Shown piece after piece: positions 1 to 64,000 of a stretch of DNA of 64,000 bases (within the stretch, counting starts at the first letter, position 1; the number at the start of each line of letters is the position of its first letter). This DNA is from Escherichia coli (lineage in GTDB: Bacteria > Pseudomonadota > Gammaproteobacteria > Enterobacterales > Enterobacteriaceae). The stretch lies in NCBI RefSeq assembly GCF_011045215.1, contig NZ_CP049201.1; one strand, given 5' to 3'. The position numbers and the translations under genes were made by a program. A model generated the notes under the pieces. That model had not been told where the DNA came from, did no database searches, and saw only the letters and a list, made by a program, of their open reading frames with translations.

Positions 1-482
1 AAACGCAACTGCGGGAAGTGGCAGCGAAACTGGATTTGAGCAATGTTGCTGATACCGAAGAAGACCGCGACACGTTGCTACAATTGCTGTTTACCTTTGG
101 CGTAGAGCCAAATATTGGCAAAGAAAAACCGACCTTTGTGTACCACTTTCCAGCCAGCCAGGCATCACTGGCGCAAATCAGTACCGAAGATCATCGGGTC
201 GCTGAACGCTTTGAGGTTTATTATAAAGGTATTGAGCTGGCGAATGGTTTCCATGAATTGACGGATGCCCGTGAGCAGCAACAACGCTTTGAACAAGATA
301 ACCGTAAGCGCGCGGCGCGCGGTTTGCCGCAGCACCCTATTGACCAGAATCTGATTGACGCCTTGAAAGTCGGTATGCCTGACTGTTCCGGCGTGGCATT
401 AGGTGTTGATCGTCTGGTGATGTTGGCGCTGGGCGCGGAGACACTGGCTGAAGTCATCGCCTTTAGCGTTGACCGGGCATAA
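1..482 (+). CDS. epmA: EF-P lysyltransferase EpmA (PoxA/GenX), C-terminal ~160 codons; gene begins upstream of window
   Basis: Open frame in phase 3 ending at stop 480-482; translation (...[14 protein letters not shown]...[11 protein letters not shown]...) is a class II aaRS-like catalytic core recognised as EpmA C-terminus. Confidence 0.9.
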
Positions 483-512
483 TTCTGAAAAATTACTGAA
501 TTAACAGCGAAG

Positions 513-535
513 AATGGCGTGATAAGCGCCATTCT
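513..535 (+). terminator. Hairpin downstream of epmA (8-bp perfect stem GAATGGCG/CGCCATTC)
   Basis: Perfect inverted repeat 30 nt after the epmA stop; no strong T-tract, so terminator function is tentative. Confidence 0.4.
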
Positions 536-700
536 GTAGCATATGTTTTCATTTTTCTGTTAAAGGCCACAATTTAAGACTGGATATTTGATATCATCCA
601 GGTATCAATTCTGTATTGGTTTTGACGCTGCCCGCTCAATGTTGGGCAGTGCAGTTCAGTGGGCGCGTTTTATACACGCGCTGAAATGAAGGATGGTTTC

Positions 701-2203
701 ATGCCTCACACGATAAAAAAGATGAGTCTGATAGGACTCATATTGATGATCTTTACTTCCGTATTTGGATTTGCCAATAGCCCATCGGCTTATTACTTAA
801 TGGGTTATAGTGCGATTCCCTTTTATATATTTTCTGCATTGTTATTCTTTATTCCATTCGCCTTAATGATGGCTGAAATGGGAGCTGCTTATCGCAAAGA
901 AGAAGGTGGTATCTATTCCTGGATGAATAATAGTGTCGGACCACGTTTTGCCTTCATTGGTACGTTTATGTGGTTTTCCTCTTATATCATCTGGATGGTG
1001 AGTACCTCCGCGAAAGTTTGGGTACCGTTCTCAACATTCCTCTATGGTAGCGACATGACCCAGCACTGGCGTATTGCCGGACTGGAGCCTACGCAGGTGG
1101 TTGGTCTGCTGGCAGTGGCATGGATGATTCTGGTCACCGTCGTTGCTTCTAAGGGGATTAATAAAATTGCCCGCATTACTGCGGTGGGCGGTATTGCAGT
1201 AATGTGTCTGAATTTAGTATTGCTGTTAGTAAGCATTACTATTTTGTTATTAAATGGTGGGCATTTCGCGCAGGATATTAATTTCCTTGCATCACCGAAC
1301 CCGGGTTATCAGTCCGGTCTGGCAATGCTATCGTTTGTGGTATTTGCTATTTTTGCCTATGGCGGAATTGAAGCGGTTGGTGGTCTGGTCGATAAAACGG
1401 AAAATCCAGAAAAGAACTTTGCCAAAGGTATTGTTTTTGCCGCTATTGTTATTTCAATCGGTTATTCGCTGGCAATATTTTTATGGGGCGTCAGCACAAA
1501 CTGGCAGCAGGTATTAAGTAATGGTTCCGTTAACCTCGGCAATATTACCTATGTGCTGATGAAGAGCCTCGGGGTGACGCTGGGTAACGCACTGCATTTG
1601 TCTCCTGAAGCGTCATTGTCGCTGGGCGTATGGTTTGCGCGTATTACCGGACTTTCGATGTTCCTCGCTTATACCGGTGCGTTCTTTACGCTTTGCTATT
1701 CACCGCTGAAAGCCATCATCCAGGGGACGCCGAAAGCATTGTGGCCGGAACCGATGACGCGCCTGAATGCGATGGGGATGCCGTCTATCGCCATGTGGAT
1801 GCAGTGCGGGTTGGTTACTGTCTTCATCCTGCTGGTTTCGTTTGGTGGCGGTACCGCATCGGCGTTCTTTAACAAGCTGACGCTGATGGCGAACGTGTCT
1901 ATGACGCTTCCTTACCTGTTCCTCGCGCTGGCTTTCCCATTCTTTAAAGCACGTCAGGATCTCGACAGACCATTTGTGATTTTCAAAACGCGTATGTCGG
2001 CAATGATTGCGACGGTGGTTGTCGTTCTGGTGGTGACATTTGCGAACGTCTTCACCATTATTCAGCCTGTGGTTGAAGCCGGAGACTGGGACAGCACATT
2101 GTGGATGATTGGCGGCCCTGTCTTCTTCTCGCTGTTAGCGATGGCGATTTACCAGAACTATTGCAGTCGCATGGCGAATAAACCTGAGTTAGCTCTCGAC
2201 TGA
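701..2203 (+). CDS. yjeM: Putative APC-family amino acid/polyamine transporter YjeM
   Basis: ORF 659..2203; ATG at 701 preceded by AAGGA; 500 aa from this start matches YjeM; highly hydrophobic multi-TM protein. Confidence 0.9.
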   Translation: MPHTIKKMSLIGLILMIFTSVFGFANSPSAYYLMGYSAIPFYIFSALLFFIPFALMMAEMGAAYRKEEGGIYSWMNNSVGPRFAFIGTFMWFSSYIIWMVSTSAKVWVPFSTFLYGSDMTQHWRIAGLEPTQVVGLLAVAWMILVTVVASKGINKIARITAVGGIAVMCLNLVLLLVSITILLLNGGHFAQDINFLASPNPGYQSGLAMLSFVVFAIFAYGGIEAVGGLVDKTENPEKNFAKGIVFAAIVISIGYSLAIFLWGVSTNWQQVLSNGSVNLGNITYVLMKSLGVTLGNALHLSPEASLSLGVWFARITGLSMFLAYTGAFFTLCYSPLKAIIQGTPKALWPEPMTRLNAMGMPSIAMWMQCGLVTVFILLVSFGGGTASAFFNKLTLMANVSMTLPYLFLALAFPFFKARQDLDRPFVIFKTRMSAMIATVVVVLVVTFANVFTIIQPVVEAGDWDSTLWMIGGPVFFSLLAMAIYQNYCSRMANKPELALD

Positions 2204-2218
2204 TCATATGAAATCCTG

Positions 2219-2247
2219 CAACTCATCGTCTCTCCGGCGATGAGTTG
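2219..2247. terminator. Hairpin between convergent yjeM and mscM (candidate bidirectional terminator)
   Basis: 10-bp perfect inverted repeat CAACTCATCG ... CGATGAGTTG with 9-nt loop, lying between the two convergent stop codons. Confidence 0.5.
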
Positions 2248-2353
2248 TCAGGAAGTAATGCGTATGGATGATACTCTCCAGGGCCGGTGATAACTGAAGA
2301 TGATGTTAAGCTGCTAAATGAGCCACGTTGACATCATTTGGCAGCTTCATGCA

Positions 2354-5300
2354 TTACAAACTTCCCGCCTGACGACCTTTGCCCGCAGACGTCAGCGTTC
2401 TCCCCGTTTGTTTACCGTTGAGGCTTTCCAGACGCATCTGGAAGGGCGGGAATGGCATATCGATACCGTGGGCATGGAAGCCAGCCAGAATCAGCTGGTG
2501 GATCTCATGGCGTAGCGGCATACGGTGACCCATCTCAGCGGCGTAAATACGCAGCTCGAAAATCTGAATCCCCTGTTGCAGATCCACCAGGAAGACTTCC
2601 GGTGCCGGGTTGTCGATCACCAGCGAGCAGCGACGCGCTGCGGTGAGCAGGATTTCCGTCACTTCTTCACTGTTGGCATCGGCAGGGGCCGGAATCGTCA
2701 ACACCACGCGCGTGACCGAGTCAGAGAGCGACCAGTTGATAAACTGCTCGGTAATAAACGCCTTGTTCGGCACGATTATCTCTTTACGGTCCCAGTCGCT
2801 GATGGTGGTGGCGCGGGTGTTAATTTTTGTCACGCTGCCGGTAAGATCGCGGATCGTTACCGTATCGCCAATGCGAATCGGTTTTTCGAACAGGATGATC
2901 AGGCCAGAGATAAAGTTGGCGAAAATTTCCTGCAAACCAAAACCGAGACCAACACCGAGCGCGGCAACCAGCCACTGCAATTTCGACCACTCAATACCAA
3001 TCATTGAGAAGCCGACCAGCCCGCCAATCAGCATCAGCAGATATTTGGTGATGGTGGTGATGGCGTAACCCGTACCCGGCGTTAAATCCAGGTGCTGCAA
3101 AATCGCCAGTTCCAGCAGCGCGGGCAGGTTGCGCACCAGTTGCGTGGTGATGATAAACACCAGAATGGCAATCAGCACCGCACCGAGGGTAATTGGCTCC
3201 AGACTTTCTACGCCCTGTACCGTGGAGGTGACATCCCACAGCGAAATATTTTCGAGGAAGCCGAAAGCGGAATGGATTTCTGACCACAGCACAATGACCG
3301 AAAGCAGGGCGATCAACATCAAAATTGAGCGCACCAGCCGCAAGGATTGCGCACTAATGGCATCGAGATCGACTTCGCTTTCATCGACTTCAATTGCCCC
3401 TTCCGGGCTACTGTGATGATGTGCTTCCTCTTCGCCACGCGCGCGTTGCGCTAACATCTCTGCCCGGCGATGCTTCGCCCGGTCAAACGCCAGCCTGCGG
3501 CGCTGGATCAGCATCCAGCGGCGGATAACGTGATAAACCACCAGTAGCAGGAACCAGATGGCAACCGAGGTTTCAAGCCTCGCTAACAGCGCCTGTGCCG
3601 TTGCCAGATAACCCACCGCCGACGCCAGAATGGCAACCAGTGGCGCGCCAATCATCATGTTCCACAACATATGGTTGGTAATATTGTCGCCGCTGCCTTC
3701 TTTGTTGAGATACAGCGGGATCCCGGCCTTTTTCAGGCTGAGGGTGACCACCGCCAGCGCACCGCAAATGAGGATAAAGCAAAGCCGTCCCAGCGAACCG
3801 GAAAATTCGCGGTCGTCGAGGTTATCGAACATCATCAGCGCCATAATCAGTGGCACAATAAGCCCGATGCTCATCAGGTAGTAGCGCATCCCACGAGAAA
3901 CACGTTCGCGCGGCCAGCCAAAATGAGCGATAAACAAGCCGTTCGGGCGGGCAAAAGTAGCGCAAATCATCACTACCCACAGCAGCGGCACGGTGGCTGT
4001 TACGCCATCGCCAATCGCGACCGCCAGCGGATAAGGCCACGCCTCGCGCAAGCCGTAACCCAGCGTCATCCACAGCACCGGCAGCGGTGACGCGACGAGA
4101 ATCGACCAGAAAAGAGTGCGTAACGTCAGCCAGAAGTGATCCTGAGTCACTTTACCGACTTTCGCCGCCGAACGTTCAAGAAAACGGGTGAAATAGCGGC
4201 GCGAGTAAATACTGCAACCGACCAGAATCAACGCGCCAAACAGCGGCAAAATCGTCTCTTTGCTGGTCAGCATCATCACACTGGCTTTGCCCAACTGACT
4301 GAAGGTGTCCAGCGAAATGAGACGACGCAGATCCTGGGCGATTTCCAGCGGCCAGGCGATGGTCATCGGGCGCACGTCAGAGGTCCAGAACAGATAGCGG
4401 TGCGTCGCTTCGTTCACCTCTTTCAGCGCATCCTCCAGTTGCCCGTTAGAGACTTTCAGCTTGGTCAGTTCCAGCAGTAGTGTGTCGCCACCCTGCAACA
4501 ATGAGTTCAGCAACTCACGCTGAGTGCGTAGCTGTGCTTCGAGAATACGGTTTTGCTCGGCAGTCAGCGGCTGACCGTCGGCCTGATGAATTTGCCGTAG
4601 CAGCGGCTGTTTATTAAGCAGATCCTCATAACGTAACCGTTGCACACGCAACTGCGCCATTTCGGTATCAAGCTGTTGTGGTTTCGGCATTTCCGGCAGC
4701 CGTGCCACCTGCGCCCGCAACGCTTCACCGAGCAGATTGGACGATCCCAGCCATTGCGACTGTTCACGCAGCGTATTCAACGCCTGCCGGACCTGTAACG
4801 TCTGGCTGGCAGCCTGACGCTGTTGCGAGGCAACGAGATCCATCCGCTGCGCCTGTTGATTCAAAGCCGCCGATAGTTCGCGGTTAATTTTGAATTGCGC
4901 GACGATATCTTTCGGCAAATCGGCACTGTTTTCTGCTAGTAATTCGGTACTTTCCAGCGCCCGCTCGGCCTCAAGCTGGCGTTGGCTGTTCAATTGATTA
5001 CGCAAGGCCTGCAAATACGCATCCAGTTGCTGGCTCTCTTTTTCAGCCAGCTCAGAGCGCAAGCGCGCTAATTCCTGGCGGTTATTGGCAGACAGCTGCG
5101 CCAGCTCCAGTTCATCAACGAGCGCCTTAAGACGTGCAGAGTCAGACTGCAACGAGAAATTTTGTGCCTGATTGAGCGGAGTATTGCCGGTAAGCGTTCC
5201 CAGGCGGCGCTCGATCTCGTTTAACTGACGGCGGGCGTCGGTTTGCTGTTGCGGCAGTTGATTCAGCGAATCGGCAATCTCGCGGGCGCGCTCCTGCTCT

Positions 5301-5677
5301 TGCTGGGCCTGACGGCTTTTATCCAGCAACTGACTGCTGACCTGGAGAATTTCCTGATTCAGCGCGTCGGTAGACATCCCCGGCGACACGCTGCGCGGCT
5401 CGTCACGCATGTTGTTTAATTGTGCGCGCAGAGTTGCGGAGAGTTTCGGGTAATTATCGATAACTTGCTGATATTGTTTGATGCGCTCAAGGGAACCTTT
5501 TCGTTCCTCAAGCGCATTTAAGGCAGACTGGAGTGCCTCTATGACTTCTGGCTGCGCGGGTTTCGCCGCTTTTGCCTGCTCCAGTTCCTGGGTGATTTGT
5601 TTGCTATCGGGGGCCGTCGCGGCGTACGCCCCCCAACTGAGGCACCAGGCCATCAGAAAAGTGATAATCAGGCGCAC
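2354..5677 (-). CDS. mscM: Miniconductance mechanosensitive channel MscM (YjeP), MscS family
   Basis: 1107-aa ORF; N-terminal signal peptide, long coiled-coil periplasmic region, C-terminal MscS-type membrane/channel domain; length matches MscM. Confidence 0.95.
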   Translation of the reverse strand: MRLIITFLMAWCLSWGAYAATAPDSKQITQELEQAKAAKPAQPEVIEALQSALNALEERKGSLERIKQYQQVIDNYPKLSATLRAQLNNMRDEPRSVSPGMSTDALNQEILQVSSQLLDKSRQAQQEQERAREIADSLNQLPQQQTDARRQLNEIERRLGTLTGNTPLNQAQNFSLQSDSARLKALVDELELAQLSANNRQELARLRSELAEKESQQLDAYLQALRNQLNSQRQLEAERALESTELLAENSADLPKDIVAQFKINRELSAALNQQAQRMDLVASQQRQAASQTLQVRQALNTLREQSQWLGSSNLLGEALRAQVARLPEMPKPQQLDTEMAQLRVQRLRYEDLLNKQPLLRQIHQADGQPLTAEQNRILEAQLRTQRELLNSLLQGGDTLLLELTKLKVSNGQLEDALKEVNEATHRYLFWTSDVRPMTIAWPLEIAQDLRRLISLDTFSQLGKASVMMLTSKETILPLFGALILVGCSIYSRRYFTRFLERSAAKVGKVTQDHFWLTLRTLFWSILVASPLPVLWMTLGYGLREAWPYPLAVAIGDGVTATVPLLWVVMICATFARPNGLFIAHFGWPRERVSRGMRYYLMSIGLIVPLIMALMMFDNLDDREFSGSLGRLCFILICGALAVVTLSLKKAGIPLYLNKEGSGDNITNHMLWNMMIGAPLVAILASAVGYLATAQALLARLETSVAIWFLLLVVYHVIRRWMLIQRRRLAFDRAKHRRAEMLAQRARGEEEAHHHSSPEGAIEVDESEVDLDAISAQSLRLVRSILMLIALLSVIVLWSEIHSAFGFLENISLWDVTSTVQGVESLEPITLGAVLIAILVFIITTQLVRNLPALLELAILQHLDLTPGTGYAITTITKYLLMLIGGLVGFSMIGIEWSKLQWLVAALGVGLGFGLQEIFANFISGLIILFEKPIRIGDTVTIRDLTGSVTKINTRATTISDWDRKEIIVPNKAFITEQFINWSLSDSVTRVVLTIPAPADANSEEVTEILLTAARRCSLVIDNPAPEVFLVDLQQGIQIFELRIYAAEMGHRMPLRHEIHQLILAGFHAHGIDMPFPPFQMRLESLNGKQTGRTLTSAGKGRQAGSL

Positions 5678-5698
5678 GTCAGCGTTTCCTTTGATGGA

Positions 5699-6667
5699 TT
5701 AGACCTGGTCTTTTTTATCGTCAACCAATGGGCTGGCGTCGTGTTCTGCTTCGATCTCTTCAGCAGGAAGCGGGGCGGGTTCAGCGTCTGGCGTAACAAA
5801 GGTTTCGGTAGATACTGCCAGCGGCTGGCCAATTTTCGTGACAGACAGGCTTTCCAGTTGCTCAACCAGATTCACTTTACCCGGTGCAAACAGGTTGATA
5901 ACGGTGGAACCGAGTTTAAAGCGACCCATTTCCTGGCCTTTCAGCAGTGCCACAGAACCGTCGTTTTCCCCGGCAGGCCAGGTCCAGCGCTTGATGATGC
6001 CTTCGCGCGGCGGCGTAATGGTGCCCGCCCAGACAGTCTCAATGCTGCCTACAATCGTCGCACCGACCAGAATCTGCGCCATTGGGCCAAATTCGGTATC
6101 GAACAGGCAGATCACGCGTTCGTTACGGGCAAACAGATTCGGCACGTTCTGAGCCGTGAGATGGTTAACGGAGAAGAGATCGCCCGGCACGTAGATCATC
6201 TCACGCAGAATACCGTTGCACGGCATGTGTACGCGGTGGTAGTCACGCGGGGAGAGGTAAGTGGTCACAAACGTACCGTTGCGGAACAGGTCCGCCATCA
6301 GATAGTTGCCTGCCAGCAGGGCTTCGAGGCTGTAGTTGTGGCCTTTGGCTTGCAGGATTTTATCTTCTTCGATTTTACCCAACTGGCTGATAACGCCATC
6401 GGCAGGCATAACCAGGACATTCGGATCGGTATCGATTGGGCGTACTTCGTCACGCAGCGGACGGACAAAGAATTCGTTAAAGGTGCGGTAGCTGGCGGTG
6501 TCCGGCTTTTGCGCCTCTTTCATGTCGACCTTGTAGTATTTAACGAACAGATCGATAACCAGTTTTGTCAGCCATCCTGCCCGCTTGCTTGCGCCCCAAC
6601 CCGCCAGGCGAGTAAGCCATAGTTTCGGCAGAATGTACTGTAGCGAAAGTTTAAATGAATTTAACAA
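5699..6667 (-). CDS. psd: Phosphatidylserine decarboxylase proenzyme
   Basis: 322-aa ORF recognised as Psd, with LGST self-cleavage motif near the C-terminus (...[11 protein letters not shown]...); immediately upstream of mscM on the same strand. Confidence 0.95.
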
Positions 6668-6763
6668 GGTAGCCTCCAGGCCATTGTTTTGTCGTTCCTG
6701 ATCCGGCCTACATGCCGGATCCTGAAAAAAAGGGGACGATTCTAACGACGGTTAGCTTAATTG

Positions 6764-7816
6764 TCAGTCATCCGTATCAGAAAAGTTTTTACGCGTTTTT
6801 ACCTGCGCCATGCTTTCCAGAATACGGTGATAGTTTTCGAAACGGGTTTCCGCGATTTTCCCTTCCTCAACCGCTTCCCGGATAGCGCAGCCCGGATCGG
6901 TATCGTGTTTGCAATCGCGATATTTACACAGACCTAAGTAGTCATGGAATTCGACAAAACCCTGAGTGATTTGTTCCGGCTCCAGGTGCCAGAGGCCGAA
7001 CTCACGCACACCAGGGGAATCAATCACATCACCGCCGTGCGGGAAGTGATACAGCCGAGCGGCGGTCGTGGTGTGCTGACCAAGCCCCGAGTTGTCAGAG
7101 ACATCGTTGGTCAGGATCTCTTTTTGCAGCCCCAGCAACGCGTTCAGCAGGCTGGATTTACCAACGCCAGACTGCCCGGCAAAAATGCTGATGCGCCCGG
7201 TCAACGCCTCTTCCAGCGGTTTCAGCCCATCCTGAGTATGGCTGGAAACCATCAATACGCGATAACCGATATTGCGGTAGATATCCATCTGCTCGTTGAC
7301 GAATGCCATGCCTTCGTCGTCCAGCAGGTCTATCTTGTTGAGCACAATAATCGGCTCAATCTGCAAGGTTTCGCAGGCCACCAGGTAACGGTCGATAATA
7401 TTGAGCGACAGCTCCGGCAAAATGGCGGAGACAATGACAATCTGGTCGATGTTGGCGGCAATAGGTTTCACGCCGTCGTAGAAATCCGGACGCGTCAACA
7501 CTGAGGTGCGCTCATGCACCGCTTCCACGATCCCTTTGACATTTACGCCTTCCGCCGCCGGTTTACCCGGACGCCAGACTACGCGGTCGCCGGTCACCAG
7601 CGAACGGATGGTACGGCGAATATTGCAGCGGTGAACGTCGCCATCGGCGGATTCCACATCAGCGTGCATACCAAAGCGGCTGATGACGATACCTTCATCA
7701 GGCTCGCCAAACAGATTGTCGTCGTAGTCGGGCTTCTCCTTAGACGTTTTAAGACGACGCTGGTGATTGGCGTTCACGCGGCGCTGCTGGCCTTTGGAGA
7801 GTTTATTTTTACTCAA
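6764..7816 (-). CDS. rsgA: Ribosome small-subunit biogenesis GTPase RsgA (YjeQ)
   Basis: ORF 6764..7849; the 350-aa protein I remember begins [13 protein letters not shown], which corresponds to a TTG start at 7814-7816; G-motifs ([10 protein letters not shown]) present. Confidence 0.85.
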
Positions 7817-7910
7817 TCGTACTGACTCCTGGTCGCCCCTGATGGGCAAAACATCTATGATACACGCAATTGTGGATCAATATAGTCACTGTGAATGGGT
7901 GGAAAATAGC

Positions 7911-8456
7911 ATGAGTGCCAATGAAAACAACCTGATTTGGATCGATCTTGAGATGACCGGTCTGGATCCCGAGCGCGATCGCATTATTGAGATTGCCACG
8001 CTGGTGACCGATGCCAATCTGAATATTCTGGCAGAAGGGCCGACCATTGCAGTACATCAGTCCGATGAACAGCTGGCGCTGATGGATGACTGGAACGTGC
8101 GCACCCATACCGCCAGCGGGCTGGTGGAGCGCGTGAAAGCGAGCACGATGGGCGATCGTGAAGCTGAACTGGCAACGCTCGAATTTTTAAAACAGTGGGT
8201 GCCTGCGGGTAAATCGCCGATTTGCGGTAACAGCATCGGTCAGGATCGTCGCTTCCTGTTTAAATACATGCCGGAGCTGGAAGCCTACTTCCACTACCGT
8301 TATCTCGATGTCAGCACCCTGAAAGAGCTGGCGCGCCGCTGGAAGCCGGAAATTCTTGATGGTTTTACCAAACAGGGGACGCATCAGGCGATGGATGATA
8401 TCCGTGAATCGGTGGCGGAGCTGGCTTACTACCGCGAGCATTTTATCAAGCTGTAA
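7911..8456 (+). CDS. orn: Oligoribonuclease (3'-5' exoribonuclease, DEDDh family)
   Basis: ATG at 7911 gives 181 aa starting [20 protein letters not shown] (exonuclease motif I); the longer 229-aa ORF from 7767 is an in-frame upstream extension. Confidence 0.93.
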
Positions 8457-8581
8457 AATTTTTGCTGGTCACGTAAGCGCCGGAATCCACTTGCGGCGGC
8501 GTGATTTTGACGCTAAATTGAACGTCTTGCTGATAATTTCAGCACTTGAGATAAAAACTCAAAAAAAATTTTTTAGGGGGG

Positions 8582-8609
8582 TTGCAGAGGGAAAGATTTC
8601 TCGTATAAT
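8582..8609 (+). promoter_or_regulatory. Sigma70 promoter for the tRNA-Gly gene (-35 TTGCAG at 8582-8587, -10 TATAAT at 8604-8609)
   Basis: Consensus -10 and near-consensus -35 with 16-nt spacer, A/T-rich UP-like tract upstream (8561-8580) and GC-rich discriminator GCGCCTCCC downstream, as typical of stringently controlled stable-RNA promoters. Confidence 0.7.
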
Positions 8610-8666
8610 GCGCCTCCCGTAACGACGCAGAAATGCGAAAATTACGAAAGCAAAATTAAGTAGTAC

Positions 8667-8742
<76 letters not shown>

Positions 8743-8749
8743 AATTCTT

Positions 8750-9011
8750 CTCTCAATAAAATATCCACAGCGACGCGATGCGTTATTGCTGGTTTTTGTT
8801 GTCTCTGACAAACTCTTGTAAACAGAGTTATCCACAGCCTCAGGCTGTAATCTTAATTTCAAAGAAACTTCGCACGGTGAATAGTATTTTTTTAACCTAT
8901 TGATAGGTAAGTTAAAAATTAAGATTCCGTTTTGTCGAGTCGATCACTTGACGATTTTATTCGTCTTGAATTGCAATGCGTTTTTATTTTTATTCACAAG
9001 CTGTGGATGAA
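8750..9011. promoter_or_regulatory. datA: datA-like DnaA-titration locus: DnaA-box cluster with a putative IHF site
   Basis: DnaA-box 9-mers at 8761-8769 (ATATCCACA, 8/9), 8828-8836 (TTATCCACA, 9/9), 8990-8998 (TTATTCACA, fits TTATNCACA) and 9002-9010 (TGTGGATGA, complement form, 8/9); IHF-consensus match TAACCTATTGATA at 8893-8905 with flanking A/T tract; position between the tRNA-Gly gene and queG matches where I remember datA. Confidence 0.7.
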
Positions 9012-10149
9012 TCAGGCGTCACGCGGTAACCCTTTTTCAATCACCCGAACCAGACGCTGTTTTTTCGGCAATTGCACTTCGACTATGCACGCATTTCGCC
9101 TCTCGATTTGCTGCGCCATCGCCCACGCTATGTGCTCATCAAGAAGTGGGTGCTCACCTTTGCGACTCTCCAGCGCCGCCAGAATCGTTTCATCCCAGGG
9201 CGCATTGCCTAATGCCACGGCGATATTACGCAGCCAGCGCAGGTGACCTATACGGCGAATCGCCGAACCTTCCGTGACTTTTAAAAACCTCTCTTCGCTC
9301 CAGGCGAATAACTCAATGAGTTCCGGTGCGTGTAGCGGCTTACGCGGGCTGAAATCGTCTTCTGTAGTGAGTTGTGAATAGCGATTCCACGGGCAGATAA
9401 GCTGGCAGTCATCGCAACCGTAAATACGGTTTCCCATTAACGGTCGCAACTCTTCCGGGATCGCCCCTTCCAGTTCGATGGTGAGATAAGAGATACAGCG
9501 GCGAGCATCGACGGTATATGGCTCGACGATGGCACCGGTCGGGCAAATCGTCATACAGGCCACGCATTTGCCGCATCCTTCCTCGACTGGTTGATCCACG
9601 GGCAGCGGAATATCGACCAGCAATTCGCCTAAAAAGAAGAACGAACCGGCCTCGCGATTGAGGATAAGTGAGTGCTTACCTGTCCAGCCGAGCCCAGCTT
9701 TTTCAGCTAACGGGCGCTCGAGAATAGGCGCAGAATCGACAAACGGTCTAAAATTCAGCGAAACACAATGTTGCTGAATCATCTCGCCCAGCTTTTTGAG
9801 TCGGTTGCGCAGAAGTTTGTGATAGTCACGGCCCAGCGCATAACGGCTAACATAGCCGAGTTTGGGGTTTTTCAGCGTGCTGGCAAATGCGGCGTTAGCA
9901 GGAAGGTAATTCATCCGCACGCTGATCACGCGCAGCGTACCGGGCAATAACTCATGGGGGCGAGCGCGCAGCATACCGTGACGTGCCATCCAGTCCATTT
10001 CGCCGTGGTATTGTTTGTCCAGCCATGCTTGCAGTTTGGGCTCGGACTCGCTGAGATCGGTATCGGTAATACCTACCTGCTGAAAGCCCAGTTCCAGCCC
10101 CCACTGTTTAATTTTTTGCGCTAACTGATTGAGATCGAGGGGCTCTGAC

Positions 10150-10151
<2 letters not shown>
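9012..10151 (-). CDS. queG: Epoxyqueuosine reductase QueG (YjeS), cobalamin/4Fe-4S enzyme
   Basis: ORF 9012..10259; 379-aa protein starts MSEPLDLNQLAQKIK at ATG 10149-10151; ferredoxin-type Cys clusters (CGKCVACMTICP, CDDCQLICP). Confidence 0.9.
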
Positions 10152-12130
<1,979 letters not shown>

Positions 12131-12148
12131 CCTTTGAAAGGTGGCGGG

Positions 12149-13486
12149 ATGATGTATCGCATCAGAAATTGGTTGGTAGCGACGTTGCTGCTGCTGTGCG
12201 CGCAGTCGGGTGCCGCGACGCTCTCTGATATTCAGGTTTCTAACGGCAACCAACAGGCGCGGATAACGTTGAGTTTTATTGGCGATCCTGATTATGCGTT
12301 TAGCCATCAAAGCAAACGCACCGTGGCGCTCGATATCAAACAAACGGGCGTGATTCAGGGACTGCCGTTGTTGTTCAGCGGTAATAATCTGGTGAAGGCG
12401 ATTCGCTCCGGAACGCCTAAAGATGCACAAACGCTACGGCTGGTGGTCGATCTTACCGAAAACGGTAAAACCGAAGCGGTGAAGCGGCAGAATGGCAGCA
12501 ATTACACTGTCGTCTTTACGATTAACGCCGATGTGCCGCCACCGCCTCCTCCGCCGCCCGTGGTTGCGAAACGCGTTGAAACGCCTGCGGTTGTCGCACC
12601 GCGCGTCAGCGAACCGGCGCGCAATCCGTTTAAAACGGAAAGTAACCGCACTACGGGTGTTATCAGCAGTAATACGGTAACGCGTCCGGCTGCGCGCGCG
12701 ACGGCTAACACTGGCGATAAAATTATCATCGCTATTGATGCCGGACACGGCGGTCAGGACCCTGGCGCTATCGGCCCCGGTGGTACGCGGGAGAAAAATG
12801 TCACCATCGCCATCGCGCGTAAATTGCGTACTTTGCTCAATGACGATCCGATGTTTAAAGGCGTTTTAACCCGTGACGGGGATTACTTTATCTCGGTGAT
12901 GGGGCGCAGCGATGTGGCACGTAAGCAAAACGCCAATTTCCTCGTGTCGATTCACGCTGATGCCGCACCGAACCGCAGTGCGACTGGCGCTTCCGTATGG
13001 GTGCTCTCTAACCGTCGCGCCAACAGCGAAATGGCCAGCTGGCTGGAGCAGCACGAGAAACAGTCGGAGCTGCTGGGCGGGGCGGGTGATGTGCTGGCGA
13101 ACAGTCAGTCTGACCCCTATTTAAGCCAGGCGGTGCTGGATTTACAGTTCGGTCATTCCCAGCGGGTAGGGTATGATGTAGCGACCAGTATGATCAGTCA
13201 GTTGCAACGCATTGGCGAAATACATAAACGTCGACCAGAACACGCCAGCCTTGGCGTTCTGCGCTCGCCGGATATCCCATCAGTACTGGTCGAAACCGGT
13301 TTTATCAGCAACAACAGCGAAGAACGTTTGCTGGCGAGCGACGATTACCAACAACAGCTGGCAGAAGCCATTTACAAAGGCCTGCGCAATTATTTCCTTG
13401 CGCATCCGATGCAATCTGCGCCGCAGGGTGCAACGGCACAAACTGCCAGTACGGTGACGACGCCAGATCGCACGCTGCCAAACTAA
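12149..13486 (+). CDS. amiB: N-acetylmuramoyl-L-alanine amidase AmiB
   Basis: 445 aa from ATG 12149 ([16 protein letters not shown] signal peptide); AMIN domain, poly-Pro linker, Amidase_3 catalytic domain ([14 protein letters not shown]). Confidence 0.93.
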
Positions 13487-13495
13487 GGACGATTG

Positions 13496-15343
13496 ATGCC
13501 AATTCAGGTCTTACCGCCACAACTGGCGAACCAGATTGCCGCAGGTGAGGTGGTCGAGCGACCTGCGTCGGTAGTCAAAGAACTGGTGGAAAACAGCCTC
13601 GATGCAGGTGCGACGCGTATCGATATTGATATCGAACGCGGTGGGGCGAAACTTATCCGCATTCGTGATAACGGCTGTGGTATCAAAAAAGACGAGCTGG
13701 CGCTGGCGCTGGCGCGTCATGCCACCAGTAAAATCGCCTCTCTGGACGATCTCGAAGCCATTATCAGCCTGGGCTTTCGCGGTGAGGCGCTGGCGAGTAT
13801 CAGTTCGGTTTCCCGCCTGACGCTCACTTCACGCACCGCAGAACAGCAGGAAGCCTGGCAGGCCTATGCCGAAGGGCGCGATATGGACGTGACGGTTAAA
13901 CCGGCGGCGCATCCGGTGGGAACGACGCTGGAGGTACTGGACCTGTTCTACAACACCCCGGCGCGGCGCAAATTCCTGCGCACCGAGAAAACCGAATTTA
14001 ACCATATCGATGAAATCATCCGCCGCATCGCACTGGCGCGTTTCGACGTCACGATCAACCTGTCGCATAACGGCAAAATCGTACGCCAGTACCGCGCGGT
14101 GCCGGAAGGCGGGCAAAAAGAACGGCGCTTAGGCGCGATTTGTGGCACCGCTTTTCTCGAACAAGCGCTGGCGATTGAATGGCAACACGGCGATCTCACG
14201 CTGCGCGGCTGGGTGGCCGATCCAAATCACACCACGCCCGCACTGGCGGAAATTCAGTATTGCTACGTGAATGGTCGCATGATGCGCGATCGCCTGATCA
14301 ATCACGCGATCCGCCAGGCCTGTGAAGACAAACTGGGGGCCGATCAGCAACCTGCATTTGTGTTGTATCTGGAGATCGACCCGCATCAGGTGGACGTCAA
14401 CGTGCACCCCGCCAAACACGAAGTGCGTTTTCATCAGTCGCGTCTGGTGCATGACTTTATCTATCAGGGCGTGCTGAGCGTGCTACAACAGCAACTGGAA
14501 ACGCCGCTACCGCTGGACGATGAACCCCAACCTGCACCGCGTCCCATTCCGGAAAACCGCGTGGCGGCGGGGCGCAATCACTTTGCTGAACCGGCAGTTC
14601 GTGAGCCAGTAGCTCCGCGCTACACTCCTGCGCCAGCATCAGGCAGTCGTCCGGCTGCCCCCTGGCCGAATGCGCAGCCAGGTTACCAGAAACAGCAAGG
14701 TGAAGTGTATCGCCAGCTTTTGCAAACGCCCGCGCCGATGCAAAAACCAAAAGCGCCGGAACCGCAGGAACCTGCACTTGCGGCGAACAGTCAGAGTTTT
14801 GGTCGGGTACTGACTATCGTCCATTCCGACTGTGCGTTGCTGGAGCGCGACGGCAACATTTCACTTTTAGCCTTGCCAGTGGCAGAACGTTGGCTGCGTC
14901 AGGTACAACTGACGCCGGGTGAAGCGCCCGTTTGCGCCCAGCCGTTGCTGATTCCGTTGCGGCTAAAAGTTTCTGGCGAAGAAAAATCGGCATTAGAAAA
15001 AGCGCAGTCTGCCCTGGCGGAATTGGGTATTGATTTCCAGTCAGATGCACAGCATGTGACCATCAGGGCCGTGCCTTTACCCTTACGCCAACAAAATTTA
15101 CAAATCTTGATTCCTGAACTGATAGGCTACCTGGCGAAGCAGTCCGTATTCGAACCTGGCAATATTGCGCAGTGGATTGCACGAAATCTGATGAGCGAAC
15201 ATGCGCAGTGGTCAATGGCACAGGCCATAACCCTGCTGGCGGACGTGGAACGGTTATGTCCGCAACTTGTGAAAACGCCGCCGGGTGGTCTGTTACAATC
15301 TGTTGATTTACATCCGGCGATAAAAGCCCTGAAAGATGAGTGA
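13496..15343 (+). CDS. mutL: DNA mismatch repair protein MutL
   Basis: 615 aa from [23 protein letters not shown]; GHKL ATPase motifs; operon context amiB-mutL-miaA-hfq. Confidence 0.95.
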
Positions 15344-16286
15344 TATCAGTAAGGCGAGCCTGCCTAAGGCGATTTTTTTGATGGGGCCGACGGCCTCCGG
15401 TAAAACGGCGTTAGCCATTGAGCTGCGTAAAATTTTACCAGTAGAGTTGATAAGCGTTGATTCTGCCCTTATTTACAAAGGGATGGATATCGGGACGGCG
15501 AAGCCGAACGCTGAAGAGTTACTCGCCGCGCCGCACCGATTGCTGGATATTCGCGATCCGTCGCAGGCTTACTCGGCTGCTGATTTTCGCCGCGATGCGC
15601 TGGCGGAAATGGCCGATATCACCGCGGCGGGGCGGATCCCACTGTTAGTGGGCGGTACGATGTTGTATTTCAAGGCATTGCTGGAAGGGTTGTCGCCGCT
15701 ACCGTCGGCAGACCCGGAAGTACGGGCCAGAATTGAGCAACAGGCGGCAGAGCAAGGTTGGGAGTCATTGCATCGTCAACTTCAGGAGATCGATCCGGTT
15801 GCGGCAGCAAGGATTCATCCAAATGATCCACAAAGGCTTTCCCGGGCACTGGAAGTTTTTTTCATTTCGGGTAAAACTTTAACGGAACTGACGCAAACGT
15901 CAGGAGACGCTCTACCGTATCAGGTGCATCAGTTCGCCATCGCCCCGGCGAGCCGTGAACTGCTCCATCAACGAATTGAGCAGCGTTTTCATCAGATGTT
16001 GGCTTCAGGTTTTGAAGCAGAAGTCCGGGCGCTTTTTGCCCGAGGAGATTTGCATACGGACTTGCCTTCCATTCGTTGCGTGGGTTATCGCCAGATGTGG
16101 TCTTACCTTGAAGGCGAAATCTCATACGATGAAATGGTTTATCGAGGTGTTTGCGCCACGAGACAGTTGGCGAAGCGGCAGATAACCTGGCTGCGTGGTT
16201 GGGAAGGGGTTCACTGGCTTGACAGTGAAAAACCAGAACAGGCGCGTGACGAAGTATTACAGGTTGTTGGTGCTATCGCAGGCTGA
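15336..16286 (+). CDS. miaA: tRNA dimethylallyltransferase MiaA
   Basis: 316-aa ORF with P-loop (GPTASGKT); overlaps mutL stop by 8 nt. Confidence 0.95.
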
Positions 16287-16359
16287 ATGTGTACAATTGA
16301 GACGTATCGTGCGCAATTTTTTCAGAATCGAAAGGTTCAAAGTACAAATAAGCATATAA

Positions 16360-16680
<321 letters not shown>

Positions 16681-16756
16681 GGTTTCGGGCTGTTTTTTTT
16701 ACACGGGGAGCCAGCGATCCTGCGTTCCCCGCTGATCTATTTAGAGGGTTATACGC

Positions 16757-18037
16757 TTGTTTGACCGTTATGATGCTGGTGAGCAGGCGGTACTGGTACA
16801 CATCTATTTTACGCAAGACAAAGATATGGAAGACCTCCAGGAGTTTGAATCTCTGGTCTCTTCCGCCGGTGTCGAAGCATTGCAGGTGATTACCGGTAGC
16901 CGTAAAGCGCCGCACCCAAAGTATTTTGTAGGTGAAGGTAAAGCAGTTGAAATTGCGGAAGCTGTCAAAGCGACGGGTGCTTCGGTCGTTCTTTTTGACC
17001 ATGCCCTGAGCCCGGCGCAAGAGCGTAACCTGGAGCGTTTGTGCGAGTGTCGTGTTATCGACCGCACCGGCCTTATTTTAGATATTTTCGCCCAACGTGC
17101 GCGTACCCATGAGGGTAAGTTGCAGGTTGAGCTGGCGCAGCTGCGCCATCTGGCTACACGCCTGGTGCGTGGCTGGACCCACCTTGAAAGACAGAAAGGC
17201 GGGATTGGTTTGCGTGGTCCGGGTGAAACCCAGCTCGAAACCGACCGTCGTTTGTTGCGTAATCGCATCGTGCAGATACAGTCGCGCCTGGAAAGAGTTG
17301 AAAAGCAGCGTGAGCAGGGGCGGCAATCGCGTATCAAAGCCGACGTTCCTACTGTTTCGCTGGTGGGATATACCAACGCCGGTAAATCTACCCTTTTCAA
17401 TCGCATCACCGAAGCGCGGGTCTACGCGGCAGACCAGTTGTTTGCCACCCTCGACCCGACGTTGCGGCGTATTGACGTTGCAGATGTCGGTGAAACCGTA
17501 CTTGCAGATACCGTAGGGTTTATTCGCCACCTGCCGCACGATCTGGTGGCAGCATTTAAAGCCACGTTACAAGAGACGCGGCAAGCCACATTGCTGCTGC
17601 ATGTGATTGATGCGGCGGATGTGCGTGTACAAGAAAACATCGAAGCGGTGAATACGGTTCTTGAAGAGATCGACGCTCACGAGATCACAACCCTGCTGGT
17701 GATGAACAAGATCGATATGCTGGAAGATTTCGAACCGCGTATTGATCGGGACGAAGAGAACAAACCGATCCGTGTCTGGCTTTCCGCACAGACCGGAGCG
17801 GGGATACCACAGCTTTTTCAGGCTTTGACGGAGCGGCTTTCCGGCGAGGTGGCGCAGCATACATTGCGTCTGCCACCGCAGGAAGGGCGTCTGAGAAGTC
17901 GTTTTTATCAGCTTCAGGCAATAGAAAAAGAGTGGATGGAGGAGGACGGCAGCGTAAGTCTGCAAGTTCGTATGCCGATCGTTGACTGGCGTCGCCTCTG
18001 TAAACAAGAACCGGCGTTGATCGATTACCTGATCTAA
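16757..18037 (+). CDS. hflX: Ribosome-associated GTPase HflX
   Basis: 426-aa ORF with G-motifs ([21 protein letters not shown]). Confidence 0.95.
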
Positions 18038-18122
18038 CGGCGTAGCGTCTGAAGCGTGGAGTCATATCCTCTGGCGTCGAAAGACAACAGGGATCACCGC
18101 ATAACAAATATGGAGCACAAAC

Positions 18123-19382
18123 ATGGCGTGGAATCAGCCCGGTAATAACGGACAAGACCGCGACCCGTGGGGAAGCAGCAAACCTGGCGGCAACTCTGAG
18201 GGAAATGGAAACAAAGGCGGTCGCGATCAAGGGCCACCTGATTTAGATGATATCTTCCGCAAACTGAGCAAAAAGCTCGGTGGTCTGGGCGGCGGTAAAG
18301 GCACCGGATCTGGCGGTGGCAGTTCATCGCAAGGCCCGCGCCCGCAGCTTGGCGGTCGTGTCGTTACCATCGCAGCGGCAGCGATTGTCATTATCTGGGC
18401 GGCCAGTGGTTTCTATACCATTAAAGAAGCCGAACGTGGCGTGGTAACACGCTTTGGTAAATTCAGCCATCTGGTTGAGCCGGGTCTGAACTGGAAACCG
18501 ACGTTTATCGACGAAGTCAAACCGGTGAACGTGGAAGCCGTGCGTGAACTGGCCGCTTCTGGTGTGATGCTGACGTCGGACGAGAACGTAGTGCGCGTTG
18601 AGATGAACGTGCAGTACCGCGTCACCAATCCGGAAAAATATCTGTATAGCGTGACCAGCCCGGATGACAGCCTGCGTCAGGCTACCGACAGCGCCCTGCG
18701 TGGAGTTATCGGTAAATACACCATGGACCGCATTCTGACGGAAGGTCGTACCGTGATTCGTAGCGATACTCAGCGCGAACTGGAAGAGACTATCCGCCCG
18801 TATGACATGGGTATCACGCTGCTGGACGTCAACTTCCAGGCTGCTCGTCCGCCGGAAGAAGTAAAAGCGGCGTTTGACGATGCGATTGCCGCGCGTGAAA
18901 ACGAACAGCAATACATTCGTGAAGCAGAAGCGTATACCAACGAAGTTCAGCCGCGTGCGAACGGTCAGGCGCAACGTATCCTCGAAGAGGCGCGTGCGTA
19001 CAAGGCCCAGACCATCCTGGAAGCTCAGGGTGAAGTGGCGCGCTTTGCTAAACTTCTGCCGGAATATAAAGCCGCGCCGGAAATTACTCGCGAGCGTCTG
19101 TATATCGAGACGATGGAAAAAGTGTTGGGTAACACCCGCAAAGTGCTGGTTAACGATAAAGGTGGCAACCTGATGGTTCTGCCGTTAGACCAGATGCTGA
19201 AAGGTGGTAACGCCCCTGCGGCGAAGAGCGATAACGGTGCCAGCAATCTGCTGCGTCTGCCGCCAGCCTCTTCCTCCACAACCAGTGGAGCAAGCAACAC
19301 GTCGTCCACCAGTCAGGGCGATATTATGGACCAACGCCGCGCCAACGCGCAGCGTAACGACTACCAGCGTCAGGGGGAATAA
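18123..19382 (+). CDS. hflK: FtsH protease modulator HflK (SPFH/band-7 family)
   Basis: 419-aa ORF; Gly-rich N-terminus, single TM segment, SPFH domain. Confidence 0.95.
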   Translation: MAWNQPGNNGQDRDPWGSSKPGGNSEGNGNKGGRDQGPPDLDDIFRKLSKKLGGLGGGKGTGSGGGSSSQGPRPQLGGRVVTIAAAAIVIIWAASGFYTIKEAERGVVTRFGKFSHLVEPGLNWKPTFIDEVKPVNVEAVRELAASGVMLTSDENVVRVEMNVQYRVTNPEKYLYSVTSPDDSLRQATDSALRGVIGKYTMDRILTEGRTVIRSDTQRELEETIRPYDMGITLLDVNFQAARPPEEVKAAFDDAIAARENEQQYIREAEAYTNEVQPRANGQAQRILEEARAYKAQTILEAQGEVARFAKLLPEYKAAPEITRERLYIETMEKVLGNTRKVLVNDKGGNLMVLPLDQMLKGGNAPAAKSDNGASNLLRLPPASSSTTSGASNTSSTSQGDIMDQRRANAQRNDYQRQGE

Positions 19383-19384
19383 CG

Positions 19385-20389
19385 ATGCGTAAGTCAGTTA
19401 TCGCGATTATCATCATCGTGCTGGTAGTGCTTTACATGTCTGTCTTTGTCGTCAAAGAAGGTGAGCGCGGTATTACGCTGCGTTTTGGTAAGGTACTGCG
19501 TGACGATGACAACAAACCTCTGGTTTATGAGCCGGGTCTGCATTTCAAGATACCGTTCATTGAAACGGTGAAAATGCTCGACGCACGTATTCAGACCATG
19601 GACAACCAGGCCGACCGCTTTGTGACCAAAGAGAAGAAAGACCTGATCGTCGACTCTTACATCAAATGGCGCATCAGCGATTTCAGCCGTTACTACCTGG
19701 CAACGGGTGGTGGCGACATTTCGCAAGCGGAAGTGCTGTTGAAACGTAAGTTCTCTGACCGTCTGCGTTCTGAAATTGGTCGCCTGGACGTGAAAGATAT
19801 CGTCACTGATTCCCGTGGTCGTCTGACCCTCGAAGTACGTGACGCGCTGAACTCCGGTTCTGCGGGTACAGAAGATGAAGTTACTACCCCGGCGGCAGAT
19901 AACGCCATTGCCGAAGCGGCAGAGCGCGTAACGGCTGAGACGAAGGGCAAAGTTCCGGTCATCAACCCGAACAGTATGGCGGCGCTGGGTATTGAAGTTG
20001 TCGATGTGCGTATCAAGCAGATCAACCTGCCGACCGAAGTGTCTGAAGCGATCTACAACCGTATGCGCGCCGAGCGTGAAGCGGTAGCGCGTCGTCACCG
20101 TTCACAAGGTCAGGAAGAAGCGGAAAAACTGCGCGCGACTGCCGACTATGAAGTGACCAGAACGCTGGCAGAAGCTGAGCGTCAGGGCCGTATCATGCGT
20201 GGTGAAGGCGATGCCGAAGCAGCCAAACTGTTTGCTGATGCATTCAGTAAAGATCCGGACTTCTACGCATTCATCCGTAGCCTGCGTGCTTATGAGAACA
20301 GCTTCTCTGGCAATCAGGACGTGATGGTCATGAGCCCGGATAGCGATTTCTTCCGCTACATGAAGACGCCGACTTCCGCAACGCGTTAA
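19385..20389 (+). CDS. hflC: FtsH protease modulator HflC (SPFH/band-7 family)
   Basis: 334-aa ORF directly following hflK; N-terminal TM segment plus SPFH domain. Confidence 0.95.
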   Translation: MRKSVIAIIIIVLVVLYMSVFVVKEGERGITLRFGKVLRDDDNKPLVYEPGLHFKIPFIETVKMLDARIQTMDNQADRFVTKEKKDLIVDSYIKWRISDFSRYYLATGGGDISQAEVLLKRKFSDRLRSEIGRLDVKDIVTDSRGRLTLEVRDALNSGSAGTEDEVTTPAADNAIAEAAERVTAETKGKVPVINPNSMAALGIEVVDVRIKQINLPTEVSEAIYNRMRAEREAVARRHRSQGQEEAEKLRATADYEVTRTLAEAERQGRIMRGEGDAEAAKLFADAFSKDPDFYAFIRSLRAYENSFSGNQDVMVMSPDSDFFRYMKTPTSATR

Positions 20390-20417
20390 TATAACGACTG
20401 CGGTACAGGTCAATAAA

Positions 20418-20456
20418 GCCACCGCATCCTCAGGGATGTCGGTGGTTTTCTTTTTC
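20418..20456 (+). terminator. Intrinsic terminator after hflC
   Basis: GC-rich stem GCCACCG ... CGGTGG followed by T-tract TTTTCTTTTTC. Confidence 0.75.
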
Positions 20457-20470
20457 TATAAGGATAATGA

Positions 20471-20668
20471 ATGAATTCGACAATCTGGCTGGCGCTTGCC
20501 CTGGTTTTGGTACTGGAAGGTTTAGGGCCGATGCTTTACCCGAAGGCATGGAAGAAGATGATCTCTGCGATGACCAATTTGCCCGATAATATTTTACGTC
20601 GTTTTGGCGGTGGACTTGTGGTTGCGGGCGTTGTGGTCTACTACATGTTGAGGAAAACGATTGGCTGA
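20471..20668 (+). CDS. yjeT: Small inner-membrane protein YjeT (DUF2065)
   Basis: 65-aa ORF with two hydrophobic segments; position between hflC and purA. Confidence 0.85.
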   Translation: MNSTIWLALALVLVLEGLGPMLYPKAWKKMISAMTNLPDNILRRFGGGLVVAGVVVYYMLRKTIG

Positions 20669-20749
20669 ACAAAAAACAGACTGATCGAGGTCATTTTTGA
20701 GTGCAAAAAGTGCTGTAACTCTGAAAAAGCGATGGTAGAATCCATTTTT

Positions 20750-20765
20750 AAGCAAACGGTGATTT
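20750..20765 (+). promoter_or_regulatory. Candidate PurR operator in the purA promoter region
   Basis: AAGCAAACGGTGATTT resembles the PurR box (GCAAACG core) a few nt upstream of the purA start. Confidence 0.45.
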
Positions 20766-20768
20766 TGA

Positions 20769-22070
<1,302 letters not shown>

Positions 22071-22124
22071 TTCTGGTACGCCTGGCAGATATTTTGCCTG
22101 CCGGGCTAACAGTGTGATACATTG

Positions 22125-22181
22125 CTGTGTCGGTTAAGCCATTACGCTATCCGACACAGTGTTAAATCCTCGCTTTTTTCC
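22125..22181 (+). terminator. Stem-loop plus T-tract downstream of purA (candidate terminator)
   Basis: 9-bp inverted repeat CTGTGTCGG ... CCGACACAG with a large loop, followed by CGCTTTTTTCC at 22171-22181. Confidence 0.4.
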
Positions 22182-22274
22182 TTCCCCGAACTGAAATAAA
22201 TTAGCGACACAGCTTGTGGCTGGTTTATCATCAATATAAATGTATTTTTTCCCGATTTCCCTTTTGAGGTTGAT

Positions 22275-22700
22275 GTGCAGTTAACGAGTTTCACTGATTA
22301 CGGATTACGTGCGCTGATCTACATGGCGTCATTGCCAGAAGGGCGGATGACCAGTATTTCTGAAGTGACTGACGTCTACGGCGTCTCCCGTAATCATATG
22401 GTCAAAATAATCAATCAACTTAGTCGTGCCGGCTACGTGACTGCTGTTCGTGGAAAAAATGGCGGCATTCGCCTGGGTAAACCGGCGAGTGCGATACGTA
22501 TTGGTGATGTGGTGCGCGAGCTGGAGCCCTTATCGCTGGTGAATTGCAGCAGTGAGTTTTGCCACATTACACCTGCCTGTAGGTTGAAACAGGCACTTTC
22601 TAAGGCCGTGCAAAGTTTTCTTACGGAACTGGATAACTACACGCTTGCCGATTTGGTTGAAGAGAATCAACCGCTTTATAAATTATTGCTGGTGGAGTGA
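22275..22700 (+). CDS. nsrR: Nitric-oxide-sensing transcriptional repressor NsrR (Rrf2 family)
   Basis: 141-aa ORF from a GTG start; N-terminal HTH and C-terminal Cys ligands ([12 protein letters not shown]) for the Fe-S cluster. Confidence 0.93.
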
Positions 22701-22738
22701 CGAAAATCTTCATCAGAGATGACAACGGAGGAACCGAG

Positions 22739-25180
22739 ATGTCACAAGATCCTTTCCAGGAACGCGAAGCTGAAAAATACGCGAATCCCATCCCTAGTCG
22801 GGAATTTATCCTCGAACATTTAACCAAACGTGAAAAACCGGCCAGCCGTGATGAGCTGGCGGTAGAACTGCACATTGAAGGCGAAGAGCAGCTTGAAGGC
22901 CTGCGTCGCCGCCTGCGCGCGATGGAGCGCGATGGTCAACTGGTCTTCACTCGTCGTCAGTGCTATGCGCTGCCGGAACGCCTCGACCTGGTGAAAGGTA
23001 CCGTTATTGGCCACCGTGATGGCTACGGCTTTCTGCGGGTTGAAGGGCGTAAAGATGATTTGTATCTCTCCAGCGAGCAGATGAAAACCTGCATTCATGG
23101 CGATCAGGTGCTGGCTCAGCCGCTGGGTGCTGACCGTAAAGGTCGTCGTGAAGCGCGTATTGTCCGCGTACTGGTGCCAAAAACCAGCCAGATTGTTGGT
23201 CGCTACTTTACCGAAGCGGGCGTCGGCTTTGTGGTTCCTGACGACAGCCGTCTGAGCTTCGATATCTTAATCCCGCCCGATCAGATCATGGGCGCGCGGA
23301 TGGGCTTTGTGGTCGTAGTCGAACTGACTCAGCGTCCGACTCGCCGCACCAAAGCGGTGGGTAAAATCGTCGAAGTCCTTGGCGATAATATGGGCACCGG
23401 CATGGCGGTTGATATCGCTCTGCGTACCCATGAAATTCCGTACATCTGGCCGCAGGCTGTTGAGCAACAGGTTGCCGGGCTGAAAGAAGAAGTGCCGGAA
23501 GAAGCAAAAGCGGGCCGTGTTGATCTGCGCGATTTACCGCTGGTCACCATTGATGGCGAAGACGCCCGTGATTTTGACGATGCAGTTTACTGCGAGAAAA
23601 AACGCGGCGGCGGCTGGCGTTTATGGGTCGCGATTGCTGACGTCAGCTACTATGTGCGTCCGCCAACGCCGCTGGACAGAGAAGCGCGTAACCGTGGCAC
23701 GTCGGTGTACTTCCCTTCGCAGGTTATCCCGATGCTGCCGGAAGTGCTCTCTAACGGCCTGTGTTCGCTCAACCCGCAGGTAGACCGCCTGTGTATGGTG
23801 TGCGAGATGACGGTTTCGTCGAAAGGCCGCCTGACTGGCTACAAATTCTACGAAGCGGTGATGAGCTCTCACGCGCGTCTGACCTACACCAAAGTCTGGC
23901 ATATTCTGCAGGGCGATCAGGATCTGCGCGAGCAGTACGCCCCGCTGGTTAAGCATCTCGAAGAGTTGCATAACCTCTATAAAGTGCTGGATAAAGCCCG
24001 TGAAGAACGCGGCGGGATCTCATTTGAGAGCGAAGAAGCGAAGTTCATTTTCAACGCTGAACGCCGTATTGAACGTATCGAACAGACTCAGCGTAACGAC
24101 GCACACAAGTTAATTGAAGAGTGCATGATTCTGGCGAATATCTCGGCGGCGCGTTTCGTTGAGAAAGCGAAAGAACCGGCACTGTTCCGTATTCACGACA
24201 AGCCGAGCACCGAAGCGATTACCTCTTTCCGTTCAGTGCTGGCGGAGCTGGGGCTGGAACTGCCGGGCGGTAACAAGCCGGAACCGCGTGACTACGCGGA
24301 GCTGCTGGAGTCGGTTGCCGATCGTCCTGATGCAGAAATGCTGCAAACCATGCTGCTGCGCTCGATGAAACAGGCGATTTACGATCCAGAAAACCGTGGT
24401 CACTTTGGCCTGGCATTGCAGTCCTATGCGCACTTTACTTCGCCGATTCGTCGTTATCCAGACCTGACGCTGCACCGCGCCATTAAATATCTGCTGGCGA
24501 AAGAGCAGGGGCATCAGGGTAACACCACTGAAACCGGCGGCTACCATTATTCGATGGAAGAGATGCTGCAACTGGGTCAGCACTGTTCGATGGCAGAACG
24601 TCGTGCCGACGAAGCAACGCGCGATGTGGCTGACTGGCTGAAGTGTGACTTCATGCTCGACCAGGTAGGTAACGTCTTTAAAGGCGTAATTTCCAGCGTC
24701 ACTGGCTTTGGCTTCTTCGTCCGTCTGGACGACTTGTTCATTGATGGTCTGGTCCATGTCTCTTCGCTGGACAATGACTACTATCGCTTTGACCAGGTAG
24801 GGCAACGCCTGATGGGTGAATCCAGCGGCCAGACTTATCGCCTGGGCGATCGCGTGGAAGTTCGCGTCGAAGCGGTTAATATGGACGAGCGCAAAATCGA
24901 CTTTAGCCTGATCTCCAGCGAACGCGCACCGCGCAACGTCGGTAAAACGGCGCGCGAGAAAGCGAAAAAAGGCGATGCAGGTAAAAAAGGCGGCAAGCGT
25001 CGTCAGGTCGGTAAAAAGGTAAACTTTGAGCCAGACAGCGCCTTCCGCGGTGAGAAAAAAACGAAGCCGAAAGCAGCGAAGAAAGACGCGAGAAAAGCGA
25101 AAAAGCCATCGGCGAAAACGCAGAAAATAGCTGCAGCGACCAAAGCGAAGCGTGCGGCGAAGAAAAAAGTGGCAGAGTGA
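22739..25180 (+). CDS. rnr: Ribonuclease R (3'-5' exoribonuclease, RNB family)
   Basis: 813 aa from [19 protein letters not shown]; cold-shock and RNB domains, S1 domain, lysine-rich basic C-terminal tail. Confidence 0.95.
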
Positions 25181-25238
25181 TCATTGCCCTCTTCAAACAG
25201 AAGAGGGTTAGATTGCTGACAAAATGCGCTTTGTTCAT

Positions 25239-25337
25239 GCCGGATGCGGCGTGAACGCCTTATCCGGCCTACATAATCACGCAAATTCAATATATTGCAG
25301 GGATCATGTAGACCGGATAAACGTAGTGCATCAGGCA
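25239..25337. repeat. REP/BIME element (one canonical REP plus a degenerate inverted copy)
   Basis: GCCGGATGCGGCGTGAACGCCTTATCCGGCCTACA at 25239-25273 is a canonical REP; a degenerate inverted partner lies at about 25306-25337. Confidence 0.7.
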
Positions 25338-25360
25338 AAACGTAAACAACGAGTACATTA

Positions 25361-26092
25361 ATGAGCGAAATGATTTACGGCATCCACGCAGTGCAGGCCC
25401 TGCTGGAGCGCGCCCCTGAACGTTTTCAGGAAGTCTTTATTTTAAAAGGCCGTGAAGATAAACGTCTGTTACCGCTGATTCACGCCCTTGAGTCTCAGGG
25501 CGTGGTTATCCAGTTGGCAAACCGCCAATATCTCGACGAGAAAAGCGACGGTGCCGTGCATCAGGGCATTATCGCCCGCGTGAAGCCAGGACGTCAGTAT
25601 CAGGAAAACGATCTGCCGGATCTGATCGCTTCGCTCGATCAACCGTTCCTGCTGATCCTCGACGGTGTAACCGATCCGCACAACCTCGGCGCGTGCCTGC
25701 GTAGCGCGGACGCTGCTGGCGTTCACGCGGTGATTGTGCCGAAAGATCGCTCCGCACAGCTCAACGCCACGGCGAAAAAAGTAGCCTGCGGCGCGGCAGA
25801 AAGCGTTCCACTGATTCGGGTGACTAACCTTGCGCGCACCATGCGTATGTTGCAGGAAGAGAATATCTGGATCGTCGGTACGGCAGGTGAGGCGGATCAT
25901 ACGCTTTATCAAAGCAAAATGACCGGACGCCTGGCGCTGGTGATGGGCGCGGAAGGTGAAGGTATGCGTCGCCTGACCCGTGAACATTGCGATGAGTTGA
26001 TCAGCATCCCAATGGCAGGAAGTGTTTCTTCCCTGAACGTTTCGGTTGCAACCGGAATTTGCTTATTTGAAGCGGTGCGTCAGCGCAGCTAG
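25361..26092 (+). CDS. rlmB: 23S rRNA (guanosine2251-2'-O)-methyltransferase RlmB
   Basis: 243-aa ORF, SpoU/TrmH family motifs. Confidence 0.93.
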
Positions 26093-26107
26093 TTCCTCTG
26101 AATTATG

Positions 26108-26139
26108 AAAAGCCATCCAGATTTGGATGGCTTTTTTTT
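26108..26139 (+). terminator. Intrinsic terminator after rlmB
   Basis: Stem AAAGCCATCCA ... TGGATGGCTTT followed by an 8-T tract. Confidence 0.85.
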
Positions 26140-26218
26140 GTCTATAGCTGGTAAGATAATTACGTACTGCAAATATTCATTTTATTAATATTTAAACTAA
26201 ATCTATATGGAATAATAT

Positions 26219-26620
26219 ATGACATGGAATCCGTTGGCGCTGGCGACGGCGCTGCAAACTGTACCTGAACAAAATATTGATGTAACAAATAGCGATAACG
26301 CATTAATTATTAAAATGAATGATTATGGCGATTTGCAAATCAATATTCTTTTTACTTCCCGCCAAATGATTATCGAAACCTTTATTTGTCCGGTAAGTAG
26401 TATCAGCAATCCAGATGAATTTAATACCTTCTTATTAAGAAATCAGAAGATGATGCCGTTGTCATCGGTAGGAATCTCCAGCGTGCAACAGGAAGAGTAT
26501 TACATTGTTTTCGGGGCGTTATCGCTTAAATCTTCTCTTGAAGATATCCTGCTTGAGATAACCTCGCTGGTAGATAACGCATTGGATCTGGCTGAAATTA
26601 CAGAAGAATATTCACACTAA
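26219..26620 (+). CDS. yjfI: Uncharacterised protein YjfI (DUF2170)
   Basis: 133-aa ORF, first gene of the yjfIJKLMC cluster. Confidence 0.85.
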   Translation: MTWNPLALATALQTVPEQNIDVTNSDNALIIKMNDYGDLQINILFTSRQMIIETFICPVSSISNPDEFNTFLLRNQKMMPLSSVGISSVQQEEYYIVFGALSLKSSLEDILLEITSLVDNALDLAEITEEYSH

Positions 26621-26638
26621 TTACAAGGACGGGTATTT

Positions 26639-27337
26639 ATGGGAATTTTAAAAAGTTTATTCACGCTGGGGAAATCGTTTATCTCCCAGGCGGAAGAGTC
26701 CATTGAAGAAACCCAGGGCGTGCGCATGCTGGAACAGCATATTCGTGACGCTAAAGCTGAACTCGATAAAGCCGGAAAATCTCGCGTCGATCTGCTGGCG
26801 CGGGTGAAATTAAGTCACGATAAGCTGAAAGATTTACGTGAGCGCAAAGCCAGTCTGGAAGCCCGTGCGCTGGAAGCGTTAAGCAAGAACGTTAATCCGT
26901 CGTTGATTAACGAAGTTGCTGAAGAAATCGCGCGCCTTGAGAATCTCATTACCGCTGAAGAGCAAGTGTTGTCGAATCTGGAAGTCTCCCGTGATGGCGT
27001 GGAAAAAGCAGTTGCAGCGACAGCGCAGCGTATCGCTCAGTTTGAGCAGCAAATGGAAGTCGTTAAAGCCACTGAAGCCATGCAGCGTGCACAACAGGCT
27101 GTAACGACTTCTACCGTTGGCGCATCTTCCAGCGTTTCGACAGCAGCAGAATCCTTAAAACGCCTGCAAACGCGTCAGGCCGAACGTCAGGCTCGCCTGG
27201 ATGCTGCCGCACAGTTAGAAAAAGTCGCAGACGGTCGCGACCTTGACGAAAAGCTGGCGGAAGCCGGAATTGGCGGTAGCAATAAAAGTAGCGCCCAGGA
27301 TGTATTAGCAAGACTGCAACGCCAACAGGGCGAGTAA
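26639..27337 (+). CDS. yjfJ: PspA/IM30-family protein YjfJ
   Basis: 232-aa coiled-coil-rich ORF with N-terminal amphipathic segment; recognised as a PspA paralogue. Confidence 0.88.
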   Translation: MGILKSLFTLGKSFISQAEESIEETQGVRMLEQHIRDAKAELDKAGKSRVDLLARVKLSHDKLKDLRERKASLEARALEALSKNVNPSLINEVAEEIARLENLITAEEQVLSNLEVSRDGVEKAVAATAQRIAQFEQQMEVVKATEAMQRAQQAVTTSTVGASSSVSTAAESLKRLQTRQAERQARLDAAAQLEKVADGRDLDEKLAEAGIGGSNKSSAQDVLARLQRQQGE

Positions 27338-27387
27338 TTTTTTTGCCAGCCTCACTGCAAGGCTGGCAACTATTTTAAGGATAAAAT

Positions 27388-28047
27388 ATGTCTGGTTTTT
27401 TCCAGCGTCTGTTTGGCAAGGATAATAAGCCTGCTATCGCTCGCGGTCCGCTGGGACTTCATCTCAATAGTGGCTTTACGCTCGACACGTTAGCGTTTCG
27501 TTTGCTGGAAGATGAATTGCTGATTGCGCTGCCGGGTGAGGAATTTACGGTAGCCGCTGTCAGCCACATCGATCTGGGCGGCGGTAGTCAGATTTTCCGC
27601 TACTACACTTCAGGCGATGAGTTTCTGCAAATCAATACCACCGGCGGCGAAGATATTGATGACATTGATGATATCAAGCTCTTTGTCTATGAAGAGAGCT
27701 ACGGTATCAGTAAAGAGAGTCACTGGCGCGAGGCGATCAACGCCAAAACGATGGGGGCAATGACCTTAAACTGGCAGGAAAAACGCTGGCAGCGATTTTT
27801 TAACAGCGAAGAACCGGGAAATATCGAACCCGTCTACATGCTGGAAAAAGTAGAAAATCAAAATCATGCTAAATGGGAAGTCCATAATTTTACCATGGGC
27901 TACCAGCGGCAAGTGACCGAAGATACTTACGAATATTTGCTGCTAAATGGTGAGGAATCTTTTAACGATCTCGGCGAGCCAGAGTGGTTATTTTCGCGCG
28001 CGTTGGGTGTCGATATCCCGCTGACATCACTTCATATTATTGGTTAA
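27388..28047 (+). CDS. yjfK: Uncharacterised protein YjfK (DUF2491)
   Basis: 219-aa ORF in the cluster. Confidence 0.85.
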   Translation: MSGFFQRLFGKDNKPAIARGPLGLHLNSGFTLDTLAFRLLEDELLIALPGEEFTVAAVSHIDLGGGSQIFRYYTSGDEFLQINTTGGEDIDDIDDIKLFVYEESYGISKESHWREAINAKTMGAMTLNWQEKRWQRFFNSEEPGNIEPVYMLEKVENQNHAKWEVHNFTMGYQRQVTEDTYEYLLLNGEESFNDLGEPEWLFSRALGVDIPLTSLHIIG

Positions 28048-28064
28048 TTACAAGGACGTTTACA

Positions 28065-28463
28065 ATGCATATACTGGATTCACTTCTTGCCTTTAGTGCC
28101 TATTTTTTTATTGGCGTGGCGATGGTGATTATTTTTCTGTTTATCTACTCCAAAATTACACCGCACAACGAATGGCAGTTAATCAAAAACAATAATACCG
28201 CGGCGTCACTGGCATTCAGCGGTACATTGTTGGGTTACGTGATCCCCTTATCCAGTGCGGCAATCAATGCGGTGAGTATTCCAGACTATTTCGCCTGGGG
28301 CGGGATTGCACTGGTGATTCAGTTACTCGTTTTTGCTGGTGTCAGACTTTATATGCCCGCATTAAGCGAAAAAATTATTAATCACAATACCGCAGCAGGA
28401 ATGTTTATGGGAACCGCCGCGCTGGCTGGCGGTATTTTTAACGCAGCTTGTATGACATGGTAA
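28065..28463 (+). CDS. yjfL: Inner-membrane protein YjfL (DUF350)
   Basis: ATG at 28065 gives 132 aa (MHILDSLLAFSAYFFIGVAMVII...), four predicted TM segments; the upstream part of the 159-aa ORF is an in-frame extension. Confidence 0.85.
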   Translation: MHILDSLLAFSAYFFIGVAMVIIFLFIYSKITPHNEWQLIKNNNTAASLAFSGTLLGYVIPLSSAAINAVSIPDYFAWGGIALVIQLLVFAGVRLYMPALSEKIINHNTAAGMFMGTAALAGGIFNAACMTW

Positions 28464-28472
28464 TGGACGATC

Positions 28473-29111
28473 ATGGCCAGAAAACGCAAATCAAGAAATA
28501 ACAGTAAAATTGGTCACGGAGCGATCAGTCGCATTGGTAGACCGAATAATCCTTTTGAACCGCGTCGCAATCGCTACGCACAAAAATACTTAACGTTGGC
28601 GCTAATGGGCGGTGCCGCTTTTTTAATAGTCAAAGGATGGAGTGAAAGTAGCGATGTCGATAACGACGGCGACGGAACGTTTTACTCGACTGTGCAGGAT
28701 TGTATTGATGACGGTAATAATGCCGACATTTGCGCGCGTGGCTGGAACAACGCCAAAGCAGCATTTTATGCCGATGTTCCGAAGAATATGACTCAGCAGA
28801 ATTGTCAGTCTAAGTACGAAAATTGCTACTACGACAACGTTGAACAGAGTTGGATCCCGGTCGTTTCTGGATTTTTGTTAAGCCGGGTTATTCGTAAAGA
28901 TCGCGATGAGCAGTTTGTTTATAACAGCGGCGGATCCTCATTTGCTTCCCGCCCCGTCTGGCGCAACACTTCTGGTGATTACTCCTGGCGCTCCGGTTCT
29001 GGCAAAAAAGAGTCTTACTCTTCAGGCGGCTTTACCACCAAAAAAGCGTCAACCGTTTCTCGCGGCGGCTATGGTCGTTCTTCCAGCGCCCGTGGGCATT
29101 GGGGAGGCTAA
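28473..29111 (+). CDS. yjfM: Uncharacterised lipoprotein-like protein YjfM (DUF1190)
   Basis: 212-aa ORF; basic N-terminus plus hydrophobic segment, Gly/Ser-rich C-terminus. Confidence 0.85.
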   Translation: MARKRKSRNNSKIGHGAISRIGRPNNPFEPRRNRYAQKYLTLALMGGAAFLIVKGWSESSDVDNDGDGTFYSTVQDCIDDGNNADICARGWNNAKAAFYADVPKNMTQQNCQSKYENCYYDNVEQSWIPVVSGFLLSRVIRKDRDEQFVYNSGGSSFASRPVWRNTSGDYSWRSGSGKKESYSSGGFTTKKASTVSRGGYGRSSSARGHWGG

Positions 29112-29113
29112 TC

Positions 29114-30277
29114 ATGCTGAGACACAACGTTCCTGTGCGACGGGATCTGGACCAAATCGCCGCTGACAACGGTTTCGACTTTCATATCATCGACAATGAA
29201 ATCTATTGGGACGAGAGTCGGGCTTACCGTTTTACTCTGCGCCAGATTGAAGAGCAGATCGAAAAACCGACTGCGGAACTGCATCAGATGTGCCTTGAGG
29301 TGGTGGATCGCGCGGTTAAAGACGAAGAGATCCTGACGCAACTGGCGATCCCTCCGTTGTACTGGGATGTGATCGCTGAAAGCTGGCGCGCACGCGATCC
29401 TTCGCTGTATGGCCGGATGGATTTTGCCTGGTGTGGCAATGCGCCGGTGAAGCTGCTGGAGTACAACGCCGATACGCCGACCTCGTTGTATGAGTCGGCT
29501 TATTTCCAGTGGTTGTGGCTAGAGGATGCCCGGCGCAGCGGCATTATTCCGCGTGATGCCGATCAGTACAATGCCATTCAGGAACGCCTGATTTCGCGCT
29601 TTAGTGAGCTTTACAGTCGGGAGCCGTTTTATTTCTGCTGCTGTCAGGACACCGATGAAGACAGGACTACCGTGCTGTACTTGCAGGACTGCGCCCAGCA
29701 GGCAGGGCAGGAGTCGCGGTTTATCTACATTGAAGATCTCGGTTTGGGCGTCGGCGGCGTACTGACCGATCTTGATGATAATGTCATCCAGCGTGCATTT
29801 AAGCTGTATCCGCTGGAGTGGATGATGCGTGACGATAACGGTCCGCTGCTGCGCAAGCGTCGCGAGCAATGGGTGGAGCCGTTATGGAAAAGTATCTTGA
29901 GTAATAAAGGGCTAATGCCGCTGCTTTGGCGCTTCTTCCCTGGTCATCCTAACCTTCTTGCATCCTGGTTTGAGGGTGAAAAACCGCAGATTGCCGCTGG
30001 CGAAAGCTATGTGCGTAAACCGATCTACTCGCGCGAAGGCGGAAATGTCACCATTTTCGACGGCCAGAATAACGTCGTTGACCACGCTGATGGTGATTAC
30101 GCCGATGAACCGATGATCTACCAGGCGTTTCAACCTCTGCCGCGGTTTGGCGATAGCTACACACTCATCGGTAGCTGGATTGTCGATGATGAAGCGTGCG
30201 GAATGGGGATTCGTGAAGATAACACACTGATCACCAAAGACACCTCACGTTTCGTTCCGCATTACATTGCTGGATAA
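29114..30277 (+). CDS. yjfC: Glutathionylspermidine-synthase-like ATP-grasp protein YjfC
   Basis: 387 aa from MLRHNVPVRRDLDQIAADNGFDF; GspS synthetase-domain homologue lacking the amidase domain. Confidence 0.88.
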   Translation: MLRHNVPVRRDLDQIAADNGFDFHIIDNEIYWDESRAYRFTLRQIEEQIEKPTAELHQMCLEVVDRAVKDEEILTQLAIPPLYWDVIAESWRARDPSLYGRMDFAWCGNAPVKLLEYNADTPTSLYESAYFQWLWLEDARRSGIIPRDADQYNAIQERLISRFSELYSREPFYFCCCQDTDEDRTTVLYLQDCAQQAGQESRFIYIEDLGLGVGGVLTDLDDNVIQRAFKLYPLEWMMRDDNGPLLRKRREQWVEPLWKSILSNKGLMPLLWRFFPGHPNLLASWFEGEKPQIAAGESYVRKPIYSREGGNVTIFDGQNNVVDHADGDYADEPMIYQAFQPLPRFGDSYTLIGSWIVDDEACGMGIREDNTLITKDTSRFVPHYIAG

Positions 30278-30360
30278 GAATGTTTTAGCAATCTCTTTCT
30301 GTCATGAATCCATGGCAGTGACCATACTAATGGTGACTGCCATTGATGGAGGGAGACACA

Positions 30361-31986
30361 GTGCACTGGCAAACTCACACCGTTTTTAATCAACCTATAC
30401 CATTAAATAACAGCAACTTATACCTGTCTGATGGCGCGCTTTGCGAAGCGGTAACGCGTGAAGGTGCTGGCTGGGATAGCGATTTTCTAGCCAGTATTGG
30501 TCAGCAGTTAGGAACGGCTGAATCCCTTGAACTGGGGCGGCTGGCGAATGTGAATCCGCCTGAATTATTGCGCTACGATGCGCAAGGACGCCGTCTGGAC
30601 GATGTGCGTTTTCACCCCGCCTGGCACCTGCTGATGCAGGCGCTATGTACCAATCGGGTGCACAATCTTGCCTGGGAAGAAGACGCTCGCTCCGGCGCAT
30701 TTGTGGCGCGCGCGGCGCGTTTTATGTTGCACGCACAGGTTGAGGCGGGGTCGTTATGTCCAATAACGATGACCTTTGCCGCCACGCCATTGTTGTTACA
30801 GATGTTACCCACGCCGTTTCAGGACTGGACCACGCCGCTGTTGAGCGATCGCTACGATTCTCACTTATTGCCAGGTGGGCAAAAACGCGGTTTGTTGATT
30901 GGCATGGGAATGACGGAAAAGCAGGGCGGTTCCGATGTCATGAGCAACACCACCCGCGCAGAGCGTCTGGAGGATGGCTCTTATCGGCTGGTGGGGCATA
31001 AATGGTTTTTCTCGGTTCCGCAAAGCGATGCGCATCTGGTGCTGGCGCAGACCGCGGGCGGTTTGTCCTGCTTTTTTGTGCCGCGCTTTTTGCCTGACGG
31101 GCAACGCAACGCGATTCGCCTCGAGCGGCTGAAAGATAAGCTGGGTAATCGCTCTAACGCCAGTTGTGAAGTGGAGTTTCAGGATGCCATTGGCTGGTTA
31201 TTGGGGCAGGAAGGGGAAGGAATTCGTCTGATCCTGAAAATGGGGGGGATGACGCGTTTTGATTGCGCCCTGGGTAGCCATGCCATGATGCGCCGTGCGT
31301 TCTCGCTGGCGATTTATCATGCGCATCAACGCCATGTTTTTGGTAATCCATTGATCCAACAGCCCCTTATGCGTCATGTCTTAAGTCGCATGGCACTTCA
31401 GCTTGAAGGGCAAACGGCGTTGCTGTTTCGTCTTGCGCGAGCGTGGGACCGGCGAGCCGATGCCAAAGAAGCCCTGTGGGCGCGTTTATTTACGCCTGCG
31501 GCAAAATTTGTGATCTGCAAACGAGGTATGCCGTTTGTGGCCGAAGCGATGGAGGTGCTGGGCGGCATTGGTTATTGCGAGGAGAGCGAGCTGCCGCGGC
31601 TTTACCGGGAGATGCCGGTAAACAGTATTTGGGAAGGTTCCGGCAATATTATGTGCCTGGATGTGCTGCGCGTTCTCAATAAGCAAGCGGGCGTATACGA
31701 CTTATTGTCGGAAGCATTTGTGGAAGTGAAAGGGCAGGATCGCTATTTTGATCGCGCGGTTCGTCGTTTACAGCAGCAGCTGCGTAAGCCAGCTGAAGAA
31801 CTGGGGCGAGAGATTACTCATCAGCTATTCCTGCTGGGCTGCGGTGCGCAAATGTTGAAATATGCCTCTCCGCCAATGGCGCAGGCGTGGTGTCAGGTGA
31901 TGTTAGATACGCGCGGCGGCGTACGGTTGTCAGAGCAGATCCAGAATGATTTATTGCTGCGGGCGACGGGGGGAGTGTGTGTGTAA
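30361..31986 (+). CDS. aidB: Adaptive-response protein AidB (acyl-CoA dehydrogenase family)
   Basis: GTG start at 30361 gives 541 aa (MHWQTHTVFNQPIPL...); ACAD fold. Confidence 0.9.
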   Translation: MHWQTHTVFNQPIPLNNSNLYLSDGALCEAVTREGAGWDSDFLASIGQQLGTAESLELGRLANVNPPELLRYDAQGRRLDDVRFHPAWHLLMQALCTNRVHNLAWEEDARSGAFVARAARFMLHAQVEAGSLCPITMTFAATPLLLQMLPTPFQDWTTPLLSDRYDSHLLPGGQKRGLLIGMGMTEKQGGSDVMSNTTRAERLEDGSYRLVGHKWFFSVPQSDAHLVLAQTAGGLSCFFVPRFLPDGQRNAIRLERLKDKLGNRSNASCEVEFQDAIGWLLGQEGEGIRLILKMGGMTRFDCALGSHAMMRRAFSLAIYHAHQRHVFGNPLIQQPLMRHVLSRMALQLEGQTALLFRLARAWDRRADAKEALWARLFTPAAKFVICKRGMPFVAEAMEVLGGIGYCEESELPRLYREMPVNSIWEGSGNIMCLDVLRVLNKQAGVYDLLSEAFVEVKGQDRYFDRAVRRLQQQLRKPAEELGREITHQLFLLGCGAQMLKYASPPMAQAWCQVMLDTRGGVRLSEQIQNDLLLRATGGVCV

Positions 31987-32041
31987 GCGTATACGACTGA
32001 TGCGACGCTGGTTTCGATTAACTCAATGAAATATGTGAAAA

Positions 32042-32077
32042 TTGTAGGCCGGACAAGGCGCTCGCGCCGCATCCGGC
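32042..32077. repeat. REP element
   Basis: TGTAGGCCGGACAAGGCGCTCGCGCCGCATCCGGCA matches the REP consensus. Confidence 0.75.
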
Positions 32078-32102
32078 ATTGTTCATTTGCTGTAGATGAC
32101 AC

Positions 32103-32378
32103 TCATGCATACAGTATCGCCTGTACGCGCCAGTTATCAGGCTGCTGGTCTTCGTACATGGTAATAATGCGGTACCATGACGCACCTTGTTCATCGGCCT
32201 TTAACGCCACGATACGTTCCACGTCCTGCGGATCCCCTGAAATATTGCTAACTGAGATCTGACCTATTTCATTCAGGCCCGTCACGCAGTCAGCACTGGC
32301 GAATTCTGCAGACTGTGCCGTGGCGCTCGCAGGATAAGTCACTAATTGCAGCGAGGGTGAGGCAAGTAATTGTTTCAT
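32103..32378 (-). CDS. yjfN: DUF1471 (YhcN/BhsA family) small periplasmic protein YjfN
   Basis: 91 aa from MKQLLASPSLQLVTYPASATA; signal peptide plus DUF1471-type C-terminus (...WYRIITMYED...). Confidence 0.85.
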   Translation of the reverse strand: MKQLLASPSLQLVTYPASATAQSAEFASADCVTGLNEIGQISVSNISGDPQDVERIVALKADEQGASWYRIITMYEDQQPDNWRVQAILYA

Positions 32379-32526
32379 CGTCAGCTCCATTTTTCGTTTC
32401 CCCACATGTTGCAGGGCATTCCATCGCGGTAATAAACGCCCAGGCTTCCAGCCGGTAATTTATTGTGCACAGGTAAACGCATAGGGACGCAAAGCAATGT
32501 AAAGCTGACTATGTAAGTTGTCTGAT

Positions 32527-32856
32527 TTATTTACGGTACAAAATGGCTTGTGAATACCACTGTCCTGTCACGATGGTTTCGTCCACCATGACGACAACGT
32601 AATAATCAGCTTTTGCAGCGACAGCTTTTGCTCTGATTTCTGCTAATGCGTCATCCGGAGAACCCCGAACCATTGTGCTTACGCTACCTATTCGCTGTAA
32701 CCCTTGCGTCTGGTCGCGGCGAATCTCTTGCGGATGGTCCGTTACTGGCGGTGCTGGCTGTGGCGTACCTTGCAGTGCGCTACAGGCACTTAACATCAAC
32801 ACCAATAATAAACTGGCAAACCGGTAAATAACGCTATTACGTTTCCTGCTAACCAT
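32527..32856 (-). CDS. bsmA: Biofilm stress and motility lipoprotein BsmA (YjfO)
   Basis: 109 aa from MVSRKRNSVIYRFASLLLVLMLSAC (lipobox LSAC); DUF1471-like C-terminus. Confidence 0.85.
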   Translation of the reverse strand: MVSRKRNSVIYRFASLLLVLMLSACSALQGTPQPAPPVTDHPQEIRRDQTQGLQRIGSVSTMVRGSPDDALAEIRAKAVAAKADYYVVVMVDETIVTGQWYSQAILYRK

Positions 32857-33037
32857 AGTGTAGTGCCTTATTAATTTAACTTTGGGGGAATGTTCCCGAA
32901 TTGTTACCTGGTACGCGATTTTCGAATGAAAACGTGACGAAAGCGTAACCCACATCTCAACATTATGAACTAATACCGCCAGCAGAAACTTGTGCTAAGG
33001 ATTTCTTCATGTCATACCAGACAAAAAGGAGAGACAG

Positions 33038-33787
33038 ATGATTGAAATAGAATCACGCGAGCTGGCAGATATTCCCGTTCTTCATGCTTATCCTGTCGGA
33101 CAAAAAGATACCCCGTTACCGTGCGTGATTTTTTATCACGGCTTTACTTCGTCCAGTCTGGTGTATAGCTATTTTGCCGTTGCGCTGGCGCAGGCTGGTT
33201 TGCGGGTGATCATGCCGGATGCGCCCGATCACGGTAGCCGTTTTAATGGTGACGCAGCGCGGCGGTTAAATCAATTCTGGCAAATCTTGCTACAAAGTAT
33301 GCAGGAATTCACTACTTTACGTGCGGCAATAGCCGAAGAAAAGTGGCTGCTTGATGACCGTCTGGCAGTCGGTGGTGCGTCGATGGGCGCGATGACGGCA
33401 CTGGGGATTACCGCTCGCCACCCCACGGTGAGATGTACCGCCAGCATGATGGGAGCGGGCTATTTTACATCACTCGCCCGTTCACTGTTTCCACCGCTGA
33501 TACCTGAAACGGCAGCACAGCAGAATGAATTCAATAACATTGTCGCGCCGCTGGCAGAGTGGGAAGCGACAAACCACCTGGAACAACTTGGGGACAGACC
33601 TCTACTGCTGTGGCATGGCCTCGACGATGACGTTGTGCCTGCCGATGAATCACTACGTTTGCAGCAGGCCTTAAGCGAGACGGGACGGGATAAACTGCTA
33701 ACCTGTTCATGGCAGCCAGGCGTGCGTCACCGCATTACGCCTGAGGCGTTAGATGCTGCCGTGACATTTTTCCGCCAGCATCTTTAA
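33038..33787 (+). CDS. yjfP: Esterase YjfP (alpha/beta hydrolase)
   Basis: 249-aa ORF with nucleophile-elbow motif GGASMGA. Confidence 0.9.
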
Positions 33788-34539
33788 ACACGCAGAATGC
33801 TGACCCCTTGCGCTTCCAGTTGTTGCAGGATTTCCGGGTTAGCATTTTTGCCGGTGATAAGCATATCGATTTGATCGGCACGGCTAAAAAGCATTCCCGC
33901 GCGTTCGCCAATCTTACTGCTATCAACCAGTACCACCAGTTTCCCTACCACGCTCAGCATCTTCTGCTCTGCCATTGCTGTCAGCATATCGGTTTTATAC
34001 AACCCTTCTGCGGTCAGCCCTTTTCCGCTGGTAAACATCCAGTGCCCGGCATAGAGACTGTTTTCGCTGCCCTGCGGGCTTAAAGTGATGGACTGACTTT
34101 TGTTGTACTGTCCGCCCATAATGATCACGCTGTCATGTTCTTGATCGATCAGGTAATTTGCCAGCGGTAGATAATTAGTGATGATTTGCACTGGCTTGCC
34201 ACACATTTCCCGCCCGAGCAGAAATGCGGTAGAGCCGCAGTTGATGACCACGCTCTCGCCCGGATTGACCAGCTGTGATGCCGCTTTGGCGATACGTACT
34301 TTTTCATCGTGATTCTGCGCCTGATGCAGATTCATCGGCGTCCAGCGCGGGCGCTGTTGGGTAATAGCTTCTGCGCCATTGCGCACTTTTTTCAGTTTGC
34401 CGCTTTCGTCAAGTTTATTGATATCGCGTCGCGCAGTGGCAGGCGAAATTCCCAGACGCTCAACGACTTTCTCAACGGTCACAAAGCCCAATTGTGCGAG
34501 CATTTCCAGGAGGATTTGATGTCTTTGTGCTTCAGTCAT
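33784..34539 (-). CDS. ulaR: DeoR-family repressor UlaR of the ula regulon
   Basis: 251-aa ORF with N-terminal HTH and DeoR-C sugar-phosphate-binding domain. Confidence 0.93.
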
Positions 34540-34646
34540 GAGCTATTCCGATAAAATTTGATTTTTTTAGATGATATTTGAAATAGCCAGGAAATACTAC
34601 GCCGGATAGCGCGAACTTCTCCACGCTATCCGGTATAAACGACAGA

Positions 34647-35711
34647 TTACAGGAATGACTTGAACGGCAGATCCGGTTCAATAGTGAAGCAATCATCGAA
34701 ACCGCGCGGATAGTGGTACTCGAAGTTGTCTTTATCCAGCGGCCAGGTAAATTTGCCGCCCACCTGCCAGATAAACGGCTTGAAGCCATACTTCAGACGA
34801 TCTTTTTTCATCTCCCACAGCACGCGGATCTCTTGCGGATCGGCCTGGAAGTTTGACCAGATATCGTGGTGGAACGGGATAACCACTTTCGCATTCAGCG
34901 CTTCACCCATACGCAGCATATCGGCGCTGGTCATTTTGTCGGTAATACCGCGCGGGTTTTCGCCGTACGATCCTAACGCCACGTCGATCTGATGTTCGTT
35001 ACCGTGCTTCGCATAATAGTTAGAGTAGTGGGAGTCGCCGCTGTGATACAGGGAGCCGCCAGGCGTTTTGAACAGGTAGTTCACCGCGCGATCGTCCATG
35101 CCATCTGGCAGTACGCCAGCCGCTTTTTGATCGGCAGGCAGGGTGATCAGTGCAGTACGGTCGAAAGCATCAAGCGCATGAATTTCAATGTCTTTCACTT
35201 TTACTACATCGCCCGGTTTGACCACGATGCAACGCTCTTTCGGTACGCCCCAGCCAATCCACAAATCCACACAGGTTTTCGGTCCGATAAACGGTACGTC
35301 ATCAGCACAGTTCTGCATCACGGCAGCAGCGACGTTAACGTCGATATGATCGTTGTGATCGTGAGTCGCCAGTACCGCGTCGATCTGGCGAATCGCAAAC
35401 GGATCAAGAACAAACGGTGTGGTACGCAGGTTTGGCTGCAGTTTTTTCACGCCAGCCATGCGCTGCATCTGGTGACCCTGTTTCATTAACGGGTTACCGT
35501 GACTTTGTTTGCCAGTGCCGCACCAGAAATCAACGCAAACGTTGGTGCCACCTTCCGATTTCAACCAGATCCCGGTGCAGCCAAGCCACCACATCGCAAA
35601 TGTGCCAGGAGCGACCTGTTCTTGTTCAATTTCTTCATTCAACCAGCTACCCCACTCCGGGAAAGTGCTCAGGATCCAGGATTCACGGGTGATACTTTTC
35701 ACTTTACTCAT
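34647..35711 (-). CDS. ulaG: L-ascorbate-6-phosphate lactonase UlaG (metallo-beta-lactamase fold)
   Basis: 354 aa from [23 protein letters not shown]; HxHxDH metal motif ([10 protein letters not shown]). Confidence 0.93.
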
Positions 35712-37463
<1,752 letters not shown>

Positions 37464-37478
37464 TAAGGAGTTTTGATT

Positions 37479-37784
37479 ATGACCGTACGTATTCTGGCTG
37501 TGTGTGGCAACGGACAAGGCAGTTCCATGATCATGAAGATGAAAGTGGACCAGTTTTTAACCCAATCAAACATTGACCATACGGTAAACAGCTGCGCGGT
37601 TGGCGAGTACAAAAGCGAGTTGAGTGGCGCGGATATCATCATCGCTTCTACGCACATTGCGGGCGAAATCACCGTGACCGGCAACAAATACGTGGTTGGC
37701 GTGCGCAACATGCTCTCTCCTGCCGACTTTGGCCCGAAACTGCTGGAAGTGATCAAAGAGCATTTCCCGCAGGACGTGAAGTAA
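37479..37784 (+). CDS. ulaB: PTS ascorbate-specific EIIB component UlaB
   Basis: 101 aa from [16 protein letters not shown] (phospho-Cys motif). Confidence 0.93.
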
Positions 37785-37793
37785 GGACGCGCC

Positions 37794-38258
37794 ATGAAAT
37801 TACGTGATTCGCTGGCTGTAAATAAATCCATCCGCCTGCAGGCTGAAGCTGAAACCTGGCAGGACGCGGTGAAAATCGGCGTCGATCTGCTGGTGGCGGC
37901 GGACGTTGTCGAGCCGCGCTATTACCAGGCGATTCTGGATGGCGTTGAACAGTTCGGTCCTTATTTCGTTATCGCTCCGGGCCTGGCAATGCCGCACGGG
38001 CGTCCGGAAGAGGGCGTTAAGAAAACCGGTTTCTCTCTGGTAACGCTGAAAAAGCCGCTGGAGTTCAACCACGATGACAACGATCCGGTGGATATCCTCA
38101 TTACCATGGCGGCGGTCGATGCCAATACTCACCAGGAAGTGGGCATCATGCAGATCGTCAACCTGTTTGAAGATGAAGAGAATTTTGACCGTTTACGCGC
38201 CTGCCGTACCGAGCAGGAAGTACTGGATCTCATTGACCGCACCAACGCGGCAGCTTAA
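37794..38258 (+). CDS. ulaC: PTS ascorbate-specific EIIA component UlaC
   Basis: 154-aa ORF, PTS EIIA-2 fold. Confidence 0.93.
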
Positions 38259-38271
38259 GAAGGAATTGAAC

Positions 38272-38922
38272 ATGTCATTACCGATGTTGCAAGTCGCGCT
38301 GGACAACCAGACTATGGATAGCGCCTACGAAACCACTCGCCTGATTGCCGAAGAAGTCGACATTATCGAAGTGGGCACCATTCTGTGCGTGGGCGAAGGC
38401 GTGCGTGCGGTTCGTGACCTGAAAGCGCTCTACCCGCACAAAATCGTACTGGCAGACGCCAAAATTGCCGATGCAGGCAAAATCCTTTCGCGTATGTGCT
38501 TCGAAGCCCACGCTGACTGGGTGACGGTAATTTGCTGTGCGGATATCAACACCGCCAAAGGCGCGCTGGACGTGGCAAAAGAGTTTAACGGCGACGTGCA
38601 GATCGAACTGACCGGTTACTGGACCTGGGAACAGGCGCAACAGTGGCGCGACGCAGGTATTCAGCAGGTGGTTTATCACCGCAGCCGTGACGCGCAGGCC
38701 GCAGGCGTGGCGTGGGGCGAAGCGGACATCACCGCGATCAAACGTCTTTCCGATATGGGCTTCAAAGTCACCGTCACTGGTGGCCTGGCGCTGGAAGATC
38801 TGCCGCTGTTCAAAGGCATTCCGATTCACGTCTTTATCGCGGGCCGTAGTATCCGTGATGCCGCTTCTCCGGTGGAAGCCGCACGTCAGTTCAAACGTTC
38901 CATCGCCGAACTGTGGGGCTAA
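38272..38922 (+). CDS. ulaD: 3-keto-L-gulonate-6-phosphate decarboxylase UlaD
   Basis: ATG at 38272 gives 216 aa ([20 protein letters not shown]...); the longer ORF from 38074 overlaps ulaC in another frame. Confidence 0.93.
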
Positions 38923-38931
38923 GGAGCGGAT

Positions 38932-39786
38932 ATGTTGTCCAAACAAATCCCGCTTGGCATCTATGAAAAAGCGCTCCCCGCCGGGGAGTGCTGGCTGGAA
39001 CGCCTGCAACTGGCAAAAACGTTGGGCTTCGATTTTGTCGAGATGTCGGTAGATGAAACGGACGAGCGCCTGTCGCGCCTCGACTGGAGCCGCGAGCAGC
39101 GTCTGGCGCTGGTCAATGCGATTGTTGAAACCGGCGTGCGCGTGCCGTCCATGTGCCTTTCTGCTCATCGTCGTTTCCCGCTGGGCAGTGAAGATGACGC
39201 GGTGCGGGCGCAGGGGCTGGAGATTATGCGTAAAGCTATCCAGTTCGCCCAGGATGTCGGTATTCGCGTGATCCAGCTGGCGGGCTATGACGTTTACTAT
39301 CAGGAAGCCAATAACGAAACGCGTCGTCGTTTCCGTGACGGCCTGAAAGAGAGCGTTGAGATGGCAAGCCGCGCGCAGGTGACGCTGGCGATGGAGATCA
39401 TGGATTATCCGTTGATGAACTCCATCAGCAAGGCGCTGGGCTACGCGCACTATCTCAACAATCCGTGGTTCCAGCTCTACCCGGATATCGGCAACCTGTC
39501 GGCGTGGGATAACGACGTGCAGATGGAGTTGCAGGCCGGAATCGGGCATATCGTCGCGGTGCATGTGAAAGACACCAAACCGGGCGTCTTCAAAAACGTG
39601 CCGTTTGGCGAAGGTGTAGTGGATTTCGAACGTTGTTTCGAAACGCTCAAACAGAGTGGCTATTGCGGGCCGTACCTGATTGAGATGTGGAGCGAAACGG
39701 CGGAAGACCCGGCGGCAGAAGTGGCGAAAGCGCGTGATTGGGTGAAAGCGCGCATGGCGAAAGCGGGCATGGTGGAGGCGGCATAA
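38932..39786 (+). CDS. ulaE: L-ribulose-5-phosphate 3-epimerase UlaE
   Basis: 284-aa ORF, TIM-barrel sugar-phosphate epimerase. Confidence 0.93.
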
Positions 39787-40472
39787 TGCAAAAGCTAAAA
39801 CAGCAGGTGTTTGAAGCCAACATGGATCTGCCGCGCTATGGGCTGGTGACCTTTACTTGGGGCAACGTCAGCGCTATCGACCGCGAACGCGGGCTGGTGG
39901 TGATCAAGCCCAGCGGCGTTGCCTACGAAACCATGAAAGCGGCCGATATGGTGGTGGTTGATATGAGCGGCAAGGTGGTGGAAGGGGAGTATCGCCCATC
40001 TTCCGACACTGCGACGCATCTCGAACTCTACCGTCGTTACCCGTCGCTTGGCGGCATTGTCCATACCCACTCCACTCATGCCACCGCATGGGCGCAGGCG
40101 GGGCTGGCGATCCCGGCGTTAGGCACCACGCACGCTGACTACTTCTTTGGTGATATCCCGTGTACGCGTGGATTAAGCGAAGAAGAGGTGCAGGGTGAGT
40201 ATGAACTGAACACTGGCAAAGTGATTATCGAAACGCTGGGCAACGCCGAGCCGCTGCATACGCCGGGAATTGTGGTGTATCAGCACGGACCGTTCGCCTG
40301 GGGGAAAGATGCCCACGATGCGGTGCATAACGCGGTGGTGATGGAAGAAGTGGCGAAAATGGCGTGGATTGCGCGCAGTATTAACCCACAACTCAATCAC
40401 ATCGACAGCTTCCTGATGAATAAACACTTCATGCGTAAACACGGTCCTAACGCTTATTACGGGCAGAAGTAA
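39786..40472 (+). CDS. ulaF: L-ribulose-5-phosphate 4-epimerase UlaF
   Basis: 228 aa from [20 protein letters not shown]; class II aldolase/epimerase fold; start overlaps the ulaE stop by 1 nt. Confidence 0.93.
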
Positions 40473-40600
40473 AACACGCGCTGCGGAAATTTCCTTCTTC
40501 GGGAGATAACTGGTCTAATTCCGCAGCCGTTTTTCAAAAAAAGCCCCCTGCGAAGGGGGCAAAGCAAACTATGGCAATGTTTCGTTGGTTATACCTGGTG

Positions 40601-40876
40601 CTAGCGATAAATATCCGCGCTGGCGTGCATATTGCCGTTACTCCCCGGTTCCCGCATCAGAATTACGTGGTAGTACGTTGCGCCTTGCGCATCTGTTTCT
40701 TCATTTAATGCCTGACGTGCTTCGCTTTCAGTGGCGAAATTATGATTGATATAAATCACGCCTAAGCTTTGCACATCGTCCATATTTCTGGCCTGGTGGT
40801 TATTAATTTCAATGGCTGCCCATGTATTTGCACTTAGCAAAAGCACAGCCAGAAGGGCTAAAACACGACTGAACAT
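40601..40876 (-). CDS. yjfY: DUF1471 (YhcN/BhsA family) small periplasmic protein YjfY
   Basis: 91 aa from MFSRVLALLAVLLLSANTWA (signal peptide); DUF1471-like. Confidence 0.85.
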   Translation of the reverse strand: MFSRVLALLAVLLLSANTWAAIEINNHQARNMDDVQSLGVIYINHNFATESEARQALNEETDAQGATYYHVILMREPGSNGNMHASADIYR

Positions 40877-41184
40877 ACATACCTCCTCGACGGCTGACTT
40901 TGTGTGCTCTCCTCTGTGATGATCTTCTGATTTAATTTTAATCAATGATAAAGAAGTTGATGGTGACCATTTCTGATGCAGTTGTTCAAAAAAACACCAT
41001 GATGAAGTGTGATGAACTTCAAATCAGCGTGTTAGTCCACTTTGGTGAAAGATGAGATTTATTTGTCGGCTGGCCTTGAGTTTAGCGGGGTATGTCAGTA
41101 CTATAACGCGTCATTTTTCAGCCGACCTTTAACACGTTCCTTGCCTCCCCGGGATTCGGCTGACCCAGACAGGAGGCTGAATAA

Positions 41185-41598
<414 letters not shown>

Positions 41599-41604
41599 TT
41601 TCTG

Positions 41605-42151
<547 letters not shown>

Positions 42152-42180
42152 TCGGTCACGGTCCATTAATACGACTTTGA

Positions 42181-42642
<462 letters not shown>

Positions 42643-42663
42643 TTCGTTATTCAACGAGACGTA

Positions 42664-42695
42664 AAAACGCCGACCACTGGTCGGCGTTTTGCTTT
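42664..42695. terminator. Bidirectional intrinsic terminator between rplI and convergent yjfZ
   Basis: Stem CGCCGACCA ... TGGTCGGCG flanked by A-tract (AAAAA) on one side and T-tract (TTTTGCTTTCTATTTTT) on the other. Confidence 0.8.
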
Positions 42696-42712
42696 CTATT
42701 TTTCGTCAGGCA

Positions 42713-43507
42713 TTAATTTCGCAAGTAGATCCATTCACCATTCTCTTGTGTCCATAAGTCAGGATGGTTTGCTGGCGTTAGATACATATGAGCGCAACTG
42801 ATGTCTCGCTCCTGCGGCACTCGCTCAAAACCCAAACCCGAGTAGATTGCTGCTGAACTTGATAAGGAACGCAGACCAATTTTCAAATCATGGGGTAAAT
42901 CAGAATACGCGTTTAGCAATGCAGCAATGATGAATCCGAGGGCATTAGAAACGCCTGTAACAGTGCGAAGTTGGTCGATATAAAGATCGATTGTTGGTAG
43001 TTCAGATGACCAGCAATTAGGCATTTGGGCAGGAAGGGTTACAACGTATCCTATCGTTTGGCCGGTATAGTCTGGAGTACCATAACCAGGTCCCAAAACA
43101 ACCTCGTGTATTGTGTATCTACTGTTGGGTTCGAAGGATTCGACATCTTGCAATAAATATTTCAGTTCTGCGGTTAACCGCGCACCCGCGTAAGCTTTAT
43201 TGTATTTCTGGGCGTGAATATTATCTAATGTAGCTTCATGGTTCCATCCAAAAGAATTATCACCATTCATTGTTATTCCATCGTAAGCATTACACCTCGT
43301 CGCTAACTTATTGAATGCTTGCCAGTCTGAGAGATCTAGTTTGTGGATCTCAACAGTACGTCTGCCATCGCAATTATGATCTCTTCCACGATTTGAAAGT
43401 AATGTAGCGCGTGCGTATTGATGAAATTTTAATTTTACTGGTTTGTCGGTGGACGAAAAACGAGATAAATATGCAGGAAATGAATAAATAGTGGTTGGTA
43501 ATGTCAT
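42713..43507 (-). CDS. yjfZ: Uncharacterised protein YjfZ (DUF2686)
   Basis: 264-aa ORF in AT-rich DNA; recognised as YjfZ; no informative motifs. Confidence 0.85.
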   Translation of the reverse strand: MTLPTTIYSFPAYLSRFSSTDKPVKLKFHQYARATLLSNRGRDHNCDGRRTVEIHKLDLSDWQAFNKLATRCNAYDGITMNGDNSFGWNHEATLDNIHAQKYNKAYAGARLTAELKYLLQDVESFEPNSRYTIHEVVLGPGYGTPDYTGQTIGYVVTLPAQMPNCWSSELPTIDLYIDQLRTVTGVSNALGFIIAALLNAYSDLPHDLKIGLRSLSSSAAIYSGLGFERVPQERDISCAHMYLTPANHPDLWTQENGEWIYLRN

Positions 43508-43728
43508 TGTAATGTTACCTGTTTAATATTTTTACAAATATCGCAGCTGAATGTTCAAAGAAAAAGAATTGATATTAATAAAAATAAGTTTGTTTTCTGA
43601 AGTGGTGAAAATAGCGGATGGTGAAAGATATTAATATCAAAAATCGCTCATTATGGATATAACGATGCACCAGGGGAGAAAATGACTTCCACGCCTTACA
43701 CCGTACATTCTTGTTGTGCGGTATGTAA

Positions 43729-44078
43729 TTATTCTACGCTGTCGGTATTGGTGTATTCGTTAATCAGCAGGTTAACCAGCCACAAAAAGCCATTGAGAAA
43801 ATTATTGATTTTACATGGAATTATTATATTGCCAATCCTTGGTTTTTAAAAATTGTGCATAGTGAAAATCAAAGTAAAGGTGTGCATTATGCAAAATCAC
43901 AGCGTCTCTTAGAAATTACCCATGCGCACTTGCAGTTAATGGAATCCTTATTGGATGAAGGGAAGAAACACAATATTTTTAAGCCAGATATCGACCCATT
44001 TCAGGTGAATATTAATATTGCTGCGCTTGGGGGATATTATTTGATCAACCAGCATACGCTTGGCCTGGTTTATCCGGT
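43729..44078 (+). pseudogene. ytfA: TetR-family regulator fragment (C-terminal ligand-binding region only), apparently interrupted at its 3' end by the IS element
   Basis: Open frame from 43729 (GTG 43855 is the first listed start) encodes ...[30 protein letters not shown]...[16 protein letters not shown]..., resembling a TetR C-terminal domain; no N-terminal HTH is encoded upstream; from about 44080 the frame reads antisense through IS sequence. Confidence 0.6.
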
Positions 44079-44130
44079 GCGCCGTAAAACCCCGTCCTTC
44101 AGGGCGGGGATATACGGCGCGGTTTTCCAC

Positions 44131-44558
44131 CTAACCAGGTGTTTGCTGTTGTTCAATGTATTGACGGATGGCGGATATTGGCGCACCTCCGCAGCTACTG
44201 GCAAAATAGCCAGGACTCCACAAAACGCCTTTGTAGTAATACCTGACTGCAATATCTGGTCGATCTCGTCGCAGTAACCTACCCGATACGCCTTTGAGGC
44301 TGTTTACCAGACTGGATATCGCCAGTTTGGGAGGATAGTTAATTAACAAACGTGATCTGGTTCGCCATCCATTTCAACCAGTTCAGCTTCAAAATCAGCA
44401 CATACCTTTGAAAAGTAAGTGCGTAGTTTTTCTGTCGCGTCATGGTCAAAAATCTGGCGTCGGTATCTGGTGACAAAGACCAGGTGAACATGCATCAGGA
44501 AAACACAATGCCTTCCACGCCGGATATCGGTTTCTTTTTTCACAGACCAAAGTATCAT
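44131..44558 (-). pseudogene. tnpA: IS200/IS605 TnpA (Y1 HUH transposase), disrupted by a frameshift
   Basis: Two adjacent ORFs in different frames (44343..44558 and 44131..44349) together give a ~143-aa TnpA-like protein: ...HCVFLMHVHLVFVTRYRRQIF...EPDHV / [26 protein letters not shown]...[26 protein letters not shown]; the break is inside the HUH motif. Confidence 0.8.
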
Positions 44559-44565
44559 TTGGCCT

Positions 44566-45774
44566 GTGAAACGACTACAGGCATTTAAATTCCAGTTAAG
44601 ACCCGGTGGTCAACAGGAGCGTGAAATGAGGCGCTTCGCAGGCGCATGTCGTTTCGTTTTCAATCGTGCTCTGGCACGTCAGAATGAGAATCATGAGGCC
44701 GGTAATAAATACATCCCTTACGGGAAAATGGCTTCCTGGCTGGTTGAGTGGAAAAATGCCACTGAAACGCAATGGCTTAAAGATGCCCCGTCACAGCCAT
44801 TGCAACAGTCACTGAAAGACCTTGAGCGGGCTTACAAAAACTTCTTCCGGAAGCGGGCTGCTTTTCCCCGATTCAAAAAGCGGGGACAGAATGATGCATT
44901 CCGCTACCCGCAGGGCGTTAAGCTCGATCAGGAAAACAGTCGTATTTTTCTGCCGAAACTTGGCTGGATGCGCTACCGGAATAGCCGTCAGGTCACGGGT
45001 GTTGTGAAAAATGTCACTGTCAGCCAGTCCTGCGGTAAGTGGTACATCAGTATTCAGACTGAAAATGAAGTATCAACTCCGGTTCACCCTTCAGCATTAA
45101 TGGTCGGACTGGATGCTGGCGTGGCTAAACTCGCCACGCTGTCAGATGGCACAGTCTTTGGGCCTGTAAACAGTTTTCAGAAAAACCAGAAGACGCTGGC
45201 GAGACTTCAGCGACAGTTAAGCCGCAAGGTCAAATTCAGCAACAACTGGCAGAAGCAGAAACGCAAAATACAGCGACTGCATTCCTGTATCGCAAATATC
45301 CGCAGGGACTACCTTCACAAAGTCACAACGACCGTCAGCAAAAACCACGCAATGATAGTCATTGAGGATTTGAAGGTCAGCAACATGTCAAAGTCAGCAG
45401 CGGGTACGGTCAGCCAGCCGGGGCGCAATGTCCGGGCAAAATCAGGTTTAAACCGTTCGATACTGGATCAGAGCTGGTATGAAATGCGCCGCCAGCTTGA
45501 GTACAAGCAGCTCTGGCGTGGCGGTCAGGTGCTTGCTGTTCCGCCAGCGTACACAAGCCAGCGTTGCGCGTGCTGTGGTCATACAGCGAAAGAAAATCGC
45601 CTGTCACAAAGTAAATTCAGATGCCAGGCATGTGGATATACAGCGAACGCTGATGTAAATGGCGCTCGTAACATTTTAGCGGCGGGGCACGCCGTTCTTG
45701 CCTGTGGAGAGATGGTGCAGTCAGGCCGCCCGTTGAAGCAGGAACCCACCGAAATGATTCAGGCGACAGCCTGA
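44566..45774 (+). CDS. tnpB: TnpB (OrfB) of an IS200/IS605-family element; RuvC-like RNA-guided endonuclease family
   Basis: 402-aa ORF from GTG 44566; N-terminus [13 protein letters not shown]...[12 protein letters not shown] typical of TnpB; RuvC-I (VGLDAGV), RuvC-II (IVIEDLKV), zinc finger (CACCGH...CQACGY) and RuvC-III ([10 protein letters not shown]) all present; an alternative ATG at 44626 with an AGGAG SD would give 382 aa. Confidence 0.9.
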
Positions 45775-45908
45775 ACGTAGCAGGGATCCACGTCCTTCAG
45801 GGCGTGGAGGATGTCAACACATCAGTATGGTTTCACCCCAGGCACTGGAAGCCAGACGTAAGGTCATCAAAGAGACAATCCTTAGCTGGCTTTTGGTTGA
45901 CCCTTCAT

Positions 45909-46547
45909 CTACCGCGCACGAATAAAACTGCCATCCGGCTGGCGGGTGAACAGGACCTGTTGATTATTCCCCGTATCAATGGTTAAGCCCGTCACCACGC
46001 CGCTGGCGTTCTGGCGGATTTTCACCATCTGCCCGTTTTGCAAATTACTCAGCGGCTTACCCGCGCCTTCTACCTGCGCCATTGCATAGACATCGGTAGC
46101 GGGCAGTCCGTGGTCGCGGAACAGCTGCGCCATCGTTTTACCGGGTTCGACACGGTAAGAGCGCCATTGATTATCAATTCCGCTATCTGGCTGGAATGGT
46201 TGCGTTTGGGTAGTTTGCGGCTGTTCTTCTGGCTGGCCTTCCTGTATAGGTTCTGGAGCGACCGGAGCCACCTGATCAGGATCATTTTGTGGTGTGACTA
46301 ATTGCGCCCGCAGCTGTTCTTCTGTCGGCGGTTGTGATTGTGACTGAATATCTAACTGCGCTTCACGCGTCACCACCGGCGCGTTGAGCGTATCATCAGA
46401 TGGAAGCAGAAATCCGACCACCAATACAATGGCGGCAATAATGATCCCCCGACGATGCATCGGCGGCAGCGGGTCCATGAAGCGAAAATTGTCCGGCGCG
46501 TGCCAGACTTTCTCCAGGGTTGGTTTTAGTTCAAAGCGCCCGGGCAT
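45909..46547 (-). CDS. ytfB: Cell-division protein YtfB (OapA/LysM-like domain)
   Basis: 212 aa from [21 protein letters not shown]; TM anchor, Pro/Gln-rich linker, C-terminal OapA domain. Confidence 0.88.
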
Positions 46548-46765
46548 GGTTTCCTCCTGCTCCGCGTCTTGTTCCTCAATCATAGCCTATGAATAAGCTA
46601 ACGCTATGATGTCCGTGGTAAACCCGCCTTTATTATATTCATACGGGATATTGCTATTGTTTCTTTTTCCCCGTGATTTGTCATCATTCCCGCGACAAAG
46701 TTTTACCCAAAGAAGTGTGGCTGATATGCTGCCCGCTACTTTTATACCCTAAGAAAGGAAATACG

Positions 46766-47386
46766 ATGACCACCCCAACTTTTGACACCATCGAAGCGCA
46801 AGCAAGCTACGGCATTGGTTTGCAGGTAGGGCAACAACTGAGTGAATCTGGCCTGGAAGGGCTGCTGCCAGAAGCACTGGTTGCAGGTATTGCCGATGCG
46901 CTGGAAGGCAAACATCCGGCTGTTCCGGTTGATGTGGTGCATCGCGCGCTGCGTGAAATCCACGAGCGCGCCGATGCCGTTCGTCGTCAGCGTTTCCAGG
47001 CGATGGCTGCTGAAGGTGTGAAATACCTGGAAGAAAACGCCAAAAAAGAAGGTGTGAATAGCACCGAATCTGGCCTGCAATTCCGCGTGATCAACCAGGG
47101 TGAAGGCGCAATTCCGGCACGTACCGACCGCGTTCGTGTTCATTACACCGGTAAACTGATCGACGGCACCGTGTTTGACAGCTCCGTTGCTCGTGGTGAA
47201 CCCGCTGAATTTCCGGTTAATGGCGTGATCCCTGGCTGGATTGAAGCACTGACTCTGATGCCGGTAGGTTCTAAATGGGAACTGACTATCCCGCAGGAAC
47301 TGGCATATGGCGAGCGCGGCGCAGGCGCATCCATCCCTCCGTTCAGCACCCTGGTGTTTGAAGTCGAACTGCTGGAAATCCTCTAA
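46766..47386 (+). CDS. fklB: FKBP-type peptidyl-prolyl cis-trans isomerase FklB
   Basis: 206 aa from [20 protein letters not shown]; FKBP domain at the C-terminus. Confidence 0.93.
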
Positions 47387-47401
47387 GCAGCGCATTCTGT
47401 T

Positions 47402-47419
47402 CCCCTCGAACCAGAGGGG
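47402..47419 (+). terminator. Hairpin downstream of fklB (candidate terminator)
   Basis: CCCCTC-GAACCA-GAGGGG perfect 6-bp stem; no clear T-tract. Confidence 0.4.
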
Positions 47420-47694
47420 AGCAGGCATTCAGCAATAACCCCTTCAGTTTGCCAAACGGCGCTATTTTGTGTTGCAAAGACCCCGTAAGCGTGTATTTTT
47501 GTGAGCTGTTTCGCGTTATCACCGTGATATGACACTCACTTTAAACATAAAATTAACATTAGATCTAAATCTTAGTATTCATCCCGCGTATTGTTACCTA
47601 ATATCGATGAGTCCCGATACAGATTCGTCGTATCATAGACTGACTAAAGGCCGTAGAGCCTGAACAACACAGACAGGTACAGGAAGAAAAAAAC

Positions 47695-49107
47695 ATGGTA
47701 GATCAGGTAAAAGTCGTTGCCGATGATCAGGCTCCGGCTGAACAGTCGCTACGGCGCAATCTCACAAACCGACATATTCAGCTTATTGCCATTGGCGGTG
47801 CCATTGGTACGGGGTTGTTTATGGGGTCTGGCAAAACGATTAGCCTTGCCGGGCCGTCGATCATTTTCGTTTATATGATCATTGGTTTTATGCTCTTTTT
47901 CGTGATGCGGGCAATGGGGGAATTGCTGCTTTCGAATCTGGAATACAAATCTTTTAGTGACTTCGCTTCCGATTTACTCGGGCCGTGGGCAGGATATTTC
48001 ACCGGCTGGACTTACTGGTTCTGCTGGGTTGTAACCGGTATGGCAGACGTGGTGGCGATCACGGCTTATGCTCAGTTCTGGTTCCCCGATCTCTCCGACT
48101 GGGTCGCCTCGCTGGCGGTGATAGTGCTGCTGCTGACGCTTAACCTCGCCACCGTGAAAATGTTCGGTGAGATGGAGTTCTGGTTTGCGATGATCAAAAT
48201 CGTCGCCATTGTGTCGCTGATTGTCGTCGGCCTGGTCATGGTGGCGATGCACTTTCAGTCACCGACTGGTGTGGAAGCGTCATTCGCGCATTTGTGGAAT
48301 GACGGCGGCTGGTTCCCGAAAGGTTTAAGTGGCTTCTTTGCCGGATTCCAGATAGCGGTTTTCGCTTTCGTGGGGATTGAGCTGGTAGGTACAACAGCTG
48401 CGGAAACCAAAGATCCAGAGAAATCACTGCCACGCGCGATTAACTCCATTCCGATCCGTATCATTATGTTCTACGTCTTCGCGCTGATTGTGATTATGTC
48501 CGTGACGCCGTGGAGTTCGGTAGTCCCGGAGAAAAGCCCGTTTGTTGAACTGTTTGTGTTGGTAGGTTTGCCTGCGGCTGCCAGCGTGATCAACTTTGTG
48601 GTGCTGACCTCTGCGGCGTCTTCCGCTAACAGCGGCGTCTTCTCTACCAGCCGTATGCTGTTTGGTCTGGCGCAGGAAGGTGTGGCACCGAAAGCGTTCG
48701 CTAAACTTTCTAAGCGCGCAGTACCCGCGAAAGGGTTGACTTTCTCGTGTATCTGTCTGCTCGGCGGCGTAGTGATGTTGTATGTGAATCCTAGCGTGAT
48801 TGGCGCGTTCACGATGATTACAACCGTTTCCGCGATTCTGTTTATGTTCGTCTGGACAATTATCCTTTGCTCGTACCTGGTGTACCGCAAACAGCGTCCT
48901 CATCTGCATGAGAAGTCGATCTACAAGATGCCGCTCGGCAAGCTGATGTGCTGGGTATGTATGGCGTTCTTTGTGTTCGTGGTCGTGTTGCTGACACTGG
49001 AAGATGACACTCGCCAGGCGCTGCTGGTTACCCCGCTGTGGTTTATCGCGCTGGGGCTGGGCTGGCTGTTTATTGGTAAGAAGCGGGCTGCTGAACTGCG
49101 GAAATAA
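47695..49107 (+). CDS. cycA: D-serine / D-alanine / glycine : H+ symporter CycA (APC family)
   Basis: 470-aa ORF MVDQVKVVADDQAPAEQSLRRNLTNRHIQLIAIGGAIGTGLF... Confidence 0.95.
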   Translation: MVDQVKVVADDQAPAEQSLRRNLTNRHIQLIAIGGAIGTGLFMGSGKTISLAGPSIIFVYMIIGFMLFFVMRAMGELLLSNLEYKSFSDFASDLLGPWAGYFTGWTYWFCWVVTGMADVVAITAYAQFWFPDLSDWVASLAVIVLLLTLNLATVKMFGEMEFWFAMIKIVAIVSLIVVGLVMVAMHFQSPTGVEASFAHLWNDGGWFPKGLSGFFAGFQIAVFAFVGIELVGTTAAETKDPEKSLPRAINSIPIRIIMFYVFALIVIMSVTPWSSVVPEKSPFVELFVLVGLPAAASVINFVVLTSAASSANSGVFSTSRMLFGLAQEGVAPKAFAKLSKRAVPAKGLTFSCICLLGGVVMLYVNPSVIGAFTMITTVSAILFMFVWTIILCSYLVYRKQRPHLHEKSIYKMPLGKLMCWVCMAFFVFVVVLLTLEDDTRQALLVTPLWFIALGLGWLFIGKKRAAELRK

Positions 49108-49151
49108 CCGCATTATCATGCTGGATGGCGCAATGCCATCCAGCTTTTAGA

Positions 49152-49814
49152 TCACTCACCCGCCAGCGCGCGTGGGAACAGTACATTGTTTTCCAGGCTG
49201 ATGTGATCCATCAGGTCATCAATCAGTTCATTAATGCCGTTATACATCGCTTTCCAGGTGGTGCAGGCTTCCGGCGGCGGTGTGACGTTATTGGTAGTGT
49301 GTTTGATCACTTCCAGCAGTTCACCCGCTTCATCGTGCTCGCTTTCCATTACGCTGATTGGCCCCATTGCCTGGCTGCCCATGCCTTGTTTGATCATCGG
49401 GAAGAGGATCTGCTCTTCTTTCATCATGTGGCTGGAAAGCTCTTCATGCAGCATAGTCAGGTATTTTGTCAGCCCTTTTGGCACGCTCGGTTTGTCGGCG
49501 TGAACGCGCTCGACTTTAGTCGCTTGCAGGATCAGCTCCGGCAACTGCTCGCGGTGACGATCGTGGTAGCGCACGATGATATGGTCAATGATTTCTGCCA
49601 GCGGGGCGCTACGCCAGTCTTTCTCAATCGGTTGTTCAGCAAGCTTTGCCAGCTCAGCTTCAATGACCTCAACATTCAGCTCCTTACGTGCCGCTGCGCG
49701 CGCCAGCGTCTGCTTACCGCCACAGCAGTAATCCATATCATATTTACGAAACAGAGCTGAAGCGCGAGGAATAGAGAGCGCCAGTTCACCTAAAGGTTGG
49801 TCGCGATAAGCCAT
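49152..49814 (-). CDS. ytfE: Iron-sulfur cluster repair di-iron protein YtfE (RIC)
   Basis: 220-aa [36 protein letters not shown]... (ScdA_N plus hemerythrin-like domain). Confidence 0.95.
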
Positions 49815-49840
49815 AGCTGATACCTCATTCTTAATAAGAT

Positions 49841-49863
49841 AAGATGTATTTTAAATGCATCTT
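49841..49863. promoter_or_regulatory. NsrR operator in the ytfE promoter
   Basis: AAGATGTATTTTAAATGCATCTT: 23-bp near-perfect palindrome matching the NsrR consensus, 27 nt upstream of the ytfE start codon. Confidence 0.85.
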
Positions 49864-49921
49864 TAAGGCAAAAGCTATAACCCTTACGTAGCAGAGGCTT
49901 ATTTAACTCACTGCCAGCGTG

Positions 49922-50887
49922 TCAACTTTCTGAGACAGATTCAGTTAAAGGTTTTTCTGGTTTTGCTCTGACCGCGATGACCACGCCAATCACTAACAGC
50001 GCGATACCGCTCAGCGTCATTAGCGGCGGCATTTGCTGGCGGAGTAAAAAGGTGTACAGCAAACCTGCCAGCGTTTCGAAAACAATCAGCGGCCCGAGAA
50101 TCACTGTCGGTAATCGCTGGCTGGCGACGTTCCAGCAGAGTGCGCCAACCCATGAGCAAAGCACGGCTATCGCAATCATCAGACTAATAAACACCAGCGG
50201 ACGGGGGCCAAAGGGTAGGGAGAAGTCCGGCGTTTGCGTATTCAGCCAGTAACAAGCGACGAGATAGCCGATAAGTGAAACCGGCAGTGTGACCAGCGCC
50301 TGCGCTGTTGCCCACATCATCGGATGTTTGTCGGGATTTTCCCGCAGCCAGCGGGCGTTGCGCAGGGCATACCACGCCCAGCAGACCACGGAAACTAACG
50401 CCAGCACGATGCCAGAGGTATAACGTGCCCAGTCAAAATTGGGGAGTCCGTGGTTTAACTCAGCAATATTCACACACGCCAGGCCGATGCCAATACAAAT
50501 CAGTGCCGGGGCGAGTTTTCCCCACGCGAGTTTGCCGTCGCGCTGGCTATAAAGCAGATTGGCGAAGACGGGAATCACCACCGGCAGGGTGCCGATAATC
50601 ATCGTGGAAACAGGCGCACCAGTACGTTGAATGGCACTGGCAAGGCAGAAGTAATAGATGAGGTTGCCCATCATAGTGAGCATCAAGGCGGTAAGCCAGT
50701 CGCGACGCGCCAACTGACGCAGACGCACGCGTCCCAGCCAGGCAATGGGCAGCGCAATTAACCCTAACGCCAGATAACGCCCCATCGACTGCAACATCGC
50801 CGGGTATTCCGGCACGATCAACGGCCCGACAAAAATAAGCCCCCACATCAACCCTGCTAACAGGGCGTACAGCACGCCGCTAATCAT
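49922..50887 (-). CDS. ytfF: EamA/DMT-family inner-membrane transporter YtfF
   Basis: ORF 49922..50896 (324 aa); I have used the ATG at 50887 (321 aa, MISGVLYALLAGLMWGLIF...), but the start is uncertain by 3 codons. Confidence 0.85.
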   Translation of the reverse strand: MISGVLYALLAGLMWGLIFVGPLIVPEYPAMLQSMGRYLALGLIALPIAWLGRVRLRQLARRDWLTALMLTMMGNLIYYFCLASAIQRTGAPVSTMIIGTLPVVIPVFANLLYSQRDGKLAWGKLAPALICIGIGLACVNIAELNHGLPNFDWARYTSGIVLALVSVVCWAWYALRNARWLRENPDKHPMMWATAQALVTLPVSLIGYLVACYWLNTQTPDFSLPFGPRPLVFISLMIAIAVLCSWVGALCWNVASQRLPTVILGPLIVFETLAGLLYTFLLRQQMPPLMTLSGIALLVIGVVIAVRAKPEKPLTESVSES

Positions 50888-50994
50888 TACTGGCATCCAT
50901 TGATCTGTCAGAAGAAAGTTCAGGAAGCAGACATGATTGCTCCCGGCATTCCGTCATTATCAGAGAGGATGCGGGAGGATGCCACTTTAATTAA

Positions 50995-51855
50995 CTAGAT
51001 ATTAACATTAAAAAGATGGCTTACGCTTTCGGCTAACGTTGTCGTTGGGTGGCCAATCAATTTGCTAAGTGTTTTGCTGTCATCAAACAGACCGCCTTTC
51101 GATGCGCCAACGTCAGAATCCGCCAGCATATCCGCCAGTCCGTCGGGCAGTCCGACGCTTTTCAGTGCCGCGGCGAAATCGGCTTCGCTCAGATTTTGAT
51201 AGGTAACCTGTTTGCCGCTTTGTTTGGTCAGCTCTGCCACTAACTGTGTCAACGTCCAGGCACTATCGCCCGCCAGTTCGTAAACCTTGCCTTCGTGACC
51301 GGCTTCGCTAATCACGCGTGCCGCAGCTGCCGCATAATCTGCCCGCGTTGCTGAGGCGATTTTGCCATCGCCCGCCGCACCGATAAATACGCCGTGTTCC
51401 AGTGCTGCCGGGGCGCTGGCGAGGTAGTTTTCGCTGTACCAGCCGTTGCGCAGCAGGGTGTAAACGATGCCAGAGTCAGCCAGCATTTTCTCCGTCTCGA
51501 TGTGCTCATCGGCGAGGCCGAGCGGGGAGGTATCTGCATGTAGCAGGCTGGTATAAGCGATAAATTTCACGCCAGCCGCCTTTGCGGCATTAATAACATT
51601 ACGATGCTGCGGGGCACGTTGACCCACTTCGCTGGAAGAGATCAGCAGTAGTTTTTCCACTCCCTGAAGTGCAGATGTCAGTGCGGCTTCATCGCCGTAG
51701 TCAGCCTGACGCACGGTAATGCCTTGTGCTGCCAGGGCCTGGGCTTTTGCCGGATTACGAACGATAGCCACTATTTGGCTGGCAGGAACCGTTTTCATCA
51801 AGGATTCAATAACATAGTGACCAAGTTGGCCAGTGGCACCAGTAATAGCGATCAT
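50995..51855 (-). CDS. qorB: NAD(P)H:quinone oxidoreductase QorB (YtfG)
   Basis: 286-aa ORF with N-terminal Rossmann motif (ITGATGQLG), NmrA-like family. Confidence 0.9.
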   Translation of the reverse strand: MIAITGATGQLGHYVIESLMKTVPASQIVAIVRNPAKAQALAAQGITVRQADYGDEAALTSALQGVEKLLLISSSEVGQRAPQHRNVINAAKAAGVKFIAYTSLLHADTSPLGLADEHIETEKMLADSGIVYTLLRNGWYSENYLASAPAALEHGVFIGAAGDGKIASATRADYAAAAARVISEAGHEGKVYELAGDSAWTLTQLVAELTKQSGKQVTYQNLSEADFAAALKSVGLPDGLADMLADSDVGASKGGLFDDSKTLSKLIGHPTTTLAESVSHLFNVNI

Positions 51856-51943
51856 GGGAAGTCTCCATCGTTTTGTCTTGAGTTTAAATACGCTAACACC
51901 TAAACTTACTTTTAGTAAGTACGTACAAAAAGGTAAGTATGAA

Positions 51944-52324
51944 ATGAGTCAGGTTAGCCTGTCGCAACAACTGAAAGAGGGTAATCTCTTTGCGGAACAG
52001 TGCCCGTCGCGCGAGGTGTTGAAACACGTCACCAGCCGTTGGGGGGTGTTGATTCTGGTGGCGCTACGCGAAGGTACTCATCGCTTTAGCGACCTGCGGC
52101 GCAAAATCGGCGGGGTGAGCGAAAAGATGCTTGCGCAGTCGTTACAGGCGTTAGAACAGGATGGTTTTCTTAACCGTATCGCGTATCCGGTGGTGCCGCC
52201 GCATGTGGAATATAGCCTCACGCCGCTGGGCGAGCAGGTGAGCGAAAAGGTTGCTGCACTGGCGGACTGGATTGAGTTGAATTTGCCCGAGGTGTTGGCG
52301 GTGCGGGATGAACGTGCGGCATAA
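51944..52324 (+). CDS. ytfH: HxlR-type winged-helix transcriptional regulator YtfH
   Basis: 126 aa from MSQVSLSQQLKEGNLFAEQCPSREVL (ATG 51944); the listed 163-aa ORF extends upstream into the divergent ytfG start region. Confidence 0.85.
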   Translation: MSQVSLSQQLKEGNLFAEQCPSREVLKHVTSRWGVLILVALREGTHRFSDLRRKIGGVSEKMLAQSLQALEQDGFLNRIAYPVVPPHVEYSLTPLGEQVSEKVAALADWIELNLPEVLAVRDERAA

Positions 52325-52325
52325 C

Positions 52326-52430
52326 TGCCGGATGCGCGGCCTACGGTGTATGACTTGTAGGGCGGATAAGATGCGCCAGCATCGCATCCGCCAATAAATG
52401 CCGGATGCGGTTGATGATTTATAGGCCGAA
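52326..52430. repeat. REP-like repeat cluster downstream of ytfH
   Basis: Several GCCGGATGCG / TGTAGGGCGGATAAG ... CATCCGCC REP-type units in alternating orientation. Confidence 0.55.
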
Positions 52431-52441
52431 AAAGAAGTGTT

Positions 52442-54385
52442 TTACTTACTCAAATCCACCTGATAAATCGCAAACCCGATATCATCGGTCGCGACTTTAT
52501 TCATCGGATATTGCCCTTTCTCTTTAATAAACGCTGCGGCTTTATCTGACGGGGAAGTTTCGAAACGGATATCCAGTTTCTTATCGCCAGCAATCGGTGC
52601 TAAACGCCAGTTGTTATCTGCCGCCGGGTGAATTTCCCCCGCACGTTTCGACTCATCAGCAAACCACGCTGCCAGCACCGAGCGGTTCTCATCCGGTGAA
52701 GCAAAAGCGATATGGCTGTCGCCCGTACCGGCAAATTTGCCGCCGTAAGCGCGATAGTTATTGGTGGCAACGAGGAACATAGCGTTCGGATCAATCGGCT
52801 TGCCATTAAAGGTCAGGTTCTTAATCCTTTCCGCATTGGCATTAATCATCTGGCACTCGCCGTCATAACGGGCGGGCTGGGTAACATCAATCTGATAATT
52901 CACACCATCAATAACATCAAAGTTATAGGTGCGGAAACCGTCCCAGTTGATGAGTGACTGTGGTTTCGTGCTGTTAGGATCAATCTGGTTAAACTGTCCG
53001 GCGGAGCACTCCAGCCACTCTTTCACCTCTTTACCGCTGGCTTTCACCACAATCAGCGTATTGGGGTAGAGATAAAGATCGGCGGCATTACGGAAGGTCA
53101 ACTGGCCTTTTTCCACCTCCACATAGCTTGCCGGGTCATTTTTGCGACCACCAACTTTAAACGGTGCGGCAGCTGAAAGCACCGGCAGTTTTGCCAGATC
53201 CGGATCGCCCTGAATGTAATGCTCGACATACGCTTTTTGCGCGTTGTTCACCACCTGCACGGTCGGATCGTCCTGCACCAGCGCCAGATAGCTATACATA
53301 TTGTCGGCAGATTTACCGATTGGCTTGCTGACGAACTGGCGTGTGGCATCGTGATCGGCTTTGAGTGTTTCTACCAGCTTGCTGTCTTCCGCTGCGAGTG
53401 ATTTTTTATTAGCGATATCGTAAATCGGCCGTGCTTCCGCTTTCGCCTGCGTCACCTGCCATTTACCGCTGTCATTACTGAGTTGTAAGTCGACCACCCC
53501 AAGATGATCGCCCCACATGCCTGGCATTACCGCCGGAACACCATTCAGCGTGCCTTTGGCGATATCAGCCCCTTCGATATCAGCAAAATCTTTACCCGGG
53601 AAAACGGCGTGAGCATGGCCAAACATAATGGCGTTAACGCCCGGAATTTCACTGAGGTAATAAACTGAGTTTTCCGCCATCACTTTATACGGATCGGCAG
53701 ACAGCCCGGAATGTGCCAGAACGACAACAACATCGGCACCTTTCTCGCGCATTTCAGGCACGTATTTGCGCACGGTTTCGGTAATATCATTCACTGTCAC
53801 TTTCCCGGATAAATTAGCTTTATCCCAGCCCATGATTTGTGGCGGCACGACGCCAATATAGCCAATCTTCAGCGTCTGTTTTTTTCCGTCTTTATCGACC
53901 ACTTCGGTGTCTTTAATTAAATACGGTGTAAACATTGGCTGTTTGGTTCTGGCGTCAATGACGTTGGCATTTACATAAGGGAATTTCGCTCCTGCCAGCG
54001 CATTTTTCAGGTAATCCAGACCGTAGTTAAACTCGTGGTTGCCAAGCGTTCCGACGGTATAGTCCAGCGTATTTAATGCCTTATAGACCGGGTGAATATC
54101 ACCTGCTTTTAATCCTTTCGCCGACATGTAATCGGCCAGCGGACTCCCCTGAATCAAATCGCCGTTATCGACCAGTACGCTGTTTTTAACTTCATTGCGG
54201 GCATCGTTAATCAGGCTTGCCGTACGTACCAGTCCGAATTTTTCCGTGGCGGTGTCTTTGTAATAATCGAAATCCATCATGTTGCTATGCAGATCAGTGG
54301 TTTCCATGATACGCAGATCGACCGTCGCTGCATTCACACTGGCGGCAATCAGCGTGGCCAGGAGCGTTGCGCTAAACTTAATCAT
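52442..54385 (-). CDS. cpdB: Periplasmic 2',3'-cyclic-nucleotide 2'-phosphodiesterase / 3'-nucleotidase CpdB
   Basis: 647 aa from [28 protein letters not shown] (signal peptide); metallophosphatase plus 5'-nucleotidase C domain. Confidence 0.93.
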
Positions 54386-54574
54386 CAGGGACATCCTTTT
54401 ATCATCGGGAATACGAAAGAAAAGGGAGAATAAACGTCTTACTTATAGAACAGTGAAGAATGCCACAATTTTACGCTTTGAAAATGATGACACTATCACA
54501 GTTGGCGCATTCATTAACGATAGGGTATAAGTAAAACAATAAGTTAACACCGCTCACAGAGACGAGGTGGAGAA

Positions 54575-55315
54575 ATGTTAGATCAAGTATGCCAGCTTGC
54601 ACGGAATGCAGGCGATGCCATTATGCAGGTCTACGACGGGACGAAACCGATGGACGTCGTCAGCAAAGCGGACAATTCTCCGGTAACGGCAGCGGATATT
54701 GCCGCACACACCGTTATCATGGACGGTTTACGTACGCTGACACCGGATATTCCGGTCCTTTCTGAAGAAGATCCTCCTGGTTGGGAAGTCCGTCAGCACT
54801 GGCAGCGTTACTGGCTGGTAGACCCGCTGGATGGTACTAAAGAGTTTATTAAACGTAATGGCGAATTCACCGTTAACATTGCACTCATTGACCATGGCAA
54901 ACCGATTTTAGGTGTGGTGTATGCGCCGGTAATGAACGTAATGTACAGCGCGGCAGAAGGCAAAGCGTGGAAAGAAGAGTGCGGTGTGCGCAAGCAGATT
55001 CAGGTCCGCGATGCGCGCCCGCCGCTGGTGGTTATCAGCCGTTCCCATGCAGATGCGGAGCTGAAAGAGTATCTGCAACAGCTTGGCGAACATCAGACCA
55101 CATCCATCGGCTCTTCGCTGAAATTCTGCCTAGTGGCGGAAGGACAGGCGCAGCTGTACCCGCGCTTCGGACCAACGAATATTTGGGACACCGCCGCTGG
55201 ACATGCTGTGGCTGCAGCTGCCGGAGCGCACGTTCACGACTGGCAGGGTAAACCGCTGGATTACACTCCGCGCGAGTCGTTCCTGAATCCGGGGTTCAGA
55301 GTGTCTATTTACTAA
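54575..55315 (+). CDS. cysQ: 3'(2'),5'-bisphosphate nucleotidase CysQ
   Basis: 246-aa ORF with inositol-monophosphatase-family motifs ([12 protein letters not shown]). Confidence 0.95.
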
Positions 55316-55526
55316 ATTCAGATGGCAGAAACAGTGTATTTCCTGATTCTGCCATCCTGATTTATCCCAACCTAATAAGTTATAAATAAAAAGAGATTGT
55401 ATTTAAAGTGCAAAAATTCAATTGCTAATAAGTTACATTTTAATAATGAGCGTTTTTTGATAGTTTACTTCTATAATGAGATATTTAATGGCGACATAAA
55501 ATAACGAAATAAAATAAGGTAGCCAT

Positions 55527-56465
55527 ATGTTACCCAGGATCAGACACAATAATTTTATTGGTGCGGTGGAGTTATTTGTAAAATCATCGCATACAAAAAC
55601 ACATTTAAACAATTTTTTAAATAATATTCAGCATGCATTTAAGAAAAAAGATTGGATTTCGAATTATGATTGCCTGTTAACTTTGCGGGAGTTCTTTCGT
55701 TGCGCAACTCAGATTGATAAAGATAGTTATCAAGTGCTTTCATCAAAAAATGGAACTGTTAACGCTATGGATAAGTTTCTTATCAGTTTCAGCCTTAAAG
55801 ATAACGGTGCCGAATATACAATGACATTGCGAGGCAGTGGATTTGAATACGAAGAAATCCCCATAACAATAAATGAGTATAACTCATTCATGGATTTCAA
55901 AAACCGTGAATTTCCGTTAGAACAAAACAGACGATTGTATGCCTGGGATATTCTGCAGAAAAAACAGTCTGACATACCGAAAAGGATTAAAGGTTATATT
56001 CACCAGGCGATTGGTGACGTGTCTTTAGGTTATGCCTTATTGGAGGATATAGTAAGCAAATTAAAACGGGGTAAATTTGAACTCCAAATACCAGCAGGTG
56101 GAATTAAAGAATGCGATGGATGGTATATTTACGAAAAAATAATTGATGATAATTTTGCCATAGTCATAGAATCTTTGGGCTTTGCGCTTAAAATCTATGG
56201 AGGGGATGAACGTTTTCGTAATGGTTCCTCTGTTGTTTTGGAGGATGAAGATTACTCTCTTATTTATAATTTTCTGGTTAATGCAGGTTGCCAACAAGTC
56301 GGATTAGCCGAACAAGTGGATGCGATAGTAAGTGCGAATCTGGCCGCAGATAGTGATATTACCAAAGAAAAGATTTGCGAGAAATATAAATCGACCATTG
56401 AGGCGTTTAAAAAAGAGCAACTAGCGTTACCAGTATTAGTTCGGTGTAAGAACTCAGAGACTTAA
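55527..56465 (+). CDS. ytfI: Uncharacterised protein YtfI
   Basis: 312-aa ORF in strongly AT-rich DNA; recognised as YtfI; no known domain. Confidence 0.8.
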   Translation: MLPRIRHNNFIGAVELFVKSSHTKTHLNNFLNNIQHAFKKKDWISNYDCLLTLREFFRCATQIDKDSYQVLSSKNGTVNAMDKFLISFSLKDNGAEYTMTLRGSGFEYEEIPITINEYNSFMDFKNREFPLEQNRRLYAWDILQKKQSDIPKRIKGYIHQAIGDVSLGYALLEDIVSKLKRGKFELQIPAGGIKECDGWYIYEKIIDDNFAIVIESLGFALKIYGGDERFRNGSSVVLEDEDYSLIYNFLVNAGCQQVGLAEQVDAIVSANLAADSDITKEKICEKYKSTIEAFKKEQLALPVLVRCKNSET

Positions 56466-56527
56466 TTCCCCTATCCCATAGATAACGATAGGGGAAAATT
56501 ATTTTTGCAGAATTTATGTTATTGCCA

Positions 56528-57082
56528 TTATTTGAGCAACTTTTGCAGCAGGTCCATCACTTGCTGCACCTCTTCCTGAGTGAGCGCCCCGTCTTTGGCC
56601 CATTGCACGCGACCGTCTTTATCCAGCACCACTACAGCGGAACTTTCTTCATCCAGCTGCCAGGCACCGCGCGCGACGCCATTGCTATCGACAATAAACT
56701 GCGACCAGGGATAAAGCTTTTTATTACTCTCCAGACTGCTGCGCACAAACATCCCTGAACCCGGAATCGCGTCGTCGGTGTTAACAATGGTGGTGGTCTG
56801 GTAACGATCGTGCGGTAACTTCGCTGATTTAATCGCTTCAATCAGCGTCGCGTTTTTCTCTTTTGCAGAGGTGCGACCAGCAATATGTTGCAGTACTCGC
56901 ACTTTTCCCACTAACTGCGCGCTGTTCCAGGTTTTGTAGCTAAACTGATCTTTATCAAGCACCAACTCGCCCCGATCGGTAATGCCAATCGGCGGCACTC
57001 GCTGACCGGTTTCGAACTGATGTGCGGAAGCCATCATCGGCAGCAGCAGGCAGGTGAGTGCCAGAATCTTGCGTAGGGTCAT
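56528..57082 (-). CDS. ytfJ: Periplasmic protein YtfJ (thioredoxin-like, DUF1107)
   Basis: 184-aa ORF with signal peptide MTLRKILALTCLLLPMMASA. Confidence 0.88.
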   Translation of the reverse strand: MTLRKILALTCLLLPMMASAHQFETGQRVPPIGITDRGELVLDKDQFSYKTWNSAQLVGKVRVLQHIAGRTSAKEKNATLIEAIKSAKLPHDRYQTTTIVNTDDAIPGSGMFVRSSLESNKKLYPWSQFIVDSNGVARGAWQLDEESSAVVVLDKDGRVQWAKDGALTQEEVQQVMDLLQKLLK

Positions 57083-57406
57083 GGTGTTTCCTTCTTATGA
57101 TATGCAGGTGATCCGACCACTTGGGTCTGAGTTTTAATCATATGTGCTATTTATCGAATTTCCCGCAAGTGTGATGCCAGTTTGCGGTCAAGCGCACAAA
57201 TCATATGAAAAATGAATGCTTATACTGAAGACCGCGCTTCGGTAAAAAGATAATTCTGAATAATTGTAACCTTTAGGTAAAAAAAGTTATACGCGGTGGA
57301 AACATTGCCCGGATAGTCTATAGTCACTAAGCATTAAAATTTGCGCCTCATAATAGTTGGGCCGATTGTGGCACCGCACAGGCGTAATACTCAGCAGGAG
57401 ATAACA

Positions 57407-57613
57407 ATGAAAATTTTCCAACGGTACAACCCACTTCAGGTGGCGAAGTACGTAAAGATCCTGTTCCGTGGACGGTTATACATCAAGGACGTTGGCGCTT
57501 TTGAATTCGATAAGGGTAAGATTCTTATCCCAAAAGTGAAGGATAAGCTGCATTTGTCAGTGATGTCCGAAGTTAACCGTCAGGTTATGCGTCTGCAAAC
57601 AGAGATGGCTTAA
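57407..57613 (+). CDS. ytfK: Small protein YtfK (DUF1107)
   Basis: 68 aa from [20 protein letters not shown] (ATG 57407 with AGGAG SD); the listed 90-aa ORF is an upstream extension. Confidence 0.85.
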
Positions 57614-57636
57614 CCAAAGTGCTATGCAGTAATAAG

Positions 57637-57665
57637 ACGGCTCCTGATTCAGGAGCCGTTGATGT
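57637..57665. terminator. Bidirectional terminator between convergent ytfK and ytfL
   Basis: Stem ACGGCTCCT-GATTC-AGGAGCCGT followed by TGATGTTT. Confidence 0.65.
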
Positions 57666-57674
57666 TTCTGGGGG

Positions 57675-59018
57675 TTACGCGACGCTTTCTTCTTTATCTT
57701 TAGCGTCAGGCAGTTTTGGCGAAAGGGCTGTGGCCTTGCTGTCGATCCGGGTCACCAGCAGCTGGTCGATGCGGTAGTTATCGATATCCACCACTTCAAA
57801 TTTGTAGCCGGCGAATTTCACCGAATCGGTGCGTTTCGGGATCTTACGCAGCATAAACATCATAAAGCCGCCGATGGTTTCGTAGTTGCCCGACTGCGGG
57901 AACTCGTCAATATCCAGCACGCGCATGACGTCGTCAATCGGGGTGCCGCCGTCAATCAGCCATGAGTTCTCATCACGGGCGACAATCTGCTCTTCCAGCC
58001 CCTGGCCGACCAGATCGCCCATCAGCGTGGTCATCACGTCGTTGAGGGTGATGATCCCCACTACCAGCGCGTACTCGTTCATGATCACCGCGAAGTCTTC
58101 ACCTGCGGTTTTAAAACTTTCCAACGCCTCTGAAAGGGTTAACGTATCCGGCACAATCAGCGTGTTGCGAATTTGTACGCCGCTGTTCAGTGCCAGGCTT
58201 TGGTTAGCCAGCACGCGGTTCAGCAGGTCTTTAGAATCGACATAACCGATGATGTGGTCAATATCTTCATTACAGACGAGGAACTTAGAGTGCGGATGTT
58301 CCGCCACTTTATTCTTCAGACTTTGCTCATCTTCGTGGAGATCAAACCAAATCACGTTTTCACGCGGTGTCATTGACGACGGAACGGTACGGGATTCCAG
58401 CTCAAAGACGTTTTCAATCAGCTCGTGTTCCTGTTTACGTAACACGCCCGCCAGCGCACCGGCTTCCACTACCGCGTAGATGTCATCAGAAGTGATGTCA
58501 TCTTTACGTACCATTGGCAGTTTGAAAATACGGAAGATTATGTTCGCCAGGCCGTTGAAGAACCACACCAGCGGGGTGCAAACGTACAGGCAGAAGCGCA
58601 TCGGGTTGATGATACGCAAAGCCACCGCTTCTGGCGCAATCATACCGATGCGTTTCGGGGTTAAATCCGCAAACAGGATAAACATGCCAGTCACTAACGA
58701 GAAAGAGAGAATAAAGCTCAGTTGCTCAGAGAGCTCTGCCGACATATAGCGGGAGAACAGGCTGTGAAAAGCTGGAGAAAATGCCGCATCACCGACGATA
58801 CCGCCGAGAATCGCCACTGCGTTCAGACCGATTTGGACCACGGTAAAGAACATGCCGGGATTTTCCTGCATATTCAGAACGCGTTGGGCATTTATATTGC
58901 CTTCATCAGCCAGCAGTTTAAGTTTGATTTTGCGTGAGGCGGCAAGCGAGATCTCGGACATCGAGAAGAACGCACTTACAGCGATCAAGCAGAGTATGAC
59001 TAAAATACTGTTTAACAT
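57675..59018 (-). CDS. ytfL: Inner-membrane protein YtfL (CNNM/TlyC family, DUF21-CBS-CorC)
   Basis: 447-aa ORF with N-terminal TM domain, CBS pair and CorC_HlyC C-terminal domain. Confidence 0.9.
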   Translation of the reverse strand: MLNSILVILCLIAVSAFFSMSEISLAASRKIKLKLLADEGNINAQRVLNMQENPGMFFTVVQIGLNAVAILGGIVGDAAFSPAFHSLFSRYMSAELSEQLSFILSFSLVTGMFILFADLTPKRIGMIAPEAVALRIINPMRFCLYVCTPLVWFFNGLANIIFRIFKLPMVRKDDITSDDIYAVVEAGALAGVLRKQEHELIENVFELESRTVPSSMTPRENVIWFDLHEDEQSLKNKVAEHPHSKFLVCNEDIDHIIGYVDSKDLLNRVLANQSLALNSGVQIRNTLIVPDTLTLSEALESFKTAGEDFAVIMNEYALVVGIITLNDVMTTLMGDLVGQGLEEQIVARDENSWLIDGGTPIDDVMRVLDIDEFPQSGNYETIGGFMMFMLRKIPKRTDSVKFAGYKFEVVDIDNYRIDQLLVTRIDSKATALSPKLPDAKDKEESVA

Positions 59019-59194
59019 ATCTTATCCGACCTTTCAGGCCAGATCCTCGGAAGGGGAAGTTGATTAATTTGTGTGAAATACACATTGAAAGCCGATTCGA
59101 AGAAAGTGAACCGGCATTTTCAGTGGCTAGTATAGCGTAAGGTACTGTAAAGTCGCCAGAGGGTTAAAATTCAGACTGCTGATAAATGCAATAC

Positions 59195-59294
59195 TGCCTG
59201 ATGCGCTATGCCGATCAGGCCTACGCAGTCCTTGCAATATATTGAATTTGGACGATTTTGTAGGCCTGGTAAGGCGTTTACGCCGCATCCGGCA
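59195..59294. repeat. BIME: two REP elements in inverted orientation
   Basis: TGCCTGATGCGCTATGCCGATCAGGCCTACG (59195-59225) and TGTAGGCCTGGTAAGGCGTTTACGCCGCATCCGGCA (59259-59294). Confidence 0.75.
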
Positions 59295-59340
59295 TAAATA
59301 AAGCGCACTTTATCAACAATCTACATTTGTACCCGTAACG

Positions 59341-59979
59341 CTATGCTTCCGGTGGCAGACAGACGCCAATTCCGCCAATTCCACAGTAACCATACGGGTT
59401 TTTATGCAGATATTGCTGGTGGTCATCTTCGGCATAATAAAACGGTGTGGCGTTAGCGATTTCCGTGGTGATGTGACGATCGTCATCGGCGGCAAGCATC
59501 GCCGCCTGAAAACGTTCCAGACTGGCGCGAGCTGCGGCATCCTGTTCTGGGGTCAGCGGATAAATCGCTGAACGATACTGCGTGCCGTGGTCATTGCCCT
59601 GACGCATTCCCTGGGCGGGATCGTGATTCTCCCAAAATACCTGTAGCAACTGCTCATAGCTGATGACGGAAGGATCGTAAACAATGCGTACCGCTTCGGC
59701 ATGACCCGTATCACCGGAGTACACTTCCCGATAAGTCGGATTTGGCGTATAGCCGCCGGTATAGCCTGCGGCGGTGCTGTAAACGCCGGGTAACTGCCAG
59801 AACAGACGCTCCACACCCCAGAAACAACCCATCGCAAAAATGGCAATCTCCATTCCGTCAGGTACATTGGTCATTGAGTGACCGTTGACCGCATGCAGCG
59901 TGGCTACGGGCATCGGGGTGTTACGTCCAGGCAGGGCATCGGCGGGGGAAACCAGATGCTTTTTATCAAATAAACTCAT
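59341..59979 (-). CDS. msrA: Peptide methionine sulfoxide reductase MsrA
   Basis: 212 aa from [16 protein letters not shown]; catalytic GCFWG motif. Confidence 0.93.
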
Positions 59980-60142
59980 GGTGTCGCTCTCCCGAAAATC
60001 GGTCATTGGGGTTAAGGTTGTAACAAGAGGCGTATTTGCACACAATAACCACCGTGAATAGGTCTAAAGTAAAACATAAGAAATATTTGGGGTTTAGTCT
60101 GCTTTTTAATCCATATTACTGGATTTTTGTTAAGCCGTTTAA

Positions 60143-64000
<3,858 letters not shown>

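Follow-up and report, generated by a model that had tools for sequence, protein, structure and literature searches.

A copy of IS609 that interrupts ytfA in the window (the whole analyzed stretch of 64,000 nucleotides of Escherichia coli DNA, contig NZ_CP049201.1) has lost 4 bp of the transposase gene tnpA and retains an intact tnpB. In the best explanation that we can offer, with a probability of roughly 0.85, this element was recently rendered non-autonomous by the deletion, and tnpB is intact mainly because the lesion is young. The feature itself is already known: IS609 is a catalogued element, and RefSeq/PGAP labels the identical tnpA allele 'frameshifted', that is, marks it as a pseudogene.

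Under this scenario, a young 4-bp deletion has stripped TnpA of one of its two HUH metal-binding histidines, leaving tnpB, the end hairpins and the TTAT motif untouched, so that TnpB and its guide RNA would still be made from the window copy and TnpA supplied by another IS609 copy could still excise it. The integrity of tnpB would then be due mainly to the short time available for decay since the lesion, with moderate purifying selection on tnpB across the IS609 family as an additional factor. The dead allele would travel between strains by homologous recombination of the ytfA region, without transposition, and, within a genome, would pass among IS609 copies by gene conversion.

The element resides in a chromosome segment of E. 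coli type, in which the genes follow one another as rplI, yjfZ, ytfA', IS, 'ytfA, ytfB, fklB, cycA, and the insertion is made up as follows.

43780..44073, plus strand: 5' fragment of ytfA (after the PGAP annotation of the same locus in strains XH990 and O55:H7)
44070..44073, plus strand: TTAT target-adjacent motif (TTTAT in the window copy), abutting the left end on its 5' side
44074..45817, plus strand: IS609 copy (IS200/IS605 family), 1744 bp (1748 bp if intact), from CCGGTGCGCC to GGATGTCAA
44079..44120, plus strand: left-end subterminal hairpin, GCGCCGTA...CCCCGTCCTTCAGGGCGGGG...TACGGCGC
45787..45808, plus strand: right-end subterminal hairpin, TCCACGTCCTTCAGGGCGTGGA (single-strand DNA fold)
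45818..45925, plus strand: 3' fragment of ytfA, starting directly after the right end of IS609

The K-12 MG1655 annotation of IS609, to which the window copy is 97.8% identical over 1748 bp (identity to the XH990 copy is 99.8%), agrees with these boundaries, as does the empty ytfA site. The split gene, ytfA, belongs to the TetR/AcrR family and is a pseudogene already in K-12, where the insertion is absent and the sequence runs continuously across the IS609 site (...CTGGTTTAT/CACATCAGTATGG...); the window IS609 sits exactly between these two halves, without a scar. The empty K-12 site reads TTTAT/CACATCAG, target duplication is absent, and TTAT immediately precedes CCGGTGCGCC at all five chromosomal IS609 insertion loci that were sampled. 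Folded as single-stranded DNA, the left-end hairpin has an energy of -20 kcal/mol (z = -3.6), and its TCCTTCAGGG loop region is shared with the right-end hairpin. The element is assigned to the IS200/IS605 family on account of the gene for a Y1 HUH TnpA (here a pseudogene), the same-strand subterminal hairpins in place of terminal inverted repeats, the insertion 3' of a fixed motif without target-site duplication, and the identity with IS609. The start codons of tnpA (minus strand) and tnpB (plus strand) are divergent and only 7 bp apart (44558-44566), a spacing which implies that the promoter of each gene must fall within the other gene; a consensus scan of the window detected no clear promoter for either gene, and the scan for promoters and terminators yielded nothing usable for tnpB expression.

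The transposase gene consists of two halves in different frames.

44131..44558, minus strand: tnpA pseudogene (Y1 HUH transposase), 428 bp
44343..44558, minus strand: N-terminal half of tnpA, MILWSV...EMDGEPDHVC*, with a premature TAA at 44343-44345
44131..44349, minus strand: C-terminal half of tnpA, in the other frame, (M)LINYPPK...QQQTPG*
44350/44351, minus strand: junction of the 4-bp deletion, placed by alignment with the intact allele of the same locus

The earlier note on this DNA had placed the break in the TnpA frame at the second histidine of the HUH motif, had described the two halves as otherwise well conserved, and had proposed an alignment with intact tnpA to define the indel. 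When the intact ytfA-locus allele of E. coli O55:H7 RM12579 (432 bp, 143 aa, WP_000604943.1) is used as the reference, both observations are borne out, and the indel proves to be a 4-bp deletion at 44350/44351 and the only difference between the two alleles, the remaining 428 of 428 bases being identical. On the coding strand, the missing bases are either TCCA or CCAT, which corresponds to TGGA or ATGG when the plus strand is read. Intact TnpA contains ...EPDHVHLLINYPPK..., in which DHVHLL aligns to DKDHIHIL of the IS608 TnpA (2A6M); we take the latter to be the HUH metal-binding motif, with H64 and H66, and therefore, the deleted codon is that of the second histidine, His71. In agreement with this placement, the two halves match positions 2-59 and 61-126 of NCBIfam NF033573 (126 positions), and position 60 alone is absent. 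The frame-restored TnpA scores 145.7 bits against this family (cut-off 55), each half passes the cut-off separately, and solved TnpA structures match TnpA at E = 1e-17 to 1e-20. Measured against an autonomous IS, the window copy lacks the codon for His71, encounters a stop after residue 71, and encodes Tyr135 in the other frame only. Judging from its sequence, therefore, this copy is unable to produce an active TnpA, given that the HUH histidine is gone and the protein ends at 71 residues, in line with the expectation of the earlier note that the element could not move by itself.

The earlier note also named two circumstances that would undo this reading, namely, a sequencing error at the junction, or a TnpA that is naturally made from two frames. 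We consider either of these extremely improbable. Against an artefact, the identical deletion is found in 60 records of complete genomes and also on independent metagenome and SRA contigs. As for programmed frameshifting of the IS1/IS3 type, the two-frame state is not the normal one, the common allele being a single 143-codon frame, and none of the structurally solved members of the TnpA family requires two frames. Furthermore, as read from the sequence, the product of a -1 slip at GTT-T would run DHV-LLINY across the two halves, with His71 still absent; because every slip product lacks this residue, recoding cannot rescue the enzyme, and because any frame-restoring slip leaves His71 missing, neither a sequencing error nor a two-frame gene accounts for the break. 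The 4-bp deletion is, then, a genuine, rare and derived allele.

The rarity of this allele becomes apparent from a search of 5,426 complete E. coli genomes with a 60-bp probe that spans the deletion. Among the 5001 records that carry the element, the deletion probe matched exactly in 60, and for 4938, the best match was the non-deleted allele. The reverse probe identified just 5 records without any HUH-intact copy. At the protein level, at least 1000 contigs encode the 143-aa intact TnpA, compared with at least 16 for the 71-aa frameshift product, these being additional to the 60 records. About 1700 of the 5426 genomes have IS609 in ytfA, and approximately two thirds of E. coli genomes carry the empty allele.

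Comparison of the window with XH990, a strain that carries the same deletion, reveals no differences in the 496 bp that comprise the left end and tnpA, and 3 differences over the element as a whole. For the flanks, compared at 42560-43839 and 45893-47340, the divergence amounts to 2.6% on the left and 0.9% on the right, a significant contrast with the element (Fisher p = 1e-8). The near-identical tract extends from about 43840 to 45892, covers the IS together with about 300 bp of flanking sequence, and is 0.15% different between the two strains. For the segments 42660-47400 and 47500-59500, the best identity to any genome in the set of 5,426 complete E. coli genomes is 99.1%. By these sequence comparisons, the host lineage is distinct and absent from that set, and may belong to Shigella or to a cryptic Escherichia clade, and yet its IS609 is nearly the same as in unrelated strains, a combination which suggests that homologous recombination recently brought in the ytfA segment together with its IS. 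Upstream of ytfA, yjfZ (42713-43507) and the interval 43580-43840 vary by 1.0-2.6% among four strains, with the right-hand flank being less variable.

Three readings of the damaged element had been proposed in the earlier note, namely, that it was recently inactivated, that tnpB is maintained for another role, and that the copy is mobilized in trans. Recent inactivation fits best, given the rarity of the allele, the identity of the rest of tnpA to the intact form and the 3 bases that separate the element from that of XH990. The tnpA lesion thus looks young, an argument with few sites behind it. The deletion is also found on a mosaic haplotype that is 1.8% divergent from that of the window (isolate 23S01245-7), and accordingly, it may be older than it appears and have been shuffled by recombination, or may have arisen repeatedly. 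Assuming at most 0.6% neutral divergence since the lesion, the number of disabling changes expected in a neutrally evolving tnpB is estimated at well below one. With so little divergence, the integrity of tnpB in the window copy says nothing about selection.

The tnpB gene itself and the RNA predicted to accompany it occupy the right-hand part of the element.

44566..45774, plus strand: tnpB (insQ), RNA-guided endonuclease, 402 codons, GTG start, intact
45647..45817, plus strand: predicted omega-RNA scaffold, covering the tnpB 3' end and continuing to the right end, assigned by position
45818..45833, plus strand: predicted omega-RNA guide flank, CACATCAGTATGGTTT, its guide role assumed from the TnpB mechanism of Meers et al.

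TnpB contains the domains HTH_OrfB_IS605, OrfB_IS605 and TNB (Pfam PF12323, PF01385 and PF07282, respectively) and scores 385 bits against NF040570 (cut-off 100). Alignment to the ISDra2 TnpB shows that D183, E267 and D363 of the RuvC D/E/D triad are retained, as are the cysteine pairs C334/C337 and C353/C356. Thus, the statement of the earlier note that tnpB is free of lesions holds: the 402-codon frame is open and the RuvC residues and both CxxC pairs are present. The gene does not resemble TldR-type (domesticated, nuclease-dead) TnpB, the catalytic residues and both ends of the element being intact. The C336Y change in K-12 InsQ was considered as the loss of a zinc ligand and dropped, the ligands being C334 and C337, with residue 336 an x of CxxC. 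A literature search on the function of IS609 or InsQ found no work on this TnpB within its host. An exact look-up of the window TnpB, taken as a 402-aa protein beginning with V or M and as a 382-aa form, matched no recorded protein in the collections searched.

At the position of the predicted omega-RNA scaffold, the Rfam matches are below threshold, namely, HgcC (E = 0.018, 23.5 bits, gathering 50) and sot0042 (E = 0.19, 17.5 bits, gathering 88), both of them archaeal RNA families located across tnpB 3' ends. The fold of this segment has a z-score of -2.4; the E. coli copies are too alike for covariation. Sub-threshold matches to HgcC, sot0042 and RAGATH-18 span the 3' end of tnpB and the right-end hairpin (45647-45830, plus strand), and the hairpin CCACGUCCUUCAGGGCGUGG closely resembles the terminal hairpin of these archaeal families. 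In the model put forward by Meers et al. (bioRxiv 10.1101/2023.03.14.532601), excision by TnpA releases the element in single-stranded form and leaves the flanks rejoined, the guide RNA of TnpB begins in the 3' end of tnpB and extends into the flank, and TnpB cuts the empty site beside the target motif, after which recombination restores the element. By analogy, the predicted target of the TnpB encoded in the window copy would be TTAT followed by CACATCAGTATGGTTT, a sequence identical to the ytfA allele of K-12 without the insertion.

The ends of the window copy bear on the possibility that it is still mobile in trans, by means of TnpA that a second IS609 copy of its genome would provide. The hairpins at the two ends and the TTAT motif have been preserved, and 56 of the 61 deletion-bearing records contain another copy with the HUH segment. 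Intact 143-aa tnpA alleles are available at ytfA (in other strains), in the yeaR/yoaG region and at ybcM/yedK. Mobilization in trans is the accepted view for the approximately 75% of tnpB genes that have no nearby tnpA (Meers et al., 10.1101/2023.03.14.532601). Strain LD93-1 combines the deletion at ytfA with an open 168-codon tnpA at ydcL, which PGAP calls incomplete and in which the HUH motif and Tyr135 are intact, along with D55Y and a 25-residue stop-loss extension. Against mobility in trans, the complete genomes checked have the deletion allele at ytfA and, through gene conversion, at ydcL, but at no new sites; one short metagenome contig (L026) places it beside ybcM. Most of the non-ytfA copies that were sampled without selection for the TnpA protein bear other tnpA lesions, whereas the yeaR/yoaG copies, which were found by a search for intact TnpA, have an intact tnpA. 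The window contains neither a second IS609 copy nor internal repeats. Finally, IS609 produced 0 new insertions in the K-12 mutation-accumulation lines and is reported never to have transposed there (PMC5009759), with the qualification that the only copy in K-12 carries a nonsense codon. On balance, we regard continued mobility of the window copy as unlikely.

Two of the tnpA genes that PGAP labels 'incomplete', those at ydcL in LD93-1 and at gltX in O157:H7 F6667, are uninterrupted frames of 168-177 codons. The HUH motif and the catalytic Tyr are present in both, and structurally they are altered only by a TAG-to-CAG stop loss, which extends the C terminus by a tail, so that, on the evidence of their sequences, these stop-loss forms may be active.

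Across E. coli, IS609 was found at ytfA, ydcL/ydcO (the K-12 copy), gltX/yfeD and ybcM/yedK, in the yeaR/yoaG region, and on an F-type plasmid. The yeaR/yoaG region is the fifth IS609 locus and came to light through the intact 143-aa TnpA (listed on 559 contigs); in the copies from this region (L013-L019), tnpB is usually intact as well, and each is likely to be a live copy in many strains, although in one of them (contig L017), tnpB is truncated at 262 codons next to an intact tnpA. The tnpA lesions observed include the 4-bp deletion, TGA at codon 96 (in copies at four loci), a 1-bp deletion, a 5-bp deletion with TAA at codon 76, loss of the start codon, TGA at codon 33 and loss of the stop codon. 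In 11 of the 12 copies that were fetched before any protein-selected look-ups, tnpA has a lesion or has lost its stop codon (in two copies, the latter only), with at least seven different changes involved. By contrast, tnpB, which is 2.8 times longer than tnpA, is broken in just 3 of these 12 copies and open in 9.

A comparison of substitutions in tnpA and tnpB among copies, as proposed in the earlier note, reveals moderate purifying selection on tnpB and neutral evolution of tnpA. Of the tnpB sites that segregate among 17 distinct copies, 34 are synonymous and 41 nonsynonymous (pN/pS 0.35, departure from neutrality at p = 1e-5), whereas the 6 synonymous and 18 nonsynonymous or nonsense sites of tnpA fit neutrality (p = 0.8). 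When only copies with a dead tnpA are considered, pN/pS for tnpB is 0.33, and the singletons (13 synonymous to 22 nonsynonymous) also deviate from neutrality (p = 0.04). These sequence patterns suggest that, across E. coli copies, tnpB is kept by selection and tnpA is not, in a sample that is small, partly protein-selected and recombining, where the signal may partly predate the loss of tnpA and gene conversion blurs the history.

This contrast between the two genes is an argument for selection of tnpB and its guide RNA for a job independent of their own TnpA, an interpretation that is compatible with our best explanation and that we entertain tentatively. In its selfish version, TnpB would cut IS-free ytfA alleles (TTAT followed by CACATCAGTATGGTTT) as they arise or arrive, thereby preventing loss of the insertion; the alternative is a host function. 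Apart from damage to tnpA in 11 of 12 copies against 3 of 12 for the longer tnpB, and the low pN/pS of tnpB beside dead tnpA with its singleton signal, this interpretation is consistent with the existence of the five records without an intact HUH in any copy, and with the annotation of both tnpB genes as intact in ECNB21-M121, the one genome checked among those with the deletion at both ytfA and ydcL. In addition, the predicted target corresponds to the empty allele, which roughly two in three E. coli genomes carry, and the IS haplotype has diverged less than its own flanks. Several observations weaken the case. The lesion in the window is too young, so that the test is powerless for the window copy; the low pN/pS may in part date from the time before tnpA was lost; gene conversion from live copies can mend tnpB even if the dead copy is under no selection; broken or truncated tnpB genes occur in SMS-3-5 and E302, on an F-type plasmid and on contig L017; and the sample, as indicated above, is small, recombining and partly picked by protein look-up. 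The suggestion of the earlier note that another role maintains tnpB is thus dispensable as an account of the window copy; across the family, however, tnpB does experience moderate purifying selection.

A more specific and rather improbable possibility is that tnpB and the guide RNA of IS609 persist by their own drive without TnpA, the cleavage of IS-free alleles such as TTAT followed by CACATCAGTATGGTTT biasing recombination toward the IS-bearing allele. If true, such a drive would explain the purified tnpB beside a dead tnpA, the lower divergence of the IS haplotype compared with its flanks, and the occurrence of a transposase-dead allele in distant lineages.

In our preferred explanation, which combines a young lesion with spread by recombination, the dead allele would also move between loci within a genome, and this finds support in four complete genomes (ECNB21-M121, 88COLEC, DETEC-C31 and strain 2824) in which the ytfA copy and the ydcL copy alike bear the deletion. 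The ydcL copy of ECNB21-M121 is a patchwork of ydcL-type and ytfA-type variants, with the deletion located inside a ytfA-type patch; therefore, the lesion has been moved across loci by gene conversion between IS609 copies. A recurrent deletion hotspot was considered as well and rejected, there being only 1 nt of microhomology at the deletion site and the patchwork favoring gene conversion. The TGA at codon 96 (TTA in intact alleles) is common to the K-12 ydcL, SMS-3-5 gltX, O111:H8 ybcM and 23S01245-7 ytfA copies; within the sample, its presence varies among the copies at ytfA, at ydcL and at gltX. Gene conversion and trans-mobilization of dead copies are both conceivable causes of this sharing; gene conversion probably explains the presence of TGA96 at four loci, and probably also the 4-bp deletion on the 23S01245-7 haplotype, 1.8% from that of the window. 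Three metagenome or SRA contigs (L021, L022 and L028), in which the ytfA flank is joined to the ydcL/ydcO flank via the IS, are either assembly chimeras at the repeat or products of real recombination between two IS609 copies, and were set aside as possible chimeras.

A tnpB gene without a working tnpA is the majority case in the IS200/IS605 family. According to Meers et al. (10.1101/2023.03.14.532601), about 25% of tnpB genes have tnpA nearby, and autonomous elements are suggested to be prone to degradation. The window copy offers a clean and dated case of how an autonomous element begins to lose its autonomy, consisting of a single 4-bp lesion with the rest of the element intact, and illustrates that a dead IS allele is able to spread via recombination and gene conversion between copies. 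The difference between a neutral tnpA and a constrained tnpB bears on what keeps tnpB alive, a question that could be tested with E. coli population data.

The closest relatives of the window element are the ytfA copies of IS609 in O55:H7 and O157:H7 (WP_000604943.1, WP_000826434.1), which are inserted at the same locus and point and in the same orientation, are 99.4-99.8% identical at the nucleotide level, and encode a TnpB that differs at 2 residues (L38R and G303S). These alleles have the 4 bp (TCCA) and an intact 143-aa TnpA, so that the window allele is the derived, dead form. The IS609 of K-12 MG1655 (the yncK pseudogene and insQ, between ydcL and ydcO) likewise combines a dead tnpA with an open 402-codon tnpB, but it occupies another locus, and its tnpA has retained the HUH motif and is disabled by TGA at codon 96 along with the loss of the normal stop. 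More distantly, IS608 of H. pylori and ISDra2 of D. radiodurans share with IS609 a HUH/Tyr TnpA, subterminal hairpins, scarless insertion 3' of a short motif, and a TnpB with the RuvC triad and zinc cysteines, whereas IS609 has only distant protein similarity to them, has divergent tnpA and tnpB genes 7 bp apart, and targets TTAT. The tnpB-only elements of G. stearothermophilus also consist of tnpB and a guide RNA between hairpin ends, have no working tnpA, and are thought to be moved in trans and held in place by TnpB cutting of the empty site (10.1101/2023.03.14.532601). Compared with these elements, the window copy still contains a near-perfect remnant of tnpA and thus stands at the very start of that path.

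Follow-up and report, generated by a model that had tools for sequence, protein, structure and literature searches.

Closest Described Systems

In ISDra2 of Deinococcus radiodurans, the structure of TnpB with its omega-RNA contains a 116-nt scaffold with four stems and a pseudoknot, followed by a 16-nt guide, and the overlap of the scaffold with the coding sequence is limited to the dispensable C-terminal tail of TnpB (PMC10097598). A closer counterpart is IS609, which is registered in ISfinder and is represented in Escherichia coli K-12 by insQ (ydcM, b1432) and the tnpA pseudogene yncK. The supplement of PMC12781874 lists a 207-nt “IS609 omega-RNA scaffold” and gives TTAT as the TAM (Table S2); that work was directed at trans-cleavage for diagnostics and not at the native locus. 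In the accessible part of the NAR 2026 paper, another TnpB was the most active in trans-cleavage, and no activity of IS609 is reported there. It was thus already known that IS609 is a catalogued element, that RefSeq names its product an RNA-guided endonuclease, and that an IS609 scaffold with a TTAT TAM had been used in a published assay. In this study, we annotated the RNA that is lacking in genome records, namely, its boundary at position 45817, five helices supported by covariation, and a predicted guide at 45818-45833.

An IS609 Copy Interrupts ytfA

We analyzed a stretch of E. coli DNA of 64,000 nucleotides (the window), and all positions are counted from its first base. The gene order rpsR, rplI, yjfZ, ytfA, ytfB, fklB, and cycA is that of an E. 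coli-type chromosome segment, and a megablast comparison with 5426 complete E. coli genomes identified the element within ytfA as IS609, which belongs to the IS605 group of the IS200/IS605 family. Over its full length, the copy in the window shares 97.6-99.8% identity with annotated IS609 copies, among them that of K-12. It is 1744 bp long, compared with the canonical 1748 bp of K-12 IS609, because its tnpA lost 4 bp. In RefSeq, the neighbor of tnpB is labeled “IS609 family transposase” and is flagged as frameshifted. The earlier note on this DNA had mentioned neither the frameshift nor the fact that IS609 is catalogued with a RefSeq annotation as an RNA-guided endonuclease. The features of the locus are summarized in Table 1.

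Table 1. Features of the IS609 copy and its surroundings (positions in the window)
Feature	Position	Strand	Remarks
IS609 copy	44074-45817	+	1744 bp, within ytfA; from the K-12 empty site and other IS609 copies
Target site/TAM TTTAT	44069-44073	+	Core TTAT at 44070-44073; abuts the left end on its 5′ side
Left-end subterminal hairpin CCCCGTCCTTCAGGGCGGGG	44090-44109	+	Read from the sequence; kept in the left ends of relatives
tnpA (Y1/HUH transposase) pseudogene	44131-44558	-	ORFs of 71 aa and 72 aa; frameshift at codon 70
tnpB (insQ)	44566-45774	+	402 aa, GTG start, intact ORF; RefSeq CDS label “RNA-guided endonuclease InsQ/TnpB family protein”
Upstream helix P0	45679-45684/45690-45695	+	5′ of the 118-nt core; covariation
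Core omega-RNA scaffold (predicted)	45700-45817	+	118 nt, four helices P1-P4 and tail
P1	45701-04/45739-42	+	Covariation
P2	45709-16/45725-31	+	A45712 bulged; A45710/C45730 mismatch in the window copy
P3	45754-64/45769-78	+	Includes the tnpB stop codon (45772-74)
P4 (right-end hairpin)	45787-95/45800-08	+	Covariation
Invariant tail GGAUGUCAA	45809-17	+	3′ end of the scaffold
Predicted 16-nt guide CACATCAGTATGGTTT	45818-45833	+	First bases of the ytfA 3′ fragment
ytfA 3′ fragment (TetR family)	45818-45925	+	RefSeq annotation; alignment to K-12 ytfA

Both ends of the element could be placed to the base. The 5′ fragment of ytfA (43780-44073) ends directly at the left end, and the uninterrupted ytfA of K-12 reads ...GGTTTAT followed immediately by CACATCAG... 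(in a longer reading, ...GGTTTAT and then CACATCAGTATGG...). The element itself terminates at 45817 with ...GGAGGATGTCAA, and IS609 copies with exactly these ends were found at four further chromosomal sites, in yedK, a DUF1869 gene, ydcO (the K-12 site), and yfeD. The right-end hairpin that had been proposed from the sequence at 45787-45808 was confirmed as a stem (45787-45795/45800-45808) with a TTCA loop, and the hairpins at 44090-44109 on the left and 45788-45807 on the right are nearly identical. The end had been expected just past 45810; however, the end of homology, the empty site in K-12, and the other copies place the element boundary at 45817 instead. TTAT lies immediately 5′ of the left end (CCGGTG or CTGGTG) at 5/5 of the E. 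coli IS609 sites sampled. In enterobacterial relatives, the left flank is TTTAT or TTTAC, and in more distant relatives it is TTGAT. In K-12, where no IS is present in ytfA, this gene is already annotated as a pseudogene, and IS609 therefore probably landed in a gene that was already decaying.

The window and K-12 carry one and the same element, with 97.7% identity along its full length, but at different sites, ytfA in the window and the ydcL-ydcO interval in K-12. The K-12 copy likewise has TTAT as its left flank, divergent tnpA and tnpB genes, and a tnpA pseudogene, and the last 140 nt of its insQ copy, corresponding to the scaffold, are identical to those in the window. The K-12 guide differs from that of the window because the insertion site differs. 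The tnpA lesions are also not the same: the K-12 gene has L96* and has lost its stop codon, whereas the window gene has a 4-bp deletion. The element is an ordinary, catalogued IS609 copy with an intact tnpB, a well-conserved scaffold, and a broken tnpA.

tnpB Encodes a TnpB Protein With an Intact Catalytic Center

The earlier note had attributed to this gene a TnpB with a RuvC D-E-D triad and a CxxC...CxxC zinc finger, and every motif that it named was found in the 402-aa ORF. The RuvC-I motif VGLDAGV occupies aa 180-186 (D183, codon 45112-45114), the RuvC-II motif IVIEDLKV occupies aa 264-271 (E267), and the RuvC-III motif occupies aa 361-370 (D363, codon 45652-45654). The zinc finger consists of CACC at aa 334-337 and CQAC at aa 353-356 (codons 45622-45633), which supply C334, C337, C353, and C356. 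A Pfam search of the protein returned HTH_OrfB_IS605 (PF12323, 3e-14), OrfB_IS605 (PF01385, 1e-33), and Cas12f1-like_TNB (PF07282, 2.7e-24), i.e., the layout of TnpB/OMEGA nucleases with an N-terminal HTH/WED-REC part, an OrfB_IS605 RuvC core, and a zinc-ribbon TNB domain. The NCBIfam model NF040570 (“RNA-guided endonuclease TnpB”) matched with 385 bits against a cut-off of 100, and phmmer matched the ISDra2 TnpB structures (8h1j, 8bf8, 8ex9) with an E-value of ~3e-54. Given the Pfam, NF040570, and ISDra2 matches, the set of motifs in this ORF is not due to chance.

The ISDra2 protein (PDB 8h1j, 8bf8, 8exa) is homologous along its length, with the D-E-D triad and the zinc finger in alignment. 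When residues were counted in the phmmer alignment, D183, E267, and D363 were aligned with D191, E278, and D361 of ISDra2, and all four cysteines were retained. A catalytic substitution relative to ISDra2 had been named beforehand as the observation that would speak against an active nuclease, and the alignment contains none. The protein of the window copy departs from the E. coli consensus at eight residues, none of which is catalytic. An insertion of 15 aa relative to ISDra2 was observed directly after RuvC-II, at aa 277-291 (~45394-45438); it is located where the ISDra2 structure has a disordered loop.

The segment highlighted at the outset (45620-45830) covers just the final third of the nuclease domain and the RNA scaffold. 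We conclude that the region, the right third of the IS609 copy, probably comprises an intact TnpB (InsQ) nuclease gene and the scaffold of its guide RNA, with an activity that is predicted from the sequence.

A Covarying RNA Scaffold Ends at the Transposon Boundary

The 3′ end of tnpB was compared with 80 loci from other species, whose TnpB proteins are 57-94% identical to that of the window. Nucleotide similarity to the segment 45600-45860 crosses the tnpB stop codon and ends exactly at 45817 in more than 40 of the 80 loci. The terminus GAGGAYGYCAA occurs once, 40-100 nt past tnpB, in 65/80 loci, and each locus has its own flanking sequence beyond it. TnpB/OMEGA systems have a structured scaffold that overlaps tnpB at its 3′ end, continues through the right end, and goes no further than the transposon; the boundary at 45817, the covariation of P0-P4, and the collinearity with a published scaffold, as described below, show this arrangement in the window.

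For the analysis of covariation, the 14 closest sequences were aligned without gaps over 118 nt (45700-45817), and the four-helix structure was specified by hand (alignment A3). In A3, 95.5% of cells form a standard pair, compared with 34-51% in controls in which the structure was slid along the alignment, and 10 pairs are changed on both sides, compared with 1-3 in the slid controls. None of 500 shuffles reached the observed value for the cells paired, for the pairs and cells changed on both sides, or for the covariation score, and 107 of 500 did so for further pair types. A covariance model (R1) built from A3 was used for searches and for an alignment of 78 sequences (A4). Across the 64 kb of the window, R1 has a single match, with 134 bits, and it has one strong match adjoining tnpB in 76 of the related loci. 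One weak second match (20.6 bits, E = 0.0036) was observed in a Hahellaceae MAG (L020:4858-4971), ~1.1 kb downstream of the main element; this match may represent a right end that is degenerate or stands alone. In A4, 27/30 pairs are changed on both sides, 95.1% of cells pair compared with 40-56% in the slid controls, and 0/500 shuffles reach the observed values. A3 is the cleaner evidence, because A4 was fitted to the covariance model. RNAalifold applied to a gappy MAFFT alignment of 66 sequences recovered just the base of P4.

The upstream helix P0 shows the same behavior: 4/7 pairs are changed on both sides, 84.7% of cells pair compared with 29-62% in the slid controls, and 46 cells are changed on both sides compared with 1-14. 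The portion of the RNA that contains P0 can be dispensed with in ISDra2, and the paired changes of P0 are visible in the tail of TnpB as correlated Ala/Arg exchanges. In the larger relatives, long hairpins are inserted in P2 and P4 at the same positions, which fits RNA helices. The entropy at third codon positions is 0.1-0.7 at codons 379-382 and 390-396, compared with ~1.3 across the gene, and the amino acids of the C-terminal tail of TnpB are less conserved than the remainder of the protein. The single-sequence fold of the scaffold was more favorable than those of shuffled sequences (z = -2.87). The low third-position entropy, the insertions in P2 and P4, and the fold score fit a constraint at the RNA level. 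At the P2 pair 45710/45730, the A/C mismatch is found in the copies in the window and in K-12 insQ; most other E. coli copies have T at 45730 (A-U), and the relatives have A-U or G-C.

The published IS609 scaffold of PMC12781874 aligns without gaps to 45611-45817, with 83% identity overall and 86% within the core, and its final base coincides with that of the window scaffold. Among the differences in its stems, two are compensatory on both sides (A-U to G-C and A-U to C-G). The TnpB published with it is of metagenomic origin and just ~85% identical to the window protein. The ISAba30 scaffolds in the same source share GAAGCAGGAACCCACCGAAG, GUAGGAAUC, and GGAGGAUGUCAA with the scaffold of the window. 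The boundary at 45817, the covariation in A3 and A4, and the collinearity with the published IS609 scaffold are three independent results that support the expectation of the earlier note that an omega-RNA lies at the 3′ end of tnpB.

The scaffolds of the window (118 nt) and ISDra2 (116 nt) are similar in size, and both consist of several stems, a terminal tetraloop hairpin, and a short single-stranded tail ending in CAA, after which the guide begins. Both also overlap the C-terminal tail of TnpB, which is dispensable in ISDra2. The two systems differ in the TAM, which is TTAT for IS609 and TTGAT for ISDra2, and in gene order, tnpA and tnpB being divergent in IS609, unlike in ISDra2. They also differ in the first stem: P1 encloses P2 in the window scaffold, whereas the loop of stem 1 in ISDra2 forms a pseudoknot. 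A pseudoknot between the 3′ tail and a 5′ segment of the scaffold is a feature of the ISDra2 and Cas12 guide RNAs and is essential in ISDra2. A candidate for such a pseudoknot joins 45714-17 (G-R-Y-R) to 45812-15 (UGUC); this pairing is possible in >92% of the sequences, mostly by G-U pairs and with an invariant tail, and the covarying pairs in the upper part of P2 would compete with it. When the pseudoknot and stem 2 of ISDra2 were transferred to the scaffold, several pairings could be drawn, with partner columns that are invariant.

Rfam was searched at permissive and at gathering thresholds, and no family reached its gathering threshold on the scaffold. Weak matches were found to HgcC (RF00062; 45711-45830, E = 0.014, 23.5 bits against a gathering threshold of 50), sot0042 (RF02656; 45647-45808, 17.5 bits against 88), and RAGATH-18 (RF03064; 45701-45744, i.e., P1 and P2, 25.4 bits against 44.9), all three of which are non-coding RNAs known to overlap tnpB genes at their 3′ ends. 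Both the terminal hairpin and the GAGGAxGUCA motif are common to the scaffold and the HgcC consensus. The scaffold RNA lies outside every curated Rfam family. Elsewhere in the window, matches at the gathering threshold were the ES239 sRNA (54386-54508), the RpsF leader (41121-41205), a tRNA (8667-8739), STnc450 (59080-59137, minus strand), and ES036 (CssrF; 59217-59259, minus strand), all of which are ordinary enterobacterial features.

Helices near the end of such an element could also be DNA signals for TnpA, which acts on the right end in single-stranded form, rather than parts of an RNA. IS200/IS605 transposases bind subterminal hairpins, as in IS608 and ISDra2, and P4 is nearly identical to the hairpin at the left end; the covariation of P4 is therefore not specific to RNA, since P4 is also a DNA hairpin used by TnpA. 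However, P0-P3 are situated within tnpB, 40-140 nt from the end of the element, and the left end contains nothing that corresponds to them. They covary strongly, they match the omega-RNA stems of ISDra2 in order and size, and the stretch has served as an omega-RNA scaffold in published experiments. We consider it very improbable that the paired elements act in DNA instead of forming an RNA scaffold. A purely DNA-level, TnpA-related function of the helices was rejected on the grounds that P0-P3 have no counterpart at the left end.

The Predicted Guide Matches the IS-Free ytfA Allele

Because the element ends at 45817, the 16-nt guide would occupy 45818-45833, and the RNA would extend to this point or slightly beyond it. 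The guide CACATCAGTATGGTTT is identical to the sequence that follows TTTAT in K-12 ytfA. In the window, it occurs once, preceded by TCAA and not by TTAT, so the occupied site would be protected and would offer no target while the IS is present. A TTAT-flanked target exists solely in the IS-free ytfA allele, e.g., in K-12. The TAM coincides with the transposase target motif on the 5′ side of the left end, both at the 5/5 sites examined and in the TTAT given in PMC12781874, as is usual for TnpB/OMEGA. The idea of the earlier note that the locus encodes a nuclease programmed by host sequence is supported, at the level of prediction: the guide is ytfA sequence, and the TAM-flanked target is the uninterrupted ytfA allele.

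Alternatively, TnpB might have been domesticated as a TldR-like RNA-guided regulator, which binds DNA without cutting it. In favor of this reading, one third of E. coli genomes retain tnpB in a fixed chromosomal position in the absence of tnpA. On the other hand, the RuvC triad and the zinc finger are intact, both transposon ends are intact, the guide is merely the flank of the insertion, and IS609 is found at at least four other sites, each with a different flank. Domestication of this kind is extremely improbable here. Assignment to TldR, the nuclease-dead class of regulators, was rejected, because RuvC has not been inactivated and the transposon ends have not been lost.

tnpA Decays While tnpB Is Conserved

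The joint that IS609 forms with ytfA at its right end was found in 1745/5426 complete E. coli genomes (32%). We compared 14 IS609 copies of E. coli, 10 at ytfA (including that of the window) and four elsewhere. tnpA (432 bp) is intact in 3/14 copies; the lesions that disable it arose independently at least five times and comprise the 4-bp deletion, L96*, M1I, and two distinct 1-bp deletions. In the window, comparison with intact copies showed that the lesion is the loss of TCCA at codon 70, which is part of the HVH (HUH) motif, and the two halves of the gene match positions 2-59 and 61-126 of the IS200 transposase profile NF033573. The TCCA deletion is common to the closest E. coli genomes, e.g., XH990, and O157:H7-type strains have IS609 at the same ytfA site with an intact tnpA of 143 aa. 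L96* was observed at four chromosomal sites, in the copies L086 (ytfA), L089 (yedK), L091 (K-12 ydcO), and L092 (yfeD), and the ytfA copy L086 groups with IS609 copies of other sites. Either a dead element was moved by TnpA acting in trans, or gene conversion or homing occurred between copies. A change of the tnpA stop codon to Gln (*144Q) was found in 9/14 copies (L084-L089, L091, L092, and L094), for which PGAP gives the label “missing C-terminus.”

In contrast to tnpA, the full tnpB ORF is present in 14/14 copies, two of which lose just the last 4 aa through a stop codon. At the per-base lesion rate of tnpA, ~14 disabling lesions would be expected in the 1209 bp of tnpB, and none was found apart from this 4-aa stop, which indicates that tnpB is under purifying selection and tnpA is not. 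The mean dN/dS of tnpB among the 14 copies is ~0.28 (0.28-0.29), and its variable sites number 18, 15, and 39 at codon positions 1, 2, and 3, respectively. The retention of tnpB alongside a decaying tnpA fits the general pattern that tnpB genes outnumber and outlast tnpA.

These data bear on the question of whether the locus is a decaying relic, immobile since the death of tnpA, in which tnpB is intact merely for want of time and there is no functional guide RNA. Several observations are in line with such a relic, namely, the frameshifted tnpA of the window copy, the A/C mismatch in P2, the eight substitutions in TnpB relative to the consensus, and the lack of a promoter in the consensus scan. 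They are set against the contrast between at least five independent lesions in tnpA and none in the longer tnpB save the stop codon that shortens two copies by 4 aa, the low dN/dS and the excess of third-position changes (39 vs 18 and 15), and the identity of the scaffold with that of the K-12 insQ copy. We consider it unlikely that the locus is a relic.

Proposed Mechanism

By analogy with ISDra2, the module with an intact nuclease and guide RNA may work as follows. The scaffold would overlap the final 95-140 nt of tnpB as well as the right end of IS609 (43 nt), and transcription of tnpB would read through the right end into ytfA. TnpB would bind the scaffold and trim the 5′ part, leaving an RNA of ~135-160 nt, the last ~16 nt of which (CACAUCAGUAUGGUUU) would serve as the guide. 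The complex would then cut TTAT plus CACATCAGTATGGTTT, i.e., the IS-free ytfA allele. This target could be generated by precise excision or be brought in by horizontal transfer, and its cutting would bias inheritance toward the IS-bearing allele. Transcription, RNA trimming, cutting, and inheritance bias in ISDra2 and related systems have reportedly been described by Karvelis 2021, Altae-Tran 2021, Nety 2023, and Meers 2023. Because tnpA is dead in the window copy, excision would require TnpA from another IS609 copy, so the nuclease/guide module would normally have no target. A consensus scan for a sigma-70 promoter of tnpB or of the RNA found none, and the promoter and terminator scan gave nothing usable.

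Implications for IS609 in E. coli

As predicted from sequence, a nuclease/guide pair directed against ytfA without the IS is present in roughly one third of the E. coli genomes sequenced. It is conceivable, and in our view rather doubtful, that selection has kept the tnpB/omega-RNA module of IS609 after the death of the transposase in a role that is independent of transposition. If so, the module could serve, for example, in allele-specific drive or exclusion by cutting DNA with the IS-free ytfA allele (TTAT plus CACATCAGTATGGTTT) that enters the cell or is formed by recombination. In favor of such a role are the 14/14 intact tnpB copies with a dN/dS of ~0.28, the at least five independent lesions in tnpA, which is three-fold shorter, and the presence of the ytfA joint in 32% of complete genomes. 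The decay of tnpA and the conservation of tnpB at fixed sites make IS609 a tractable system in E. coli in which to ask what maintains TnpB without its transposase.

Follow-up and report, generated by a model that had tools for sequence, protein, structure and literature searches.

The stretch of Escherichia coli DNA analysed here (64,000 nucleotides of contig NZ_CP049201.1, RefSeq assembly GCF_011045215.1; referred to below as the window, with positions counted from its first letter) includes the genes ytfE and ytfF, which are encoded on the same strand with ytfF as the upstream gene, and the gene nsrR. The DNA between ytfF and ytfE contains a palindrome of 23 nucleotides, AAGATGTATTTTAAATGCATCTT as read from the window and AAGATGCATTTAAAATACATCTT on the ytfE sense (minus) strand, which begins 58 nt after the ytfF stop codon and ends 26 nt before the ytfE ATG. 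A Shine-Dalgarno sequence, GAGG, is present at 49823-49826. The coordinates of the features are collected in Table 1.

Table 1. Positions of the genes and of the proposed control elements in the window.
Feature	Position	Strand	Remarks
ytfE	49152..49814	minus	NF008221, 415.3 bits (cut-off 254)
nsrR	22275..22700	plus	NF008240, 292.8 bits (cut-off 182)
Predicted NsrR operator, 11-1-11 inverted repeat	49841..49863	.	half-sites 49841-49851 and 49853-49863
Candidate -10 hexamer TAAAAT	49848..49853	minus	at the operator centre, placed by comparison
Putative NarL/NarP-like 7-2-7 box, degenerate, TGCTACGTAAGGGTTA	49878..49893	minus	14 nt 5' of the operator

The product of ytfE, 220 amino acids long, is a full-length match above the curated cut-offs of the YtfE model (Table 1) and of the RIC equivalog TIGR03652 (268.2 bits, cut-off 204.7), and the RefSeq label of the homologous DNA is ytfE. 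By these profile matches it is identified as a di-iron protein for the repair of iron centres (RIC). The product of nsrR, 141 amino acids from a GTG start, matches the NsrR equivalog model over its full length and above the cut-off, and does so better than the IscR, RirA or CymR models, the scores for RirA (102.7, cut-off 193) and IscR (55.6, cut-off 207.55) both being sub-threshold. Residues 1-129 could be aligned with the Streptomyces coelicolor NsrR structure 5N07 (E = 1.5e-19), Asp8 and Cys91, Cys96 and Cys102 standing opposite Asp8 and Cys93, Cys99 and Cys105 of that protein, which are reported to be the [4Fe-4S] ligands in its published structure. The protein sequence identifies the regulator encoded in the window as an intact NsrR, a trans-acting NO-sensing repressor of the Rrf2 family. 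Both genes had been named correctly in an earlier sequence-only reading of this DNA, which pointed to ytfE beside the palindrome and to nsrR in the same window, although the presence of the two in one window is incidental. The same reading had put nsrR 27 kb upstream of its target. The distance is right, 27,141 bp separating the nsrR stop codon from the operator, but the two genes lie on opposite strands and "upstream" means a lower window coordinate and nothing more; since the repressor acts in trans, the spacing has no shown functional meaning.

A repeat search returned the palindrome as two arms of 11 nt with a spacer of 1 nt and 91% complementarity, ten of the 11 pairs of this 11-1-11 inverted repeat being complementary. 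The sole asymmetric pair, T at 49847 and G at 49857, coincides with the Y/R position at which the published consensus is degenerate, so that the operator shows no mismatch to AAGATGYATTTNAAATRCATCTT. The near-perfect symmetry and the agreement with the NsrR consensus that had been claimed for this 23-mer were borne out, down to the letters given. A search for AAGATGYATTTNAAATRCATCTT that tolerated up to three mismatches found a single occurrence in the 64-kb window and none in 100 dinucleotide shuffles of it.

The match to an NsrR weight matrix, on which the sequence-only reading had made its claim depend, was examined with the 27 NsrR sites of the 11-1-11 type published for E. coli CFT073 (Table 4 of PMC5320621). 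The ytfE site and one duplicate were dropped, and the 25 sites that were left were symmetrised and converted to log-odds. With this ytfE-free matrix the operator scored 30.7 bits, which is above all 25 training sites (12.0-26.7 bits), and the claim held. The runner-up position reached 12.3 bits, below the mean maximum of 13.7 bits obtained from 200 first-order Markov simulations of the 64-kb window, whose highest value was 21.3 bits; no further full NsrR site was found in the window. With a matrix for the 11-bp half-site, the two arms of the operator ranked first and second in the window (15.6 and 14.8 bits, out of a possible 15.6), and two extra half-sites of at least 13.5 bits were found, at 22238-22248 and 55430-55440, compared with 1.6 +/- 1.2 expected by chance.

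A half-site-like sequence, AAAATACATTT, is present upstream of nsrR (22237-22248, minus strand, 13.6 bits), 27-38 nt before the GTG start, in intergenic DNA that is the same as in K-12. No evidence for the autoregulation of nsrR was found in the window, where the count of half-sites equals the chance expectation; that this half-site may reflect a weak autoregulation is a weaker, additional reading. NsrR-like half-sites, AGATTGTATTT and AAGTTACATTT (14.3 bits), are found 25 nt apart in the cysQ-ytfI intergenic region (55394-55440), the very AT-rich spacer of which has one NsrR-like half-site at 55430-55440, and these are probably chance matches. A query of 54400-56600, which holds ytfI, was covered over at least 80% of its length in just 1,610 of 5,426 E. 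coli genomes, and part of this region is for that reason variable among E. coli.

The comparison of the 901 bp around ytfE with K-12 DH5alpha gave 99.2% identity, and because of this value the strain of the window is recognized by its sequence as an E. coli other than K-12. The interval 49790-49940, which spans the ytfE-ytfF intergenic DNA, is 100% identical in the two strains, including the 23-mer and its distance of 26 nt from the ATG. The ytfE NsrR operator of K-12 is represented in the window by identical DNA with the same neighbours, cycA, ytfE, ytfF and qorB, and no difference is found at the operator, whereas the strain differs elsewhere, both within the 901 bp and in NsrR, which is identical to the DH5alpha protein (WP_001177644.1) in 140 of 141 residues. 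The lone difference is Pro70 in the window (codon 22482-22484) and Ser70 in DH5alpha. Of 5,426 complete E. coli genomes, 5,416 matched the 901-bp ytfE query, where the genes are annotated cycA / ytfE / ytfF; the nsrR query matched 5,425 E. coli genomes, in which the genes are annotated purA / nsrR / rnr. The 49-mer surrounding the operator is present in exact form in 1,997 E. coli genomes and, with one or two base differences, in 3,178 more; in the four variant strains that were sampled all the differences are situated outside the 23-mer. The CFT073 chromosome, which was read directly, has the ytfE site in the same position and with identical flanks. There it is a perfect palindrome (...AAAATGCATCTT), from which the window and K-12 differ by one base, the G of CFT073 at sense-strand position 17 being replaced by A; the consensus has its degenerate R at this position.

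The CFT073 site, published as AAGATGCATTTAAAATGCATCTT, has the best PatSer score in that genome and is its top-ranked 11-1-11 site, it coincides with an NsrR ChIP-seq peak obtained with tagged NsrR, and ytfE is up 69.6-fold in nitrate-grown anaerobic cultures of this strain (Mehta et al. 2015, PMC5320621). In K-12, ytfE was bound in the ChIP-chip study of Partridge et al. 2009, to the extent that this is cited in PMC5320621. The ytfE mRNA is up 544-fold in a Salmonella nsrR mutant (PMC2884951), and in EHEC the ytfE promoter serves as an NsrR-dependent NO reporter (PMC7336997). The site had been predicted by Rodionov et al. 2005 from the consensus gATGyAT-N5-ATrCATc, and Spiro's mutational evidence for it was cited by these authors as a communication (PMC1274295). 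The ytfE operator at 49841-49863 is already known and is a textbook feature.

The scan of other species made use of the exact 19-nt core GATGYATTTNAAATRCATC, which was searched in about 100,000 species' genomes, one genome per species, and yielded at least 120 loci, for each of which the first ORF on each side was classified. The core motif itself served to select the loci, so the counts express an association with ytfE and do not tell how large a share of ytfE genes carries the site. A YtfE orthologue is found beside the core at no fewer than 35 loci, with 37-99% amino acid identity and a start 26-30 nt from the core; among the matches listed, the genera include Escherichia, Citrobacter, Enterobacter, Klebsiella, Kluyvera and Atlantibacter as well as Serratia, Shimwellia, Mangrovibacter, Shewanella and others. 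The flavohaemoglobin Hmp adjoins the core at 32 loci or more, six of these with a divergent nsrR, an NsrR homologue at 23 or more, 14 of which are paired with a truncated globin, a truncated globin at 17 or more (Legionella, Methylobacter and relatives), and TehB at four or more. At least 29 loci have no recognisable NO-related neighbour, among which are six copies, from Clostridia, of a single repeated element. The AA..TT flanks, which were left unspecified in the search pattern, accompany the core at 81 of the 120 loci and at 34 of the 35 ytfE loci among the matches listed, and are absent from all six Clostridia copies among them. Because these flanks were found although the pattern did not contain them, the 23-bp motif is independently recovered; across phyla it accompanies nsrR and genes of NO detoxification.

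The Clostridia copies (Oscillibacter, Lachnospiraceae and others) have the core as TTGATGCATTTGAAATACATCGC and adjoin a repeated ORF of 125 amino acids for which no NCBIfam match was found; they appear to belong to a mobile or repeated element that has nothing to do with NsrR. At twelve loci and others from Legionella, Coxiellaceae and methanotrophs, the identical 23-mer stands between a divergent nsrR homologue and a truncated-globin-like ORF of 123 amino acids, which gave no match to NCBIfam, and a clear TTGAC -35 element is present upstream. The gene arrangement suggests that they would be autoregulated nsrR-globin divergons.

The ytfE site shares the 11-1-11 motif over or beside the promoter with the other NsrR operators (hmp, hcp, ygbA, yeaR, tehA and their orthologues) and with the autoregulated nsrR-hmp and nsrR-globin divergons of other bacteria. 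It differs from the former in its symmetry, most of the other operators being less symmetric (12-27 bits for the training sites versus 30.7 bits at ytfE). The divergons differ in their arrangement, since the nsrR of E. coli does not adjoin its targets and has in its own upstream region a half-site of chance level alone.

These comparisons bear on the reading of the palindrome as a chance inverted repeat of AT-rich intergenic DNA with no regulatory role. The region is in fact AT-rich, and the lone NsrR-like half-sites elsewhere in the window do occur at chance level. Against this, no shuffle contained the pattern at three or fewer mismatches, the highest simulated score stayed at 21.3 bits when the operator had 30.7, the sampled E. 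coli strains differ in the flanks but share the same 23-mer, its distance to ytfE is fixed across many genera among the matches listed, and binding has been detected by ChIP-seq (PMC5320621). The probability of a chance repeat is considered practically nil.

Hardly more can be said for a role at the RNA level, as a terminator hairpin of ytfF or a hairpin in the ytfE mRNA leader, which is invited by the location of the repeat 58 nt past the ytfF stop codon and on the strand of both genes. The predicted RNA fold of 49825-49880 (minus strand) has a minimum free energy of -5.1 kcal/mol (z-score 0.01), and the arms are unpaired in the corresponding structure. A loop of 1 nt cannot form, the stem would have four G:C pairs only, no T-run follows it, and the terminator scan of 49600-50100 was empty. 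The same motif is moreover found upstream of unrelated genes that have no preceding gene.

The possibility that the site is bound mainly by another regulator, such as FNR or IscR, arises from the hmp promoter, where the NsrR and FNR sites overlap, and from the weak scores of NsrR with the IscR and RirA models, all these being Rrf2 proteins. The arms, AAGATG...CATCTT, are unlike the FNR consensus TTGAT-N4-ATCAA, and the ytfE site is not known to resemble the type 1 or the type 2 motif of IscR. The motif adjoins an nsrR homologue at 23 or more loci, the ChIP-seq was done with tagged NsrR (PMC5320621) and ytfE is strongly derepressed in nsrR mutants (PMC2884951), which makes a main role of another regulator very improbable.

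The site is composed of 11-bp half-sites of the AAGATGYATTT type, inverted with 1 bp between them; its position, 26 nt before the ytfE ATG, falls within the promoter region of an NO-stress regulon gene; the same genome encodes an intact cognate NsrR with its DNA-binding domain and cluster ligands; and the site is kept upstream of orthologous genes in related species, as seen at loci chosen by the core motif. With a confidence close to certainty, 49841-49863 is assigned from these sequence features as the operator through which NsrR controls ytfE in E. coli. The view of the sequence-only reading that a regulator and its target could be recognized from the sequence was justified, a true regulator-operator pair having been recovered with all checks in agreement.

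The location of the ytfE promoter was approached by comparison because a consensus scan of 49600-50100 found no canonical sigma-70 promoter. The palindrome had been described earlier as covering this promoter, which that reading did not prove; with no canonical promoter in the scan, the overlap derives from comparison only. Read in the ytfE sense, the central base of the palindrome (49852) is A in all 36 ytfE upstream regions among the matches listed. At the hmp loci among them the same base is T in 19, A in nine, C in three and G in one, and at the globin loci C in eight, A in five, T in three and G in one. As the base varies at the hmp and globin loci, NsrR appears to leave it free, and something at ytfE would constrain it. 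The fixed A keeps the hexamer TAAAAT, which suggests that a -10 element is embedded in the operator, an argument that is weakened by the shared ancestry of the Enterobacterales sequences. Hexamers resembling a -35 element precede TAAAAT at a suitable spacing in the outgroups: Mangrovibacter has TGGACA 18 nt away, Shewanella TTGCCC 16 nt away. The -35 region paired with TAAAAT in the window, AGCTTT, is very poor. With this -10 element we infer that transcription of ytfE would start at about 49840-49841, giving a leader of 26-27 nt.

Other -10-like hexamers are TATAGC, upstream of the operator, and TATCTT, at its 3' edge. If one of these (TATAGC at 49874-49879, minus strand, or TATCTT) were the true -10, NsrR would act as a roadblock or downstream repressor instead of occluding a central -10 element. 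The lack of a canonical promoter in the consensus scan is compatible with this arrangement, and TATATT directly 3' of the operator is kept in many genera, as is the block AAAGGGkTATAkC. On the other side, TATAGC, TATATC and TATTCC all lack the last T that is critical in a -10 hexamer, nothing is conserved upstream of the AAAGGGkTATAkC block, and the central A, present at all 36 ytfE sites among the matches listed, keeps TAAAAT though NsrR tolerates any base. The abstract of Bodenmiller & Spiro 2006 reportedly places the repeat across the -10 element in the promoters of ytfE, hmp and ygbA. A roadblock is on balance unlikely, although it deserves more weight than a chance repeat, an RNA hairpin or another regulator.

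TATAGC was considered as a -10 element in its own right and was found less likely, since its block is without the final T in all genera. A perfect TTGACA hexamer (49920-49925, minus strand) overlaps the ytfF stop codon and is conserved within Escherichia only. It was rejected as a -35 element, there being no acceptable -10 at 16-18 nt and no conservation outside Escherichia.

With TAAAAT retained as the probable -10 element, the following mechanism is the most likely. The holo-NsrR dimer, a winged-helix protein of the Rrf2 family with an Fe-S cluster, would occupy the 11-1-11 repeat with one subunit on each 11-bp half-site. The probable -10 hexamer lies at the operator centre, and the 3' edge of the operator would coincide with the probable start, 26-27 nt before the ATG; since the operator covers both, bound NsrR would exclude RNA polymerase and ytfE would be off. 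In the NsrR family, nitrosylation of the cluster by NO abolishes DNA binding; ytfE would in this way be derepressed, and YtfE, as a di-iron protein, would then repair damaged iron centres. That the operator overlaps the -10 element, and that the polymerase is sterically occluded, is what we infer.

A second element may be present further upstream. The window contains a degenerate match, with four mismatches in 14 positions, to the 7-2-7 consensus used here for NarL/NarP (TACYYMT-NN-AKRRGTA). In 33 of the 36 ytfE upstream regions among the matches listed, the best 7-2-7 match keeps one register, separated from the operator by 13 nt (28 regions) or by 14 nt (five regions, namely the window and four Escherichia loci). 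The ytfE regions have 1-4 mismatches, compared with a mode of five for the random best of 45, and the conserved block AAAGGGkTAT upstream of the operator (scan loci L006-L117) is the right half of the 7-2-7 sequence. Its centre would lie about 43-45 nt upstream of the proposed ytfE start; in known NarL/NarP-activated promoters the centre of the box is near -44. The box is proposed from these matches as a candidate second control element, which is weak in Escherichia and better conserved in other genera.

The regions beyond this box differ among the genera. In Citrobacter, Enterobacter, Kluyvera and related bacteria (ten loci) a divergent gene for a methyl-accepting chemotaxis protein, and not ytfF, lies beyond the ytfE control region. 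From the replacement of ytfF at the far side it would follow that the conserved control region of ytfE begins at the 7-2-7-like block.

The yeaR-yoaG promoter is reported to combine a NarL site near -43.5 with an NsrR operator (Lin, Bledsoe & Stewart 2007). The architecture of many Enterobacterales ytfE regions is similar, with a NarL/NarP-like 7-2-7 box beside the NsrR operator, whereas the ytfE box of the window differs by its four mismatches in 14 positions and by one extra base of spacing. Rodionov et al. 2005 listed dnrN/ytfE among the enterobacterial genes with candidate NarP sites (PMC1274295). In the literature examined, experimental NarL/NarP action at ytfE was not found, the computational prediction of 2005 standing alone. 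It is tempting to speculate that ytfE had an ancestral promoter with two inputs, an activator of the NarL/NarP type and NsrR over the -10 element, and that the box has decayed in Escherichia, with the half-site before nsrR as the weaker addition to this proposal; we hold this to be a tentative possibility, rather doubtful at present.

The recovery of the ytfE operator is to be regarded as a positive control for the tool-free reading of raw sequence and not as a discovery. Since 2005-2006 NsrR and ytfE have served as a model of repression that responds to NO, and the promoter is already in use as an NO biosensor. Mildly new are the fixed central A, which would mark a -10 element within the operator, and the NarL/NarP-like box, which is good in other Enterobacterales and degenerate in Escherichia. 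If the decay of a second input were true, NsrR would be left as essentially the sole input of ytfE in Escherichia.

Follow-up and report, generated by a model that had tools for sequence, protein, structure and literature searches.

A conserved candidate operator between qorB and ytfH of Escherichia coli and the probable repression of qorB by the HxlR-type regulator YtfH

We suggest, with a probability of roughly 0.7, that YtfH acts locally, as a dedicated repressor of qorB, the quinone oxidoreductase gene that diverges from ytfH, and probably also as a repressor of its own gene. It would be a one-Cys regulator of the HxlR/DUF24 type that electrophiles release from DNA and, together with qorB, would correspond in enterobacteria to QorR-qor2 of Corynebacterium glutamicum. 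The initial annotation had proposed that YtfH probably regulates qorB, and this proposal is supported by CRISPRi data from the literature, by synteny, and by a conserved candidate operator that lies over the predicted −35 element of qorB. The comparative data, the concrete candidate operator, and the promoter layout are new here.

Prior evidence for regulation of qorB by YtfH

That the connection between YtfH and qorB was already known is supported by a SEED-style annotation, in which the enteric ortholog of ytfH is named QorR, and by a recent CRISPRi preprint. The annotation appears among the subsystems of a 2013 Cronobacter genome paper, where ytfG and a 380-nt gene designated "qorR, redox-sensing transcriptional regulator QorR" are both filed under "NADPH:quinone oxidoreductase 2" (PMC3759002). 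In the preprint, CRISPRi of ytfH increased the expression of qorB by a log2 fold change of 4.6, or about 24-fold (supplement of bioRxiv 10.64898/2025.12.20.695731), a value that comes from unreviewed work in which only about 4% of the cells gave a qorB signal and dCas9 was positioned within about 100 to 200 bp of the qorB promoter, where a local effect on qorB is formally possible. The authors of this December 2025 preprint found qorB to be the sole differentially expressed gene upon CRISPRi of ytfH, proposed that YtfH regulates its divergent gene, and listed ytfH among the regulators without prior binding data. YtfH has otherwise been counted among the uncharacterized transcription factors of E. 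coli (PMC4797297, PMC9308461). Since the annotation (PMC3759002) and the preprint precede our analysis, both the hypothesis and part of the test that had been proposed for it were already on record.

The locus and its gene products

The window, which is the whole 64-kb stretch of DNA that was analyzed, carries the chromosomal gene order cycA-ytfE-ytfF-qorB<>ytfH-cpdB-cysQ, and the features of the divergent region are collected in Table 1. The start codons at 51855 and 51944 and the distance of 88 bp between them, as given in the initial annotation, are borne out by the sequence, the ORF list, RefSeq, and the K-12 genome. The RefSeq annotation of the closest genome again has qorB and ytfH with an unchanged 88-bp gap. 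In K-12 MG1655, qorB (4433164-4434024) and ytfH (4434113-4434493) have the same layout and the same gap as in the window, and the two spacers differ by a single base, at 51881.

Table 1. Features of the qorB-ytfH region, with positions counted in the window
Feature	Position	Strand	Description
qorB (ytfG)	50995..51855	-	286-aa ORF, start codon 51855-51853; NAD(P)H:quinone oxidoreductase with an NmrA-like fold; named qorB in RefSeq
Upstream extension of the ytfH frame	51833..51943	+	Part of a mechanical ORF (51833..52324, GTG start, 163 aa); noncoding
qorB/ytfH divergent intergenic spacer	51856..51943		Exactly 88 bp, start codon to start codon
qorB Shine-Dalgarno sequence	51863..51866	-	Minus-strand GGAG at 7 nt from the ATG; CTCC kept in the spacer alignment
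Candidate ytfH promoter	51883..51912	+	−35 TTTAAA (51883-51888), 18-bp spacer, −10 TACTTT (51907-51912)
Predicted qorB extended −10	51890..51898	-	TGTTAGCGT on the minus strand; hexamer TAGCGT (51895..51890)
Near-invariant block (phylogenetic footprint)	51904..51941		Mean majority fraction 0.965 versus 0.74 in the flanks (spacer alignment)
Site 1, candidate YtfH dimer operator	51904..51920		Perfect 7-3-7 palindrome ACTTACT-TTT-AGTAAGT
Predicted weak qorB −35	51913..51918	-	TTACTA, 17 bp from the −10, within the palindrome; predicted by reading the sequence
Site 2	51921..51938		Weaker pseudo-palindrome ACGTAC-N6-GTAAGT (direct and inverted repeat search)
ytfH	51944..52324	+	ATG at 51944; annotated product of 126 aa; HxlR/DUF24-type winged-helix regulator

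The assignment of ytfH to an HxlR-type regulator and of qorB to a quinone oxidoreductase agrees with the Pfam, PDB, and RefSeq data. YtfH is a member of the HxlR/DUF24 winged-helix regulators: it matches the Pfam HxlR profile (PF01638) at positions 2-88 of 91 with an E value of 2.6e-32 and a score of 110.9 bits (cut-off 20.8). It is close to an unpublished Salmonella structure (PDB 1yyv, 3e-70), and its relatives in the PDB include HxlR, YodB, HypR/YybR, and YtcD. QorB matches the Pfam profiles NmrA (3.2e-24) and NAD_binding_10 (4.1e-21) and is the protein of PDB entries 2zcu and 2zcv, "oxidoreductase ytfG" (4e-179).

The frame of ytfH had also been described as open upstream into the start region of qorB. 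It is literally open as far as the GTG at 51833, but comparison across genera indicates that this has no biological meaning. Among the 80 Enterobacterales loci compared, only those of Escherichia and Pseudocitrobacter and a handful of others have a long extension, and most genera have an in-frame stop 12 to 16 codons upstream of ytfH. Because the extension is restricted to few lineages and adds nothing to the match with the HxlR domain, it is a chance open frame. We therefore rejected the extended ORF as coding sequence, and the additional stretch is a lineage-specific accident.

Conservation of the divergent pair

Synteny was surveyed with one genome per species at 80 Enterobacterales loci encoding a YtfH ortholog. 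A divergent qorB ortholog lies upstream of ytfH, across a spacer of about 85 to 100 bp, in 78 of them. In the two exceptions, a Lelliottia (L043) and another enterobacterium (L054), genes resembling thiol:disulfide interchange proteins take the place of qorB. Beyond the orthologs, a divergent NmrA-like gene is still paired, at a distance of 84 to 100 bp, with relatives that share 67, 65, 61, and 56% identity with YtfH. Adjacency in a single genome proves nothing; its recurrence in 78 of 80 loci and in four distant relatives is more than chance. The layout is that of the QorR type, with the regulator divergent from an NmrA-like gene of the YtfG/Qor2 type across a short shared control region.

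Homologs at 52, 49, and 44% identity have other neighbors. Because homologs at or below 52% identity are differently flanked, divergent pairing is a trait of the YtfH subfamily and not of HxlR proteins generally. The more general statement of the initial annotation, that HxlR-family regulators as a rule govern a neighboring divergent redox gene, thus holds for the close YtfH subfamily but does not extend to the more distant homologs. The idea that qorB and ytfH are adjacent by accident and functionally unrelated could appeal to these homologs and to the two genomes in which qorB is missing beside ytfH, but we discount it almost completely, as it is already contradicted by synteny that reaches down to 56% identity, by the CRISPRi result that points to a link between the two genes, and by the family precedents QorR and RrpA/RrpB, which favor a functional one.

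Cys20 as a candidate sensor

The sole cysteine of YtfH, Cys20, is located near the N terminus. Of the 115 aligned representatives of YtfH relatives, 109 keep it. Cys20 aligns with Cys6 of YodB, a protein that shares 35% identity with YtfH across 93 residues. Cys6 of YodB is needed for the sensing of both quinones and diamide (PMC3351151). By virtue of Cys20, YtfH would belong to the thiol-sensing subgroup of the DUF24 regulators.

A conserved block and a candidate operator

The spacer between the two genes contains a near-invariant block. Mean pairwise identity is 0.949 over positions 51904-51938 and 0.64 over the remaining spacer. The corresponding values in the flanking genes are 0.52 (qorB) and 0.56 (ytfH) at codon position 3 and 0.91 and 0.96, respectively, at codon position 2. 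The 35-bp block is thus as conserved as the second codon positions.

Two sites can be recognized in the block. The half-sites of site 1, ACTTACT (51904-51910) and AGTAAGT (51914-51920), have centers that are 10 bp apart and are near-invariant across 80 genomes, and site 1 was the sole match found within the 64-kb window when two mismatches were allowed. The right half of site 2, GGTAAGT (51932-51938), directly repeats the right half of site 1 exactly 18 bp downstream, a spacing that all enteric spacers and six distant loci share. ACGTAC (51921-51926) could be a degenerate left half, in which case there would be two abutting dimer sites. In most genera, site 2 abuts or overlaps the ribosome-binding site and the start codon of ytfH, and conservation at the 3' end of the block could partly reflect these two elements.

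The palindrome taken alone is weak evidence and not significant, because 12% of dinucleotide shuffles of the AT-rich spacer hold an equally good one, with perfect inverted arms of 7 nt or longer. How the block varies between genomes is more informative. In Proteus and Morganella, the 3-bp spacer TTT of site 1 is changed to AAA or TAA, and both half-sites are retained. In the relative at 67% identity (L082), TTTTT replaces the AAAAA that separates the second half-site from the third, again with retention of the half-sites and of the 18-bp spacing. The center of the left half-site is either T or A, and no compensating change occurs elsewhere. This combination of fixed half-sites and changing spacers points to a protein-binding site.

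The protein in question is putatively YtfH itself. The palindrome persists beside ytfH in both of the genomes that lack qorB at this position, one of which has the perfectly symmetric variant ACTAACT-TTT-AGTTAGT. Since it stays where qorB has been lost, the candidate site follows the regulator, as would be expected for an autoregulated operator. Related versions of the motif also adjoin more distant homologs with other partners (L087, L088). From these comparisons, we infer that 51904-51938 is bound by YtfH.

Predicted promoters

A simple scan for the sigma-70 consensus found no canonical promoter in the spacer region. It has been reported that the spacer is selected in vitro by the RNA polymerase sigma-70 holoenzyme alone, and Shimada et al. 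predicted the hexamers TCGACA-15-TACATT for qorB (PMC3946193). We looked for these hexamers in and near the spacer and did not find them. A minus-strand TGnTAnnnT is present at an identical offset from the candidate operator in all 81 enteric spacers, and of the six distant spacers, five have TAnnnT at that offset, so that one or the other is found in 86 of 87. This element fits an extended −10 of qorB, with a predicted transcription start near 51883.

A promoter for ytfH may be interdigitated with that of qorB. In 83 of the 87 spacers, a plus-strand TAnnnT falls within the left half-site and provides a candidate −10, and a GTT at 51882-51884 that is conserved in the spacer alignment opens a possible −35 element, TTTAAA. 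These elements would be consistent with a ytfH promoter whose −10 is inside the left half of site 1, a placement that we suggest only tentatively.

Proposed mechanism

Starting from the repression of qorB by YtfH, which is supported by the literature, we infer an operator, a promoter geometry, occupancy by two dimers, and a redox or electrophile signal. A YtfH dimer would putatively sit on the 7-3-7 palindrome at 51904-51920, and a second dimer probably on the abutting weaker site that ends with GGTAAGT. The palindrome is located 8 bp upstream of the predicted extended −10 (51898-51890, minus strand), and YtfH on this site would therefore cover the −35 region of qorB. In the same position, it would also lie over the candidate −10 of ytfH and the beginning of the ytfH transcript, so that both promoters would be blocked. 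Quinones or other electrophiles may then oxidize, thiolate, or alkylate Cys20, upon which YtfH would leave the DNA and the NAD(P)H:quinone oxidoreductase would be derepressed.

A more specific version of this model, which we advance tentatively and doubt somewhat more than we trust, is that the block is a two-dimer operator inside interdigitated qorB and ytfH promoters, that one YtfH assembly switches both genes, and that the third half-site also belongs to the ribosome-binding region of ytfH. If the third half-site has this double role, the occupancy of the DNA and the signals for translation may be coupled in the same bases. Once the operator, the promoter layout, and the signal of YtfH are fixed, they would complete a small, self-contained circuit for defense against electrophiles and quinones in a model organism.

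Alternative explanations

The block might be kept for the overlapping core promoters together with the ribosome-binding site of ytfH, or for another factor, with YtfH acting on qorB elsewhere or indirectly. The selection of the spacer by the holoenzyme alone would agree with this explanation, as would the position of the candidate −35 and −10 elements of qorB and ytfH in or beside the block and the fact that the ATG directly after GGTAAGT is the start codon in most genera. However, core promoters and ribosome-binding sites rarely keep 95% identity between genera over 35 bases in a row, and GTAAGT half-sites repeated at fixed spacings of 10 and 18 bp do not belong to promoters. The third half-site of L082 precedes the start codon by 14 nt and for this reason is not simply a Shine-Dalgarno sequence. 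Moreover, the motif tracks YtfH-type genes even in the absence of qorB, and related motifs stand beside the distant homologs with other partners. We consider it unlikely that promoter and translation signals, or another factor, account for the block.

YtfH could also be an activator of qorB, a role that has been assigned to HypR, HxlR, and RrpA. HypR activates hypO and RrpA activates mdaB, and a site centered about 30 bp upstream of the start of a promoter with a poor −35 element could in principle serve an activator. However, the knockdown of ytfH lifts qorB expression about 24-fold instead of lowering it, and an extended −10 promoter needs no activator. Activation by YtfH thus seems very improbable.

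It is also conceivable that the block functions as an RNA element in the 5' untranslated region of ytfH, where ACUUACUUUU (51904-51913) would pair with AAAGGUAAGU (51929-51938) and hide the ribosome-binding site, with a short hairpin at 51904-51920 as the other fold. The spacer does contain two inverted repeats that exclude each other, and the minimum-free-energy fold takes the long pairing. However, the folding energy does not stand out (z = −0.61), and of 200 shuffled sequences, 52 fold at least equally well. There is no sign of covariation: 55 of 80 genomes have an A.A mismatch as the central pair of both hairpins, and the variant GGTTAGT occurs mostly with ACTTACT, a combination that does not compensate. 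No Rfam family was recognized, the sole match having an E value of 0.36, far under the gathering score. The left arm may even escape transcription, because the candidate −10 of ytfH lies within it. On the grounds of folding, Rfam, and covariation, we rejected the RNA element, which we find scarcely credible. A YtfH operator remains our preferred explanation of the block.

Comparison with known systems

A close parallel to YtfH is QorR of C. glutamicum, an HxlR/DUF24 repressor of a quinone oxidoreductase that senses diamide and H2O2 (PMC3351151). The likeness between the two lies in the divergent pair and the single N-terminal cysteine, and the host of QorR belongs to a different phylum from E. 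coli. In the work of Ehira et al. from 2009, qorR and qor2 are reportedly divergent, with qor2 a homolog of ytfG, and QorR is said to regulate its own gene and to depend on its lone cysteine, Cys17, as an essential residue.

YodB of Bacillus subtilis belongs to the same Pfam family as YtfH. YodB and CatR repress reductases for the detoxification of quinones and diamide and are released upon thiol modification (PMC3351151). The intersubunit disulfides of YodB, however, use C-terminal cysteines that YtfH does not have, and YodB controls several unlinked targets, whereas qorB was the sole gene that responded to CRISPRi of ytfH. HypR of B. subtilis shares its fold family with YtfH (PDB match to 4a5m and 4a5n) and has an N-terminal sensing cysteine. 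Its operator is a 7-2-7 inverted repeat that is also located downstream of its own promoter (PMC3351151), compared with the 7-3-7 repeat of the candidate operator between qorB and ytfH. HypR is a two-Cys activator of hypO, whereas YtfH, with its one cysteine, behaves like a repressor.

Among the named NCBIfam models, those of RrpA and RrpB score best with YtfH (1.8e-18 and 1.5e-12). The scores of 66.7 bits for RrpA (NF047367, cut-off 175) and 47.6 bits for RrpB (NF047364, cut-off 185) are far below the cut-offs of the models, and we rejected YtfH as a member of either group, to which it is only related. In Campylobacter jejuni, RrpA and RrpB are encoded divergently from the reductase genes mdaB and nfrA, have an N-terminal sensing cysteine, and bind inverted repeats in the intergenic DNA (PMC8765430). 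Their partner enzymes are flavoproteins, whereas the partner of YtfH, QorB, is NmrA-like, and RrpA is an activator, whereas YtfH behaves as a repressor. Since QorR, YodB, and RrpB already establish the same logic, the general understanding of the family is unchanged by the qorB-ytfH pair.

Structural relatives of QorB and start codons of the neighboring genes

Apart from YtfG itself, the triphenylmethane (dye) reductases (about 1e-56) are the closest proteins of solved structure to QorB, a hint that in the cell the enzyme may act on bulky electrophilic dyes besides quinones.

In Escherichia, the ATG within GGTAAGTATG is out of frame with ytfH because the sequence here differs by 1 nt from that of the Citrobacter type (GTATGAAAATG versus GTATGAAATG); the same ATG is the ytfH start in most other genera. 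In the window, this out-of-frame ATG begins a two-codon mini-ORF, ATG-AAA-TGA, the stop codon of which overlaps the annotated ATG of ytfH. The mini-ORF could act as a start-stop leader or in translational coupling, or it may be without meaning. Downstream, the mechanical ORF of cpdB encodes 650 aa, and the RefSeq annotation of related genomes gives 1944 nt (647 aa), a minor start-codon ambiguity.

Coordinates of the features discussed
Feature	Sequence	Position
QorB coding region	window	50998-51855
Mini-ORF	window	51939-51947
Annotated ytfH ATG	window	51944
cpdB	window	52442-54394
ytfH locus, qorB missing	L043, one Lelliottia nimipressuralis genome	1856-2933
ytfH locus, qorB missing	L054, Enterobacteriaceae RIT714	1790-2867
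Related upstream sequence	L087	1043-1161
Related upstream sequence	L088	1-118
Region of the second HxlR-family gene	L091, GCA_022637355.1	2889-4363

Loci without qorB and more distant HxlR homologues

Two ytfH loci, L043 and L054, are natural cases of an orphan regulator: qorB is missing, and ytfH is adjoined instead by DsbD-like and thioredoxin-like (Scs/Dsb-type) genes. Both keep the ytfH palindrome; at L043 it has become perfectly symmetric, with decay of the third half-site.

HxlR homologues of 42-44% identity (L087 and L088) also have related sequences upstream, AACTTACTTTAGG ... AAGTACGCACCTTTTGGTAAC, which suggests that the half-site is common to a wider subfamily. The divergent partner at L087 is a YceI-like gene, and the L088 contig is too short for any neighboring gene to be seen. 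A further genome (L091) carries, about 1.5 kb from its YtfH-like gene, another member of the HxlR family, which is transcribed divergently from a short-chain dehydrogenase gene, an example of the regulator-plus-reductase modules that recur in the HxlR family.

Follow-up and report, generated by a model that had tools for sequence, protein, structure and literature searches.

We describe here the locus of ytfI, a gene of Escherichia coli, within a 64-kb stretch of DNA from one E. coli strain (hereafter, the window). The gene lies between cysQ and ytfJ in a segment of about 1.2 kb, and we consider it probable that this segment is foreign, AT-rich DNA which arrived long ago with a single gene, that it sits at the overlapping stop codons of the two neighboring genes, is coated by H-NS and is probably largely silent, and that it encodes a real protein under purifying selection. 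That ytfI is an AT-rich, H-NS-bound, strain-specific insertion has already been published for K-12 (PMC4720273). To this we add the placement of the insertion point in the overlapping stops, its old age, purifying selection on the gene together with a conserved upstream region, and the independent presence of unrelated cargo at the same junction.

Organization of the ytfI locus

The segment occupies positions 55316-56527 of the window. It is preceded by cysQ (54575-55315, forward strand), which ends one base before the segment starts, and followed by ytfJ (56528-57082, reverse strand), which ends one base past the segment end, so that the segment runs from the cysQ stop to the ytfJ stop. All of it is missing from sites of the ancestral type.

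The ytfI coding sequence is an open reading frame of 312 codons with an ATG start (55527-56465, forward strand), and its product carries the RefSeq name 'protein YtfI'. A Shine-Dalgarno-like AAGGTAG, read from the sequence, stands a few bases 5' of the ATG (55516-55522, forward strand). Farther upstream, within a conserved block, a consensus scan picked out a candidate promoter (55457-55485, forward strand), in which TTGATA and GATATT are separated by 17 nt and a TG lies one base 5' of the second hexamer; in the same scan, the count of promoter-like sites was not above the expectation from shuffled sequence.

Directly after the gene, inverted repeat I13 (56466-56506, forward strand) forms an intrinsic-terminator-like hairpin, composed of TTCCCCTATC and GATAGGGGAA and then followed by TTATTTTT. 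Its RNA fold has a dG of -14.9 kcal/mol (z = -3.5) and the stem is kept across alleles, and the hairpin with its T-run is likely the terminator of ytfI. At the left end, inverted repeat I1 forms a stable hairpin (55313-55364, forward strand; RNA fold dG -22.2 kcal/mol, z = -6.3) that reaches across the cysQ stop codon (55313-55315) into the insert. Positions 55316-55364 are 88-98% identical across divergent ytfI alleles. No T-run follows this hairpin, which may be a transcript-end structure of cysQ or a boundary structure. A search of positions 55100-56800 against the Rfam RNA families gave no match at E<=1.

Composition and codon usage

The initial annotation described ytfI and both its flanks as markedly more AT-rich than the adjacent genes, and the measured values agree: the GC content of 55316-56527 is 0.343, compared with 0.544 for cysQ and 0.526 for ytfJ. 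This is the lowest value among all 1212-bp stretches of the window, for which the mean is 0.516 and the SD 0.040, and it places the segment about 4.3 SD below the mean. The window as a whole also has a GC content of 0.516. Within the segment, GC content is 0.359 in the coding sequence, 0.275 in the upstream spacer and 0.339 in the downstream spacer; along the DNA, the GC profile dips to 0.28-0.39 over positions 55250-56450, with values of 0.50-0.60 in the neighboring DNA.

Codon usage, ranked over the 46 ORFs of the window that have at least 150 codons each, is likewise atypical. The GC3 of ytfI (0.327, z = -4.2) is at the bottom of this ranking, and six rare codons together account for 7.1% of the gene versus a typical value of about 2%. 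GC3 stays at 0.30-0.33 in every ytfI allele despite long divergence. In the insert, tracts of five or more A/T bases reach three times, and TpA steps twice, the density found in the remainder of the window, which fits the recruitment of H-NS. The 10-mer TCGATAAATT, the high-affinity H-NS motif, showed no enrichment in the insert.

Empty and occupied sites

The site is flanked by cysQ and ytfJ in 5420 of 5426 complete E. coli genomes, and ytfI is present between these flanks in 1609 (~30%). In the E. coli genomes that lack ytfI (~70%), the 2183-bp query shrinks to a span of 963 bp, and cysQ and ytfJ converge with an overlap of 11 bp. For a scan across species, we took one genome per species, used YtfJ as the query and, in the 80 loci that this returned, mapped CysQ, YtfJ and YtfI with tblastn; genes were counted as abutting if they met within 29 nt of their last aligned residues. 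The two flanking genes abut tail-to-tail in 73 of the 80 Enterobacteriaceae species, and ytfI is absent from the syntenic site in 79 of the 80 species representatives. The gene is therefore patchy within E. coli and is not a pan-Enterobacteriaceae gene.

The junction is identical in length and register in Citrobacter, Salmonella, Klebsiella, Enterobacter, E. whittamii and empty-site E. coli. An example of this ancestral-type junction is TCTATTTATTGAGCAACTTATGCAG of E. whittamii, in which the cysQ stop sits inside the last codons of ytfJ. Because the same register recurs across genera and the genes abut in so many species, the empty state is ancestral and the ytfI segment is a 1.2-kb insertion, whose insertion point lies inside the overlapping cysQ and ytfJ stop codons.

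Comparison with the empty-site junctions places a copy of the ancestral overlap at either end of the insert. The left copy, TCTATTTACTAA (55304-55315, forward strand), holds the cysQ stop, and the right copy, CATTATTTGAGCAAC (56526-56540, reverse strand), supplies the stop of ytfJ. The two copies span about 9-15 nt and are degenerate, agreeing at 12 of 15 positions in AT-rich sequence, and they are presumably the result of a duplication. Since this short stretch stands on both sides of the insert, the C-terminus of YtfJ is changed in the occupied allele, where the 184-aa protein ends in QKLLK, versus HKLINK at the end of the 185-aa protein of empty-site E. coli.

IS elements adjoin or replace ytfI in some genomes. 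In ETEC1738, an IS1 replaces ytfI and the 3' end of ytfJ, leaving ytfJ truncated, i.e. an imprecise deletion.

Age of the insert and selection on ytfI

The DNA of the segment is 97.3% identical to that of K-12, and the ytfI allele of the window differs from the K-12 allele by 13 nonsynonymous and 13 synonymous changes. OkiPb01695 gives the best match, with 99.5-99.7% identity. More divergent full-length alleles, P0008 and P0010, with 77% and 68% protein identity, occupy the same slot between cysQ and ytfJ; over the whole +/-6 kb locus, their host genomes share about 96% and 91% identity with the window. We considered a local ancient haplotype within E. coli as the source of these alleles and rejected it: the divergence is locus-wide, so that the alleles belong to separate Escherichia clades.

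Synonymous divergence tells a similar story for the gene and its surroundings. Between the window and locus L010, dS is 0.65 for ytfI, 0.67 for cysQ and 0.54 for ytfJ; between the window and locus L006, it is 0.33 for ytfI, 0.21 for cysQ, 0.11 for ytfJ and 0.235 for cpdB. The dS of ytfI thus tracks that of its flanks approximately. Given this joint divergence of ytfI and its flanks across Escherichia clades, we regard the acquisition as old and not recent. Taken together, these comparisons indicate that the insertion predates the divergence of the ytfI-bearing clades, or else that it was exchanged among them long ago together with its flanks.

The gene evolves quickly. Pairwise estimates of dN/dS for ytfI range from 0.22 to 0.43, compared with 0.01-0.07 for its neighbors in cross-clade comparisons, which makes ytfI about ten times less constrained. 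Constraint is nevertheless visible, with pN lower than pS in every comparison (Fisher p from 6e-4 to 5e-20). Relative to the 68% allele, identity is 0.80, 0.835 and 0.69 at the first, second and third codon positions, i.e. highest at the second and lowest at the third, and the most constrained block of the protein covers residues ~53-156. The reading frame is intact in all four allele lineages, at lengths of 304-312 aa and at dS values of up to 0.85, and an internal indel between alleles is in frame. At the composition of ytfI, a stop-free frame of 312 codons would arise by chance with a probability of 9e-12. The evidence from the alleles indicates that ytfI is a real protein-coding gene under purifying selection and not decaying junk. 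Conservation also extends beyond the coding sequence: against the 68% allele, identity is 83% in the upstream spacer, higher than the 69% at third codon positions, which suggests that the region 5' of ytfI is a constrained regulatory region.

Many of the copies of ytfI in the databases are truncated or frameshifted, and for this reason we believe that selection on the gene is weak or conditional. The gene is dispensable, and its loss or disruption is frequent.

The YtfI protein

YtfI has 312 aa, a mass of 35.8 kDa and a pI of 6.0, and contains no hydrophobic segment. As it is mildly acidic and non-hydrophobic, it is presumably cytoplasmic. The initial annotation reported no motif that could be recognized in the protein, and searches of domain and family collections have borne this out. 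Nothing in Pfam was significant (the best match, SPK/DUF545, had an E-value of 0.1), there was no match in NCBIfam, and the single match in PADLOC-DB v2, Cas6b over 41 residues (E 0.0088, 13.9 bits), is not credible. Against PHROGs, residues 75-138 gave a weak match to PHROG 3250 (E 6.8e-4), a family without a known function. A profile search of PDB sequences gave zero matches at E<=10. The AlphaFold2 model is poor, with a pLDDT of 47.5; fold searches with this model were uninformative, and Foldseek returned nothing from BFVD at E<=0.001. No domain can thus be assigned with confidence.

Searches of very large sequence collections returned only YtfI. When 1.84 billion representative proteins were searched exhaustively with phmmer, 18 matches resulted, all of them fragments of YtfI itself at 67-96% identity, and a search of 5.8 billion clusters produced 17 matches, every one of which, where a source was named, came from E. 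coli or Shigella. By these searches, YtfI is a genuine lineage-restricted orphan.

We also looked for relatives in viruses. With full-length YtfI as the query, tblastn against 50,697 phage records gave no match at E<=1. An 83-residue segment of the protein matched phages only as cyanophage hypothetical proteins at E>=0.8 and as tape-measure noise at E>=2, and an hhalign comparison of YtfI with a 92-aa cyanophage hypothetical protein, at a probability of 49.7%, was not convincing. No relative of YtfI was encoded in the IMG/VR viral contigs that were scanned. An internal repeat in YtfI was considered and rejected, as BLASTP of one half against the other gave an E-value of 0.39.

H-NS binding and other published data

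ChAP-seq data for K-12 show H-NS bound to ytfI, which is described there as an inserted segment specific to the strain; the binding spreads to cpdB, cysQ, ytfJ and ytfK, while in SE11 and SE15, which lack ytfI, H-NS binding there is absent (Higashi et al., 2016, PMC4720273, S10 Fig legend). The window comes from another strain and carries this gene in the corresponding position, likewise AT-rich and strain-specific. By analogy with K-12 (PMC4720273), the allele of the window would be coated by H-NS too.

The initial annotation called the gene likely silenced. H-NS occupancy, published for the K-12 allele at 97.3% identity (PMC4720273), stands behind this suggestion; occupancy in itself is not proof of silencing, and silencing in this strain is a plausible extension of the K-12 result.

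Other reports mention ytfI in passing. Among the 'disputed' sigma-32 ChIP-chip peaks it ranked first, and it was later used to illustrate false-positive ChIP regions (PMC3870955). Of the ASKA overexpression clones, 23 grew at 3x MIC of HOCl, that of ytfI among them (PMC8228696), and YtfI was among the top 153 binders of lactoferricin B on a proteome chip (PMC3229523).

Mobility and other cargo at the junction

The insert carries no transposase, integrase or recombinase; its sole substantial ORF is ytfI, in which Pfam and NCBIfam detect no domain of this kind. An inverted-repeat search found no pair of terminal inverted repeats at the insert ends. The segment is present at a median of one place per genome. 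A plasmid origin was considered and rejected, as the four matches concerned were chromosome-sized or engineered records and not true plasmids.

The cysQ/ytfJ junction has also received DNA unrelated to ytfI. In E. albertii, it holds a 385-aa pentapeptide-repeat protein; in Citrobacter youngae, a membrane protein together with a radical-SAM/SPASM enzyme; and in two Kluyvera species, an insert of ~913 bp each, which encodes a Peptidase_S11 protein in the one examined. These cargoes are not defence genes. In holding unrelated cargo in different taxa, the junction resembles the chromosomal integration hotspots that lie between core genes. Unlike classical island hotspots, it carries a cargo of only one or two genes and has no integrase, tRNA or recognizable att site, and since it is empty in 73 of 80 species, it is a weak and occasional landing site.

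Origin of ytfI and alternative explanations

The initial annotation also proposed that ytfI was acquired horizontally, and this proposal has gained support from the empty syntenic sites, from the atypical composition and codon usage, and from the lack of any homolog beyond fragments from Escherichia and Shigella. The case for a horizontal origin is one of composition and synteny, our searches having found neither a donor nor a relative. If ytfI were instead ancestral at this locus in Escherichia or Enterobacteriaceae, the empty sites would be the products of repeated deletions. At least three divergent Escherichia lineages do carry the gene at this junction, with a dS similar to that of the flanks, and losses do occur, for example the IS1-associated deletion in ETEC1738. 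That deletion, however, is imprecise and takes part of ytfJ with it, whereas the empty sites of E. coli match those of Citrobacter, Salmonella, Klebsiella and Enterobacter in both the length and the register of the overlap and the genes abut in 73 of 80 loci; it is implausible that repeated deletions would restore the exact overlap, and we consider this history very improbable. The same overlap bears on an origin of ytfI within E. coli, either de novo or by runaway divergence of a native sequence, with its AT-richness brought about by local mutation or selection. No donor was found, and the GC3 of 0.30-0.33 that persists in all alleles despite their divergence would sit well with such a local cause. 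Yet the ancestral site, where the genes overlap, offers no intergenic DNA, so that the 1.2 kb must have come from elsewhere, and no native paralog is obvious, the segment being present at a median of one place per genome; we give a native origin hardly any credence.

A different question is whether the frame encodes anything at all. A spurious, non-functional frame in AT-rich junk could account for the lack of homologs and of a domain, the AlphaFold2 pLDDT of 47.5, the frequent truncations and frameshifts, and the absence of the gene from 70% of strains, but it is very hard to reconcile with a chance of 9e-12 for such a frame, with intact products of 304-312 aa at dS of up to 0.85, with pN below pS at p values down to 5e-20 and with the in-frame indel. 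We therefore think it most unlikely. If the protein is real, ytfI could be a phage-derived 'moron' or a single-gene anti-phage defence or conflict gene in a chromosomal hotspot. It is AT-rich, fast-evolving, patchy and a single self-contained gene, the junction takes other cargo, and both the PHROG 3250 match (E 6.8e-4) and the cyanophage profile match (probability 49.7%) lean weakly in this direction. Set against them are the absence of a full-length tblastn match at E<=1 in 50,697 phage records, where even the 83-residue segment reached only E>=0.8, the absence of an IMG/VR relative and of a BFVD match at E<=0.001, a best PADLOC match (Cas6b) of E 0.0088, and the fact that the other cargoes at the junction are not defence genes. 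On balance, we regard a phage or defence origin as unlikely.

Our preferred explanation, an old foreign insertion that H-NS keeps largely quiet, would run as follows. In the ancestor from which some Escherichia lineages descend, foreign AT-rich DNA would have entered exactly at the convergent, overlapping stops of cysQ and ytfJ, and the stretch of overlap now found at both ends would have allowed both genes to retain their stop codons. The insert is a self-contained unit, in which a conserved AT-rich upstream region, holding a candidate promoter and a candidate ribosome-binding site, precedes a gene of 312 codons and a terminator-like hairpin. Its high AT content would lead H-NS to coat it, as published for K-12 and as we suppose for this strain, and the coat would probably keep ytfI largely silent and extend H-NS binding to the neighboring genes. 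The product is a real, soluble protein of ~36 kDa that evolves fast under purifying selection. Of these elements, the composition, the insertion state, the orphan status, the constraint on the coding sequence and the age are shown by the present comparisons, and H-NS occupancy is taken from the K-12 study (PMC4720273); silencing in this strain, the duplication at the junction and any function of YtfI are inferred.

Implications

Daubin and Ochman reportedly concluded in 2004 that the ORFans of E. coli are AT-rich and fast-evolving and suspected that they come from phages. ytfI resembles such ORFans in being AT-rich, in having homologs only in Escherichia and Shigella and in having a dN/dS above that of its neighbors. 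It is unlike the typical E. coli ORFan in that it is old, being common to clades that are ~9% diverged, and in that phage ancestry is not demonstrable from phage records or IMG/VR. ORFans are also typically shorter than the 312 aa of YtfI.

As for what the protein does, we would tentatively guess at an accessory role, of use under some conditions, in stress or conflict. One could go further and propose that YtfI is a functional, Escherichia-restricted protein with a fold that is absent from the structure databases, that since before the split of E. coli from its ~9%-diverged sister clades its gene has persisted at a single chromosomal site, present in some genomes and absent from others, and that the constrained core and conserved upstream region reflect an activity that is regulated and of benefit only under certain conditions, such as conflict with phages or other bacteria, or oxidative stress. 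This fuller proposal is speculative, and we hold it to be unlikely. A role in oxidative stress would fit the appearance of ytfI in the ASKA screen for HOCl resistance.

None of these findings overturns the current understanding. What the locus offers is a clean textbook case, in which a single orphan gene sits precisely in the overlapping stops of two core genes. The empty ancestral state still segregates in E. coli, which makes isogenic comparisons of presence and absence easy. If a function were found for YtfI, the set of K-12 proteins of unknown function would gain one more characterized member. More generally, ytfI shows that 'AT-rich and H-NS-bound' need not mean recent or decaying.

Other genes at the cysQ/ytfJ junction

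The slot between the convergent cysQ and ytfJ genes, which holds ytfI in the window, carries other genes elsewhere. In E. albertii it is occupied by an AT-rich insert unlike ytfI (GC 0.33, 1513 bp), whose gene lies at 6792-7949 of the E. albertii NBRC 107761 locus (L014) and specifies a pentapeptide-repeat protein of 385 aa (Pfam PF00805, E 7.6e-12). The same gene is found at 4527-5684 of L003, a locus from a genome labelled as E. coli strain SCPM-O-B-9504. In Citrobacter youngae ATCC 29220, the junction contains a two-gene cassette of 2.1 kb (L042, 6676-8631). One of its genes codes for a predicted membrane protein of 298 aa with a C-terminal tail rich in Cys, Gly and Ser, and the other for a radical-SAM/SPASM enzyme; the two look like a peptide-maturation pair. 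Two Kluyvera species (L066, 6556-7608, and L069) each have an insert of ~913 bp at this position, with a normal GC of 0.55, which in L066 encodes a Peptidase_S11 (D-Ala-D-Ala carboxypeptidase-like) protein.

Strain labels and annotation

The L003 record is probably a mislabelled E. albertii, since the final 416 bp of its cysQ are only 84% identical to those of the window, and in pairwise comparison with the window it gives almost the same dN and dS for cpdB, cysQ and ytfJ as L014 from E. albertii does. A record named ‘Chryseobacterium sp. 18061’ (L035, contig CACSKA010000007.1) contains a cysQ/ytfJ locus of enterobacterial type, with 82-90% protein identity to that of E. coli, and this assembly is probably mislabelled or contaminated. 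The annotation of the E. coli K-12 assembly NZ_CP047127.1 lists cpdB, the neighbour of cysQ, as a pseudogene that contains an internal stop (L089, 1-570).

A second AT-rich region in the window

The window has a second AT-rich, codon-atypical region at 42400-44700, with a GC of ~0.38. It includes an open reading frame of 264 aa on the minus strand (42713-43507; GC3 0.352, rare codons 7.6%), and the RefSeq genome annotation for the region is yjfZ, a DUF2686 family protein. The neighbours of yjfZ are a TetR/AcrR regulator and an IS609 element of the IS200/IS605 family, which consists of tnpA and an InsQ/TnpB RNA-guided endonuclease, with rplI nearby. Only 1744 of the 5426 complete E. coli genomes searched cover at least 80% of this region.

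Insertion sequences at the ytfI locus

IS elements are active at the cysQ-ytfI-ytfJ locus. In E. coli ETEC1738 (L090, 4215-5294), an IS1 takes the place of ytfI together with the 3′ end of ytfJ, with ytfJ truncated. In two further loci (L004, 5967-6421, and L005, 4146-5126), a DDE_Tnp_1/DUF772 transposase gene directly follows the divergent full-length ytfI allele, whose product is 68% identical to the YtfI of the window.
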